In this document: positions 1 to 4,707 of the stretch, piece by piece | How positions within the stretch are numbered: the stretch's first letter is position 1 | Layout: each line of letters opens with the position of its first letter | Source: a virus | Taxonomy: Duplodnaviria > Heunggongvirae > Uroviricota > Caudoviricetes | IMG/VR virus record: IMGVR_UViG_2695420523_000008 | Length of the DNA: 4,707 nucleotides | Direction: 5' to 3' (one strand) | Made by a program: the position numbers and the translations under genes | Notes under the pieces: model-generated | Seen by the model: the letters and a program-made list of their open reading frames with translations, nothing else | Database searches by the model: none | Told to the model about the DNA's origin: nothing

Positions 1-60
1 CATGGTGCTGTCCTGTAAAGCAATGCGCCTGCGTTCCTCAAACTATGGCGCTGATATTGG

Positions 61-366
61 CTATTCATGCTCTTTGACCTTGCGTCGCTGGAGTTCTTCA
101 CGCGCGACGGTGACGAGTTGCCCGATCTCCTCGGCTGCTTTGATGCCGATTTGTTCGACCTTAGCCAGGGCATCCAGTGACGACACAAGGGGATTTTCTC
201 CGCTGCCTTCTGCTTGGCGGCGGGCTATTTCTCCGCGCATGGCGGTTACGATAAATCCGGCATTGCTTTCACCGTCCAGCTTAACGGATTCCATCCCTTG
301 CATAACATCTAGTGGGACTCTGACAGTTGTCAGTTGTGATTTTGCGTTTTTGTTAGCCGTTGCCAT
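61..366 (-). CDS. Putative ribbon-helix-helix (Arc/Mnt/CopG-like) transcriptional repressor, 101 aa
   Basis: ORF 61..366 on minus strand. AGGAG Shine-Dalgarno (complement of 375-379) lies 8 nt upstream of the ATG (complement of 364-366). The segment TTVRVPLDVMQGMESVKLDGESNAGFIVTAMRGEIARR fits the RHH pattern of beta-strand, helix, G-x-S-x-N turn, helix. It is transcribed divergently from the rightward operon and sits next to the palindromic operator-like sites. Family assignment is by motif pattern only. Confidence 0.6.
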   Translation of the reverse strand: MATANKNAKSQLTTVRVPLDVMQGMESVKLDGESNAGFIVTAMRGEIARRQAEGSGENPLVSSLDALAKVEQIGIKAAEEIGQLVTVAREELQRRKVKEHE

Positions 367-387
367 TTCTGAAACTCCTAATCATCG

Positions 388-465
388 GTGTGTTTCAGTA
401 TACACAAAAAAAGAAATACAAAAAGCCTTGACGTGTGTTTCATGCGCTCATAACATGAAACACAC
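388..465. promoter_or_regulatory. Operator-like sites: three copies of GTGTGTTTCA, including a perfect 12-bp inverted repeat
   Basis: GTGTGTTTCATG at 433-444 and its exact reverse complement CATGAAACACAC at 454-465, separated by a 9-bp spacer; a third copy of the half-site GTGTGTTTCA at 388-397, followed by the palindrome GTATAC at 398-403. The sites overlap the -35/-10 of the rightward promoter and the candidate -10 of the leftward promoter. Confidence 0.55.
428..456 (+). promoter_or_regulatory. Sigma70-like promoter for the rightward operon
   Basis: TTGACG at 428-433 (5/6 match to TTGACA), a 17-bp spacer, then TAACAT at 451-456 (4/6 match to TATAAT, with the conserved T1, A2 and T6 present). 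About 100 nt upstream of the first rightward start codon. Predicted from consensus only. Confidence 0.45.
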
Positions 466-493
466 CGAAAGGATTGTTGAAATACAAAGAGCA

Positions 494-527
494 ACGCCCC
501 GCAGTGCTGGGAACACATACGGGGCGT
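494..527 (+). other. Stem-loop in the leader of the rightward operon (8-bp GC-rich stem, 18-nt loop)
   Basis: ACGCCCCG at 494-501 pairs with CGGGGCGT at 520-527. No U-tract follows, so it is not a canonical intrinsic terminator. It lies between the predicted promoter and the first SD/ATG at 546-559. Confidence 0.3.
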
Positions 528-556
528 CTAACCAACAACGTAAACTAGGAGCCGTT

Positions 557-754
557 ATGGTTGCTGTAAATCATATACCACACCTTGTACACACACAAAC
601 GGCCTTTGTGTGGCGTTTTCTGGCACTGAGTGCCGGAGAATCTCAAATCATCCACGTAACCGCCTGGACGGAACGCGAAGCGCGTAGCCGTTGCCCGTCC
701 GGTTGTGTTGCTGTATTCGCTGCAAAAATCCGCCAGGGAGTGAGTCATGCTTAA
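557..754 (+). CDS. Hypothetical small protein, 65 aa (first gene of rightward operon)
   Basis: TAGGAG at 546-551, 5-nt spacer, ATG at 557. This is the in-frame 3' part of the long open frame 2..754, whose 5' part overlaps the better-supported minus-strand gene. Stop TAA at 752-754 overlaps the next start by 8 nt. A resemblance to Icd-like small proteins of P4-type elements is only a vague recollection and is unverified. Confidence 0.4.
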   Translation: MVAVNHIPHLVHTQTAFVWRFLALSAGESQIIHVTAWTEREARSRCPSGCVAVFAAKIRQGVSHA

Positions 755-932
755 AACCTTCCGTGTATTTGCCCGAGCTGTTAACCCAATAGGCCACACA
801 ATTGGTATCGCTCAGAATGTGAAGGCTGTTAATGTTCAGACGGCTATTGCTGCGGTGAGAAGCGAATCATCAGAATATGGCTTATCACAAGTCATTATTT
901 CAGCAGTGTATGAATTAAAAGAGGTGCATTAA
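747..932 (+). CDS. Hypothetical small protein, 61 aa
   Basis: ORF track 747..932. GGGAG at 736-740 precedes ATG 747 by 6 nt. Its stop TAA at 930-932 overlaps the next ATG at 932 (TAATG), indicating translational coupling. Confidence 0.5.
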   Translation: MLKTFRVFARAVNPIGHTIGIAQNVKAVNVQTAIAAVRSESSEYGLSQVIISAVYELKEVH

Positions 933-1123
933 TGCAGGAAATTACATTACACGAAGCCGCTGAACGTGCGCACCAGACAGAAATTATTTGCCGCCTTCTT
1001 GAGGTATACCCGAACAAAATTACAGATGCTGATATATCCGCACTGGCGAGCCTACTGGCGCGTCTTTCGGGAAGTGTCGCTAGTTTTTTGATTGAGGAAG
1101 AAAGTAAGCTGGTGGGGGATTAA
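932..1123 (+). CDS. Hypothetical small protein, 63 aa
   Basis: ORF track 932..1123. GAGGTG at 921-926 with a 5-nt spacer to ATG 932. Its stop TAA at 1121-1123 is immediately followed by the next ATG at 1124. Confidence 0.5.
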   Translation: MQEITLHEAAERAHQTEIICRLLEVYPNKITDADISALASLLARLSGSVASFLIEEESKLVGD

Positions 1124-1345
1124 ATGAATACAGAACGGGAAGTCTTTTTTAAATTGTTAGCATGTGCAGAAAGTTCATTAACTTTAAATAATTCAGCAAA
1201 AGCAATATTAAATATGTGGCTTGATTGCATAAATGACAATGAAGATGCAAATATTGCTTATGGCCTGTTGTCACTTATTGATGAATCAGCAGAAAAACTC
1301 AATGACGCAATAAATAGTGCCCTGCTATCAAATAAGTCGAGTTAA
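1124..1345 (+). CDS. Hypothetical small protein, 73 aa, encoded by a markedly AT-rich segment
   Basis: ORF track 1124..1345. G-rich SD-like GGTGGGGGA at 1111-1119 just upstream. The first 60 nt contain 19 G+C, roughly one-third GC, against about half in flanking genes. Protein is rich in N, L, S, D, E, A. Confidence 0.5.
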   Translation: MNTEREVFFKLLACAESSLTLNNSAKAILNMWLDCINDNEDANIAYGLLSLIDESAEKLNDAINSALLSNKSS

Positions 1346-1362
1346 GTCGAGGAATAAATAAT

Positions 1363-1662
1363 ATGGAAATGAAAAATTCTGGCTTTATTGCCAGCGGCCC
1401 CGCTCGACCTGAATTTATGAACGACGATATTTACCGCGATAAATACGGCGGCACGGTAACGATTAAAGGCGTGGCAGAACGGCGCATCACTTACCGCCGT
1501 GAGGGGTATAGCTATGACTGCGTGATGCCTGTTTATCAGTTCCGGCGTGATTTTTCCCTGGTATATGCCGCACCCCGCAGTAAGCCCATCAGCAGGGAAA
1601 AAGCGTGGGGAAATATCCAGAAAATGAAAACCATGATTAACGGATTCAGAGGTAAAAAATGA
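1363..1662 (+). CDS. Hypothetical protein, 99 aa, translationally coupled to the replication gene
   Basis: ORF track 1363..1662. AGGA at 1350-1353 about 9 nt upstream of ATG 1363. Its stop TGA at 1660-1662 overlaps ATG 1659 of the next gene (ATGA). The antisense ORF 1342..1692 is rejected in its favour. Confidence 0.55.
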   Translation: MEMKNSGFIASGPARPEFMNDDIYRDKYGGTVTIKGVAERRITYRREGYSYDCVMPVYQFRRDFSLVYAAPRSKPISREKAWGNIQKMKTMINGFRGKK

Positions 1663-3413
1663 AACTGGCACCGAACGTAAAACAGCAGTCACGCGGCATA
1701 AAACACAAAGGAACAGAAGTCATTATTTTTGCGGGTAGTGATGCCTGGGCACACGCGAAACAATGGCAGGAACATGATGCGCGTATGGCCGGAGATAATG
1801 AGCCTCCTGTGTGGCTTGGGGAGCAGCAGCTATCCGAACTGGATAATCTGCAAATTGTGCCGGAAGGCCGAAAATCAGCACGCATATACAGGGCCGGATA
1901 TCTTGCGCCTGTAATGATAAAGGCGATTGGTCAGAAGCTGGCGGCAGCAGGCGTACAGGATGCAAATTTTTATCCTGAGGGTATGCACGGCCAGGAGGTG
2001 CAGAACTGGCGCGAATATCTGGCCCGTGAACGCCAGAATCTTTCTGATGGTCTGGTCATTGAGCTTCCGGTAAAGCAAAAGGCGCAACTTTCGCAGATGG
2101 CGGACAGTGAGCGCGTGCAGTTGCTTGCCGATCGCTTTGATGGCGTTTGCGTACATCCTGAAAGTGAAATCGTTCACGTATGGCGCGGCGGGGTATGGTG
2201 TCCGGTCAGCACAATGGAACTTAGCCGCGAAATGGTGGCGATCTATTCAGAGCACAGGGCCACTTTCAGCAAGCGCGTAATCAATAACGCCGTGGAAGCG
2301 TTAAAAGTTATTGCCGAACCAATGGGCGAGCCGTCTGGCGATTTGCTGCCGTTCGCCAATGGTGCGCTTGACCTGAAAACGGGGGAATTTTCCCCGCACA
2401 CGCCGGAGAACTGGATCACCACGCACAACGGCATTGAGTACACGCCACCAGCACCAGGGGAGAACATCCGCGATAACGCGCCAAACTTTCATAAATGGCT
2501 TGAGCACGCAGCCGGAAAAGACCCGCGCAAGATGATGCGTATATGTGCCGCGCTGTACATGATTATGGCGAACCGGTACGACTGGCAGATGTTTATTGAG
2601 GCCACCGGAGACGGCGGGAGCGGTAAAAGTACATTCACACACATAGCCAGCCTTCTGGCAGGGAAACAGAACACGGTAAGCGCTGAAATGACATCGCTTG
2701 ATGATGCTGGTGGACGTGCGCAGGTTGTCGGGAGTCGTCTTATCGTCCTGGCTGACCAGCCGAAATATACAGGCGAAGGAACGGGCATCAAGAAAATCAC
2801 AGGCGGCGACCCCGTGGAAATTAACCCGAAATATGAAAAGCGTTTCACGGCGGTAATCAGGGCGGTGGTGCTGGCGACCAACAACAACCCGATGATATTC
2901 ACCGAACGGGCCGGAGGTGTGGCACGTCGTCGCGTGATTTTCCGTTTCGACAATATCGTCAGTGAGGCCGAAAAAGACAGGGAGCTACCGGAAAAGATTG
3001 CGGCTGAAATCCCCGTTATTATCCGCCGATTGCTGGCGAACTTTACCGACCCTGAGAAGGCACGGGCTTTACTACTGGAACAGCGTGACGGTGATGAAGC
3101 ACTGGCAATAAAGCAACAGACGGATCCGGTTATTGAGTTTTGCCAGTTCCTGAATTTTCTAGAGGAAGCGCGCGGCCTGATGATGGGTGGCGGTGGTGAT
3201 TCAGTGAAGTACACGACCAGGAACAGCCTTTACCGCGTCTATCTGGCGTTTATGGCATACGCGGGCAGGAGCAAACCGCTAAACGTGGCTGAGTTCAGCA
3301 AGGCCATGAAGCCAGCGGCGAAAGTTTACGGGCATGAATATATTACGCGAAAAGTTAAGGGAGTAACGCAGACCAACGCAATTACAACAGACGATTGCGA
3401 CGCGTTTTTATAA
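1659..3413 (+). CDS. Replication initiator with SF3-helicase core (P4 alpha C-terminal / D5-like family), 584 aa
   Basis: Long ORF 1659..3413. Walker A GDGGSGKST at residues 317-325 (nt 2607-2633); Walker B-like LIVLAD at residues 361-366; motif C VVLATNNN at residues 403-410. The roughly 40-residue spacing A to B to C is typical of SF3 helicases. AGAGGT SD lies about 6 nt upstream of the ATG. The N-terminal ~300 aa has no motif I can confidently assign to a primase class. Confidence 0.88.
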   Translation: MKLAPNVKQQSRGIKHKGTEVIIFAGSDAWAHAKQWQEHDARMAGDNEPPVWLGEQQLSELDNLQIVPEGRKSARIYRAGYLAPVMIKAIGQKLAAAGVQDANFYPEGMHGQEVQNWREYLARERQNLSDGLVIELPVKQKAQLSQMADSERVQLLADRFDGVCVHPESEIVHVWRGGVWCPVSTMELSREMVAIYSEHRATFSKRVINNAVEALKVIAEPMGEPSGDLLPFANGALDLKTGEFSPHTPENWITTHNGIEYTPPAPGENIRDNAPNFHKWLEHAAGKDPRKMMRICAALYMIMANRYDWQMFIEATGDGGSGKSTFTHIASLLAGKQNTVSAEMTSLDDAGGRAQVVGSRLIVLADQPKYTGEGTGIKKITGGDPVEINPKYEKRFTAVIRAVVLATNNNPMIFTERAGGVARRRVIFRFDNIVSEAEKDRELPEKIAAEIPVIIRRLLANFTDPEKARALLLEQRDGDEALAIKQQTDPVIEFCQFLNFLEEARGLMMGGGGDSVKYTTRNSLYRVYLAFMAYAGRSKPLNVAEFSKAMKPAAKVYGHEYITRKVKGVTQTNAITTDDCDAFL

Positions 3414-3426
3414 TTTTTTGTAAAAG

Positions 3427-3650
3427 CCATCTACCCCATCTACCTGAACGAAATAAACGCATATTATTCAACATGATAAGTGGGTATAGGGCTAGGTAGA
3501 AGGCTAATAAAAGCTCTCTACCTCTTCTACCTGATTTTATCAGTTTCAGGTAGCAGGGTAGACGGCAGGTAGAGGAGTCAAAAAAGCTATCTACCCGCTG
3601 AAAGCCGCGCCATTACTGACATGATGAGCATTCGGGTAGATGGGTAGAGG
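3427..3650. repeat. Iteron array; candidate origin of replication for the element
   Basis: GGTAG on the top strand at 3495, 3549, 3557, 3568, 3635 and 3643, and CTACC at 3431, 3440, 3518, 3527 and 3591: 11 copies in about 220 bp, where about 0.4 would be expected by chance for one 5-mer on either strand. A perfect tandem 9-mer CCATCTACC x2 at 3427-3444 is mirrored by the inverted pair GGGTAGATGGGTAGAGG at 3634-3650. AT-rich stretches at 3446-3490 and 3504-3513 lie between repeat clusters. Located directly 3' of the helicase gene. Confidence 0.6.
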
Positions 3651-3698
3651 GGGGGAGGCACAACTAAAAACTTTTTAAACGAGGGGGGGTGAAAATAA

Positions 3699-4013
3699 AT
3701 GCGCATACATAAAAATCACTTAACAAACATGCCAGCCGAAAACATGAATCAGGGGCGACAAATGACCAAAATTCGCAGAGACAGAACACAGGCAAAATAT
3801 AAAGCGTTAGACATGACAGAGCTTTCCTTAAAGGTGGCAATCAAAGCGATAGACCACCACACACGGGCAGGATACGCGAAGGAACATCCCGACCTGATAA
3901 GCGCATTCATGACCACAGCAGCGGCAAACTTTGCCACGCTGACAGAACGGGAGATTGCCGAAGCGGAACAGGTGACAACCATCAATGTTAAAACCGGAGA
4001 GCAGACAGCATGA
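3699..4013 (+). CDS. Hypothetical protein, 104 aa (alternative starts possible at 3729, 3744 or 3762)
   Basis: ORF track 3699..4013. A G7 tract at 3683-3689 sits 9-16 nt upstream of ATG 3699 as a possible SD; the internal ATG at 3762 has its own AGGGG SD. Its stop TGA at 4011-4013 overlaps ATG 4010 of the SSB-like gene (ATGA). No recognisable motif. Confidence 0.5.
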   Translation: MRIHKNHLTNMPAENMNQGRQMTKIRRDRTQAKYKALDMTELSLKVAIKAIDHHTRAGYAKEHPDLISAFMTTAAANFATLTEREIAEAEQVTTINVKTGEQTA

Positions 4014-4432
4014 CAGCACAGATAGCGGCTTACGGGCGGCTGGTGGCTGACCCGCAGTTAAAGACCACCAGCAAAGGGACACAAATGGCGATGGCGAGTA
4101 TGGCGGTTCCCCTGCCGTGCAGCCAGGCAGATGACGGAACGGCGACGATGTGGTTATACGTCCTGGCGTTTGGCAGACAGGCCGACGCACTGGCAAAACA
4201 CCACAAAGGCGAACTGGTGAGCGTGGCGGGTAACATGCAGGTAAGCCAGTGGACAGGCCAGAACGGCGAAACGCGGCGGGGCTGGCAGGTTATCGCAGAC
4301 AGCGTAATCAGTGCGCGAACGGCGCGACCGGGCGGCAAAAAAGGCCAGCAGGGGCAGGCCACTGACGCACTGAACAGGGCAAAACAACAGTCGGGGAATG
4401 ATGATCCGTACGGCGATAATATACCGTTTTAA
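4010..4432 (+). CDS. ssb: Single-stranded DNA-binding protein (SSB) paralogue, 140 aa, with host-like C-terminal tip
   Basis: The N-terminal ~110 aa aligns by eye with the OB-fold core of E. coli SSB: GRLVADPQL against GNLGQDPEV, and WLYVLAFGRQADALAKHHKGELVSVAGNMQVSQWTGQNGETRRGWQVIADSV against [52 protein letters not shown]. A short Gly/Gln-rich linker follows, and the C-terminus DDPYGDNIPF matches the acidic D-I-P-F tip of bacterial SSB. Confidence 0.8.
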   Translation: MTAQIAAYGRLVADPQLKTTSKGTQMAMASMAVPLPCSQADDGTATMWLYVLAFGRQADALAKHHKGELVSVAGNMQVSQWTGQNGETRRGWQVIADSVISARTARPGGKKGQQGQATDALNRAKQQSGNDDPYGDNIPF

Positions 4433-4449
4433 ATTCTGCAAACAAAAAG

Positions 4450-4478
4450 ATGCCGGAAAAAAATAGATTTTCCGGCAT
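4450..4478 (-). terminator. Hairpin with perfect 11-bp stem; intrinsic terminator on the minus strand, possibly bidirectional
   Basis: ATGCCGGAAAA at 4450-4460 pairs with TTTTCCGGCAT at 4468-4478 around a 7-nt loop. On the minus strand the hairpin is followed by a U-rich tract (complement of 4438-4449, CUUUUUGUUUG). On the plus strand it is preceded by an A-tract but lacks a downstream U-tract, so it is at best a weak terminator for ssb. Confidence 0.5.
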
Positions 4479-4592
4479 GCTACATAAATCCCGACCAAAG
4501 GAAGTAAATACATTAACACGAATTATCAGCACTGAAGTTGTTACGGCATATTTTATACAGCATTGCACTTGGTTGCATGTATTCGCATAGCA

Positions 4593-4707
4593 GGTAATGA
4601 CTCCAACTTATTGATAGTGTTTTATGTTCAGATAATGCCCGATGACTTTGTCATGCAGCTCCACCGATTTTGAGAACGACAGCGACTTCCGTCCCAGCCG
4701 TGCCAGG
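4593..4707 (-). mobile_element. IS1 insertion sequence, terminal 115 bp including the right inverted repeat; continues beyond the window
   Basis: GGTAATGACTCCAACTTATTGATAGTG from 4593 matches the IS1 terminal inverted repeat as I recall it, and the following sequence through 4707 matches the IS1 insB-proximal end. Recognised from memory of the IS1 sequence, not searched. Confidence 0.88.
4608..4707 (-). CDS. insB: IS1 transposase InsB, 3' end (partial; start lies outside the window)
   Basis: Minus-strand translation of 4706..4608 gives [32 protein letters not shown] followed by a stop (TAA, complement of 4608-4610), 15 nt inside the IS1 end. Absent from the ORF track because no start codon lies within the window. 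Confidence 0.8.

What the first reader, a model, noticed from the sequence alone, without database searches (positions are those of the whole stretch)
1..4592. Overall layout matches a satellite or PICI-like regulation-replication core with an unusual regulator set
The order is leftward repressor, divergent switch, small regulators, initiator helicase, iteron origin immediately 3', then accessory replication genes. This mirrors the SaPI/PICI core (stl, str and small ORFs, pri-rep, ori), while the host signature (IS1, enterobacterial-style SDs) is Gram-negative. The combination of an RHH repressor, unrecognised small ORFs, a GGTAG iteron origin and an SSB paralogue is not one I can match to a named element.
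Basis: inference. Interest (0 to 1): 0.55.

Follow-up and report, generated by a model that had tools for sequence, protein, structure and literature searches.

The report
Replication core of a helper-embedded PICI satellite

Summary
Bases 1-4592 are about 99.8% identical to a 10,898-bp island in 55 of 5,426 complete E. coli genomes.

In all five genomes inspected, the island splits the portal gene of a lambdoid prophage. It has its own integrase and AlpA gene and an 8-bp AAGGCGAT att repeat. Deleting it in silico restores an intact portal ORF.

One of these copies (CP011416.1:3698288-3709185) is listed by Tommasini, Mageeney and Williams (2023) as HE-PICI Eco2613.11.B_Phage_portal_2_241.

The window is also syntenic, gene for gene, with the prototype Gram-negative PICI, EcCICFT073. 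Its 584-aa Pri-Rep is 97.6% identical, and the iteron origin aligns. That paper reports pri-rep-ori-dependent replication for EcCICFT073.

So the PICI-like reading is correct. The regulator set is the standard E. coli PICI set, not an unusual one.

One point appears to be undescribed. The leftward YlcI/YnfO gene has a ribbon-helix-helix-like fold. Its three 10-mer sites around the rightward promoter differ between PICI alleles. This suggests a repressor layer that the published AlpA-activator model does not include.

Novelty: already known. Interest: low.

The parts
1..3 (-). Start codon (CAT, read as ATG on the minus strand) of an unannotated 59-aa leftward ORF that runs off the window. It is the second gene of the leftward unit, downstream of the YlcI-like gene.
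   Evidence: ORF at L001 19824-20003(-). It matches phrog_21027 at E 5e-15, as does the annotated 57-aa CDS at the same position in EcCICFT073.
61..366 (-). YlcI/YnfO-family protein, 101 aa. It has an N-terminal ribbon-helix-helix-like domain and a long C-terminal helix. It is a candidate repressor of the rightward promoter.
388..465 (+). Rightward promoter-like site (-35 TTGACG at 428, -10 TAACAT ending at 456), bracketed by three GTGTGTTTCA sites at 388-397 (+), 433-442 (+) and 456-465 (-). These are putative operators.
   Evidence: In four other PICI alleles the same positions carry a different thrice-repeated 10-mer, while the -35 element is conserved.
494..527 (+). Conserved leader stem-loop (GCCCCGC...GCGGGGC) followed by the conserved tail UCUAACCA(A/C)CAACG, upstream of the Icd-like gene. 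Function unknown.
   Evidence: RNAalifold on six PICI alleles predicted 14 pairs overall; 11 of them form this stem-loop. Two stem pairs (alignment columns 45-76 and 54-66) keep pairing after changes on both sides. There is no U-tract, so it is not an intrinsic terminator. The single-sequence folding z-score is only -1.2.
557..754 (+). Icd-like small protein, 65 aa. It is a possible analogue of P4 Kil. Its frame stays open upstream to window base 2 and beyond.
   Evidence: NF033153 E 1.2e-17. It matches phrog_29966 at profile positions 127-186 of 188. The upstream open frame is shown.
747..1345 (+). Three small overlapping or abutting ORFs (747-932, 932-1123, 1124-1345) of unknown function.
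   Evidence: phrog_3672, phrog_1478 and phrog_2196, all of unknown function. Only the middle ORF has a detectable homologue in EcCICFT073, at 55% identity.
1363..1662 (+). DUF4222 protein, 99 aa. Its end overlaps the Pri-Rep start by 4 nt, so the two genes are probably translationally coupled.
   Evidence: PF13973 E 4.9e-23. It is 72% identical to the EcCICFT073 protein at the same position.
1659..3413 (+). Pri-Rep, 584 aa: a superfamily-3 helicase-type replication initiator with a C-terminal domain like the P4 alpha origin-binding domain.
   Evidence: D5_N, DUF5906, Pox_D5 and TIGR01613. PDB sequence matches: 7ola 'DNA primase' over residues 195-432 (E 4e-15) and 1ka8 'putative P4-specific DNA primase' over 488-576 (E 8e-6). 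97.6% identical to EcCICFT073 Pri-Rep. For that protein, PMC6092414 reports plasmid replication that depends on rep, with colony yield significantly reduced when ori is deleted.
3430..3648 (.). Origin of replication. TCTACC/GGTAGA iterons lie in two opposed sets around AT-rich DNA.
   Evidence: 10 exact GGTAGA against about 1 expected. The region aligns with the EcCICFT073 ori, and the iterons are the conserved columns. GC is 0.405-0.415 there. PMC6092414 describes the same organisation for E. coli PICIs.
3761..4013 (+). Small ORF of unknown function. RefSeq annotates 83 aa; the longest frame starts at 3699. Its end overlaps the SSB start.
   Evidence: phrog_1231 E 1e-48. Annotated at L001 23761-24012. 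72% identical to the EcCICFT073 homologue.
4010..4432 (+). Single-stranded DNA-binding protein, 140 aa. Its C-terminal tail ends in ...DDPYGDNIPF.
   Evidence: PF00436 E 1.7e-15 and TIGR00621. 69% identical to the EcCICFT073 SSB.
4450..4478 (.). GC-rich hairpin after the SSB gene, at the end of the replication zone.
   Evidence: Terminator-like site with 11 pairs. The scan calls it on the minus strand, where the T-run lies.
4593..4707 (.). End of an IS1 copy inserted 57 bp upstream of the satellite's capsid gene. It is not part of the satellite and is specific to this copy.
   Evidence: 100% identical to IS1. Uninterrupted copies continue into the capsid gene at L001 24649. This junction was not found in any complete E. 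coli genome or GTDB species representative.

Best explanation
The window is the distal part of the 'Bro' zone plus the whole 'Replication' zone of a Gram-negative phage-inducible chromosomal island (PICI). It belongs to the helper-embedded class (HE-PICI), site group B:Phage_portal_2:241.

The intact island is 10,898 bp. Its gene order is int, alpA, a Bro-N gene, [the window], a lambda-E-like capsid gene, a lambda-D-like decoration gene, a second AlpA-family HTH gene, a lambda-type cos site, a Nu1-like TerS gene and one hypothetical ORF. It is integrated by its own tyrosine integrase at an 8-bp core (AAGGCGAT) at codon 275 of the portal gene of lambdoid prophages, in the same orientation as the late operon.

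Likely mechanism (inferred unless marked as shown):
1. While integrated, the island keeps the helper's portal gene split.
2. On helper induction, alpA is switched on. This has been shown for the relatives EcCICFT073 and EcCIMP1.
3. The island excises, which restores the portal gene.
4. The rightward operon in the window is expressed from the promoter at 428-456.
5. Pri-Rep binds the GGTAGA iterons through its P4-alpha-like C-terminal domain, melts the AT-rich spacer, loads as a superfamily-3 helicase and replicates the circle, helped by the island's own SSB. Pri-Rep/ori-dependent replication has been shown for the 97.6%-identical EcCICFT073 protein.
6. Concatemers are packaged at the island's cos site by the helper terminase, redirected by the island's Nu1-like TerS.

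The leftward RHH-like YlcI/YnfO protein probably represses the rightward promoter through the three GTGTGTTTCA sites. This step is inferred and is not part of the published model.
For: Identity
- Bases 1-4592 are 99.8-99.9% identical to 55 chromosomal copies.
- One copy, NZ_CP011416.1 3700901-3705492, lies inside CP011416.1:3698288-3709185. Supplementary File 1 of PMC10111431 lists that interval as HE-PICI Eco2613.11.B_Phage_portal_2_241, identity block 'aaggcgat'.

Context
- In 5 of 5 genomes inspected (L001, L002, L005-L007) the island splits a lambdoid portal gene.
- Sixty-four genomes carry the portal/left-end junction.
- Removing the 10,898 bp between the AAGGCGAT repeats restores a 533-aa portal ORF.
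- The doubled TGTGTATTGC motif reported for HE-PICI attP arms is present at both ends.

Family
- Integrase, Phage_AlpA, Bro-N, Phage_cap_E, HDPD and Phage_Nu1 domains are present.
- The window is syntenic gene for gene with EcCICFT073. Pri-Rep is 97.6% identical and the ori aligns with its iterons conserved.
- The island carries lambda cosN (GGGCGGCGACCT) with a divergent downstream region.

Published function of close relatives
- PMC6092414 and PMC10111431.
Against: - The window's own flanks are not visible. The left edge stops before the Bro-N gene, alpA and int, and the right edge is an IS1. Residence in a portal gene is therefore inferred from near-identical copies, and this copy may be truncated or inactivated by IS1.
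- No induction, excision or transfer data exist for this site group. The only HE-PICI tested experimentally (11capE, inserted in the capsid gene) excised but gave no detectable particles.
- Pfam finds no primase catalytic domain in residues 1-150 of Pri-Rep, so how priming occurs is unknown.
Confidence: 0.93

Rival explanations
1. It is the early or replication region of the surrounding lambdoid prophage itself, that is, part of an ordinary full-length prophage.
For: The island lies physically inside a lambdoid prophage. It shares protein families with that prophage: YlcI/YnfO, DUF4222, E-like, D-like and Nu1-like proteins.
Against: - The prophage has its own cI/cro/cII, O/P replication genes and Q.
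- The island interrupts the portal ORF precisely and is bounded by an 8-bp repeat. It has its own integrase and AlpA gene, and removing it restores the portal gene.
- Its E, D and Nu1 homologues are only 36-42% identical to the helper's.
- The phage collection holds no match to bases 1-4592.
Confidence: 0.02
2. It is a P4-like satellite, dependent on a P2-type helper.
For: It has an AlpA/Vis-like regulator, an Icd/Kil-like small protein and a long open frame resembling the P4 eta/kil arrangement. Pri-Rep carries the P4-family primase C-terminal region and a 1ka8-like origin-binding domain.
Against: - The island has no annotated sid, psu or delta genes.
- No CI/C4/isrK RNA was found in the window or the whole island at E <= 1.
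- Its late genes and cos site are lambda-type.
- The iterons are GGTAGA.
- PMC6092414 argues that E. coli PICIs and P4 are separate lineages.
Confidence: 0.03
3. It is a capsid-forming PICI (cf-PICI) or a plasmid or phage-plasmid replicon.
For: The island encodes a capsid protein, a decoration protein and a TerS. A 32.5-kb record in the plasmid collection (CP088587.1) holds a 91.8%-identical DUF4222/Pri-Rep/ori segment.
Against: - The island has no portal, protease, TerL or head-tail connector genes, which define cf-PICIs (definition quoted).
- 2,472 of 2,474 places matching the replication module are chromosomal.
- No plasmid record covers 80% or more of the window.
Confidence: 0.02

Closest known systems
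HE-PICI, site group B:Phage_portal_2:241 (Tommasini, Mageeney and Williams 2023, NAR Genom Bioinform, PMC10111431), for example Eco2613.11.B_Phage_portal_2_241
   Same: It is the same element. The window is 99.8% identical to the interior of a listed member. The AAGGCGAT identity block, the 10,898-bp length, the doubled TGTGTATTGC arm motif, the orientation matching the late operon, and the four-zone order (Integration, Bro, Replication, Late) all agree.
   Different: This copy has an IS1 inserted between the SSB and capsid genes. Its flanks were not available, so its own integration site is inferred.
EcCICFT073, the prototype Gram-negative (cos) PICI (Fillol-Salom et al. 2018, PMC6092414)
   Same: The gene order is the same from the YlcI/YnfO gene to the SSB gene. 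Pri-Rep is 97.6% identical, DUF4222 72%, SSB 69%. The ori is homologous with the same iteron. E-like capsid and D-like decoration genes lie downstream. The helpers are lambdoid.
   Different: - EcCICFT073 integrates at a chromosomal site between ycfD and phoQ, not in a prophage gene.
- Its YlcI-like protein is a 59-aa version, 38% identical, with a different operator-like repeat.
- It carries perC.
- RefSeq annotates no TerS gene in it, and the literature says it lacks terS. The island here encodes a Nu1-like TerS.
HE-PICI Eco567.11capE, the only HE-PICI studied experimentally (PMC10111431)
   Same: The class and lifestyle are the same. It is embedded in a late gene of a lambdoid prophage, and the doubled attP arm motif found here is the one that paper reports for every HE-PICI. 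It has int, alpA, primase and capsid genes.
   Different: It is inserted in the capsid gene E (site E:Phage_cap_E:80) rather than the portal gene B. It lacks terS.
Satellite phage P4
   Same: It is an integrative satellite with a Vis/AlpA-type regulator, a Kil/Icd-like peptide nested in a longer frame, a helicase-type initiator with a homologous C-terminal origin-binding domain, and the helper's cos site.
   Different: Its helper is P2-type. Immunity is RNA-based (CI RNA), and that RNA is absent here. It has sid, psu and delta genes and different iterons.
SaPIs and other Gram-positive PICIs (stl/str, pri-rep, ori)
   Same: It has a leftward regulator gene, a divergent promoter region, a rightward replication operon, and an iteron origin immediately 3' of the initiator gene.
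   Different: There is no homology between Stl and the YlcI-like protein. Published induction of E. coli PICIs works through the activator AlpA rather than by antagonising a repressor. Here int and alpA are transcribed rightward.

Membership tests
HE-PICI (Tommasini et al. 2023) | Integrated within, and disrupting, a late gene of a lambdoid helper prophage, co-oriented with it, with no replacement sequence in attP | tested here: met
   In 5 of 5 near-identical copies inspected, the portal gene is split into an 834-bp N-terminal part and a 783-bp C-terminal part, with the island genes in the same orientation. Sixty-four genomes carry the junction. Excision in silico restores a 533-aa ORF. This was not observable for the window's own copy.
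HE-PICI (Tommasini et al. 2023) | Doubled motif tgTGTATTGCantgTGTATTGCa in both attP arms at fixed spacing (81 and 132 bp from the centre) | tested here: met
   The motif lies at L001 17520-17542, and its start is 132 nt from the centre of the attL core. A second copy lies at 28186-28208, 77-99 nt from the centre of the attR core depending on the reference point. The paper's exact measuring convention is not known.
HE-PICI (Tommasini et al. 2023) | Integrase belongs to the HE-PICI clade, and the site group is coherent with the att core | tested here: inconclusive
   No phylogeny was built here. A near-identical copy is listed by the authors in group B_Phage_portal_2_241 with core 'aaggcgat', which is the repeat I found.
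Gram-negative PICI (Fillol-Salom et al. 2018; de Sousa et al. 2023) | Core set in order: integrase, AlpA-type regulator, primase-replicase, capsid-morphogenesis gene, TerS. Size about 8-15 kb. | tested here: met
   Pfam finds Phage_integrase, Phage_AlpA, D5_N/DUF5906, Phage_cap_E and Phage_Nu1 in that order. The island is 10,898 bp.
Gram-negative PICI (Fillol-Salom et al. 2018; de Sousa et al. 2023) | [quoted passage not shown] | tested here: met
   The region aligns with the EcCICFT073 ori.
Gram-negative PICI (Fillol-Salom et al. 2018; de Sousa et al. 2023) | No tail, holin or lysis genes; no portal, TerL or connector genes (this separates PICIs from prophages and cf-PICIs) | tested here: met
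   The annotation of intact copies lists none between the att repeats.
Gram-negative PICI (Fillol-Salom et al. 2018; de Sousa et al. 2023) | att site never occupied by prophages (chromosomal attC) | tested here: not met
   The att site lies inside a prophage gene. It is not one of the eight E. coli attC sites in Table S1 of PMC6092414. This is the feature that defines the HE-PICI subclass.
Gram-negative PICI (Fillol-Salom et al. 2018; de Sousa et al. 2023) | Helper-phage-dependent induction, excision, replication and high-frequency transfer | not testable with these tools
   Shown for EcCICFT073. Partly shown for HE-PICI 11capE, where excision was seen but no particles. There are no data for this site group.
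P4-like satellite | sid, psu and delta genes; CI immunity RNA (Rfam C4/isrK); P2-type helper | tested here: not met
   No Rfam match at E <= 1 in the window or the whole island. No such genes are annotated. The cos site and late genes are lambda-type.
Ribbon-helix-helix (Arc/MetJ/CopG) DNA-binding proteins (for ORF 61-366) | N-terminal strand-helix-helix of about 45 residues that dimerises to form a two-stranded sheet | tested here: inconclusive

The most novel reading that the evidence does not exclude
E. coli PICIs, including HE-PICIs and EcCICFT073, may have a repressor layer that has not been described.

- The leftward YlcI/YnfO-family RHH-like protein would bind three allele-specific 10-bp operators around the promoter of the Icd-like to Pri-Rep operon. 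It may be co-transcribed with a small phrog_21027 protein. This would set an 'immunity type' and keep replication off until AlpA, or read-through from the helper's late operon, overrides it.
- The Icd-like gene may be the C-terminal part of a long Eta-like reading frame. That frame is 268-367 codons long upstream of the Icd-like start in 4 of 6 alleles. It runs antisense through the repressor gene and starts at the end of alpA or the Bro gene, as eta/kil does in P4.

The published model says no master repressor is known for Gram-negative PICIs.
Probability: 0.4. Interest if true: 0.4.

Novelty: already known. Interest (0 to 1): 0.15.

Why it matters
The finding adds little. The element, its class and its unusual integration site in a helper phage's portal gene were published in 2023. 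Its replication module is nearly identical to the experimentally validated module of EcCICFT073.

The useful results are these:
- A raw-sequence reader recognised a satellite core correctly.
- The apparent contradiction of the region lying inside a prophage is resolved: the island is a discrete insertion.
- One testable gap was identified. This is the candidate RHH repressor with allele-specific operators, plus an Eta/Kil-like nested frame, at the switch of a very common family of E. coli satellites. Parts of the module are matched in 1,142 to 1,765 of 5,426 complete genomes. Regulation of this family is currently attributed only to the activator AlpA.

Tried and rejected
- **Phage collection.** Only the IS1 end matches, so the block is not part of any deposited phage genome.
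- **Plasmid collection.** No record covers 80% or more. The best hit is a 32.5-kb record with the DUF4222/Pri-Rep/ori segment at 91.8% identity. A plasmid backbone was rejected.
- **Rfam, window and whole island, E <= 1.** No match to any family, including C4 and isrK, which detect P4 CI/seqA-type RNAs in some PICIs. P4-type RNA immunity was rejected for this element.
- **PDB sequence searches with the YlcI-like protein and its profile.** No RHH protein was found. There was only a marginal match of residues 45-86 to the helix-hairpin-helix region of Hef (E 0.006), which I did not pursue.
- **Foldseek of the model against the PDB.** Nothing significant.
- The R-x-P register aligns, but the probabilities are only 7.5% and 1%.
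- **Homology of the long upstream open frame.** Only its C-terminal 60 residues (the Icd-like part) match any family.
- **Search for the source genome through the IS1 junction.** No complete E. coli genome or GTDB representative has it.
- **Literature searches.** 'PICI + DUF4222' and 'PICI + portal gene' found nothing. The HE-PICI paper was reached through a citation in de Sousa et al. 2023.


Full report
**Observation**

- A 101-aa ORF runs leftward at 61-366. It is a YlcI/YnfO-family protein (NF041551, E 1.6e-17; phrog_6522).
- The 190-bp gap at 367-556 holds one sigma-70-like site, TTGACG-17-TAACAT, at 428-456.
- Three exact copies of GTGTGTTTCA lie at 388, 433 (+) and 456 (-). About 0.39 copies are expected by chance.
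- Rightward come an Icd-like ORF (557-754, NF033153), three small ORFs of unknown function (747-1345) and a DUF4222 ORF (1363-1662).
- After a 4-nt overlap comes a 584-aa protein (1659-3413) with D5_N, DUF5906 and Pox_D5 domains and the P4-family primase C-terminal signature.
- Its residues 195-432 match PDB chain 7ola, deposited as 'DNA primase'. Residues 488-576 match 1ka8, deposited as 'putative P4-specific DNA primase'. From memory, 1ka8 is the origin-binding domain of P4 alpha.
- Directly 3' of that gene, 3430-3648 holds 10 exact GGTAGA. About 1 is expected in the whole window, and no shuffle out of 200 reached 10. They form two opposed sets in DNA of about 41% GC.
- A phrog_1231 ORF (3761-4013) and an SSB gene (4010-4432) follow.
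- 4593-4707 is an IS1 end.

The weak parts are the leftward promoter, for which there is no evidence, and the label 'regulators' for the small ORFs.

**Where it sits**

Bases 1-4592 are 99.8-99.9% identical to single chromosomal places in 55 of 5,426 complete E. coli genomes. No plasmid covers most of the window, and no phage record matches anything but IS1.

In strain Q5 (L001) the block lies in a 10.9-kb island that interrupts the portal gene of a lambdoid prophage. The island's gene order is:
- tyrosine integrase, AlpA and a Bro-N gene;
- the window;
- a lambda-E-like capsid gene and a lambda-D-like decoration gene;
- a second AlpA-family HTH gene and a Nu1-like TerS gene;
- one hypothetical ORF.

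The same arrangement is seen in four more genomes, in at least two different prophage backgrounds. Sixty-four genomes carry the portal/left-end junction.

The island is bounded by AAGGCGAT at L001 17384 and 28282. Removing the 10,898 bp between these repeats gives an uninterrupted 533-aa portal ORF.

Both arms carry the doubled motif TGTGTATTGCantgTGTATTGC.

The prophage has its own cI/cro/cII, O/P genes and Q. The island is therefore a separate integrated element, not the prophage's replication region.

**It is a published element**

De Sousa et al. [quoted passage not shown] That report is Tommasini, Mageeney and Williams 2023 (PMC10111431). It defines helper-embedded PICIs (HE-PICIs) and reports the following:
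- 491 islands at 14 sites in lambdoid late genes;
- a dedicated integrase clade;
- the doubled TGTATTGC motif in attP;
- a four-zone organisation (Integration, Bro, Replication, Late).

Their Supplementary File 1 lists 'Eco2613.11.B_Phage_portal_2_241, CP011416.1/3698288-3709185', identity block 'aaggcgat'. My hit H17 places the window at NZ_CP011416.1 3700901-3705492, inside that interval. The listed length, 10,898 bp, equals the one I measured.

The window is therefore the end of the Bro zone plus the Replication zone of an HE-PICI of site group B:Phage_portal_2:241.

**Relation to the prototype PICI**

EcCICFT073 (L004) has the same order: YlcI/YnfO(-), Icd-like, small ORFs, DUF4222, a 584-aa primase-family protein, a hypothetical ORF, SSB, then capsid and decoration genes.

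| Protein | Identity to EcCICFT073 |
|---|---|
| Pri-Rep | 97.6% |
| DUF4222 | 72% |
| phrog_1231 ORF | 72% |
| SSB | 69% |
| Icd-like | 46% |
| YlcI-like | 38% |

The ori regions align, and the TCTACC/GGTAGA iterons are the conserved columns.

Fillol-Salom et al. 2018 (PMC6092414) report the following for EcCICFT073:
- The rep-ori segment maintains a temperature-sensitive plasmid. The rep mutant gave no colonies, and deleting ori significantly reduced colony numbers.
- E. coli PICI origins have two iteron sets flanking an AT-rich region.
- AlpA is an activator, induced by helper phages, whose overexpression causes excision and runaway replication.
- Whether a global repressor exists is 'unclear'.

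The modules are very common. Parts of the replication block are matched in 1,765 genomes and parts of the left block in 1,142. In some elements the initiator is replaced by a RepA-family or DUF927 protein. The regulator set is thus the ordinary one for this family.

**Mechanism**

Shown for close relatives:
- AlpA-dependent induction;
- replication that depends on Pri-Rep and ori;
- excision of an HE-PICI after its composite prophage has excised and replicated.

Read directly from the sequence:
- The island carries lambda cosN (GGGCGGCGACCT) with the flanking cosQ-side sequence 88% identical to the helper's. The downstream region is divergent, directly upstream of a Nu1 homologue.
- That homologue matches Pfam Phage_Nu1 only over its C-terminal half (residues 66-148 against profile positions 80-162). 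It is 36% identical to the helper's TerS overall.

Inferred:
- The island's TerS redirects the helper terminase to the island's cos site.
- The E-like and D-like proteins, 42% and 38% identical to the helper's, alter capsid assembly.
- Integration in the portal gene blocks helper head assembly until the island excises.

**The regulator question**

An AlphaFold2 model of the YlcI-like protein (30-sequence alignment, mean pLDDT 83) has an extended N-terminal segment, two helices (19-28 and 35-55) and a long C-terminal helix.

- Foldseek and the sequence searches found no RHH protein.
- I rate the RHH fold as likely but not proven.

Five PICI alleles each carry their own thrice-repeated 10-mer at equivalent positions around a conserved -35 element:

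| Allele | Repeated motif |
|---|---|
| window | GTGTGTTTCA |
| EcCICFT073 | GTGGGCCACA |
| L008 | GTGCGATTCA |
| L009 | GGTATTCAC |
| L010 | TGTGCAYACA |

The two alleles with the same predicted strand sequence (KSQQLNARFPH) have the most similar motifs. This pattern fits a repressor-operator pair that sets specificity. The sample is small, and nothing has been tested biochemically.

**Verdict**

The satellite/PICI interpretation is right. The claims that the regulator set is unusual and that the element cannot be named are wrong. The element is already known, so overall interest is low. The candidate repressor layer and the Eta/Kil-like nested frame are modest leads that can be tested.

Noticed in passing
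window 2-754 (+); L001 19681-20754; also L004, L010, L011: The reading frame of the Icd-like gene stays open upstream of its ATG for 292 codons in this island, 367 in EcCICFT073, and 343 and 268 in two other PICIs. It reaches back to the end of alpA or the Bro gene and runs antisense through the YlcI-like gene. The other two plus-strand frames have 16 stops each over the same stretch. In two alleles the frame is closed after 23-32 codons. This resembles the nested eta/kil arrangement of P4. The upstream part has no family homology.
   Followed up: partly
window 1-3 (-); L001 19824-20003 (-): An unannotated 59-aa ORF lies downstream of the YlcI-like gene on the same strand (phrog_21027). It is homologous to an annotated 57-aa CDS at the same place in EcCICFT073. 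Its start codon is the first three bases of the window.
   Followed up: partly
window 494-527 plus tail to about 545: A leader stem-loop and the following UCUAACCA(A/C)CAACG are more conserved among six PICI alleles than the neighbouring coding DNA. Two stem pairs keep pairing after changes on both sides. There is no U-tract and no Rfam match. Function unknown.
   Followed up: partly
L001 26461-26537 against L001 13699-13775: The island carries lambda cosN (GGGCGGCGACCT) and its flanks at 88% identity to the helper's cos. The sequence diverges just downstream, where lambda has cosB, in front of the island's own Nu1-like TerS. This suggests satellite-specific packaging recognition.
   Followed up: partly
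L001 27480-27870: Downstream of the last island ORF there are three 54-bp-spaced copies of a 38-nt unit, each ending in a small hairpin. There is also a 24-nt direct repeat (GATAACGCAAAATTGCGCTGGCTG) 186 bp apart. Function unknown.
   Followed up: no
L005-L007 positions 295-528 (-), upstream of nohD/cos of the helper prophages: The helper prophages encode their own YlcI/YnfO-family protein (ylcI) just upstream of their cos and terminase region. Satellite and helper therefore share this small protein family.
   Followed up: no
plasmid collection hit H26, CP088587.1 17497-19846: A 32.5-kb record deposited as an E. coli plasmid carries the DUF4222/Pri-Rep/ori segment at 91.8% identity. It might be an excised or mis-binned satellite composite.
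   Followed up: no
L002 (E. coli O121 strain 201805972), 15001-25100: This copy of the same island carries three IS1 insertions: in the integrase region, at the DUF4222/Pri-Rep junction, and in the capsid gene. The window's copy has yet another IS1 site at 4593. IS1 has hit this island repeatedly.
   Followed up: partly
window 61-366 (-), residues 45-86 of the protein: The profile of the YlcI-like family gives a marginal match (E 0.006) to the helix-hairpin-helix region of the archaeal Hef nuclease (1x2i), around the conserved VE.IG.KAAEEI segment.
   Followed up: no

Follow-up and report, generated by a model that had tools for sequence, protein, structure and literature searches.

An RHH-type protein of the YlcI/YnfO family as a candidate immunity repressor of a Gram-negative PICI

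In the immI region of phage P22, control is exerted by Arc and Mnt, two small RHH repressors, of which Mnt joins an N-terminal RHH domain to a C-terminal helical oligomerization domain. The mnt gene diverges from the operon that it represses, and the Arc/Mnt operators overlap the cores of two opposed promoters in an autoregulated arrangement. For another RHH protein, omega of pSM19035, the operator heptads are contiguous. The Stl repressors of SaPIs use helix-turn-helix DNA-binding domains. Gram-negative PICIs were described in 2018 as transcribed in one direction only; over-expression of AlpA alone in EcCICFT073 led to excision and primase-dependent replication with no helper phage, and the authors stated that the global repressor of these islands is unknown, AlpA being the only regulator named (PMC6092414). 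The regulator profiles of SatelliteFinder are limited to AlpA, MerR or Stl (PMC10085698), and the freely accessible papers that we searched name no repressor for this PICI class. Here we describe a 101-aa protein that is probably a sequence-specific RHH repressor, serving as an immunity-type regulator of a Gram-negative PICI, a phage satellite of E. coli.

The window (the whole stretch of 4,707 nt that was analysed) comes from an element, locus L001, that carries int, AlpA, Bro-N, primase, SSB, major capsid, head decoration and terS genes and is flanked by the two parts of a split prophage portal gene. Judged by its genes, the element is a Gram-negative PICI, a class that includes the helper-embedded type, and its organization fits the published description (PMC10111431). 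Both int and alpA run rightward, upstream of the gene for the RHH protein and convergent with it, and the order int, alpA, an optional Bro or AntA gene, the RHH gene in reverse orientation, an intergenic stretch of about 190 bp, a first small rightward gene (Icd-like where tested) and, further on, primase is conserved across three primase types, one locus with AAA_25 instead of primase, and at least six genera. The origin iterons lie elsewhere, at 3421-3651, downstream of the primase gene. EcCICFT073, the prototype of the AlpA-induced islands, has a 59-aa short form of the RHH gene at the same position, which its early description leaves out; we suspect that an early CFT073 annotation listed only rightward genes here. 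The first-pass annotation had suggested that a divergent RHH repressor, if confirmed, would be a control logic different from that of AlpA, a contrast that fails: this element has its own AlpA gene a short way upstream (L001 10835-11092; Phage_AlpA, E = 5e-14), and AlpA/HTH_17 is annotated in every related locus that had gene annotation. Because AlpA co-occurs with it, in EcCICFT073 as well, the RHH protein would be an extra layer in AlpA-type PICIs and not an alternative to AlpA.

The long form of the RHH gene occupies positions 61-366 on the minus strand and encodes a 101-aa protein that begins with MATANKNAKSQLTTVRVP and ends in ELQRRKVKEHE. A Shine-Dalgarno motif, AGGAG (375-379, minus strand), can be read 8 nt 5′ of its ATG. 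The protein is named in RefSeq as a member of the YlcI/YnfO family (WP_000179580.1), has 216 homologues at E ≤ 1e-3, and matches the NCBIfam model NF041551 (YlcI_YnfO_N) over residues 9-50 and the full length of the model (positions 1-42 of 42) with 63.3 bits, above the curated cut-off of 30 bits. The gene is present in 711 of 5,426 complete E. coli genomes (13%), Nissle 1917 and ATCC 25922 among them, and a tblastn search of GenBank phages with the protein returned nothing at 1e-5. When the RHH frame was compared with the antisense frame that overlaps it, in 54 pairs, substitutions were more conservative in the RHH frame (mean BLOSUM62 −0.11 versus −0.94) and mean identity was higher (0.61 versus 0.54); on this measure, protein-level selection is acting on the RHH frame.

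The name-giving YlcI and YnfO proteins belong to cryptic lambdoid prophages of E. coli K-12 (PHROG 949) and have an N-terminal domain homologous to that of the 101-aa protein, which phrog_949 matches over residues 1-52 (E = 1.7e-13), with RxP and GxS motifs common to both. They are shorter, however, at about 60-65 aa, and end in a basic tail without the C-terminal helix of the 101-aa protein; their genes adjoin phage cos and terminase genes, whereas the gene described here sits in the regulatory region of a satellite. The titles and abstracts of the freely accessible papers searched point to no functional description of a YlcI/YnfO-type protein.

Two AlphaFold2 monomer runs (mean pLDDT 83.0 and 86.7, with residues 11-50 at 87-96) bore out the strand-helix-turn-helix pattern that had been read from the N-terminal sequence. 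Both models have an extended segment before R16-x-P18, followed by one helix at 19-28 and another at 35-54/55, so that the RHH unit of about 45 residues (β-strand, helix A, tight turn, helix B) is present in the prediction. R16 and P18 are invariant among the relatives, within a strand of alternating polar and hydrophobic residues that reads xTxRxP, and the G32-E33-S34 turn before helix B, which occupies the G-x-S/T/N phosphate-anchor position, is conserved, E33 invariantly so. R-x-P and G-x-S motifs are typical of Arc (NLRWP...NGRS) and Mnt. The N-terminal residues, about 50 in all, are thus predicted with high confidence to form an RHH fold; the DNA-binding domain would span residues 1-51 (214-366, minus strand), with the recognition strand at about residues 11-17 (QLTTVRV).

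The best structural matches of the predicted N-terminal domain are RHH antitoxins and repressors, and Foldseek against the PDB returned Arc and CopG as its only two matches, with E values of about 8-9; against the viral models of BFVD, Foldseek found nothing significant for the protein. Profile alignment by hhalign places Arc in the right register with a probability of 7%, and Mnt at 1%, and sequence searches of the PDB with the 101-aa protein found no RHH protein. Some homologues carry the UniRef name 'Arc-like DNA binding domain'. In the Pfam search that had been suggested as a check, a scan of the protein and 31 relatives, RHH-clan models matched and none reached its cut-off (PSK_trans_fac at E = 0.022 for the 101-aa protein and below threshold in all 12 of the 31 relatives matched; RHH_1 in one relative, E = 0.0029). 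The predicted structures support the assignment of the protein as an RHH-type DNA binder.

The C-terminal extension (residues 52-101; 61-213, minus strand) was confirmed at the length of about 50 residues first ascribed to it, and in both AlphaFold2 runs forms one long helix, residues 59-100. It is missing from short forms such as those of EcCICFT073 and YlcI. The two halves evolve independently: relative to the protein of the window, homologue P0085 is 54% identical in the N-terminal half and 90% in the C-terminal half, homologue P0082 83% and 57%, and among E. coli variants with differing DNA specificities the C-terminal half is 88-94% identical, compared with 54-69% for the N-terminal half. 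In the PDB search, residues 45-86 weakly match the helix-hairpin-helix domain of Hef (E = 0.0055), and LAKVEQIGIKAAEEI, with its conserved G74, fits the pattern of such a motif. A helix-hairpin-helix here was rated unlikely, because both runs predict one continuous helix (pLDDT 94) and G74 is lost in distant relatives.

The divergent region of 190 bp in front of the gene contains three exact copies of GTGTGTTTCA, at 388-397 and 433-442 on the plus strand and 456-465 on the minus strand, where 0.01 would be expected; none of 200 shuffles reached three. The repeats that had been pointed to beside the gene are therefore genuine and beyond chance. Weaker copies extend the series at a spacing of about 22-23 bp. 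Four candidate operators can be named: O1 (388-397), which covers the point where the leftward transcript is predicted to begin and whose position is kept in all relatives; O2 (412-421, minus strand), a degenerate site with 7 of 10 matches that emerged from a search for phased sites; O3 (433-442); and O4 (456-465), which with O3 forms a 26-nt imperfect palindrome. A possible fifth, weak site, TTGTATTTCA (478-487, minus strand; two mismatches), falls in the transcribed leader. In every relative the phased sites number four and lie about 25, 49, 70 and 94 nt from the start codon; their orientation differs among classes (+-+- or ++--). The observed phased-site score was reached by none of 200 shuffles in 9 of the 11 loci tested. 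When loci that share a recognition strand are compared, 70% of the positions within sites prove invariant, as do 41% of those elsewhere, and the O3-O4 spacer is nearly free to vary.

These sites coincide with promoter elements on both strands. The rightward promoter PR, TTGACG-17-TAACAT (428-456, plus strand), is the only sigma-70-like match in positions 1-800 of the window; O3 abuts its -35 hexamer and O4 its -10 hexamer. A TTGAC-type -35 hexamer is kept in nearly all of the 19 related loci that were read, three having TTGCAA, TTGAAA and TTAACG. Leftward, a putative -10 hexamer of PL, TATACT (397-402, minus strand), can be read from the sequence, and most loci have a TATxxT-like hexamer at that position (for example, TATAAT in L002); PL falls below the consensus scan, which found no good -35 hexamer, and O2 lies in the putative -35 region. 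In these respects the neighbouring repeats look like the operator of the RHH protein.

Recognition strand and repeat change together. In 16 related elements, strand residues and site sequence vary in step, and neither the C-terminal half of the protein nor the next gene tracks these changes. At least ten strand/site pairings can be told apart by eye, including QLTTVRV with GTGTGTTTCA, KQISIRI with TGTGATTCA, QSLTARI with GTGTAAGAC (in Enterobacter and Klebsiella), QQ(I/L)NARF with TGG(G/T)ATTCA and, in EcCICFT073, QALKARV with GTGGGCCAC. When pairs of elements were sorted into same class or different class, strand and site agreed in 9 + 107 of 120 pairs (Fisher p = 2e-10, for pairs that are non-independent), and a graded Mantel test of strand against site distances gave a weak correlation (r = 0.18, p about 0.035). 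The E. coli loci L016 and L018 illustrate the pattern, in that their RHH C-terminal halves are 88-90% identical to that of the window and their Icd-like genes are closely similar by inspection, but their strands and sites are different; conversely, the Icd-like genes of the Xenorhabdus loci have strongly diverged, and these loci share the same strand and sites. Part of this co-variation could reflect linkage within one recombining block, since no more than about 100 bp separate the sites from the codons of this strand.

Taken together, the RHH fold, the sites at both promoters and the strand/site co-variation suggest that the 101-aa protein most likely represses the rightward Icd-like/primase operon and regulates its own synthesis. 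In the mechanism that we propose, the N-terminal strands of each dimer (residues about 11-17) would pair and enter the major groove at four or five sites of 9-10 bp, which, at 22-23 bp apart, would lie on one face of the DNA along the 190-bp region. Occupancy of O3 and O4, which flank the PR -35 and -10 hexamers, would block the operon that runs from the Icd-like gene to DUF4222-primase-SSB and so stop replication of the island, and occupancy of O1 and O2, which flank the leftward promoter, would limit the synthesis of the repressor itself. Higher oligomers spanning the phased sites probably form through the long C-terminal helix, which would link one dimer to another as in P22 Mnt. Operator-like sites were found nowhere else in the element, so that int, alpA and bro would not be direct targets; of the 'master repressor' first proposed, repression of the rightward operon fits, whereas control of the whole element does not.

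Likeness to Mnt extends from this domain order, RHH then long helix, to the divergent PL/PR pair with sites on the hexamers. The differences are that there is no detectable sequence relationship to Arc or Mnt, that four or five sites 22-23 bp apart replace two half-sites one helical turn apart, that the operon carries satellite replication genes where its P22 counterpart encodes an antirepressor, and that the RHH gene lies within a long ORF of the other strand. Compared with omega, AmrZ and CopG, the sites are two helical turns apart, and there is no sequence similarity. The spacing is wider than in the operators of Arc, Mnt and CopG, which, like the class-dependent orientation of the sites and the weak -35 region of PL, counts against the repressor reading. 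As in the Stl/Rpr systems of SaPIs, a divergent repressor gene stands next to a satellite replication module (PMC6092414). The attributes of Stl-type regulators (a helix-turn-helix, co-direction with int and island-wide control) are replaced here by an RHH fold, an int gene that lies upstream, convergent and not co-transcribed, and a single region of sites, in elements that are induced in an AlpA-dependent manner; and the lifting of repression by a helper-phage protein, as for Stl/Rpr, has no counterpart in the evidence on the RHH protein.

In that last respect the RHH protein had nevertheless been likened to the SaPI repressors, as a Stl-like master repressor with a possible helper-sensing C-terminal domain. 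Divergence from the replication operon is indeed shared with stl, the C-terminal half is a separate module kept across DNA specificities, as one would predict for a region that contacts a shared partner, and Bro-N or AntA genes, of antirepressor type, often adjoin the RHH gene. Yet several long-form loci have no Bro or AntA gene, the operator sites are confined to one divergent promoter, and the C-terminal part is predicted to be a single helix with no globular sensor. Moreover, EcCICFT073, a functional island mobilized by lambda and phi80, has the 59-aa form without the C-terminal domain, and its excision and replication are triggered by AlpA alone, with no helper (PMC6092414). This reading is unlikely, and a helper-sensing domain is unsupported given the predicted helix and its absence from EcCICFT073. 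It is very improbable that the protein is an architectural or centromere-type RHH protein, in the manner of ParG, omega or TraM, that coats phased repeats for replication, partition or packaging: four or five phased sites on one DNA face in variable orientation do resemble omega-binding arrays, and the short relative YlcI adjoins cos and terminase genes in lambdoid prophages, but the sites fall exactly on the -35 and -10 hexamers of two divergent promoters, no ParA-type partner is encoded, and the origin iterons differ from the sites in both place and sequence.

The leftward operon continues beyond the RHH gene with a conserved 59-aa ORF (phrog_21027; WP_000130015.1 in the CFT073 annotation), which starts 57 nt downstream; only its start codon is in the window (1-3, minus strand), the ORF lying at L001 11824-12003 on the minus strand and being followed by a leftward terminator at 11757-11737. 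Its conservation and closeness, with the weak match of the RHH protein to an Rv0623-like antitoxin family, could point to a toxin-antitoxin pair in which the toxin is either this ORF or the Icd-like cell-division inhibitor on the far side of the promoter. But the ORF matches no Pfam or toxin family, phrog_21027 being its only match, and Xenorhabdus, Photorhabdus, Klebsiella and other loci lack it while retaining the RHH gene and operators; neither the short nor the long form of the RHH protein has the C-terminal region with which antitoxins typically bind toxins, the long form having a plain helix; and transcriptional repression of the Icd-like gene would be the repressor model itself. We hold an antitoxin role to be still less probable than an architectural one. 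Least probable of all is that the true gene is a long rightward frame, similar to eta of P4, of which the 101-aa ORF is an antisense by-product, with the repeats bound by, for example, AlpA. In 12 of 16 loci such a frame has no stop over the 594-1101 nt that precede the Icd-like ATG, and the published picture of unidirectional transcription in these islands (PMC6092414) would agree with it. However, the RHH frame has the higher identity and far more conservative substitutions, a confidently predicted RHH fold and its own Shine-Dalgarno motif, and short members of the family such as YlcI are found in other surroundings, beside cos in a lambdoid prophage. Translated, the antisense frame yields a sequence rich in Ser, Cys and Arg that matches no domain beyond its Icd-like end.

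This rightward frame is in phase with the first rightward gene (557-754, plus strand; NF033153, E = 1.2e-17), which encodes the Icd-like protein, and runs from position 2 to 754 on the plus strand, extending upstream of the window and crossing both the RHH gene, in antisense, and the operator region. It has the same reading phase in all 12 loci where it is open, and stop codons interrupt the remaining two frames within 3-120 nt; EcCICFT073 has it as one ORF of 428 aa. The immunity region of P4, with its PLE promoter, CI RNA and seqA/seqC inside eta/kil, occupies the same position, after an alpA/vis homologue and before the primase operon. There, a long ORF of 214 aa, which we take to be Eta, overlaps the end of the alpA homologue and contains the CI/C4 RNA and seqA. 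NF033153 matches residues 161-208 of P4 Eta, in its C-terminal (Kil) part (E = 1.4e-20), as it does the Icd-like protein; the relationship rests on this shared model, BLASTP giving no alignment of the Icd-like protein with P4 Eta. Because the long ORF ending in an Icd-like domain matches eta/kil, the RHH cassette appears to stand where P4 keeps its RNA immunity, and in both cases an internal promoter, here the predicted PR, would drive the replication genes. The immunity of P4 itself is a C4-family RNA (74.9 bits in P4), whereas here the other strand encodes a candidate protein repressor, accompanied by candidate DNA operators. RNA immunity of the C4/CI type was considered for this locus and rejected: the leader has no match to C4, isrK or c4-a1b1 even at E ≤ 10, and P4 gives all three.

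Induction is the least certain step of the proposed mechanism. Binding of a helper protein to the repressor is probably not needed; AlpA-dependent upstream transcription and translation may instead reach the replication genes by passing through the operators and, in antisense, the RHH gene, and such read-through would bypass PR and interfere with expression of the RHH gene. In P4, upstream read-through with translation of eta is a documented route to late expression (PMC10111431). Counting against this step are terminator-like hairpins on the plus strand, one after alpA (L001 11105-11123) and one inside the RHH gene (window 199-224), and the loss of the open frame in 4 of the 16 loci.

A broader proposal, possible but doubtful in our estimation, is that YlcI/YnfO-type RHH proteins are the missing immunity repressor of Gram-negative and capsid-forming PICIs, in which strand and operator would be swapped as a unit to give at least ten 'immunity groups'. 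Antisense nesting in the eta-like ORF would then mean that, once the helper turns on AlpA, ribosome-covered read-through both bypasses the repressed promoter and silences the repressor by collision, with no anti-repressor, as a protein counterpart of the RNA switch of P4. The RHH protein would offer a concrete candidate for what silences these islands and for why expression of AlpA is needed, and the antisense nesting ties PICI regulation to that of P4. The series of strand/operator variants is also a ready data set for an RHH recognition code and a possible source of orthogonal repressor/operator pairs. If the protein is only a local autoregulator, it would be an ordinary small repressor.

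The leader downstream of PR contains two conserved RNA structures. No Rfam match was obtained in the window at E ≤ 1, or in positions 440-600 at E ≤ 10, and inspection by eye saw no complementarity of the hairpin loop to the ribosome-binding site of the kind that a C4-like kissing interaction would involve. A two-part hairpin followed by a conserved tail, TCTAACCA, lies at 494-534 (plus strand), and a small hairpin, AACG...CGTT, at 537-556 (plus strand) holds the Shine-Dalgarno motif of the first rightward gene in its loop. For the two together, 85.6% of cells are paired, compared with 27-43% in slid controls, and ten pairs show compensatory changes, with none of 500 shuffles as high; for the Shine-Dalgarno hairpin (helix 2), 94% are paired and four of its five pairs have compensatory changes.

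The open reading frame (ORF) at window 61–366 on the minus strand encodes exactly the 101 residues given in the first-pass annotation and is preceded by a ribosome-binding site (AGGAG, 8 nt 5′ of the ATG). The protein has 216 relatives at E ≤ 1e-3, mostly of about 100 amino acids and from Enterobacterales, and only 32 clusters emerged when 1.8 billion cluster representatives were searched exhaustively without a profile; these clusters fall into a long form (about 100 aa) and a short form (about 60 aa). Residues 9–50 match NCBIfam NF041551 (YlcI_YnfO_N) with 63 bits against a cut-off of 30, PHROGs assigns the protein to phrog_6522 and phrog_949, and the gene is found in 711 of 5,426 complete E. 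coli genomes, where its name is always ‘YlcI/YnfO family protein’. The relatives, the cluster search, the two family assignments and the genome counts establish the ORF as a real gene. The searchable literature library yielded no paper giving this protein a function.

AlphaFold2 was run twice, with an alignment of 30 sequences and then with one of 28 more diverse sequences. Both models have an N-terminal extended segment up to R16-x-P18, a helix at residues 19–28, a turn and a helix at 35–54, followed by a short low-confidence linker and a single long helix at 59–100 (pLDDT 87–96 at residues 11–50 and about 94 at residues 71–90). The alignments carry the signatures of a ribbon–helix–helix (RHH) domain: the strand residues alternate ahead of an invariant R-x-P, and helix B is preceded by a G-E-S turn. 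Foldseek matched Arc and CopG only, with the weak statistics expected because the model is half of an intertwined dimer; in the structure comparison, StnY, omega, MazE6, AmrZ and ParD were lower-ranked RHH matches, and the remaining matches aligned long helices to the C-terminal part. Because sequence-profile matches to RHH families were sub-threshold, the RHH assignment, which we accept, rests on the predicted structure and not on a curated model.

The element containing this gene encodes an integrase, AlpA and a Bro-N protein, then the RHH protein on the opposite strand, followed by an Icd-like protein (window 557–754(+)), three small ORFs, DUF4222, a P4-type primase, a small ORF and SSB and, distally, a major capsid protein, a head decoration protein, an HTH protein and terS. 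The element as a whole is inserted between the two halves of a split lambdoid prophage portal gene and belongs to the ‘helper-embedded’ type of phage-inducible chromosomal island (PICI; PMC10111431). The window holds the regulatory and replication part, and the Pfam and NCBIfam assignments of its other ORFs are consistent with a PICI. The first-pass annotation had contrasted an RHH repressor with the logic of AlpA-regulated PICIs. This contrast fails: an alpA gene lies a short way upstream of the window, and AlpA or HTH_17 is annotated in every related locus that had gene annotation. The prototype AlpA-induced island itself, EcCICFT073 (NC_004431, 1,377,930–1,388,654), has, with alpA on one side and the Icd-like gene on the other, two minus-strand ORFs, the short RHH form (59 aa, WP_000190587) and then one of 57 aa, whose high-numbered locus tags look like later additions. 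The paper defining these islands describes them as unidirectional, with an unclear global repressor (PMC6092414), and the regulator profiles of SatelliteFinder cover only AlpA, MerR and Stl (PMC10085698). Read as a repressor, the product of this widespread gene would fill a gap stated in PICI biology.

The 190-bp region separating the RHH and Icd-like genes contains the single sigma-70-like match in window 1–800, the rightward promoter PR (TTGACG-17 nt-TAACAT, 428–456(+)). Exactly three copies of GTGTGTTTCA (expected 0.01) lie at 388–397(+), 433–442(+) and 456–465(−), the candidate operator sites O1, O3 and O4, and two degenerate copies form O2 (412–421(−)) and O5 (478–487(−)). O3 and O4 adjoin the −35 and −10 hexamers of PR and together make a 26-nt imperfect palindrome. 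O1 and O2 flank a conserved minus-strand TATACT hexamer that may be the −10 hexamer of the RHH gene’s own promoter, a reading we hold tentatively because a good −35 hexamer is absent. The same layout recurs across the 19 related loci examined, which were retrieved via the protein and from CFT073: measured from the RHH start codon, the four sites lie at about 25, 49, 70 and 94 nt, a spacing of two helical turns. The observed site score was reached by 0 of 200 shuffles in 9 of the 11 loci tested, and no further candidate sites were found elsewhere in the element.

The candidate sites vary by lineage in step with residues 11–17 of the protein, the predicted recognition strand. The strand QLTTVRV or QLFTVRV accompanies GTGTGTTTCA in the window, Xenorhabdus, Photorhabdus and Serratia; KQISIRI accompanies TGTGATTCA in E. 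coli (L014); QSLTARI, GTGTAAGAC in Enterobacter and Klebsiella; Q(L/V/I)KN(I/V)R(I/V), GTGTG(T/C)ATT in Erwinia (L007), Serratia (L021) and L010 (a record titled Martelella alba); QMKNIRF, a GGTGTGTAC-like site in E. coli (L016); QQINARF, TGGGATTCA in Phytobacter (L011); QQLNARF, TGGTATTCA in E. coli (L018/L019); QMISTRV, GTGTAG(T/G)CA in L020; QAIAARV, GTGTAAACA in L022; and QALKARV, GTGGGCCAC in EcCICFT073. Strand similarity agrees with site similarity in 116 of 120 locus pairs, which are not independent of one another, and few positions of the N-terminal domain vary more than those of the strand. Two natural swaps argue that the sites are read by the RHH domain rather than by a neighbouring gene. 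E. coli L016 and L018 have Icd-like proteins close to that of the window and RHH C-terminal halves 88–90% identical to the window’s, with different strands and sites; Xenorhabdus and Photorhabdus share the strand and sites of the window, with Icd-like genes that have diverged strongly and C-terminal halves that are only 57–63% identical. Within the Xenorhabdus/Photorhabdus-type strand group, 70% of positions are invariant within sites versus 41% outside, and the O3–O4 spacer varies almost freely. Fewer than 100 bp separate the codons of the strand from the sites, so co-inheritance contributes to this pattern; a specificity-changed protein still seems to be called for, because all four sites of a locus change in concert.

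Residues 1–52 and 53–101 have discordant histories. Among E. coli variants the C-terminal halves are 88–94% identical and the N-terminal halves only 54–69%, and the reverse applies to the Xenorhabdus and Photorhabdus proteins, in which the N half is the more conserved. Because the identities of the halves disagree, they point to recombination of the DNA-binding module, with its candidate operators, against the C-terminal helix. In the same leftward operon, 57 nt 3′ of the RHH gene, is a 59-aa basic ORF (MSDTESTKTPSPTRKRRRK...ERFAPCSFALEKFLKEH...) with its start codon at window 1–3(−); in L001, the locus comprising the element and its flanks, it spans 11824–12003(−) and is followed by a good leftward terminator (11757–11737). 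This ORF is kept in E. coli loci, annotated in CFT073 (WP_000130015) and missing from several other genera; it matches phrog_21027 and has no Pfam match.

Rightward, the reading frame of the Icd-like gene is stop-free from window 2 to 754(+). It is open for 356 codons in L001 (11684–12754), beginning within the 3′ end of the Bro-N gene, and forms a single 428-aa ORF in EcCICFT073 (L025, 8767–10053) that begins right after alpA. This eta-like frame runs through the 59-aa ORF, the RHH gene, the candidate operators and the leader, and in 12 of 16 loci it is open for 594–1101 nt 5′ of the Icd-like ATG, with the other two frames closed within 3–120 nt. Counted from the RHH start codon, the Icd-like ATG lies at a distance of 1 modulo 3 in all 12 open loci and in another phase in all four closed ones. 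Eta-like and RHH codons have their third positions in common, which is the least constraining antisense phase. Identity is 0.61 in the RHH frame versus 0.54 in the antisense frame, and substitutions have a mean BLOSUM62 score of −0.11 versus −0.94; these values indicate that protein-level selection acts on the RHH frame and not on the antisense frame, and the rightward frame seems to conserve mainly an absence of stop codons.

P4 has a 214-aa long ORF, which we take to be Eta, with its Icd-like end being Kil. It overlaps the end of ORF88, the alpA homologue, and has the CI/C4 RNA and seqA within it; like the PICI frame, it ends in an Icd-like domain (NF033153, E 1.4e-20). On these likenesses, the PICI region is the counterpart of P4 eta/kil, and the RHH cassette occupies the place of the P4 RNA immunity cassette; no C4-type RNA was found in the PICI region. 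In P4, eta translation from an upstream late promoter suppresses termination, and transcription enters the replication genes (PMC10111431).

The model that we propose starts from a predicted RHH fold, phased sites on both promoters with matched strand and site variation, a position conserved in AlpA-type satellites and an antisense frame conserved open. In the quiescent island, RHH oligomers on O3 and O4, and perhaps O5, would block PR, so that neither the Icd-like protein nor the primase would be made, and occupancy of O1 and O2 would limit RHH synthesis. The C-terminal helix, which varies independently of DNA specificity, probably links dimers for cooperative binding across two helical turns, as in Mnt; it appears to be dispensable in short-form islands. 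Induction is the weakest step. Our preferred route is read-through that AlpA would drive and eta-like translation would protect; this route would bypass PR and reduce RHH expression by convergent transcription, although terminator-like hairpins on the plus strand and the breakage of the frame in four loci count against it.

Other roles for the protein were weighed against repression. The first-pass annotation had suggested that it senses a helper in the manner of Stl, which we consider unlikely: helper sensing is unsupported, and a functional island has the short form. A centromere-type or architectural protein is very improbable, an RHH antitoxin less probable again, and an ORF that is an antisense artefact the least probable of all. 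None of these four alternatives accounts as well as the repressor model does for sites centred on promoters, a short form in a functional island and the pattern of selection. An RHH repressor with its own operator, the part of the earlier interpretation that survives, is supported by the predicted fold, the phased promoter sites and the co-variation, whereas its AlpA contrast and helper sensing are not retained. Judged from sequence and model, the protein is probably an ordinary small repressor in kind and a new member of the RHH repressor class; its antisense nesting is unusual, and its specificity variants form a clean natural series.

The rightward operon leader contains a conserved two-part hairpin and a near-invariant tail TCTAACCA (window 494–534(+)), and then a small hairpin displaying the Shine–Dalgarno sequence in its loop (537–556(+)). 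Across 17 loci, 10 pairs of the leader structure have compensatory changes and 85.6% of cells are paired, versus 27–43% in slid controls; the structure has no Rfam family and no likeness to C4. A terminator-like hairpin 35 nt into the Icd-like ORF (592–612(+); CACACAAACGGCCTTTGTGTG then GCGTTTTCTG) could be an attenuator of the operon.

Just 3′ of the primase gene, dense TCTACC/GGTAGA iterons in direct and inverted orientation (window 3421–3651), unrelated in sequence to the candidate RHH sites, form the expected PICI replication origin. Island similarity ends at window 4593 in most genomes; the 114 bases at 4594–4707, presumably an IS1 end, match a multicopy sequence of more than 5,000 E. coli genomes; the sole full-length match to the window is an 8.2-kb span containing IS1A transposases. 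IS1 appears to have inserted between the SSB and capsid genes in this island copy. The helper prophage encodes a short family member, YlcI (64 aa, RNIRFPNQMIEQ..., L001 5334–5528(−)), about 0.2 kb from cos and about 0.4 kb upstream of nohD (small terminase), and this YlcI may be an RHH protein acting near cos.

Follow-up and report, generated by a model that had tools for sequence, protein, structure and literature searches.

Does the only leftward gene of an E. coli phage satellite encode a repressor of the operon that diverges from it, and where would such a protein bind? Induction of Gram-negative PICIs requires the activator AlpA, and the global repressor of these islands has been called unclear (PMC6092414). 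The window analysed here is a stretch of 4,707 nucleotides, for which an initial annotation made from the letters alone had proposed a compact genetic switch at positions 388-465. When the window sequence was read again, the coordinates given for the repeats and the promoter elements were all correct. As described below, it is very probable that positions 385-490 form an operator-promoter region at which an Arc/Mnt-like ribbon-helix-helix (RHH) repressor would occlude the promoter of the icd-like and replication genes and regulate its own gene. The 101-aa product of the leftward gene (61-366, − strand) probably keeps the satellite silent, and it is plausible that this switch region is the decision point for induction.

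The core of the region is a perfect 12-bp inverted repeat, with GTGTGTTTCATG at 433-444 (site M, + strand) and CATGAAACACAC, as written on the + strand, at 454-465 (site R, − strand). The two arms are exact reverse complements of each other and are separated by a 9-nt spacer. The sequence GTGTGTTTCA occurs exactly three times, at 388-397 (+), 433-442 (+), and 456-465 (−), and a search of the whole window tolerating one mismatch found no other copy. The 9-mer TGTGTTTCA is limited to the same three places throughout a 32.6-kb locus comprising the whole element and its surroundings. Among 300 dinucleotide-preserving shuffles of the whole window, none had a 12-nt perfect inverted repeat with a spacer of 3-20 nt (the longest arms were 6-11 nt), and none had any 10-mer three times inside 90 bp.

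Does the copy at 388-397, which had been described as a third half-site, stand by itself? The exact GTGTGTTTCA is indeed present there (site L, + strand), and the match of this left copy to the right arm of the palindrome even extends to 13 nt (385-397 with 456-468). Nevertheless, it is not an orphan: together with a degenerate copy (site L′, 412-421, − strand), it brackets the leftward −10 element. The degenerate copy reads AGAAATACAA on the + strand, where TGAAACACAC would be the matching sequence, and agrees with it at seven of ten positions; it is a one-mismatch relative of the top 9-mer, and its own 9-mer at 412-420 is AGAAATACA. This is the place where the relatives described below carry a good copy (AGAATCACA in locus L014, GTCTTACAC in L006, and GTGAATACCA in L018). 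A fifth copy, TGAAATACA on the + strand, lies at 478-486 (site R′, − strand), 22 bp past R in the transcribed leader. The assignment of R′ is tentative: it is weaker than the other four sites, and both L′ and R′ are degenerate in the window, while group-specific look-alikes occur at the same place in L007, L012, L016, L018, L024, and L030. There would be four, probably five, 9-bp sites (389-397, 412-420, 434-442, 456-464, and 478-486), whose centres at 393, 416, 438, 460, and 482 are spaced by 22-23 bp.

How do these sites relate to the promoters? A single sigma-70-like match was found on the + strand of the window, TTGACG (428-433) and TAACAT (451-456) separated by 17 nt, with nine of twelve consensus positions, and its transcription start is predicted at about 462-464. 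As the initial annotation had pointed out, the palindrome lies over this rightward promoter. The left arm begins on the last base of the −35 element, and the −10 element falls within the spacer and the first three nucleotides of the right arm. Site M thereby covers about −30 to −19 and site R about −9 to +2. The leftward promoter had been called tentatively, owing to its poor −35 element, and this caution was appropriate. Its −10 element TATACT was confirmed as the complement of 397-402 (− strand), at a position that is conserved in the relatives, where it reads TATAAT in the Xenorhabdus and Photorhabdus loci L002-L005, L008, and L009 and TATATT in L006 and L022. The −35 element would be CTTTTT (the complement of 420-425), with at most two of six matches, and the leftward promoter fails the consensus scan. 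The predicted leftward start is at about 390, and a Shine-Dalgarno sequence AGGAG (375-379, − strand) lies 8 nt ahead of the ATG (364-366) of the leftward gene. With respect to this promoter, site L covers about −7 to +2 and site L′ about −30 to −22. The two promoters are thus arranged back to back with a mirror-image geometry, each bracketed by sites at about −30 to −21 and about −7 to +2. Since both promoters are bracketed alike, the supposed third half-site may be taken as one arm of another operator, which is imperfect and lies over the leftward promoter.

The leftward gene belongs to the YlcI/YnfO family, which is also its gene name in RefSeq. The NCBIfam model NF041551 (YlcI_YnfO_N) matches residues 9-50 of the 101-aa protein with 63.3 bits, above the curated cut-off of 30, while the YlcI protein of E. 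coli K-12 is 64 aa in length and has the same domain without a C-terminal extension. An AlphaFold monomer model (pLDDT 79) has an extended N-terminus, helices at residues 19-28 and 35-55, and a long helix at 59-100; the beta strand is unformed in this monomer model. RHH proteins are obligate dimers, in which one strand from each chain contributes to an antiparallel sheet that reads the DNA, and alternate strand residues determine their specificity. The turn D31-G32-E33-S34, as read from the sequence, fits the G-x-S/T/N type of turn between the two helices of an RHH domain. In an hhalign profile comparison with an Arc sequence, the match was weak (E 0.005) and placed L12, T14, and R16 on Q9, N11, and R13 of Arc, which are its DNA-contacting residues. 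For two homologues, the name given by the source is "Arc-like DNA binding domain". On the other hand, the Pfam search of the protein gave sub-threshold matches only, Foldseek found nothing for the model in the PDB, and phmmer and hmmsearch against PDB sequences returned no RHH protein. Taken together, an RHH fold of the N-terminal part (residues 9-55 or so) is well supported, the evidence on the fold itself being moderate, and the long C-terminal helix probably joins neighbouring dimers. A weak match of residues 45-86 to a helix-hairpin-helix-like part of Hef (E 0.007) was discarded, as this motif is absent from the model. A type II toxin-antitoxin system with an RHH antitoxin was also considered and rejected, since no toxin gene adjoins the RHH gene, downstream of which a non-coding stretch of about 330 bp precedes a convergent BRO-N gene. 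A same-strand neighbour of the RHH gene is missing in most relatives, and a small one is present in L019, L024, and L030. Finally, a tblastn search of the 101-aa protein against 50,697 phage records gave no match, so a close relative is absent from these studied phages.

Are the sites conserved in other bacteria? I compared 21 related loci, of which 11 came from a scan of species-representative genomes and 10 distinct ones from an exact protein look-up; L013 was excluded, since its match was confined to the C-terminal part and its flanks are unrelated. The loci come from at least 11 genera, among them Xenorhabdus, Photorhabdus, Enterobacter, Erwinia, Serratia, Citrobacter, Klebsiella, Edwardsiella, Phytobacter, and Cronobacter, and from one metagenome. 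All of them share a local map, in which the RHH gene diverges from a short first gene that is followed by DUF4222 and by one of several replication proteins, and alpA and int lie on the opposite side of the module. When the intergenic regions are oriented as in the window, the rightward promoter is conserved, with TTGAC at −35 in nearly all relatives and TAnnnT at −10 in the matching position, 17-18 nt apart. A 9-10 bp motif occurs four times in every locus, always in the same positions and in steps of about 22-23 bp. In the nine loci with a beta strand of the type SQL(T/F)TVRV, the arms of the palindrome are invariant, while the spacer is free except for the −10 element. In the group C loci, by contrast, the inner sites are flipped (→ → ← ←), giving direct repeats around the rightward −10 element; in L007, L023, L016, and L024, the sites there are such direct repeats, which are unable to pair, and their position is kept. 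The conserved property is position and 22-23 bp phasing, not palindromy. Two suggestions of the initial annotation gain comparative support from these loci: the palindrome as an operator over the rightward promoter, from site positions conserved across the 21 loci, and autoregulation of the leftward gene through the upstream copy, from sites at fixed places around the conserved leftward −10 element. The stretch 61-560 is present over at least 80% of its length in 374 of 5426 complete E. coli genomes, and E. coli alone has at least four site types.

Which protein reads the sites? The initial annotation had named the product of the gene at 61-366, and this is supported by the comparison, since the site motif tracks the putative DNA-reading strand of the protein. 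Within a locus, all the sites change jointly, and they follow residues 11-15 of the leftward protein, which fall into six groups. Loci with the strand SQLTTVRV or SQLFTVRV (residues 12-14 are LTT in the window) have the site TGTGTTTCA. The strand SKQISIRI (QIS at residues 12-14) goes with TGTGATTCA, SQSLTARI (SLT) with GTGTAAGAC, and SQ(L/V/I)KN(I/V)R(I/V) ((L/V/I)KN) with GTGTGTATTT. SQMKNIRF (MKN), which counts to the same KN group, is accompanied by GTGTGTACA, SQQ(I/L)NARF (Q(I/L)N) by TGG(G/T)ATTCA, and SQAIAARV (AIA) by GTGTAAACA. The site type does not track the overall identity of the protein. The L014 protein is 81% identical to that of the window, with the differences almost only in residues 3-24, and the same single T-to-A change is found in all four sites of L014. 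The L008 protein is just 68% identical, yet both the strand and the sites are kept. In the case of L029 from Cronobacter, a prediction was set before its sequence was retrieved: with the strand of L014, a different C-terminus, and a different genus, it should have TGTGATTCA-type sites, and this prediction held. The co-variation is not fully independent evidence, because the protein and the sites are physically linked and co-inherited. The concerted change in four sites and the cases of L014, L008, and L029 argue for function.

To what kind of element does the module belong? The window matches E. coli chromosomes with 99.7-99.9% identity. Strain Q5 (L001) has an element of about 10.7 kb, comprising int, an AlpA-like HTH gene, BRO-N, the 101-aa gene as the sole leftward gene, the Icd-like gene, three small ORFs, DUF4222, a D5_N/P4-type primase, a small ORF, SSB, a major capsid protein, a decoration protein, an HTH gene, and a small terminase (terS). 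The element interrupts a portal gene, that of a lambda-like prophage, of which both halves are found in Q5 and the 3′ half in strain O121 201805972 (L027). [quoted passage not shown] The view that the locus is a satellite-type element is therefore upheld, as gene order, size, and integration fit a Gram-negative PICI of the helper-embedded type. Helper-dependent induction, replication, and packaging have been shown for a related HE-PICI (PMC10111431). The window represents the regulatory and replication part, from the leftward gene through SSB, with alpA lying upstream, outside the window. The rightward operon (+ strand) starts with the Icd-like gene (557-754, 65 aa) and continues with overlapping small genes, DUF4222, the primase-helicase gene (1659-3413), and SSB (4010-4432), and an IS1 copy occupies the window from 4594 to its end. 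The iterons of the ori are located at 3421-3651, after the primase gene. The repeats of the switch region were also considered as replication iterons, and this was rejected, as the ori repeats lie elsewhere and are unrelated in sequence.

I infer repressor binding, repression, the oligomeric state, and the transcription starts alike, and a mechanism may be proposed as follows. RHH dimers would read each 9-bp TGTGTTTCA-type site through their two-stranded sheet. Because the protein is of the RHH type, what was called a "half-site" (9-10 bp) probably accommodates a complete dimer. The earlier picture of a dimeric repressor on the palindrome would thus stand as a repressor-operator reading and change in its stoichiometry, with the palindrome probably binding a dimer of dimers. 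Neighbouring dimers would lie on the same face of the DNA at a distance of two helical turns and would probably be tied by the C-terminal helix, for which Mnt and TraM (3on0), whose dimers are linked through a C-terminal helix, provide a parallel. When M and R are occupied, the rightward spacer, the −10 element, and the start would be hidden, RNA polymerase would be excluded, and the icd-like/primase/SSB operon would be silent. When L and L′ are occupied, the weak leftward promoter with its TATACT would be blocked, so that the protein would limit its own synthesis.

Does the protein decide induction, or does it only dampen expression? The serious rival to the proposed mechanism concerns the role of the protein, not its binding. 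The RHH protein might bind the sites and yet act only locally, as an autoregulator or a dampener that would, for example, limit the expression of a toxic Icd-like protein, set the copy number, or confer immunity against incoming sister elements, while induction would be decided at the alpA promoter. AlpA is needed to induce EcCICFT073, EcCIEDL933, and EcCIMP1 (PMC6092414; 10.1101/2022.09.08.507074; PMC11773190), and the location of alpA upstream of the window is in line with a decision made there. Given this literature (PMC6092414), the 101-aa protein may be auxiliary rather than a master regulator. Nevertheless, I regard a purely local role as unlikely. The strongest sites bracket the promoter of the replication-gene operon, not only that of the protein's own gene, and no toxin gene lies downstream of the RHH gene, where the non-coding stretch and the convergent BRO-N gene follow. 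Moreover, the repressor and its operators appear to be exchanged like a cassette in front of a constant leader, which is the pattern of a phage immunity region.

This exchange is best seen in L026, an island of E. coli O157:H7, and it also bears on whether the sites are real operators for some other ligand, namely AlpA, the Icd-like product acting in a Cro-like manner, BRO-N, or a host factor. The PHROG families matching the Icd-like protein bear the label "transcriptional repressor", the sequence would be compatible with a second, Cro-like protein on these sites, and Gram-negative PICIs are known to be regulated by AlpA (PMC6092414). However, the operator type tracks neither Icd-like nor AlpA similarity. 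Icd-like proteins 80-94% identical to that of the window stand behind different operators in L016, L018, L024, and L026, while the loci with the operators of the window have no detectable Icd-like similarity to it and an AlpA identity of at most 34%. In L026, the leader is 97% identical to that of the window at the DNA level and the Icd-like protein is 94% identical, but the sequence upstream of about window position 484 has an unrelated operator, ATGGTAATTACC, present twice around its promoter. There, an unannotated leftward ORF encodes a different type of RHH protein (MRLPEDF...), which is unrelated to the 101-aa protein. Since the leader and the Icd-like gene are shared while the RHH gene and the operator differ, the repressor and the operators seem to move jointly as a cassette. 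As for the remaining candidates, a single host factor is hard to reconcile with the site types found inside E. coli, and BRO-N is missing from many loci that retain the module. It is therefore very unlikely that a ligand other than the RHH protein accounts for the sites.

The weakest alternative, that the palindrome functions by forming a hairpin in RNA or DNA (as an attenuator, as a site where int-alpA-bro read-through transcripts are processed, or as a cruciform), has only a marginal chance of being right: the arms could give a 12-bp stem with a 9-nt loop, the palindrome has weak microRNA-like chance matches in Rfam on the minus strand (E 2.5-4.7, far below the gathering scores), and helper late transcription may traverse embedded satellites (PMC10111431), but there is no U-run after the stem, the palindrome is missing among the terminator-like sites, the predicted rightward start inside the right arm means that the operon's own RNA cannot fold it, the direct-orientation copy at 388-397 in its fixed 22-23 bp phase is left unexplained, and four of the relatives mentioned above keep the site positions as unpairable direct repeats.

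Apart from the operators, two hairpins were found in the 5′ UTR at about 463-556, ahead of the first rightward gene, and they are upheld by compensatory changes among 16 loci, with double changes in 9 of 13 pairs. Hairpin 1 (494-534, + strand) has a stem of 494-501 and 520-527 and an inner 4-bp stem, followed by CTAACCA (528-534), which is almost invariant. Hairpin 2 (537-556, + strand) has the Shine-Dalgarno sequence of the first rightward gene (547-551) in its loop; three of its four pairs (helix 3 of the alignment fold) have double changes, and since the single-sequence fold of the window pairs differently, the exact pairing in the window is uncertain. None of 500 shuffles reached the observed covariation score, the percentage of cells paired, or the numbers of pairs and cells changed on both sides, whereas a fifth measure, further pair types, was reached in 149 of 500; slid controls gave far lower values. 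The leader is more widespread than the RHH cassette and may add a post-transcriptional layer to the switch. Three ideas about this region were rejected. An Rfam search of the whole window (E up to 1) and of positions 370-620 (251 nt, E up to 10) found no family, and no covariance match to C4 or isrK (RF01695/RF01394) was found in the window or in the homologous leader of L026, so a C4/CI immunity RNA was rejected. The loop of hairpin 1 is not a sixth site, because its GAACAC motif is constant across the operator groups, and on inspection it has no conserved complementarity that would make it an antisense partner of the ribosome-binding site.

Could the YlcI/YnfO RHH protein be the missing repressor of Gram-negative PICIs, which would be lifted by a helper signal and whose exchangeable cassettes would constitute immunity types of satellites, comparable to those of heteroimmune lambdoid phages? 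I consider this broader proposal possible but would not yet favour it. In line with it, even L026, which is annotated as unidirectional, has a small RHH gene of an unrelated type in this place. It would also fit the lambdoid helpers, which encode a short, RHH-only YlcI that might in principle form mixed dimers with the satellite protein and so interfere with it. In the part of the literature on YlcI/YnfO, DUF3950, and PICI repressors that was covered, no account of the module or the sites was found. The HE-PICI layout described by Tommasini et al. lists its zones without an RHH-operator module and mentions neither the 101-aa gene nor the repeats (PMC10111431), and a 2026 survey refers to YlcI/YnfO only as a "prophage-associated protein" (PMC13612085). 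A repressor of this sort is unsurprising in principle, but an open question of satellite biology becomes directly testable with it. The candidate is a defined protein with defined sites and natural specificity variants, one of which differs by a single base per site. In addition, an uncharacterised protein family gains a candidate function, satellite immunity groups could be typed from sequence, and a small set of orthogonal repressor-operator pairs may become available for the engineering of PICI-based tools.

Among known systems, the immI region of phage P22 has the Mnt and Arc repressors at the divergent promoters Pant and Pmnt, and Mnt has a C-terminal helical oligomerisation domain and binds as a dimer of dimers. 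As in the window, small RHH repressors adjoin back-to-back promoters, the operators overlap the promoters, and the silenced operon carries functions that upset the quiescent state; hhalign lays the beta strand of the 101-aa protein on that of Arc, although the sequence similarity is marginal. However, P22 uses one compact operator of 17-21 bp, whereas here one protein would have four or five sites, one per 22-23 bp. Furthermore, P22 is a phage and controls an antirepressor, whereas the present element is a satellite with replication and Icd-like genes. The cI-OR-cro region of lambda is likewise a switch with heteroimmune cassettes, and it shares with the window multiple related sites over two divergent promoters, a promoter of the repressor gene with a poor −35 element, and the swapping of repressor and operators as a cassette (the window versus L026 and L014). 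It differs in that the protein here is of the RHH type rather than HTH, has no RecA-type cleavage domain, and has sites spaced by two helical turns, and no second, Cro-like DNA-binding protein was identified.

The omega repressor of plasmid pSM19035, an RHH protein, binds contiguous 7-bp heptads and functions on direct or inverted repeats, so its acceptance of either orientation matches the orientation flip between the specificity groups here. CopG of plasmid pMV158 is an RHH repressor that binds one 13-bp element (PMC2724298). Both resemble the present module in that RHH dimers occupy repeated short sites covering a promoter, but here the sites are 22-23 bp apart and the protein has a C-terminal extension of about 45 residues. 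The RNA immunity systems of P4 and P1 have a CI or C4 RNA upstream of eta/kil or icd. There as well, an Icd-like gene heads the controlled operon behind a structured, conserved leader. Matches to C4/isrK have been noted in some PICIs (PMC10111431); in contrast, the control proposed here seems to rely on a protein and its operators, to which the leader may add a further layer.

The closest counterpart by position is the stl-str region of SaPIs and other Gram-positive PICIs with the master repressor Stl or Rpr (PMC6092414), in which a leftward regulator diverges from a pri/rep-ori operon and is expected to keep the island quiet until a helper intervenes. Stl proteins are HTH repressors unrelated to RHH proteins, derepression by the helper has been demonstrated for Stl, and int is co-oriented with the repressor gene in SaPIs, whereas int, alpA, and bro are rightward here and the RHH gene is the sole leftward one. 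In summary, the kind of system is classical, one in which the operators of a small RHH repressor overlap divergent promoters, and its position mirrors that of Stl/Rpr.

It was found that the intact element is inserted into a lambda-like prophage, within its portal gene, both in the E. coli strain Q5 locus (L001, 11592-22279) and in an O121 strain (L027). The element encodes its own major capsid, decoration and small terminase proteins and carries no portal or protease genes; it is a helper-embedded PICI of the type described in PMC10111431. The end of the window (4594-4707) is the terminal portion of an IS1 element, inside which the window stops. At the same point (4594), the intact relatives run on into the capsid gene. 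The O121 relative has several IS1 copies, located elsewhere in the element than the window's copy.

In the O157:H7 island (L026), I found an unannotated small leftward ORF of the RHH (ribbon-helix-helix) type at 3270-3443 on the minus strand, whose protein reads MRLPEDFRAQLEEAAK...ELQQRGIEPKG. The promoter is flanked by two copies of the island's own repeat, ATGGTAATTACC (3437-3483), and the ORF and the repeats both lie ahead of a leader and an Icd-like gene which are 94-97% identical to those of the window. RefSeq places an 'Icd-like' pseudogene at this spot, and the PICI is annotated as unidirectional.

YlcI, the namesake of the family of the 101-aa satellite protein, is a 64-aa, RHH-only protein encoded in the DLP12 prophage of E. 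coli K-12 (L028, 8252-8446, minus strand), where ylcI and the small terminase gene nohD are divergently transcribed across the cos region. Thus, lambdoid helpers have short paralogues of the DNA-binding domain of the satellite protein. Cross-talk between the helper paralogues and the satellite protein is conceivable. In the satellite protein (encoded at 61-366), the C-terminal part around residues 45-86 (LDALAKVEQIGIKAAEEI) has E71, I73 and G74 invariant. This part resembles a helix-hairpin-helix in its weak match to Hef (E 0.007), whereas it forms a single continuous helix in the AlphaFold model. Possible roles of this C-terminal part are oligomerisation or backbone contacts.

Within the rightward operon, neighbouring genes meet at ATGA-type junctions, overlapping or abutting by 1-8 nt (747-754, 929-935, 1120-1127, 1659-1662 and 4010-4013), which suggests that their translation is coupled, starting with the Icd-like gene. 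Immediately 3′ of the primase gene, CTACC/GGTAG-type iterons are clustered in both orientations (3421-3651), presumably as the replication origin. On the 3′ side of the SSB gene, a GC-containing 11-bp hairpin (4450-4478) has a T-run when read on the minus strand but not on the plus strand; it is terminator-like for leftward transcription arriving from the late-gene side.

The rightward operon begins with a conserved, structured 5′ UTR (463-556). This leader has one hairpin at 494-527, followed by CTAACCA at 528-534, and another at about 537-556, and both are maintained through compensatory changes among 16 loci from several genera. An Rfam search with the leader region found no matching family. 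The stem followed by ACCA is reminiscent of the RNase P-processed immunity RNAs of P1 and P4.

Follow-up and report, generated by a model that had tools for sequence, protein, structure and literature searches.

The locus described here raises the question of what five small, closely packed genes do between a divergent transcriptional switch and a replication gene. The window, that is the whole stretch of DNA analysed, comprises 4,707 nucleotides of a Caudoviricetes record (IMG/VR IMGVR_UViG_2695420523_000008). A preliminary description, made from the letters alone, had claimed five coupled ORFs that it did not recognise, and had proposed profile searches, structure prediction, and conservation and synteny across related islands as checks. 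The five ORFs have the coordinates and lengths it gave (Table 1), the overlapping or abutting stop/start junctions are present in the letters, and each ORF has a Shine-Dalgarno motif of its own. ORF1 to ORF5 and the primase gene lie on the same strand with successive junctions of -8, -1, 0, +17 and -4 nt, and the Shine-Dalgarno motifs stand 4-9 nt 5' of the start codons. Along the + strand from 557 to 3413, no notable terminator-like site was found except a weak hairpin at 592-612. Stoichiometric co-expression of the five ORFs, as had been proposed, may reasonably be expected from the gene overlaps.

Table 1. Positions of the features of the window (numbered from its first letter)
Feature	Position	Strand	Remarks
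YlcI/YnfO-family gene	61-366	-	101 aa; NF041551 YlcI_YnfO_N 1.6e-17; phrog_6522 1.5e-64 full length; WP_000179580.1
Long stop-free frame ending in ORF1	2-754 in window	+	0 stops vs 20 and 17 in the other two + frames
Switch region	385-468	.	promoter and three operator half-sites
Operator half-site GTGTGTTTCA, three copies	388-397, 433-442, 456-468 (inverted)	.	sequence repeats
Sigma-70-like promoter	428-456	+	TTGACG-17-TAACAT; sole such + strand match in the window
Leader element	494-540	+	hairpin 494-527 and invariant tail CTAACCA.CAACG 528-540, just 5' of the ORF1 RBS
Shine-Dalgarno, ORF1	547-551	+	AGGAG
ORF1	557-754	+	65 aa; opening cistron of the operon
Shine-Dalgarno, ORF2	736-740	+	GGGAG
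ORF1/ORF2 junction	747-754	+	ATGCTTAA, 8-nt overlap
ORF2	747-932	+	61 aa
Shine-Dalgarno, ORF3	921-924	+	GAGG
ORF2/ORF3 junction	930-934	+	TAATG
ORF3	932-1123	+	63 aa
Shine-Dalgarno, ORF4	1114-1119	+	GGGGGA
ORF3/ORF4 junction	1121-1126	+	TAA-ATG
ORF4	1124-1345	+	73 aa
ORF4/ORF5 junction	1346-1362	+	gap of 17 nt
Shine-Dalgarno, ORF5	1349-1353	+	GAGGA
ORF5	1363-1662	+	99 aa; DUF4222 protein, RgdR family
Shine-Dalgarno, primase	1648-1652	+	AGAGG
ORF5/primase junction	1659-1662	+	ATGA
Primase-helicase gene, P4-type	1659-3413	+	D5_N, DUF5906, Pox_D5; TIGR01613 109 bits; closes the coupled chain

The five ORFs are genuine, conserved genes chained by overlapping stops and starts. Every one of them matches a PHROG family (E 1e-28 to 9e-46), and comparison with diverged relatives gave dN/dS values of 0.12-0.34 for ORF1, ORF2, ORF3 and ORF5, which indicates purifying selection. 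ORF4 is saturated in the same comparison (dN ~0.8), yet its reading frame is kept open. The overlap classes -8, -11, -4 and -1 are seen again at the junctions of related operons. The block of ORF2 to ORF4 is present at a coverage of at least 80% in 130 of 5426 complete E. coli genomes, and it is annotated as three intact genes among the block matches listed. A DNA search of 50,697 phage records with positions 380-1700 as the query returned no match.

The setting of these genes is seen in the full island, which occupies positions 12592-22473 of the locus L001. Its gene order is int, an alpA-like HTH gene, BRO-N, the leftward YlcI/YnfO gene, the Icd-like gene (ORF1), three hypothetical genes, DUF4222, primase, SSB, capsid and decoration homologues and TerS, and the five ORFs lie, as claimed, in a satellite, with a divergent switch on one side of them and the replication gene on the other. 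Iteron-like repeats lie at 3421-3651 of the window. The island thus carries int, an alpA-type regulator, pri-rep, ori and a packaging/capsid-redirection module, with no tail or lysis genes, which is the gene content that defines Gram-negative PICIs (islands of ~10-15 kb, Fillol-Salom 2018; helper-embedded subtype, Tommasini 2023). Fragments of a lambdoid portal gene flank it on the same strand (L001 11562-12395 and 23280-24062), and likewise in L002. ORF1 to ORF5 and the primase gene are probably the early (replication) operon of a Gram-negative PICI that is helper-embedded in the portal gene of a lambdoid prophage, and that is built like the left operon of P4.

The same operon plan is found in EcCICFT073, in CP-933C/OI-51 of O157 and in 17 further loci from Escherichia, Shigella, Klebsiella, Enterobacter, Cedecea, Hafnia and MAGs. 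EcCICFT073 and CP-933C/O-island 51 (with RgdR = ECs1581 and C1493) share the chain of an Icd-like gene, small ORFs, an ORF4-family gene, DUF4222/RgdR and a replicase, but differ in the integrase and attachment site (the prophage portal gene here, the potAB-pepT-roxA/phoQ locus in L003 and L004), in the number and kinds of cassette genes, and in residues 20-22 of ORF5 (NDD here, RGD there). AlpA activates the downstream genes of EcCICFT073 and is itself induced by the helper (PMC6092414). The Integration, Bro, Replication and Late zones of the helper-embedded PICIs (PMC10111431) are also recognisable here, whereas the prototype studied in that paper, 11capE, lies in a capsid gene and not in a portal gene. 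The paper gives no individual description of the small ORFs that separate the Bro zone from the primase.

ORF1 is assigned by profile matches to the Icd/Kil family (NF033153), alongside P1 Icd and the 65-aa Kil of P4. The NF033153 model 'host cell division inhibitor Icd-like' scores 63.7 bits against ORF1 (E 1.2e-17, cut-off 25), as compared to 76.1 bits for P4 Kil and 39.3 bits for P1 Icd as reference members, and phrog_1743 matches ORF1 (E 2.4e-22) as well as P4 Kil and P1 Icd. Pairwise BLASTP of ORF1 against P4 Kil (the old P4 'cI' ORF) gave no alignment, so the link was established through NF033153 and phrog_1743, and the relationship rests on these common curated HMMs; hhalign of the pair reached P=0.0017 only. 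ORF1 and P1 Icd share the motif F[IV]WRF...E.EARS..P.G, and the O157 Sakai homologue of ORF1 is 96.9% identical. A search of PDB sequences with ORF1 and its profile gave nothing significant. The label 'transcriptional repressor' on the PHROG families is misleading and appears to stem from the way the cI region of P4 was once annotated as a protein, an annotation now obsolete. The earlier guess of a host-takeover factor is supported for ORF1 by its family membership.

ORF1 is the first translated cistron behind the promoter, with its Shine-Dalgarno motif and ATG at 547-559 and its end overlapping ORF2, an arrangement found in 20 of 20 loci. The hairpin at 592-612, considered as a translation-sensitive attenuator, was rejected, as it is confined to the HTQTAFVWRF subtype and is missing in other Icd-like subtypes. 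The left operon of P4 (PLE/PLL, CI RNA, kil nested in eta, epsilon, orf151, cnr, alpha) resembles the present one in that its 65-aa Icd/Kil first gene is the terminal part of a frame begun 5' of the promoter, several small genes then precede a P4-type primase-helicase, and an alpA/vis-like gene lies upstream. It differs in having the CI/C4 RNA, in place of which a divergent YlcI/YnfO-like gene and operator repeats are found here, and in its middle genes, as those of the window show no homology with either epsilon (PF25738) or cnr (DUF5375). The long frame of the window, unlike that of P4, also passes antisense through a protein gene. The immI operon of P1 (c4 antisense RNA, icd, ant1/ant2) likewise has an Icd-family first cistron that overlaps the next gene, but the window contains neither a c4 RNA nor a downstream antirepressor, and its downstream genes are replication-linked.

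Since the c4/CI antisense RNA of P1 and P4 is not in the window, the control of ORF1 must differ here; C4/CI antisense-RNA control is a trait of the P1 and P4 immunity systems and not of the Icd/Kil protein family. A C4/CI-type immunity RNA in the leader was rejected, as Rfam gave no match anywhere in the window at E<=1, the leader hairpin included, while the positive controls, P1 and the related locus L010, were both detected. L010 carries isrK and C4 RNAs directly 5' of its Icd-like gene. In an alignment of 12 diverse PICIs, the leader hairpin has nine pairs, three of them with compensatory changes, and 93.5% of the cells are paired. Its covariation score of 0.195 exceeds that of shuffled alignments (0.056; 0 of 500 reach the observed value) and of slid controls (<=0.054). 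The divergent YlcI/YnfO-like gene has its own AGGAG 8 nt ahead of its ATG on the - strand, and its product is guessed, from its position and the operator repeats, to be a putative repressor of the switch.

In the full island, the stop-free frame ending in ORF1 is 357 codons long; it begins before the window, within the 3' end of BRO-N, and runs antisense through the ylcI-like gene and through the promoter. ORF1 is its nested 3' end, with a ribosome-binding site of its own, in the manner of kil in eta, and P4, as well as 17 of 19 related loci, keeps the internal ATG and Shine-Dalgarno motif, which give a product of 61-67 aa. Among 20 related loci, 14, which cover at least seven genera, have the long frame open for 279-475 codons, and the other six lack it. 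At these 14 loci it contains 0 stops as compared to 13-30 in each other + frame, and none of 2000 shuffles had 0 stops for any of them. In L001 the first start candidates, GTG 14684 and TTG 14708, both fall within the terminal part of BRO-N; as neither is a convincing start codon, translation of the long frame in L001 is putative.

The kil/eta facts of P4 are in part general background, besides a published summary and the P4 sequence. According to that summary, Kil is the end of eta, and translation of eta, coupled to the alpA homologue, prevents termination (PMC10111431). It is conceivable, and put forward tentatively, that the long frame is a translated 'ribosome shield' like P4 eta, letting AlpA-driven transcripts cross the switch without Rho termination. 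The switch would in that case be dual-coding, the frame overlapping antisense, with shared wobble positions, the ylcI-like repressor gene as well as its promoter and operators. The leader hairpin and tail would be an undescribed cis-regulatory RNA that stands where other PICIs, P1 and P4 have the isrK/C4 immunity RNAs, and ORF4 (helical hairpin) and RgdR (Tudor-like barrel) would form a conserved pair with the replicase or RNA polymerase as its target.

Defence genes are known to be carried by PICIs, and the operon could be mainly a module for abortive infection or superinfection exclusion, in which a protein of an incoming phage triggers the locus, the Icd-like protein stops growth and the population is protected, with replication secondary. 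In ECOR61, a locus of six linked genes, among them an Icd-like gene and a DNA primase gene, causes growth arrest, which its authors read as superinfection exclusion, and the phage accessory gene orf24 triggers the growth inhibition (Silas et al., bioRxiv 10.1101/2023.04.06.535777). That locus is alike in gene count, six being ORF1 to ORF5 and the primase, a likeness drawn by description and not by gene-by-gene homology. Icd-like proteins are also listed in most elements of a satellite survey of E. cloacae (PMC13612085). However, PADLOC found no defence-system match for any of the ORFs, and the same replicase-ended gene order is shared universally by PICIs and by P4, in which it constitutes the replication operon. 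Moreover, growth arrest is equally expected if the phage protein merely induces the island, and a primarily protective operon is regarded as unlikely.

ORF5 belongs to the RgdR family of DUF4222 proteins and has an SH3/Tudor-like barrel. The Pfam search, one of the checks proposed earlier, identified it as DUF4222 (PF13973, 80.9 bits, cut-off 27), and its identity with RgdR/ECs1581, the product of the O157 Sakai CDS that is annotated as rgdR, is 71.7% across 99 aa. A PDB sequence search with ORF5 gave nothing significant, and a BFVD search returned just uncharacterised small barrels and DUF1653. Homology to P4 orf151 was retained as a weak lead only (hhalign P=0.0022 over 46 columns; Pfam keeps orf151 out of DUF4222). 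RgdR, of 99 aa, is an activator of LEE1, a repressor of motility and a non-specific DNA binder; the RGD tripeptide at 20-22 gave it its name, and changing R20 to N lowered T3S activation (Flockhart et al., PMC3378721). ORF5 has N20-D21-D22 at these positions; G21 is kept in at least 90% of 27 aligned homologues. RgdR is reported from all analysed E. coli PICIs (PMC6092414).

These properties of RgdR bear on another reading, which takes the small ORFs for 'moron' regulators that benefit the host, with RgdR and the neighbouring ORFs kept for the tuning of virulence and motility genes and not for the island. As this reading would expect, RgdR has an effect on sheep colonisation besides activating LEE1 and T3S and repressing motility (PMC3378721; review PMC10877973), but the lineage of the window occurs in many LEE-negative commensal and animal strains, and ORF5 is without the RGD motif. 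The junction of DUF4222 with the replicase gene is ATGA in all seven measured operons having both genes, whether the replicase is a primase, DUF927 or a RepA helicase; this coupling, whatever the replicase type, indicates an island-internal role. A host-benefit role as the reason for keeping these genes is considered improbable, and the replication operon of a PICI is preferred.

ORF4 is a fast-evolving core gene, kept in position and coding for a predicted two-helix hairpin. Its family is found in 11 of the 12 compared operons at 25-40% identity, and additionally in L016, L017, L020 and L021, and nearly all relatives have it directly 5' of DUF4222, or, if they lack DUF4222, of the primase. 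Its homologues (n=672) are all 'hypothetical', and 0 have a Pfam domain. The structure prediction that had been proposed was run for ORF4 with AlphaFold2 and gave a confident hairpin (mean pLDDT 91.9) with helices at 4-35 and 39-71. Foldseek of the model against the PDB gave no match at E<=1e-3, and the ORF4 profile gave nothing significant among PDB sequences; a fold-based identity was rejected, as generic helical hairpins only were obtained.

ORF2 and ORF3 are exchangeable cassette genes. ORF2 (phrog_3672, E 9.1e-46) is found in four of the 12 operons, has a dN/dS of 0.26 against its counterpart in L008 and is 96.7% identical to an O157 Sakai protein. An impression from its sequence pattern that it is a divergent copy of the Icd fold was unsupported by hhalign. 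ORF3 (phrog_1478, E 2.5e-34) occurs in five of the 12 operons, including as the first small ORF of EcCICFT073, with a dN/dS of 0.28-0.30. A search of 1.84 billion representative proteins with ORF3 gave 46 matches at E<=0.001, a few long repeat proteins among which were taken as spurious; alignment of 39 short matches (55-95 aa) revealed the common motif M..EITLEQAAE.AHQAE. ORF3 is predicted to be all-alpha by reading of its sequence pattern. An ORF3 profile did not detect the small ORF that comes first in the Klebsiella/Enterobacter islands, and kinship between the two was rejected.

No match to ORF2, ORF3 or ORF4 was found in Pfam, NCBIfam, PADLOC or the PDB. The earlier statement that none of the five is recognisable stands for these three and falls for ORF1 and ORF5, and the label of most likely carriers of undescribed function is limited to ORF2 to ORF4, since ORF1 and ORF5 are recognisable. 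Some of ORF2 to ORF4 might be non-functional, drifting filler, open by chance or by the needs of coupling; gain, loss and occasional breakage of cassettes are seen (the L008 homologue of ORF3 has an internal stop, and one cassette of L011 is frameshifted), and the evolution of ORF4 is very fast. This is highly improbable in view of the dN/dS values and strong PHROG families of ORF2 and ORF3, the dozens of distinct representative clusters that share the ORF3 motif, the position and confidently predicted fold that ORF4 keeps at its low identity, and the intact state of the three genes in the listed matches from a block present in 130 genomes.

The operation of a PICI replication operon of this kind can be proposed as follows. 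Transcription would start from the operator-flanked promoter, held off by the divergent YlcI/YnfO-like protein, and after helper induction could also enter from the upstream AlpA-activated unit; ribosomes on the long frame would shield this read-in transcript from Rho in the way known for eta translation in P4. Translation of ORF1 would open the chain, and the downstream cistrons up to the primase would be translated by coupling. ORF1 may halt host cell division, as P1 Icd does, and be toxic if overproduced, as P4 Kil is, the division arrest holding the cell during island replication and packaging. ORF5/RgdR would be a small basic protein that binds DNA or RNA polymerase and is co-made with the replicase, its LEE and motility effects being by-products. 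ORF4 may be a conserved partner of ORF5 or an accessory factor of the replicase, and ORF2 and ORF3 may be strain-variable accessory factors aimed at the helper or the host.

The finding is largely ordinary, in that ORF1 and ORF5 belong to known families and the helper-embedded PICI is a published type; the long stop-free frame conserved across genera and the conserved leader hairpin before ORF1 are less ordinary. Annotation gains by the removal of two 'unknowns', ORF1 being Kil/Icd-type by family and ORF5 of the RgdR family. P4, P1 immI and the Gram-negative PICIs have one early-operon plan in common, with a fixed frame of Icd/Kil, ORF4-family hairpin, DUF4222 and replicase and with exchangeable cassettes between, which are a sensible hunting ground for new helper- or host-directed factors. 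The long frame and the leader hairpin provide testable handles on the switch-on of the island. As RgdR is always made alongside the replicase, its effects on virulence genes are suggested to be a side effect of a replication- or transcription-linked job; if true, this would reframe the influence of O-island 51 on EHEC virulence.

The five ORFs between the switch and the primase-helicase gene have exactly the positions and lengths given in the preliminary description (table below), and the coupled junctions and the Shine-Dalgarno (SD) motif of each ORF are read directly from the sequence. ORF1 and ORF2 overlap by 8 nt (ATGCTTAA), the ORF2/ORF3, ORF3/ORF4 and ORF5/primase-helicase junctions are TAATG, TAA/ATG and ATGA, respectively, a 17-nt spacer separates ORF4 from ORF5, and an SD motif lies 4-9 nt 5' of every start in the chain. 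The sole sigma-70-like promoter of the window on the + strand is TTGACG-17-TAACAT (428-456), and no convincing terminator was found in 557-3413. Since each ORF matches a PHROG family (E 1e-28 to 9e-46) and the dN/dS of ORF1, 2, 3 and 5 against diverged relatives is 0.12-0.34 (ORF4 is saturated in this comparison, yet its reading frame is open), ORF1-5 are not chance ORFs.

Coordinates of the gene chain, its upstream elements and the host island (window coordinates unless L001, an E. coli record with the full island, is named)
Feature	Position	Strand	Remarks
Operator-like half-site GTGTGTTTCA	388-397, 433-442, 456-468 (inverted)		three copies within 385-468
Leader element	494-540		hairpin 494-527, invariant CTAACCA.CAACG tail, then SD
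ORF1	557-754	+	65 aa, Icd-like
ORF2	747-932	+	61 aa
ORF3	932-1123	+	63 aa
ORF4	1124-1345	+	73 aa
ORF5	1363-1662	+	99 aa, DUF4222 protein
Primase-helicase gene	1659-3413	+	584 aa
Island	L001 12396-23279		co-oriented with portal gene; ~10.9 kb; window = L001 15001-19593

The preliminary description recognised none of the five ORFs with confidence; ORF1 (Icd-like) and ORF5 (RgdR/DUF4222), however, belong to named families with experimental literature. ORF1 scores 63.7 bits (cut-off 25) against the NCBIfam model NF033153 'host cell division inhibitor Icd-like', which also matches P1 Icd (39.3 bits; sequence from the P1 immI record, L014 323-565) and P4 Kil (76.1 bits; final 65 codons of the frame formerly annotated 'cI gene product', L013), and phrog_1743 is common to ORF1 and P4 Kil. 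Pairwise methods are weak: BLASTP of ORF1 against P4 gave no match, P1 Icd aligns to ORF1 with an E of 2.9e-5 in a small database, and hhalign of ORF1 and P4 Kil gave P=0.0017. P1 Icd blocks cell division reversibly. P4 Kil is lethal when overexpressed (PMC10111431), and most E. cloacae satellites list an Icd-like gene (PMC13612085). PHROG families 1743, 6196 and 6928 are labelled 'transcriptional repressor'; the proteins of these families are Kil/Eta/Icd-like and the product of the P4 cI region is an RNA, and the PHROG label is probably inherited from an obsolete protein annotation of that region (L013 8168-8584, - strand). Two other loci (L007 2196-2561 and L019 ~5850-6159) encode an Icd-like protein in which the Icd-like domain seems to occur twice in tandem (KFIYTFLAL...VHVAADTLVDARKM then NFIWRFIALS...).

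Synteny was compared across related islands, as the preliminary description had proposed, in 12 loci and in 8 more from species representatives of other genera. The first gene is Icd-like in all compared loci. Among the first 12 loci, 11 have DUF4222 as the last gene ahead of the replicase (as do L016, L019, L022 and L023), and the ORF4 family (11/12 loci, and L016, L017, L020 and L021; identity just 25-40%) always adjoins DUF4222 on its upstream side, or the primase where DUF4222 is absent. One to four genes separate the Icd-like gene from the ORF4 family; ORF2 (4/12 loci) and ORF3 (5/12; in EcCICFT073 it is the first small ORF) alternate with two or more further cassette families, and broken cassettes occur in L008 (internal stop) and L011 (frameshift). 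Between the window and O157 Sakai (L003), dS is 0.02 for ORF2, 0.20 for ORF1, 0.59 for ORF5 and 0.70 for ORF3, with ORF4 saturated; such sharp contrast between adjacent genes of the same island pair indicates that recombination is frequent where the genes overlap at their junctions.

ORF2, ORF3 and ORF4 have no match in Pfam, NCBIfam, PADLOC or PDB sequences. The 672 ORF4 homologues are all 'hypothetical', none with a Pfam domain; ORF4 is modelled with confidence (pLDDT 91.9) as a hairpin of two helices, for which the fold search returned generic structural neighbours only. A search of 1.84 billion representative proteins with ORF3 gave 46 matches at E<=0.001, a few of which, being long repeat proteins, we take as spurious; alignment of 39 short homologues revealed the common motif M..EITLEQAAE.AHQAE.I..L.E.YP. 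The ORF2-4 block occurs at coverage of at least 80% in 130 of 5426 complete genomes, on chromosomes in every case, and its annotation in the sampled rows shows three intact genes. The preliminary description holds as an observation; its view of the chain as a likely carrier of undescribed function is partly supported, applying to ORF2-4, which are reasonable but unremarkable accessory-factor candidates, and not to ORF1 and ORF5, which can be named. Residues 20-22 of ORF5 (window 1420-1428) are N-D-D where RgdR (ECs1581), a regulator of LEE and motility, has RGD; G21 is kept in at least 90% of the aligned ORF5 homologues (n=27), and residue-20 changes in RgdR are reported to alter T3S activation (PMC3378721).

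Matches covering at least 80% of the window occur in 55 complete E. coli genomes; thousands of E. coli records match it because its last 114 bases (4594-4707) are an IS1 end, which in the source strain cuts the island short behind the SSB gene. In L001, the two halves of a lambdoid prophage portal gene flank the island in the same orientation (also in L002). The island runs from integrase, AlpA-like HTH, BRO-N protein, leftward YlcI/YnfO-family protein and Icd-like protein through three hypotheticals, DUF4222 protein, primase, a hypothetical and SSB to major-capsid and head-decoration homologues, HTH and small terminase. The element is a helper-embedded phage-inducible chromosomal island (PICI) of the kind that Tommasini, Mageeney and Williams described (PMC10111431), and its late zone is of the same type as that of EcCICFT073. 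Iteron-like direct repeats containing CTACC/GGTAG, spaced ~73-87 nt (3421-3651, after the primase gene and before the following ORF), are probably the origin of replication of the island. On the 5' side of the window lies a GC-rich hairpin (L001 14733-14757) followed by a T-run on the - strand only, and downstream of the ylcI-like gene is an unannotated 59-aa ORF on the - strand (L001 14824-15003), at whose position a small gene is annotated in CFT073, L005 and L006; hairpin and ORF together suggest that two genes form a leftward operon with a terminator of its own.

The stop-free frame that ends in ORF1 spans window 2..754 (+), or L001 14681-15754 (357 codons), where it opens within the 3'-terminal part of BRO-N. 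Of 20 loci, 14 (the window's island, L004, L005, L007-L010, L012, L017-L021 and L023) have it open over 279-475 codons; Cedecea, Hafnia, Enterobacter, Klebsiella and one MAG are among them, and the frame usually starts at the alpA stop or just past it. Stops are absent from the Icd frame throughout these 837-1425 nt, against 13-30 in each of the other two + frames, and none of 2000 composition-preserving shuffles per locus was stop-free at any of the 14 loci. The AT-rich promoter/operator region (window 367-556) likewise has 0 stops in this frame against 6 and 3. The ylcI gene of the helper prophage itself, with its surroundings and with no Icd gene after it, has 9-11 per + frame. The frame is antisense to the ylcI-like gene, which is well formed (own SD, curated family match, full-length PHROG match), and the third codon positions of both coincide. 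Inside the frame, an ATG preceded by a strong SD yields a 61-67 aa product in 17/19 loci, as in P4 kil; by sequence, the arrangement is that of the nested P4 genes kil and eta. In P4, the translation of eta is coupled to vis, the homologue of alpA, and stops transcripts of the upstream promoter from terminating early (PMC10111431). Translation of the frame in the window's island is putative, since no convincing start codon was found there. Its N-terminus in CFT073-type islands bears a weak likeness to Bro-N (E 0.07), and in L010 it has a Phage_ASH match spanning the isrK and C4 RNA genes. Such antisense RNA pairs lie within 'ash family' ORFs in L002 (4948-5136) and L010 (2703-2888), the former in a separate mobile element adjoining the island.

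About 65 nt 5' of the ORF1 start are conserved across 12 diverse islands. RNAalifold gives the leader hairpin 9 pairs, 3 with compensatory changes, and a covariation score of 0.195 against 0.056 in shuffles (0/500 reach 0.195) and at most 0.054 with partners slid. As the leader lies inside the long frame, constraint on the peptide could account for part of this conservation; the compensatory changes, however, speak for RNA structure. No Rfam family matches the window leader, and L010 has isrK and C4 RNAs at the equivalent place. The GTGTGTTTCA copies enclose both promoter hexamers, -35 and -10, and form inverted repeats of 13 nt and 26 nt.

The best-fitting interpretation is an early/replication operon of a Gram-negative PICI on the P4 plan. 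The promoter would be gated by the switch, comprising the divergent YlcI-like protein and the three half-sites; in EcCICFT073 the upstream transcription unit is activated by AlpA, which the helper induces (PMC6092414). The first cistron would be a Kil/Icd-type division inhibitor whose translation opens the coupled chain; its last members would be the hairpin protein of the ORF4 family, RgdR and the replicase. Repression by YlcI, protection from Rho, the arrest of division and what ORF2-5 would do during the island cycle are inferences. The operon reading also accounts for the growth arrest caused in ECOR61 by a six-gene locus with Icd-like and DNA primase genes (Silas et al.), where the trigger may simply induce the island. 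Operon and island are both of published types, and RefSeq already has identical proteins; only the eta-like frame over the repressor gene and the leader hairpin might surprise a specialist.

Follow-up and report, generated by a model that had tools for sequence, protein, structure and literature searches.

ORF73, the 73-aa reading frame at positions 1124-1345 of the window (the whole 4,707-nt stretch of DNA analysed here), is a rare, unusually AT-rich allele of a small-protein family that occupies one position, the slot, in phage-inducible chromosomal islands (PICIs). Taken as a whole, the best explanation is a real PICI slot allele that was swapped as a cassette and encodes a putative protein-binding modulator, a reading that we regard as reasonably probable. 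For the identity and the evolutionary history of ORF73 our confidence is high.

The island and its early operon

The window is the early/replication module of a PICI of the EcCICFT073 type. A Megablast comparison with 5,426 complete E. coli genomes found region 1-4593 in 55 of them. In one complete copy of the island (L001, NZ_CP098192), about 10.9 kb lie between the halves of a lambda-family portal gene in a lambdoid prophage, in the order integrase, AlpA, Bro-N, window genes, lambda-E-like capsid, lambda-D-like decoration protein, second AlpA-like HTH and Nu1-like. The start of this copy, outside the window, encodes a Phage_integrase domain with Arm-DNA-bind_3, followed by Phage_AlpA (E 5e-14). 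Lysis and tail genes were absent from it, and its packaging module was limited to the lambda E-like, lambda D-like and Nu1-like (C-terminal half) genes. Several traits of a Gram-negative PICI were found (integrase with alpA, pri-rep with iterons, a size of ~10-15 kb and a small packaging module), the architecture being that described for the EcCICFT073 type (PMC6092414). Because the island DNA is homologous to CFT073's own island, the relationship to EcCICFT073 is confirmed. In the L001 copy the portal gene is interrupted at Pfam position ~239 of 354, with the island on the same strand, and complete copies match the helper-embedded variant (HE-PICI), members of which integrate into late genes of prophages (PMC10111431). 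Helper-phage-dependent induction and transfer have been shown experimentally only for EcCICFT073 and one helper-embedded PICI (PMC6092414, PMC10111431).

The features of the window referred to below are:

61-366, minus strand: YlcI/YnfO-like gene, divergent from the plus-strand operon
428-456, plus strand: sigma-70-like site TTGACG-17-TAACAT, a weak candidate for the early-operon promoter (consensus scan)
557-754, plus strand: Icd-like host cell-division inhibitor gene, the first of the operon (NCBIfam phage_ICD_like, E 1.2e-17; RefSeq annotation)
747-932, plus strand: orf61, small basic hypothetical protein (phrog_3672), in the conserved block that travels with ORF73
932-1123, plus strand: orf63, small acidic hypothetical protein (phrog_1478), its stop codon adjoining the ORF73 start
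1111-1119, plus strand: Shine-Dalgarno-like GGTGGGGGA within the end of orf63, 5 nt before the ORF73 ATG (read from the sequence)
1119-1389, no strand: GC trough (GC 0.306, maximum-likelihood segmentation), coincident with the divergence island at ~1086-1345
1124-1345, plus strand: ORF73 (WP_001091146.1), 73 aa from ATG to TAA, the AT-rich allele of the PICI slot family (phrog_2196)
1349-1353, plus strand: GAGGA Shine-Dalgarno of the rgdR-like gene, the right recombination boundary (homology restart)
1363-1662, plus strand: DUF4222 gene, RgdR orthologue (ECs1581/c1493; Pfam DUF4222, E 4.9e-23)
1659-3413, plus strand: primase-helicase with D5_N, DUF5906 and Pox_D5, the PICI pri-rep gene (domain matches)
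3421-3651, no strand: replication origin iterons GGTAGA/TCTACC in both orientations, directly downstream of pri

A small ORF, an SSB gene and an IS1 end make up the right part of the window.

The earlier note had spoken of a coupled operon, and the junctions read from the sequence bear this out: icd and orf61 overlap by 8 nt, orf61 and orf63 share TAATG, the orf63 stop is joined to the ORF73 ATG (TAAATG), and the DUF4222 and primase genes overlap by ATGA. ORF73 is separated from DUF4222 by a 17-nt spacer that contains GAGGA. In a simple consensus scan of the plus strand, the sole sigma-70-like site in 300-1800 was that at 428-456, with none in 457-1800; this candidate is weak, because the promoter scan found 2 sites where 3.5 were expected by chance. 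No terminator-like plus-strand site was found after 1345. At E <= 1, an Rfam search of the whole window was empty, so that the idea of a C4/CI-like immunity RNA before the Icd-like gene, modelled on P1 and P4, was rejected as well. The interior of ORF73 held one 13-nt imperfect inverted repeat only, which we took as chance in AT-rich DNA.

At ~60 loci with the ORF73 type, it was observed that the block orf61-orf63-ORF73-DUF4222 always occurs together at 96% identity or higher. The flanks of the block vary (icd and ylcI to the left; primase, ori and ssb to the right), being ~85-88% identical or unalignable.

The slot family, its composition and its boundaries

ORF73 was intact and single-copy in 130 of the 5,426 complete E. 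coli genomes, at 99% identity or higher in 125 of these. Synonymous and nonsynonymous changes within the ORF73 type stood at 4:1, 2:1 and 2:0, which are tiny counts, and dN/dS was 0.14-0.19 within the 77-aa and 80-aa allele types described below. These values show that ORF73 is a genuine protein-coding gene under purifying selection.

The protein belongs to phrog_2196 (PHROGs, E 1e-28), a family without annotated function. Its homologues were recognised by inspecting the same position in related islands. The O157:H7 and TUM1886 islands carry an 80-aa protein that is 33% identical to ORF73 (phmmer 2e-9), a 77-aa protein occurs in CFT073, Shigella and strain H19 (phmmer 1e-5 to 6e-3), and P393-F10 carries a frameshifted copy of the slot gene. 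An exhaustive single-sequence HMMER search with ORF73 returned only its own cluster and three low-complexity repeat proteins; the family profile recovered 581 proteins. Among the 120 of these that were listed, the organism was E. coli or Shigella throughout (one uncultured Escherichia), and the protein names went no further than "hypothetical" or "prophage protein". The slot family therefore looks restricted to Escherichia/Shigella PICIs. As possible paralogues, the small-ORF families nearby (orf63, 'MRDDRFN' and 'MCNKTT') were rejected (hhalign probability <1%).

Between Icd and DUF4222 lie one to five small genes in a variable array, the last position of which is the slot, 17 nt upstream of rgdR in the window and 5-6 nt upstream in other islands. 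Slot genes in most relatives are homologous and encode 69-86 aa; examples are CFT073, O157:H7 and Shigella. In a set of 38 diverse DUF4222 loci taken from IMG/VR, the family filled the slot at 24, with 69-, 75- and 86-aa types among them. The remaining slots of the 38 loci held an unrelated 66-aa family (~10 loci) or a fourth family (2 loci), and no slot ORF of at least 40 aa was detected at three of the 38. The family comprises at least six deeply diverged allelic types. Their frequencies in the complete E. coli genomes were as follows:

77-aa allele: 813 of 5,426
80-aa allele: ~153 of 5,426
ORF73 allele: 130 of 5,426
DUF4222 module: 1,562 of 5,426

With the alleles summed, the family is widespread, being present in at least ~1,100 of the 5,426 genomes.

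The base composition of ORF73 had been put at about one-third GC against near one-half in the neighbouring genes, and calculation upheld this. GC was 0.320 in ORF73 (GC1 0.39, GC2 0.34, GC3 0.23) versus 0.469 in orf63, 0.480 in DUF4222 and 0.530 in the primase gene (0.495 in the whole window), and only 1.1% of 222-nt windows were equally GC-poor. The best two-state segmentation of 557-3413 returned the trough at 1119-1389 (GC 0.306 vs 0.516, log-likelihood gain 22). Of the 17 genes in the complete island, none has a lower GC than ORF73; the next lowest value was 0.414, and the island mean 0.473. The codon-usage calculation that had been proposed alongside also gave an atypical result: from its own amino acids and the codon usage of the island, ORF73 would be expected to have a GC of 0.416, compared with 0.324 observed (z = -4.7, a value that none of 5,000 simulations reached). 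Amino-acid composition and codon choice contributed about equally to the deficit. The product is acidic and rich in Asn and Leu, as had also been claimed (pI 4.2; Leu, Asn, Ala and Ser abundant).

[quoted passage not shown] Since all slot genes are AT-biased, part of the low GC of ORF73 is a position effect, for which H-NS binding, an unstructured leader or an internal rgdR start are possible causes. The low GC would then be the sum of AT-rich amino acids, AT-biased codons and this effect common to slot genes. The AT-biased codons would also fit an origin in an AT-richer gene pool; neither a donor of AT-rich lineage nor intermediate alleles were found in the genome, IMG/VR and metagenome collections.

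Identity to the O157:H7 and TUM1886 islands changed along the window as follows:

546 to ~1025: 85-100%
1026-1085: 72%
1086-1345: 35-57%
from ~1386: 70-97%

In all comparisons with other islands, homology sets in again at 1349-1357, where the DUF4222 gene has its Shine-Dalgarno, and the left edge of the divergence island lies in the last ~40-90 nt of orf63. Between allele types dS was saturated and dN was ~0.85, compared with a dS of 0-0.02 in flanking orf61, and two 80-aa alleles were 1.8 apart in dS inside near-identical flanks. Intermediates of the ORF73 type were absent from HMMER, IMG/VR and metagenome scans, which gave only copies of 97% identity or higher. Judged from these alignments, arrival of ORF73 by homologous cassette replacement is shown, since the divergence is confined to ORF73 and the flanks are near-identical; the breakpoints are in the 3' end of orf63 and at the ribosome-binding site of rgdR. 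The saturated dS within near-identical flanks points to old, discrete alleles that have recombined between backbones at gene boundaries.

Proposed function and alternatives

An AlphaFold2 model, made from a 20-sequence family alignment with three allele types only, predicted an antiparallel two-helix hairpin with helices at residues 3-35 and 39-72 (mean pLDDT 92, pTM 0.72). Across 12 divergent alleles, only heptad-like hydrophobic positions and an acidic turn were conserved, and no conserved polar or catalytic residues were seen in the slot proteins. This combination of an absent catalytic signature, a heptad-like pattern and an acidic turn suggests that a binder is most likely. The early operon, ORF73 included, would be switched on by AlpA upon helper-phage induction, and ORF73 is read through and translationally coupled. 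Its hairpin would most likely bind another protein, probably as a dimer or a four-helix bundle, and the partner may itself be variable: a helper-phage factor, a host factor or the adjacent basic RgdR. Put as a mechanism, a non-enzymatic coiled-coil binder that modulates a variable helper or host partner, or RgdR, in the early phase is a tentative proposal, which we hold as possible and not as probable.

Database searches with ORF73 gave nothing significant in Pfam, NCBIfam, PADLOC or PDB sequences. Foldseek against PDB and BFVD returned generic hairpins only, without a match at E <= 0.001, and tblastn against 50,697 phage genomes found no ORF73 match. Anti-defence or DNA-mimic proteins of the Ocr/ArdA kind were looked for in the Pfam, NCBIfam, PDB-sequence and Foldseek results, and none matched. 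A resemblance to the H-NS N-terminal domain/H-NST or to Hha was rejected (hhalign probability 0.1-0.3%, with approximate reference sequences). In the literature, no paper assigns a function to ORF73 or its homologues, and in the published EcCICFT073 work the phage-interference tests were limited to genes downstream of ori, with no role given to the small genes that precede the primase.

The neighbour of the slot offers one candidate partner. RgdR (ECs1581; c1493 in CFT073) is a 99-aa basic, non-specific DNA binder that activates LEE1/type III secretion and represses motility, and it has been described in all E. coli PICIs analysed (PMC3378721, PMC6092414, PMC10877973). The DUF4222 protein of the window (~99 aa, basic, pI 10.0) carries the RgdR-family domain. 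The RGD motif at residues 20-22 of RgdR, which is required for T3S activation (PMC3378721), reads NDD in the window copy and NGD in the L014 variant, so the motif itself was not found. Flockhart et al. reported that sequences directly upstream of ecs1581 differ among O157 lineages (PMC3378721), and the region that diverges there is the ORF73-family slot.

The acidic hairpin could accordingly be pictured as binding the adjacent basic RgdR, as a chaperone or anti-regulator that tunes LEE/T3SS, motility or satellite functions. The slot gene always lies 5-17 nt upstream of rgdR, the two products have opposite charges (pI 4.2 vs 10.0), RgdR has been proposed to be a cofactor acting through protein contacts (PMC3378721), and the divergence between O157 lineages falls directly upstream of ecs1581. 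However, slot allele and RgdR N-terminal type did not co-vary in the few loci compared, about a third of the rgdR loci held an unrelated slot gene or none detected, and cloned rgdR alone complements the deletion (PMC3378721). The lack of co-variation, together with the retention of rgdR-pri beside other slot families, makes an obligate partnership with either RgdR or the replicase unlikely, and we consider the RgdR-partner reading on the whole unlikely. Similarly small weight is given to a bolder form of the binder proposal, in which the slot hairpins would be allele-specific specificity factors, each allele recognising a different partner variant, and the AT bias of the slot would add H-NS-type control over rgdR-pri. 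If this were true, the slot allele would set which helper the satellite exploits, or the strength of virulence and motility rewiring.

The earlier note had taken ORF73 for a separately acquired cargo gene, a moron, with a product that could be a small inhibitor or anti-defence protein. One part of this stood: a history separate from that of the flanks is evident in the drop of identity at 1086-1345 and in the atypical codons. In its full form, the proposal is that ORF73 was acquired independently from an AT-rich donor, has a small acidic inhibitor as its product and stands outside the core biology of the satellite. The compositional anomaly does exceed what amino-acid content accounts for, the divergence boundaries are sharp, the protein is small and acidic, and the slot is variable, with the family missing from some islands. 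The moron part itself was not upheld, as the consensus scans gave no flanking plus-strand promoter or terminator-like site, the gene is translationally coupled, and a homologous gene fills the slot of most relatives. The lack of an own promoter and terminator, combined with the coupling, indicates that ORF73 is not a classical moron, and because the slot holds homologues in most relatives, the event was an allelic replacement and not an insertion. Presence or absence of the ORF in otherwise syntenic islands had been suggested as a check; relatives were found to hold a homologous or an alternative slot gene, and not an empty site. Composition is as expected of a moron, but the structural evidence (promoter, terminator, presence/absence) does not support one. 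Given further that neither defence models nor characterised proteins were matched, and that no phage-genome match or donor was found, we regard independently acquired anti-defence cargo as quite unlikely.

A more different possibility is that the AT-rich DNA or RNA itself is selected, as an H-NS-bound silencer, an internal rgdR promoter or an unstructured leader, with the peptide secondary. All slot genes are AT-biased in their codons and the other neighbours are unbiased except for orf61 (z -2.4), a pattern that such selection would give, and rgdR phenotypes exist in uninduced cells (PMC3378721). Against this, dN/dS is well below 1, so the protein is under selection; the predicted fold is confident and the heptad pattern is conserved; Rfam gave no match; and consensus scans of three islands for an internal promoter that would drive rgdR found no consistent promoter-like site inside the slot genes. 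Selection on the nucleic acid in place of the protein is judged very unlikely. The position-specific AT bias is in any case a small, testable oddity.

A replication accessory that aids the primase-helicase, perhaps with its loading or with recognition of the origin, would suit a gene that shares a coupled operon with pri-rep and precedes it by two genes, but is hardly credible. The family accompanies three kinds of replicase (D5_N primase, DUF927 and RepA helicase), and one kind of replicase is found with different slot alleles. Within the ORF73 type, primase and ori differ between loci (88% identity or missing), in contrast to ORF73 itself at 98-100%, and some islands with intact pri lack the family.

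The preferred reading thus remains the putative protein-binding modulator, carried by a cassette-swapped slot allele. A slot binder with discrete alleles that recombination shuffles would be a reasonable candidate specificity or modulation factor. The neighbour of the family in PICIs, rgdR, is already known to regulate type III secretion and motility.

Comparison with known systems

The closest counterparts of ORF73 are the slot genes of two well-known islands. In EcCICFT073, the 77-aa gene (WP_001204962.1) lies directly upstream of c1493/rgdR in the AlpA-dependent operon, the same position as ORF73, and the 80-aa gene (WP_000794515.1) of the O157:H7 O-island 51/CP-933C has the same position also; by adjacency, these are presumably c1492 and z1841, respectively. 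Like ORF73, both alleles are acidic, of similar length, predicted to form a helix-turn-helix hairpin and GC-poor compared to their neighbours. They differ from it in sequence, with only 20-33% identity, and in GC (0.32 in ORF73 vs 0.39-0.40). The turn of ORF73 is 4 residues shorter (DNE in place of DNERDxx), and ORF73 lacks their C-terminal HTGE tail, which overlaps the rgdR Shine-Dalgarno. ORF73 is also rarer than the 77-aa allele (130 vs 813 genomes).

AlpA and Pri-Rep of E. coli PICIs occur as discrete allelic variants (Fillol-Salom et al. 2018, PMC6092414). They resemble the ORF73 family in having few discrete, deeply diverged alleles that are conserved in position and shuffled among backbones by recombination. 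AlpA and Pri-Rep, however, perform known functions that induction and transfer cannot do without, whereas unrelated small genes can take the place of the ORF73 family. Phage morons, for example lambda bor and lom, are autonomous transcription units that share with ORF73 the form of a compositionally deviant small gene between conserved genes; ORF73 differs in lacking its own promoter and terminator, in not being a presence/absence insertion and in being coupled within an early operon.

Satellite P4 has a small early-operon protein, epsilon, encoded upstream of the alpha primase, which binds a helper protein and acts as the anti-repressor of helper P2, and its early operon also starts with a host-killing or division-inhibiting gene. 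The likeness to ORF73, a small protein upstream of the primase in a satellite early operon, is a functional analogy only: there is no sequence relationship, and the best PHROG of ORF73 is an unannotated family. In contrast to P4, PICIs are induced by their helper and do not induce it. The predicted fold of ORF73 is similar to Rop-like and other antiparallel two-helix hairpins (Foldseek TM 0.6-0.9), but sequence identity was 5-18% with none at E <= 0.001, and the fold is too simple to imply function.

Nothing points to a new kind of system, and ORF73 is a fairly ordinary mosaic feature of modest significance. What had been annotated as a "hypothetical protein" is now placed in context, as the most AT-rich allele of an unstudied small-protein family: ORF73 is a rare, newly placed member of an uncharacterised family in a well-known class of phage satellites.

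Composition and 3' ends of the slot genes

Slot composition was surveyed in the window, L005-L013 and L115-L155, where the slot is the position directly upstream of the rgdR (DUF4222) gene and the primase-helicase gene. All of its occupants, which belong to at least three unrelated families, were GC-poor (0.32-0.43) with AT-biased codon choice, and the adjoining genes, orf61 excepted, did not have this pattern. This compositional bias is specific to the position. Across families with no relation to each other, most slot genes encode proteins with the C-terminal sequence ...HTGE or ...TGK, and the last codons of these genes contain the Shine-Dalgarno sequence of rgdR (e.g. L007 3495-3506). The window occupant, ORF73, differs in that its stop and the rgdR ATG are separated by a 17-nt spacer, which contains the rgdR Shine-Dalgarno sequence.

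The DUF4222 gene of the window (1363-1662) is orthologous to rgdR, whose product regulates T3SS and motility. Residues 20-22 of its product are NDD, versus the RGD motif in RgdR. Mutation of R20 to N in RgdR lowered T3S activation (PMC3378721).

Early operon, replicase and origin

Window 592-612; L005 (O157:H7 island) 2693-2713: terminator-like hairpin and T-run, CACACAAACGGCCTTTGTGTG GCGTTTTCTG (terminator scan)
Window 1659-1780; L005 from 3758; related loci L006 from 3745 and L008 from 3811: replicases with the N-terminus MKLAPNVK...IIFAGSDAW... (sequence similarity)
Window 3421-3651: replication origin downstream of the primase, iterons in both orientations (repeat content)

The hairpin, which falls in the 5' part of the Icd-like ORF and is kept in the O157:H7 island, may act as an attenuator for the early operon. 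No C4/CI-like RNA was found by Rfam in the whole window at E ≤ 1.

Three replicase types, a D5_N primase of 584 aa, a DUF927 protein of 710 aa and a RepA-type helicase of ~470 aa, have a similar N-terminus, and this similarity points to a shared N-terminal module joined to replicase engines of different kinds. In all three types the DUF4222 gene is always directly before the replicase, with an ATGA overlap. The origin contains multiple GGTAGA/TCTACC iterons in repeat units of 21-29 nt, and GC dips locally to about 0.39-0.41.

IS1 and the island integration site

Window 4594-4707: IS1 end, terminal ~114 nt (genome matches)
L001 (complete island, NZ_CP098192) 8562-9395 and 20280-21062: portal-gene halves flanking the island (gene content)

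By megablast against 5,426 complete E. coli genomes, only NZ_CP119441 (O121) matched through the IS1 end, and all other matching genomes covered 1-4593; the window copy therefore has an IS1 insertion that separates ssb from the capsid gene of the island.

The 14-nt motif TGTGTATTGCAA(A/T)(T/G) occurs in L001 as three copies just upstream of int and one near the opposite end, which are probably integrase arm sites. The L001 island lies within a portal gene of the lambda family, in the same orientation as this gene, which belongs to a DLP12-like lambdoid prophage. This is the arrangement described as the "helper-embedded PICI" configuration (PMC10111431).

Follow-up and report, generated by a model that had tools for sequence, protein, structure and literature searches.

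A dense array of GGTAG/CTACC repeats lies immediately downstream of a P4-alpha-like helicase gene in the 4,707-bp stretch of DNA analyzed here (the window). Comparison with related islands indicates that a Gram-negative PICI, in this case a helper-embedded one, very probably has its origin of vegetative replication in this array. The array is an allele of an origin type that has already been published and supported by experiment, and in this respect it is known; because the EcCICFT073-type origin is in print, the novelty of the assignment is low. A second element within the same region, an invariant block that recurs at origins with unrelated initiators, is described separately below.

A bidirectional repeat array in non-coding DNA

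The pentamer GGTAG/CTACC was found 13 times in the 4,707-bp window, where 4.6 copies were expected, and 11 of these copies fell inside 3431-3647. None of 200 dinucleotide-preserving shuffles reached 13 copies. The hexamer TCTACC/GGTAGA was present 10 times in the window (0.98 expected), always within 3430-3648, and these are all of the GGTAGA hexamers of the whole 10.7-kb element, which thus fall in a single cluster. Ten of the eleven cores are GGTAGA, the remaining one being GGTAGC at 3549. With '>' denoting GGTAG on the top strand, the cores are ordered 3431<, 3440<, 3495>, 3518<, 3527<, 3549>, 3557>, 3568>, 3591<, 3635> and 3643>. Given this order and orientation, the outermost members of the array are tandem pairs, spaced at 9 and 8 bp and inverted relative to each other. 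The pairs 3431/3643, 3440/3635, 3518/3557 and 3527/3549 share a common centre at 3539-3540, resulting in a rough dyad symmetry that is merely approximate in other alleles. The iteron at 3590 also forms a perfect 9-bp inverted repeat with 3633-3641, enclosing the invariant block. The counts and shuffles confirmed the eleven pentamer cores in about 220 bp of non-coding DNA that the initial annotation had reported, as well as the inverted tandem pairs that it had placed at the array boundaries.

The stop codon of pri-rep occupies 3411-3413 and the first iteron begins at 3430, 17 bp past the stop, so that the array is directly 3' of the helicase gene, as had been claimed. Between this stop and the next conserved ORF at 3699, whose ATG is the annotated start in CFT073, we found only ORFs of 39 aa or less. 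No part of the window matched an Rfam family at E <= 1, and neither a sigma-70-like promoter nor an intrinsic terminator was found in a scan of 3300-3800. The interspersed AT-rich stretches described earlier were also recovered, with a GC content of 0.23 at 3450-3479 and a second low of 0.37 at 3510-3549. The AT-rich tract at 3445-3480 is flanked by two iteron sets, 3430/3439 on one side and 3483/3495 onward on the other, and likewise in nine alleles. In all nine, a GC minimum of 0.10-0.23 lies at a constant offset of 32-71 bp past the stop codon. The features of the region are listed in Table 1.

Table 1. Positions of the putative origin, its repeats and the neighbouring genes in the window
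Feature	Position	Strand	Basis or remark
Initiator gene Pri-Rep, 584 aa	1659-3413	+	Pfam, PDB, P4 alpha and EcCICFT073 matches
Pri-Rep N-terminal domain, 140 aa, narrow family	1659-2078	+	77 representatives among 1.84 billion proteins, always N-terminal
Pri-Rep D5_N	2118-2504 (residues 154-282)	+	Pfam
Pri-Rep SF3 P-loop helicase DUF5906	2604-2909 (residues 316-417)	+	Pfam
Pri-Rep C-terminal winged-helix domain, predicted to bind the origin	about 3117-3386	+	Pox_D5 (residues 487-575, Pfam); 1ka8 match
Whole non-coding region, putative origin	3414-3698		Between pri-rep stop and next ORF; homologous to EcCICFT073 intergenic region
Left outer tandem iteron pair, TCTACC	3430-3435, 3439-3444	-	9 bp apart; invariant in 9/9 E. 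coli alleles
AT-rich tract, candidate DNA-unwinding element	3445-3480		GC 0.23 (3450-3479)
Degenerate copy GGTATA and iteron GGTAGA	3483-3500 (3483-3488, 3495-3500)	+	Number and orientation vary between allele groups
Inner left tandem pair, TCTACC	3517-3522, 3526-3531	-	9 bp apart; pairwise identity 0.96 across alleles
Short AT-rich spacer at approximate dyad centre	3532-3548		Centre about 3539-3540
Inner right iterons, GGTAGC, GGTAGA and GGTAGA	3549-3554, 3557-3562, 3568-3573	+	3557 and 3568 invariant in 9/9 alleles
Single iteron TCTACC	3590-3595	-	Directly upstream of invariant block; invariant in 9/9 alleles
Invariant non-iteron block CTGAAAGCCGCGCCATTACTG	3598-3618	+	19/21 columns invariant in nine alleles; spacers 55%
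Right outer tandem pair, GGTAGA	3635-3640, 3643-3648	+	8 bp apart; 3643 invariant, 3635 variable or deleted in some alleles
Conserved AAAACTTTTTAAAC, then G-rich ribosome-binding site of downstream ORF	3667-3698	+	Invariant columns, nine-allele alignment
Downstream replication-module genes	3699-4432	+	104-aa protein (phrog_1231, function not annotated) and SSB at 4010-4432

The adjacent gene encodes a P4-alpha-like helicase

The gene preceding the array had been called a helicase gene. This was borne out by its Pfam domains (Table 1) and by the similarity of its product to P4 alpha, whose residues 324-756 align with residues 141-573 of the product and are 40% identical to them (E 2e-111). NCBIfam likewise recognized the C-terminal region of the 'phage/plasmid primase, P4 family'. 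Residues 488-576 matched the solved P4 origin-binding domain 1ka8 (E 8e-6), and residues 195-432 matched a 797-aa 'DNA primase' chain, 7ola (E 4e-15), which we take to be the SaPI5 Pri-Rep helicase. Residues 1-140 had no match in Pfam or NCBIfam, and hence none to a primase family; they matched weakly to one PHROG annotated as primase. Since no counterpart of the alpha primase domain was detected, 'helicase' is a more apt name for Pri-Rep than the database name 'primase'. In a protein search with the initiator, matches were limited to near-identical E. coli proteins, and tblastn against a phage collection gave mostly remote primases, P4 not being among the matches listed.

The array belongs to an island inserted in a prophage portal gene

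Positions 1-4593 of the window are E. coli DNA, 99.8-99.9% identical to 55 complete genomes. Matches to 9620 records are due to the final 114 bases, an IS1 end. The window belongs to a 10.7-kb island, located at 12592-23280 in strain Z0117EC0116 (L001). This island encodes int, an HTH regulator, BRO-N, a divergent YlcI/YnfO gene, an Icd-like protein, small ORFs and DUF4222, as well as a 'DNA primase family protein', a small ORF, SSB, major capsid and head decoration proteins, a further HTH protein and the small terminase. Gram-negative PICIs are unidirectional elements of about 10-15 kb with int, an alpA-type regulator and pri-rep plus ori, and carry some late genes without a full phage gene set. 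The island corresponds to these elements in gene content, order and size, and its gene order, as annotated, is that of Gram-negative PICIs and parallels EcCICFT073.

The island splits the portal gene of a DLP12-like lambdoid prophage at L001 12395 / 23280, is co-oriented with it, and has AAGGCGATnTATG as its crossover (att) core. The island-portal junction was detected in 64 of 5426 complete E. coli genomes. An island inside a prophage portal gene is the configuration described as a helper-embedded PICI, and the same study also puts ori downstream of pri (PMC10111431). Judged by its location and gene content, the island is a helper-embedded PICI of E. coli. Two other repeat families are present in it: arm-type repeats with the sequence TGTGTATTGCAA, three of them beside int and one at the right end of the island, and three copies of a 54-bp repeat just past the terS operon (L001 22724-22869), separate from the GGTAGA array.

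The homologous region of EcCICFT073 has been tested as an origin

We located EcCICFT073 between roxA and phoQ in the CFT073 genome (L002). Its Pri-Rep is 98% identical to the initiator of the window, and the intergenic region 3' of the gene contains 11 GGTAG cores in the order and orientation seen in the window, with cores and non-iteron blocks identical and in register. Both regions thus lie immediately 3' of pri-rep and have 11 copies of the GGTAGA/TCTACC core in one and the same order. They also share the AT-rich tract and the 21-bp block, and in both a small ORF and then SSB follow downstream. By contrast, their spacers have diverged, blastn aligning 65% of the window's origin region to CFT073 at about 78% identity. 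EcCICFT073 has an extra '<' copy where the window has the '>' copy at 3495, and its cores are flanked as GGTAGAYA, whereas no flank preference was seen in the window. The insertion sites also differ, EcCICFT073 being located in a chromosomal att site and the present island in a prophage portal gene.

The ori of PICIs has been defined as lying immediately 3' of pri-rep, with two iteron sets flanking an AT-rich region (Fillol-Salom et al. 2018, PMC6092414), and the region in the window agrees with this definition in position, in iteron/AT layout and in homology. In the published test of EcCICFT073, colonies formed at the restrictive temperature of 44 degrees C when a temperature-sensitive plasmid carried pri-ori, and maintenance was significantly worse for constructs without ori or without most of pri (Fillol-Salom et al. 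2018, PMC6092414). Deletion of ori is reported to have 'significantly reduced' colony numbers, and abolition is not stated (PMC6092414). We mapped the published primers and found that pri-ori corresponds to L002 about 7100-9210, ending just inside the next ORF, and that pri-delta-ori ends at about L002 8902, 3 bp past the pri-rep stop. These positions indicate that the deleted DNA is exactly the homologue of window 3417-3720, that is, the intergenic array. The iteron-origin reading put forward in the initial annotation is supported accordingly, the homologous EcCICFT073 region being needed in cis (PMC6092414).

Iteron cores are conserved across E. coli alleles

The intergenic regions of nine E. 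coli alleles were aligned; the initiators of these alleles share 81-98% identity with that of the window. Mean column identity was 76% overall. Under the eleven cores, mean pairwise identity was 0.88 and 48 of 66 columns were invariant, versus an identity of 0.55 in spacer columns; in 10000 random draws of eleven hexamers, the identity of the cores was never attained. In this alignment, the iteron cores are evidently under purifying selection while the spacers drift. Eight sites make up a conserved backbone (3430, 3439, 3517, 3526, 3557, 3568, 3590 and 3643). GGTAGC at 3549 was seen in this allele alone, and is therefore probably not a conserved site. GGTATA at 3483-3488 is a degenerate twelfth copy; in the alignment, the O157 and O103 alleles have GGTAGA at the 3483 as well as the 3495 place. 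CFT073-type alleles have one '>' copy around 3483-3500 and an extra '<' copy further on.

Relationship to P4, SaPIs and SF3-helicase viruses

In the P4 record (NC_001609), crr at 4291-4590 adjoins the alpha stop at 4636 and is made up of a 120-bp unit in two direct copies. Each copy holds five type 1 repeats, and both orientations are present; the annotated rep_origin is 4.5 kb from crr. The type 1 repeat in this record is TGTTCACC and variants. The CFT073-type core GGTAGACA (also TGTCTACC) equals P4 GGTGAACA at 6 of 8 positions and differs at two, and a GGTGAAC cluster is absent from the window. The motif does differ from the P4 type I iteron, as the initial annotation had stated, though it is a close variant of it. 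P4 and the island are alike in having as initiator a homologous SF3 helicase with a C-terminal winged-helix domain, and short repeats in both orientations immediately 3' of its gene. They differ in that P4 uses two cis sites, ori and crr, 4.5 kb apart, whereas the PICI island has one cluster; crr is made of two 120-bp direct repeats, whereas the PICI array is one roughly dyad-symmetric unit; and the primase domain of alpha (residues 1-323) appears to be replaced in Pri-Rep by an unrelated 140-aa domain. By its place next to the initiator gene, the PICI array is the positional counterpart of P4 crr. The parallel originally drawn with SaPIs, PICIs and P4 was thus correct in that ori is 3' of rep in PICIs and the C-terminus matches 1ka8, but it missed that the P4 array at this place is crr.

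SaPIs and other Gram-positive PICIs resemble the island in having ori 3' of rep, with two iteron sets around an AT-rich region (PMC6092414). Their helicase domain is detectably homologous, as judged from the match to 7ola (E 4e-15), presumably the SaPI5 Pri-Rep structure (PMC9371898), but there is no DNA similarity, and the iterons, N-terminal domains and C-terminal domains are all unlike. A more distant likeness exists to the core origins of SF3-helicase viruses, namely the GAGGC pentamers of SV40 large T antigen and the E1 sites of papillomaviruses, in which an origin-binding domain on an SF3 helicase reads a pentamer or hexamer, and inverted pairs stand beside AT-rich DNA. This parallel suggests a head-to-head assembly of hexamers, although the origin-binding domains are unrelated and the PICI array is larger.

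To a coarse degree, iterons co-vary with the initiator C-terminus

Scanning one genome per species, we obtained 34 loci with initiator relatives of 40-52% identity; a further locus, from Shigella, was at 90%. Several loci have an array just 3' of this gene that resembles the window's in layout and differs from it in core, namely those of Pectobacterium (L011; 617 aa, same short architecture; GGTGAA(CA) x9), Morganella (794 aa; TGTTCAT x11) and Aeromonas (785 aa; CAGTGC (CAGTGCC) x7). Most Pantoea and Erwinia loci in the same scan had no clear array. Among the loci gathered here, GGTAGA was found in 20 of 20 dereplicated alleles with a C-terminal domain at least 83% identical to the window's; the N-terminal domains of these alleles were 41-96% identical to that of the window. 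Where the C-terminal domain was 30-45% identical, the cores differed. GGTAGA thus tracks the C-terminal domain and not the N-terminal domain, which fits recognition of the iterons by the C-terminal domain.

The initial annotation had suggested checking whether the repeat consensus co-varies with the initiator C-terminus. Co-variation held across the 20 alleles and broke down in one comparison: the L140 initiator, 44% identical overall, is accompanied by GGTAGACAGTT / GGTAGACA iterons and the Pectobacterium initiator by GGTGAACA, yet the C-terminal domains of the two are very similar except in the presumed wing. Across these loci, the co-variation between iteron and presumed binding domain is coarse only.

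Alternative functions of the array

The positional match with crr raises the alternative that the array is an accessory site, bound by the initiator and required in cis through looping or local concentration, with synthesis starting elsewhere. P4 provides the precedent, since crr sits 3' of alpha with rep_origin 4.5 kb off and the initiator is homologous to alpha, but we consider such a role unlikely here. The GGTAGA hexamers of this island, EcCICFT073 and the O157 island fall inside the array in 10 of 10, 11 of 12 and 11 of 11 cases, respectively, and a second cluster is found in none of the three. The array is also devoid of the 120-bp direct-repeat structure, and the published pri-ori fragment contained pri-rep and the array region only, yet was maintained (PMC6092414). 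One cluster per island in three islands, together with the published sufficiency of pri-ori, argues that the array is the origin itself and not an accessory site.

Two further functions were weighed against that of an origin. The repeats may mainly serve control, as operator or titration sites through which Pri-Rep, AlpA or HTH proteins set copy number or downstream SSB/capsid transcription. Plasmid iterons commonly double as copy-control (handcuffing) sites, and the array is inside a unidirectional operon, just upstream of the ribosome-binding site of the next ORF. Nevertheless, 3300-3800 contains no promoter- or terminator-like site, the motif follows the initiator gene and not the regulators across islands with different regulators, and deletion of the region impairs replication-dependent maintenance in EcCICFT073 (PMC6092414), all of which makes control as the main function highly improbable. 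A control role is compatible with origin function, and the two could coexist. Short bidirectional repeats are typical, too, of integrase arm sites and of cosB/pac, and the island has both an integrase and a small terminase. An arm-site cluster beside att, which the initial annotation had named as the finding that would overturn its reading, was excluded by position and by repeat sequence: the att junctions are 6 kb upstream and 4.5 kb downstream and have the different repeat TGTGTATTGCAA, and the GGTAGA array stays by pri-rep in islands with other integrases and att sites. A terminase (packaging) recognition site is unlikely because the separate 3 x 54-bp repeat is situated just past the terS operon, and we regard either of these two functions as having almost no chance of being correct.

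An invariant block recurs at origins with other iterons and initiators

Between the iteron at 3590 and the pair 3635/3643 lies a non-iteron block with the consensus cTcAAgCCGCGCCATTACTGGcyT. An exact scan of viral contigs for AANCCGCGCCATTACTG returned at least 120 loci. With 16 specified bases, a few chance matches are expected in a collection of this size, so that some of the 29 context-less loci among the matches listed may be due to chance. GGTAGA was present in only about one quarter of the distinct block flanks among the matches listed; in other flanks listed, the block lay between two sets of TGTGCG (3+3), GTGTACC (5+5), TGTCCAA (3+3) or TGTCAC, and further iterons around it included AAAAGTGTCAA, GGTTCATCGG and more, giving more than 15 specificities among these matches. 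Among the matches listed, 58 of 92 dereplicated block sites had six or more copies of one hexamer within 150 bp; of 405 control windows drawn from these contigs, only one did.

The associated initiators were similarly diverse. Among the matches listed, 55 block loci had a lambda-O-type gene (PF04492), with the origin inside the gene and a lambda-like AT-rich tract adjoining, 33 had an SF3 Pri-Rep, and 3 had an AAA_25 helicase, which in at least one locus (L061) bears the same N-terminal domain as the protein of the window. Kapi1, HK633, mEpX2, IME10, HF4s and Yersinia phages are among the named phages whose O gene contains the block, and 48 records of Stx2a-converting phages match the block, where the O-type origin region aligns. 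These lambda-type origins resemble the array in that the block AAnCCGCGCCATTACTGG stands between two iteron sets beside an AT-rich tract. They differ in having an unrelated initiator (O plus P or a DnaB-like helicase), an origin within coding sequence, and iterons of other sequences, arranged as direct repeats. In lambda itself the four iterons are contiguous, and we know of no such block in its ori sequence. The block is also absent from P4, a further difference between P4 and the island, and from the Pectobacterium array. Copies with 1-3 substitutions were found on plasmids, including a 2.3-kb E. coli Rep_1 plasmid, a Salmonella O-type plasmid, small plasmids of Klebsiella and Yersinia, and P. 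syringae pPT23A-type plasmids. Among the matches listed, the block reads as xSNGAx in most O genes and as KPAPLL on the opposite strand in L124, and is non-coding in about half of the loci; the different reading strands and the non-coding copies indicate that the constraint acts on DNA. The block is thus conserved irrespective of iteron and initiator family, and deserves separate follow-up.

We compared the block with known sites. Its sequence was not found in the open literature, and the EcCIMP1/Kapi1 paper contains nothing on origins. The six-iteron origins of Stx phages (PMC7466680) are lambda-like and are not this block. A ColE2-type origin was not supported: P. syringae pPT23A-type plasmids have their ColE2-like ori at the repA 3' end or immediately beyond it, and in one such plasmid the block-like motif is about 570 bp downstream of that gene. 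A canonical pC194-type nick site was rejected, as CTTGATA is absent from the Rep_1 plasmid's intergenic region. Inspection by eye gave no convincing match in the block to the consensus of LexA, DnaA, IHF, Tus or sigma-54 sites, and the fit to the degenerate Fis consensus was loose. The sequence TACTGGCTT is presumably common to the block and the nick region of ColE1 oriT, a likeness that is no more than a lead and that was not confirmed by searching the open literature. Tentatively, we propose that the block may be an undescribed, initiator-independent core element of enterobacterial mobile-element origins, a possibility that we consider somewhat less likely than not. The most economical reading of its function would be a site for something common to all these replicons, such as a protein of the host that docks there, or else a fixed place at which loading or priming occurs.

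Proposed initiation mechanism and implications

If the array is the origin, initiation could proceed as follows. After induction and excision, Pri-Rep would bind the GGTAGA iterons via its C-terminal winged-helix domain, and the oppositely oriented tandem pairs would place SF3 helicase hexamers on either side of the AT-rich tract or tracts. By analogy with the viral SF3 helicases, we infer that a double hexamer assembles at the array. The AT-rich DNA at 3445-3480, and perhaps also that at 3532-3548, would then melt, the helicase would unwind outward, and the island SSB would coat the strands. Because Pri-Rep has no detectable P4-alpha primase domain, we propose that priming is probably carried out by host primase, with synthesis by Pol III.

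Taken together, these findings extend the published architecture of PICI origins to a helper-embedded PICI. They also define a conserved backbone of eight to nine GGTAGA sites plus an unwinding tract, which may help in PICI annotation and in the design of satellite-based vectors. As only two bases separate the PICI iteron from the P4 type 1 repeat and the array corresponds in position to crr, the replication modules of PICIs and P4 appear to be tied more closely than the literature states. The invariant block, if functional, would point to a step in origin activation that has gone unrecognised and is shared by lambdoid phages (Stx2a-converting phages among them), their satellites and some plasmids.

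Island boundaries and control regions

In a DLP12-like lambdoid prophage, the island splits the portal gene and has the same orientation as that gene (L001, the E. coli strain Z0117EC0116, 11562-12395 / 23280-24062, outside the window), with AAGGCGATnTATG as its att core. Of 5426 complete E. coli genomes, 64 carry this island-portal junction, and location within a prophage portal gene is the helper-embedded PICI configuration (PMC10111431). Repeats at the island ends and past the terS operon are candidate integrase arm sites and a candidate packaging site, respectively (Table). At the 3' end of the window, most other genomes have the major capsid gene downstream of ssb instead of IS1. The full window was matched by only one record, from an O121 strain, where the match falls into three pieces separated by IS1A.

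Table. Sequence features of the island and of the region around the origin
Feature	Location	Description
Divergent control region	window 385-479	between YlcI/YnfO-family gene (61-366, minus strand) and Icd-like ORF (557-754)
Initiator N-terminal domain	window 1659-2078 (residues 1-140)	narrow-family 140-aa domain in place of P4-alpha primase region
Invariant non-iteron block	window 3598-3618	CTGAAAGCCGCGCCATTACTG, 21 bp, inside origin
ORF after origin	window 3699-4013	protein in phrog_1231
IS1 element end	window 4594-4707	last 114 bases; inserted downstream of ssb
TGTGTATTGCAA, four copies	L001 12520-12575 / 23199-23212	island ends; candidate integrase arm sites
Three repeats, 54-bp spacing	L001 22724-22869	short hairpin in each; just past terS operon; candidate packaging site

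In the divergent control region, GTGTGTTTCA is present three times; the copies include a perfect inverted repeat of 13 bp (385-397 / 456-468) and overlap a sigma-70-like promoter (window 428-456). The repressor switch of the island probably uses these copies as its operator. C4 / isrK-type RNAs have been reported for some PICIs; no match to them was found in the window. For the ORF after the origin, RefSeq annotations differ in the start codon: several genomes have it at the position corresponding to 3762, and CFT073 at that corresponding to 3699. A conserved G-rich ribosome-binding site and an invariant AAAACTTTTTAAAC lie upstream of the ATG at 3699.

Initiator N-terminal domain and origin block

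Despite its annotation as 'DNA primase', the initiator has no recognisable primase domain; P4 alpha carries a primase region at this place, whereas the initiator has the 140-aa domain. The family of this domain is very narrow, with 77 representatives in 1.84 billion proteins, N-terminal without exception. The domain is also the most variable part of the initiator, with 41-96% identity across alleles that share the same iterons. At locus L061, this same domain is fused to an AAA_25 helicase, which likewise has a block-containing origin downstream.

The block CTGAAAGCCGCGCCATTACTG was also detected at L046, L064, L117, L124, L145, L159, and L165-L169, and in small plasmids. In lambda-O-type, SF3, and AAA_25 replicons, it occupies the middle of arrays built from iterons of many other specificities. 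We found no occurrence of the block in the searchable literature.

Iteron specificity in distant relatives

In distant relatives, the layout of the array is kept and its core is changed (L011, from Pectobacterium, 4271-4600; L012, 3863-4160; L140, downstream of a 602-aa Pri-Rep). The cores are GGTGAACA, TGTTCAT, and GGTAGACAGTT, the first of which is shared with P4. L140 and L011 are nearly identical in the C-terminal helix region of the initiator, and their cores differ by two bases. These two loci would be a natural pair for dissecting iteron specificity.

What the first reader, a model, noticed from the sequence alone, without database searches (positions are those of the whole stretch)
4010..4432. 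Element-encoded SSB with a conserved host-like C-terminal tip, coupled to an unknown upstream ORF
The SSB C-terminal tip is the docking site for many host genome-maintenance proteins (for example the Pol III chi subunit, PriA, RecQ, exonuclease I). A mobile-element SSB that keeps the D-I-P-F tip but has a shortened linker could support the element's own replication or compete with host SSB for partners. The ATGA overlap with the 104-aa ORF suggests the two act together.
Basis: partly seen in the sequence, partly recalled or inferred. Interest (0 to 1): 0.55.

Follow-up and report, generated by a model that had tools for sequence, protein, structure and literature searches.

The report
Phage-satellite (PICI) SSB gene, already annotated
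The ORF is a genuine single-stranded-DNA-binding protein belonging to the replication module of a well-known E. coli phage satellite (an EcCICFT073-type PICI); it is common, already annotated and ordinary in kind, although nobody has tested what it or its small upstream neighbour does.

Summary
ORF 4010-4432 encodes a real 140-aa SSB. It passes Pfam and TIGRFAM cut-offs, has a confident OB-fold model (residues 1-103) with a disordered tail, and all top-50 PDB fold matches are bacterial SSBs. Two details need correcting. The tip is N-I-P-F, not D-I-P-F (family consensus DDP[Y/F]xDxIPF). The upstream ORF is 83 aa (start 3762), not 104.

The window is the replication zone of an EcCICFT073-type phage-inducible chromosomal island. 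Its Pri is 97.6% identical to EcCICFT073 Pri and it has the same TCTACC iteron origin (3430-3648). An IS1 is inserted at 4594. The ORF83-ssb module occurs in 1869 of 5426 complete E. coli genomes, including both prototype satellites (EcCICFT073 and the cf-PICI EcCIEDL933). RefSeq annotates the gene, and the HE-PICI paper lists SSB as a replication gene.

In E. coli satellites, 74 of 77 loci have ssb after ORF83, 62 with the 4-nt overlap. But ATGA follows automatically from the Met-Thr start. ssb occurs without ORF83 in other genera, and ORF83 relatives mostly lack ssb. Neither gene tracks the replicase type.

Most likely it is an auxiliary fork SSB that recruits host replisome proteins through its tail. 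Function is untested. Known kind, low interest.

The parts
4010..4432 (+). ssb: 140-aa satellite-encoded SSB. OB fold = residues 1-103 (4010-4318), disordered linker = 104-130 (4319-4399), acidic tip DDPYGDNIPF = 131-140 (4400-4429), stop 4430-4432.
   Evidence: Pfam/TIGRFAM/PDB matches; AF2 model; Foldseek hits; tip statistics; dN/dS 0.14-0.25.
3762..4013 (+). ORF83: 83-aa helical protein of unknown function (phrog_1231). The maximal ORF from 3699 is not supported. Conserved motif ID..(F)G.GYA..HP(E/D)L(I/V).AFM.TAA.(N/D)F.
   Evidence: phrog_1231 E=1.1e-48 over residues 22-103 of the 104-aa ORF; alignments; 595 representatives at E<=1e-3; no Pfam, PDB or PADLOC match; low-confidence helical-hairpin model.
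3996..4001 (+). GGAGAG Shine-Dalgarno sequence of ssb, 8 nt before the ATG, embedded in ORF83 codons T-G-E. The ATGA stop/start overlap is at 4010-4013.
   Evidence: Read directly from the sequence. The -4 overlap is kept in 62 of 74 loci. Purine-rich SD-like sequences precede ssb in loci that lack ORF83.
3427..3651 (.). Satellite replication origin: 10 exact TCTACC/GGTAGA iterons (plus degenerate copies) in alternating orientation, with AT-rich stretches.
   Evidence: All 10 sites fall in 3430-3648; about 1 expected; 0 of 200 shuffles reach 10. Repeats listed. Same layout (11 copies) in EcCICFT073, whose pri-ori is an experimentally shown replicon.
1659..3413 (+). pri/rep: 584-aa replicase. 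Residues 195-432 = SF3 helicase (D5_N/DUF5906); 488-576 = P4-alpha-type origin-binding winged helix; 1-190 unassigned (no recognisable primase domain).
   Evidence: Pfam and NCBIfam; PDB 7OLA and 1KA8; N-terminus without a Pfam hit; 97.6% identical to EcCICFT073 Pri.
1363..1662 (+). DUF4222 gene, overlapping pri by 4 nt.
   Evidence: PF13973 E=4.9e-23. It precedes all three replicase types in related islands.
4450..4478 (.). 11-bp-stem hairpin just after ssb. The T-run is on the minus-strand side only.
   Evidence: sequence.
4594..4707 (.). End of an IS1 element inserted between ssb and the satellite's capsid gene.
   Evidence: 100% match to IS1A/IS1B ends in 4958 genomes. Collinearity with the intact island ends at 4593, 56 bp before the capsid ATG.

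Best explanation
The gene is the satellite's own replication-fork SSB. The window is the replication zone of an EcCICFT073-type phage-inducible chromosomal island.

Proposed sequence of events. After helper-phage induction, the rightward AlpA-driven operon is transcribed through DUF4222, pri, the ori, ORF83 and ssb; no sigma-70-like promoter is detected between pri and ssb. Pri is an SF3 helicase with a P4-alpha-type origin-binding domain. It binds the TCTACC iterons and unwinds the origin. The SSB coats the exposed ssDNA through its OB fold, which keeps the Trp54, Phe60 and Trp88 equivalents of E. coli SSB. Its disordered acidic tail ending ...D-x-I-P-F docks host proteins that read the SSB C-terminus (Pol III chi, DnaG, PriA and others). 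This plugs a foreign helicase into the host replisome and adds to the SSB pool while helper and satellite amplify together.

It is an auxiliary, portable cassette, not an essential or replicase-specific partner. ORF83 is a separate small helical protein that is usually co-translated with it in E. coli satellites; its role is unknown.

Shown: SSB identity and architecture, satellite context, origin, linkage statistics, purifying selection. Inferred: expression route, host-partner docking, auxiliary role.
For: SSB identity and architecture. W48, F54 and W81 are invariant in the family and align with E. coli W54, F60 and W88. Satellite context: a copy identical across the matched genes lies in an int-HTH-BroN-Icd-DUF4222-pri-ORF83-ssb-capsid-decoration-terS island. 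The same module is in EcCICFT073 and in the cf-PICI EcCIEDL933. Origin; the EcCICFT073 pri-ori replicon was demonstrated experimentally. PMC10111431 places Primase, SSB and DUF5906 in the PICI replication zone, colocalised with the ori. Selection: OB dN/dS 0.14-0.25; between alleles the tip is 90% identical and the linker 30%. Host-facing, not replicase-specific: both main SSB alleles occur with RepA-type, D5_N-type and DUF927-type replicases, and CFT073 and EDL933 share an allele despite unrelated replicases and iterons. Auxiliary: the paper describes the cloned EcCICFT073 replication region as the rep gene plus the putative ori; ssb is naturally deleted or truncated in a few islands. No promoter-like site in 3380-4707. 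[quoted passage not shown]
Against: No experiment on any PICI ssb exists in the papers I searched. Tail-partner binding is inferred from motif resemblance only. Position -4 is Asn here, not Asp. 15 of 74 alleles carry ...ISF, the equivalent of the partner-binding-defective ssb-113 (P176S; phenotype from my own knowledge). Klebsiella homologues end ...YDDDF. Host SSB is abundant, and the cloned pri-ori already replicates, so the benefit of an extra SSB is unclear. I did not verify the exact boundaries of the published pri-ori clone. Oligomeric state is untested, and His55 of E. coli SSB is not conserved.
Confidence: 0.55

Rival explanations
1. Interference weapon. The satellite SSB binds ssDNA and host partners but fails to support, or actively poisons, the helper-phage or host replisome. 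This would favour satellite replication, as phage SPP1 G36P does to the Bacillus subtilis replisome.
For: SPP1 G36P supports the phage fork but blocks host replication even when host SsbA is saturating. The satellite SSB has a divergent OB domain (28% identical to the host's), a half-length linker of different composition, and a variable -4 tip residue. EcCICFT073 strongly interferes with lambda, and deleting its capsid-like genes c1499 or c1500 did not relieve this. This SSB clade is absent from 50,697 phage genomes, so it is satellite-specific.
Against: PICIs depend on the host replisome themselves. EcCIEDL933, which carries the module, is reported to have negligible effects on helper fitness. 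ssb is lost in some islands without obvious replacement. The known E. coli PICI interference mechanism is packaging redirection (Rpp; abstract of PMC6739421).
Confidence: 0.15
2. Obligate two-protein unit. ORF83 and SSB form a complex (for example ORF83 as a mediator or loader that lets the self-loading helicase get onto SSB-coated ssDNA), and translational coupling sets their stoichiometry.
For: 74 of 77 E. coli-type loci keep the pair, 62 with the 4-nt overlap. The pair moves together behind three unrelated replicases. The half of ORF83 adjacent to ssb is almost invariant. 12 of the 22 divergent ORF83-like loci examined sit just after a large (at least 700-aa) protein, shown to be a primase-helicase in all seven sampled.
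Against: ssb occurs without ORF83 in four other genera and in some E. coli. ORF83 occurs without ssb. Among the 22 divergent ORF83-like loci, only one had an SSB beside it; six had an antiterminator Q gene and one a PolA+UDG gene. A third gene can sit between them. ATGA is forced by the Met-Thr start, and part of ORF83's C-terminal conservation is the ssb ribosome-binding site.
Confidence: 0.15
3. Counter-defence or ssDNA protection unrelated to fork progression. Examples: shielding satellite ssDNA intermediates, or masking ssDNA from immune systems that sense phage SSB or SSB-presented ssDNA (Retron-Eco8, DARNA, Hna, AbpAB).
For: Several defence systems respond to phage SSBs or to ssDNA presented by them but not by host SSB. 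Satellites commonly carry defence and counter-defence cargo (abstracts).
Against: The gene sits in the conserved replication zone next to the ori, not in the variable accessory hotspots. There is no PADLOC match. No data link bacterial-type OB-fold SSBs with an IPF tail to anti-defence.
Confidence: 0.08
4. Decaying passenger gene with no current function.
For: Occasional deletions, frameshifts and ssb-113-like tips. This particular island copy is damaged by IS1.
Against: dN/dS 0.14-0.25 across genera and a conserved tip. The module is present in 1869 of 5426 complete genomes, with at least 80% of the pair covered in 1438.
Confidence: 0.03

Closest known systems
EcCICFT073 (prototype Gram-negative PICI): the 136-aa SSB and 85-aa hypothetical protein that precede PerC and capsid gene c1499
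   Same: Same module and order: DUF4222, 584-aa Pri (97.6% identical), TCTACC-iteron ori, ORF83 homologue, 4-nt overlap, ssb. It has the same capsid and head-decoration late genes as the intact relative of the window.
   Different: ORF83 is only 68.7% identical and SSB 70.6% identical. The linker is replaced (30% identity) and the tip is DDIPF rather than DNIPF. This window's copy carries an IS1 after ssb. The identical intact copy is embedded in a prophage portal gene (HE-PICI configuration) rather than between roxA and phoQ.
E. coli chromosomal SSB (PF00436/TIGR00621; structures 1EYG, 1EQQ)
   Same: OB fold, conserved Trp54/Phe60/Trp88 equivalents, a disordered linker, and an acidic tail ending I-P-F with an aromatic at -7 and Asp at -5.
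   Different: 28% identity. Trp40 and His55 are not conserved. The L45 loop is 5 residues shorter. The linker is about half as long. Position -4 is Asn. It is not essential to the cell, and it is carried on a satellite.
Phage SPP1 G36P (phage-encoded bacterial-type SSB)
   Same: A mobile-element SSB of the bacterial OB-fold type with a C-terminal tail. The SPP1 reaction requires an SSB with that tail. G36P serves the element's fork, which uses an element helicase plus the host polymerase.
   Different: G36P is 48% identical to its host's SSB and comes from a Gram-positive virulent phage. Its inhibition of the host replisome is demonstrated; nothing is demonstrated for the PICI protein.
MGE PolA-SSB primases of SCCmec and other Bacillota elements (PMC10061031)
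   Same: An OB-fold protein encoded next to a D5_N/DUF927-type self-loading helicase on an integrative element.
   Different: There the OB protein is a divergent, apparently monomeric subunit of a PolA-type primase. Here there is no PolA gene, and the protein is a canonical PF00436 SSB with an IPF tail.
phrog_1231 (for ORF83)
   Same: E=1.1e-48 with full-length coverage. All ten distant relatives sampled also hit only this family.
   Different: The family has no assigned function, no Pfam entry and no structure. The association with replicase/ori described here is a context observation, not a function.

Membership tests
Bacterial-type SSB (Pfam PF00436 / TIGR00621) | Sequence match above the curated thresholds | tested here: met
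   PF00436 57.4 bits (cut-off 26); TIGR00621 58.5 bits (cut-off 53.95).
Bacterial-type SSB (Pfam PF00436 / TIGR00621) | OB-fold beta-barrel | tested here: met
   AF2 residues 1-103, block pLDDT 81-93; top-50 Foldseek PDB hits are all SSBs, probability 1.0.
Bacterial-type SSB (Pfam PF00436 / TIGR00621) | ssDNA-contacting aromatic residues (E. coli W40, W54, F60, W88) | tested here: inconclusive
   W48, F54 and W81 align with W54, F60 and W88 and are invariant in the family. W40 aligns with Gln. Three of four are kept.
Bacterial-type SSB (Pfam PF00436 / TIGR00621) | Disordered linker followed by an acidic C-terminal tip ending in Pro-Phe | tested here: met
   pLDDT <50 for residues 104-140. The tip is DDPYGDNIPF, and IPF ends 107 of the 120 listed homologues. 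Variants ISF, APF, PPF and DDDF exist.
Bacterial-type SSB (Pfam PF00436 / TIGR00621) | Homotetramer; ssDNA binding; binding of chi, PriA, ExoI and others by the tip | not testable with these tools
   Needs biochemistry or multimer modelling. E. coli His55 (tetramer interface, from my own knowledge) is Leu here.
Gram-negative PICI (EcCICFT073 type) | pri/rep gene followed by an origin made of iteron sets with an AT-rich region | tested here: met
   Pri 97.6% identical to EcCICFT073 Pri; 10 TCTACC iterons against 11 in EcCICFT073, same layout. Criteria taken from the paper.
Gram-negative PICI (EcCICFT073 type) | int + alpA at the left end, unidirectional genes, a few phage late genes (capsid, terS) and no tail or lysis genes | tested here: met
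   Outside the window, but seen in the copy in NZ_CP098192 that is identical across the matched genes (99.9% identical over window 3600-4593): int, HTH, Bro-N, Icd-like..., capsid, decoration, terS. Criteria.
Gram-negative PICI (EcCICFT073 type) | Helper-phage-dependent induction, packaging and transfer | not testable with these tools
   Shown experimentally for EcCICFT073 only. This copy has an IS1 ahead of its late genes.
Helper-embedded PICI (HE-PICI) | [quoted passage not shown] | tested here: inconclusive
   True for the identical island in L001, where the portal gene is split at 6963-7796 and 18681-19463. The window does not reach the island ends, so its own insertion site is unknown.
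phrog_1231 (ORF83) | Profile match over the full length | tested here: met
   E=1.1e-48, residues 22-103 against profile positions 1-82 of 83.
Known anti-phage defence systems (PADLOC) | Match of SSB or ORF83 to any defence-system protein model | tested here: not met
   No hits at E<=0.01 for either protein.

The most novel reading that the evidence does not exclude
ORF83 plus ssb is a portable 'replisome adaptor' cassette that phage satellites place behind any self-loading helicase and origin (RepA-, D5_N- or DUF927-type). ORF83, a member of a large uncharacterised family that often follows primase-helicase genes, would mediate helicase or primase access to SSB-coated ssDNA. The SSB tail would recruit host Pol III and DnaG, or selectively starve the helper phage's fork. 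Natural tip variants (NIPF, DIPF, GIPF and ssb-113-like ISF) would tune which host partners are engaged.
Probability: 0.15. Interest if true: 0.55.

Novelty: already known. Interest (0 to 1): 0.22.

Why it matters
The SSB itself changes little. It is a canonical SSB in a known satellite family, annotated in RefSeq and listed as a replication gene in the HE-PICI paper.

What remains open is modest but real. No one has tested why roughly a third of complete E. coli genomes carry a satellite-borne SSB when host SSB is abundant and a cloned pri-ori region already replicates. No one knows what the phrog_1231 protein (ORF83) does; many of its relatives sit just downstream of primase-helicase genes.

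Because the module is present in both genetically tractable prototypes (EcCICFT073 and EcCIEDL933), clean deletions and tail mutants could quickly tell replication support from replisome competition.

Tried and rejected
- ORF83 structure: the AlphaFold model has mean pLDDT 62.7 and shows a helical hairpin. Foldseek against the PDB gave no match, and a profile search of PDB sequences gave only noise. The afdb50 library was unavailable. No fold-based function could be assigned.
- Pfam and NCBIfam on ORF83 and on ten distant relatives: nothing above noise.
- Rfam on the whole window at E<=0.1: no RNA family, so no P4-like CI/isrK immunity RNA in this stretch.
- PADLOC: no defence-system membership for any window protein; the only hit was a sub-threshold mad3 match on the helicase.
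- Hypothesis that ssb accompanies replicases lacking a primase domain: rejected. Klebsiella loci pair it with a full Zn-ribbon+Toprim+DUF927 primase-helicase.
- Hypothesis that SSB or ORF83 alleles co-vary with replicase type: rejected.
- Hypothesis that the SSB was recently captured from the host or from a helper phage: rejected. It is 28% identical to host SSB, and every match in 50,697 phage genomes is below 60% identity (27-36% among the hits listed).
- The first viral-contig scan with the ORF83 alignment returned only close relatives, so I repeated it with a distant lead sequence.
- Two 45-50-kb fetches of CFT073 missed the island before the third found it.
- Minus-strand ORFs that overlap ssb (4030-4362, 3828-4196, 4154-4519) were treated as spurious, because the plus-strand genes have homologues under purifying selection.
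Full report
**1. The observation**

The ORF at 4010-4432 (+) exists and encodes 140 aa. It is an SSB by every test available:
- Pfam PF00436, E=1.7e-15, 57.4 bits against a cut-off of 26.
- TIGR00621 above its cut-off.
- phrog_44 'single strand DNA binding protein', E=4e-39.
- Sequence matches to 26 solved SSBs.
- An AlphaFold model with a confident beta-barrel over residues 1-103 (block pLDDT 81-93) and a disordered tail over 104-140.
- Foldseek against the PDB, where all 50 best matches are bacterial SSB OB domains at probability 1.0.

Aligned with E. coli SSB, the protein is 28% identical. It keeps the equivalents of Trp54, Phe60 and Trp88, which are invariant across the family. It lacks Trp40 and His55 and has a shorter L45 loop.

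Two details in the finding need correcting.
- The window's tail is ...NDDPYGD-N-I-P-F, not D-I-P-F. Among the 120 listed homologues the last four residues are NIPF in 55, DIPF in 20, GIPF in 19 and EIPF in 11. The conserved pattern is DDP[Y/F]xDxIPF.
- The upstream '104-aa ORF' is only the maximal reading frame. The phrog_1231 profile covers residues 22-103, the longer N-termini of homologues are unrelated to each other, and PGAP starts the gene at the equivalent of window 3762. The product is 83 aa (3762-4013); I call it ORF83.

The ATGA overlap at 4010-4013 is real.

**2. What the window is**

The DNA is E. coli chromosomal. In NZ_CP098192 a copy identical across the matched genes lies in a ~10-kb island. 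Its gene order is integrase, HTH regulator, Bro-N, YlcI/YnfO (opposite strand), Icd-like, three small ORFs, DUF4222, 'primase', ORF83, ssb, major capsid, head decoration, HTH, terS. That island is inserted inside the portal gene of a lambdoid prophage.

This is the published anatomy of a Gram-negative phage-inducible chromosomal island in its 'helper-embedded' configuration (PMC10111431; PICI criteria).

I located the prototype EcCICFT073 in the CFT073 chromosome, between roxA and phoQ. It carries the same module: DUF4222, a 584-aa Pri, a ~290-nt gap, an 85-aa hypothetical protein, a 4-nt overlap and a 136-aa SSB, followed by PerC and capsid gene c1499.

The window's Pri is 97.6% identical to EcCICFT073 Pri. 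The Pri-ORF83 spacer contains the same iterons. All 10 exact TCTACC/GGTAGA sites in the window fall within 3430-3648, where about 1 is expected and 0 of 200 shuffles reach 10. EcCICFT073 has 11 copies in the same layout. The EcCICFT073 pri-ori segment was shown experimentally to drive plasmid replication.

Pri itself resolves into three parts:
- residues 195-432, an SF3 helicase (PDB 7OLA);
- residues 488-576, a P4-alpha-type origin-binding winged helix (PDB 1KA8);
- residues 1-190, with no recognisable primase domain.

The window ends in an IS1 element inserted at 4594, 56 bp before the satellite's capsid start codon.

**3. How common it is, and how well known**

The ORF83-ssb DNA is found in 1869 of 5426 complete E. 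coli genomes, and 1438 cover at least 80% of the pair. These include Nissle, O157:H7 strains and EDL933. In EDL933 the pair sits in EcCIEDL933, the prototype capsid-forming PICI, behind an unrelated DUF927 replicase.

RefSeq annotates the gene as 'single-stranded DNA-binding protein'. The HE-PICI paper explicitly files 'Primase, SSB and DUF5906' as the PICI replication category, colocalised with the origin.

None of the PICI papers I searched treats ssb or ORF83 functionally.

This SSB clade is satellite-specific. In 50,697 deposited phage genomes every match is below 60% identity; the hits listed are 27-36% identical, and most are from Staphylococcus and Streptococcus phages.

**4. Is ssb coupled to ORF83?**

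Within E. coli-type satellites the linkage is strong. Of 80 viral-contig loci with close ORF83 relatives, 74 of the 77 assessable have ssb immediately downstream, 62 of them with the same 4-nt overlap. Several facts weaken the reading that the two must act together.

- All ssb homologues begin Met-Thr (ATG ACN). 'ATGA' is therefore present whatever lies upstream, including in loci with no upstream ORF.
- ORF83's conserved C-terminal T-G-E codons (ACC GGA GAG) are the Shine-Dalgarno sequence of ssb, 8 nt before the ATG. ssb thus has its own ribosome-binding site, and part of ORF83's conservation is a nucleotide-level constraint.
- ssb occurs without ORF83, directly after the replicase, in Klebsiella, Leclercia, Pectobacterium and E. 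albertii and in E. coli ExPEC XM.
- ORF83 occurs without ssb in strain 88-3493 and in L072 and L081. L087 is an ssb'-perC deletion fusion and L060 is frameshifted.
- About 11 loci have an extra 101-aa ORF inserted between the two genes.

ORF83 is not an orphan. A profile search of 1.84 billion representatives finds 595 relatives at E<=1e-3. They share the motif ID..FG.GYA..HPEL(I/V).AFM.TAA.DF.

I examined 22 divergent loci.
- Upstream: in 12 loci the ORF83-like gene lies a few hundred nt downstream of a large (at least 700-aa) protein. All seven of these that I scanned with Pfam are primase-helicases of different architectures: DUF927+Toprim+Zn-ribbon, VapE+Prim-Pol, DUF5906, or Toprim+D5_N.
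- Downstream: the neighbour varies. It is a Q-antiterminator-sized gene in 6 loci (confirmed by Pfam in the three sampled), an SSB in 1, PolA+UDG in 1, and unidentified in the rest.

ORF83's most frequent neighbour is therefore a replicase and presumed origin, not SSB.

Neither gene co-varies with replicase type. In 85 E. coli-type loci the same ORF83 type follows RepA-type (45), D5_N-type (32) and DUF927-type (7) replicases, and both major SSB alleles occur with all three. CFT073 and EDL933 share nearly the same SSB allele despite unrelated replicases and iterons (TCTACC versus TAACCCGCA).

The window versus EcCICFT073 is the reverse case: the replicase is almost identical, but ORF83 (68.7%) and SSB (70.6%) have diverged. 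The two genes behave as shuffling cassettes of the replication zone.

**5. Is the SSB functional, and which parts matter?**

OB-domain dN/dS is 0.14-0.25 in comparisons that reach Leclercia and Pectobacterium. Between the two main E. coli alleles the OB domain is 78% identical, the linker only 30% (effectively replaced) and the last ten residues 90%. This is the classic SSB pattern, in which the fold and the docking tip are constrained and the linker is free.

The tip is still not rigid.
- 15 of 74 alleles end ...DDISF, the same Pro-to-Ser change as E. coli ssb-113 (P176S), which weakens partner binding (phenotype from my own knowledge).
- Other genera show ...DDQIPF...DDLPPF...SDDAPF and ...YDDDF.

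The constant features are an acidic run and a terminal Phe.

**6. Most likely mechanism (inference)**

After helper induction, the rightward operon is transcribed through pri, the origin, ORF83 and ssb; no sigma-70-like promoter is detected between pri and ssb. Pri binds the iterons and unwinds the origin. The satellite SSB coats the ssDNA, and its tail recruits host proteins that read the SSB C-terminus.

For P4-type replicons, host Pol III holoenzyme, SSB and gyrase are the host requirements (my own knowledge of P4 alpha-dependent replication). An extra SSB would also add to the pool when helper and satellite amplify together.

Three observations make an auxiliary, host-facing role more likely than a replicase-specific or essential one: the cloned replication region is described as rep plus ori (I did not check the clone's boundaries), ssb is occasionally lost in nature, and ssb alleles are independent of replicase type.

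The main rival is an SPP1-G36P-like competitive role. That phage SSB serves the phage fork, the reaction requires a C-terminal tail, and G36P poisons the host replisome even when host SSB is in excess. EcCICFT073's interference with lambda was not relieved by deleting its capsid-like genes in the 2018 study. However, EcCIEDL933 carries the module and is reported to have negligible effects on helper fitness.

I rate the explanations as follows: auxiliary fork SSB 0.55, interference 0.15, obligate ORF83-SSB complex 0.15, counter-defence 0.08, relic 0.03.

**7. Verdict**

The feature is real but ordinary. It is a canonical SSB, in a known position, in a known family of phage satellites. It is present in about a third of complete E. 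coli genomes, annotated in RefSeq, and mentioned in the literature as a replication gene.

The inference drawn from the ATGA overlap is weaker than it looked.

What is still unknown is the biological benefit of a satellite SSB and the function of the phrog_1231 protein. Both could be tested directly in EcCICFT073 or EcCIEDL933.

Noticed in passing
window 4594-4707: An IS1 (IS1A/IS1B-type) end starts at 4594. In the intact island the capsid gene's ATG lies 56 bp beyond the breakpoint, so this PICI copy has its late/packaging zone separated from the replication operon and is probably crippled for transfer.
   Followed up: yes
L001 6963-19463 (NZ_CP098192): The intact island, identical to the window across the matched genes, is inserted inside the portal gene of a lambdoid prophage (portal split into 6963-7796 and 18681-19463). 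This is the 'helper-embedded PICI' configuration. The window itself does not reach the island ends.
   Followed up: partly
L017-L096 (ssb C-termini); window 4421-4429 for comparison: 15 of 74 satellite ssb alleles end ...DDISF instead of ...IPF, the same Pro-to-Ser change as the classic E. coli ssb-113 allele. Many of these loci may be copies of one lineage, so the count is not a count of independent events.
   Followed up: partly
e.g. L054 5253-5563, L061, L068, L075-L079, L085, L086: About 11 islands carry an extra 101-aa ORF (MSEPKFGEK...GSLH) inserted between ORF83 and ssb, as a third optional cassette of the replication zone. I did not identify it.
   Followed up: no
L087, L060, L072, L081: ssb decay or loss. 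L087 encodes a fusion of the first 11 SSB residues to PerC (a deletion). L060 has a frameshifted ssb. In L072 and L081, ORF83 is followed directly by PerC.
   Followed up: partly
window 1363-1662 and 1659-3413; L014, L016, L015, L179: A DUF4222 gene overlaps the start of the replicase by 4 nt, and it precedes all three unrelated replicase types (D5_N, DUF927, RepA-helicase). The swapped unit therefore appears to be just the replicase plus ori, flanked by constant DUF4222 and ORF83/ssb.
   Followed up: no
window 1659-2228 (Pri residues 1-190): The N-terminal ~190 residues of the protein annotated as 'DNA primase family protein' match no Pfam domain and no solved structure. The recognisable parts are an SF3 helicase and a P4-alpha origin-binding winged helix. 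Whether this protein primes at all is open.
   Followed up: partly
L003, L005, L011 (Klebsiella) 8001-8444: Klebsiella homologues of this SSB end in ...P(L/P)YDDDF, with no I-P-F. They still have an acidic run and a terminal Phe. The Pectobacterium zantedeschiae copy (L010) is truncated to 126 aa and has no tail.
   Followed up: no
L111, L118-L120, L129, L134: In divergent elements the ORF83-like gene is followed by a phage antitermination-Q-like gene (PF06530 in the three loci sampled) instead of ssb. This places ORF83 relatives at the boundary between the replication genes and the late-gene regulators.
   Followed up: partly
window 4450-4478: An 11-bp-stem hairpin lies just downstream of ssb. 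Its T-run is only on the minus-strand side, with an A-run upstream on the plus strand, so it looks like a terminator for leftward rather than rightward transcription.
   Followed up: no
window 3500-4500: There is a strong A-over-T skew (AT skew 0.34-0.38) across ORF83 and ssb, well above the rest of the window.
   Followed up: no
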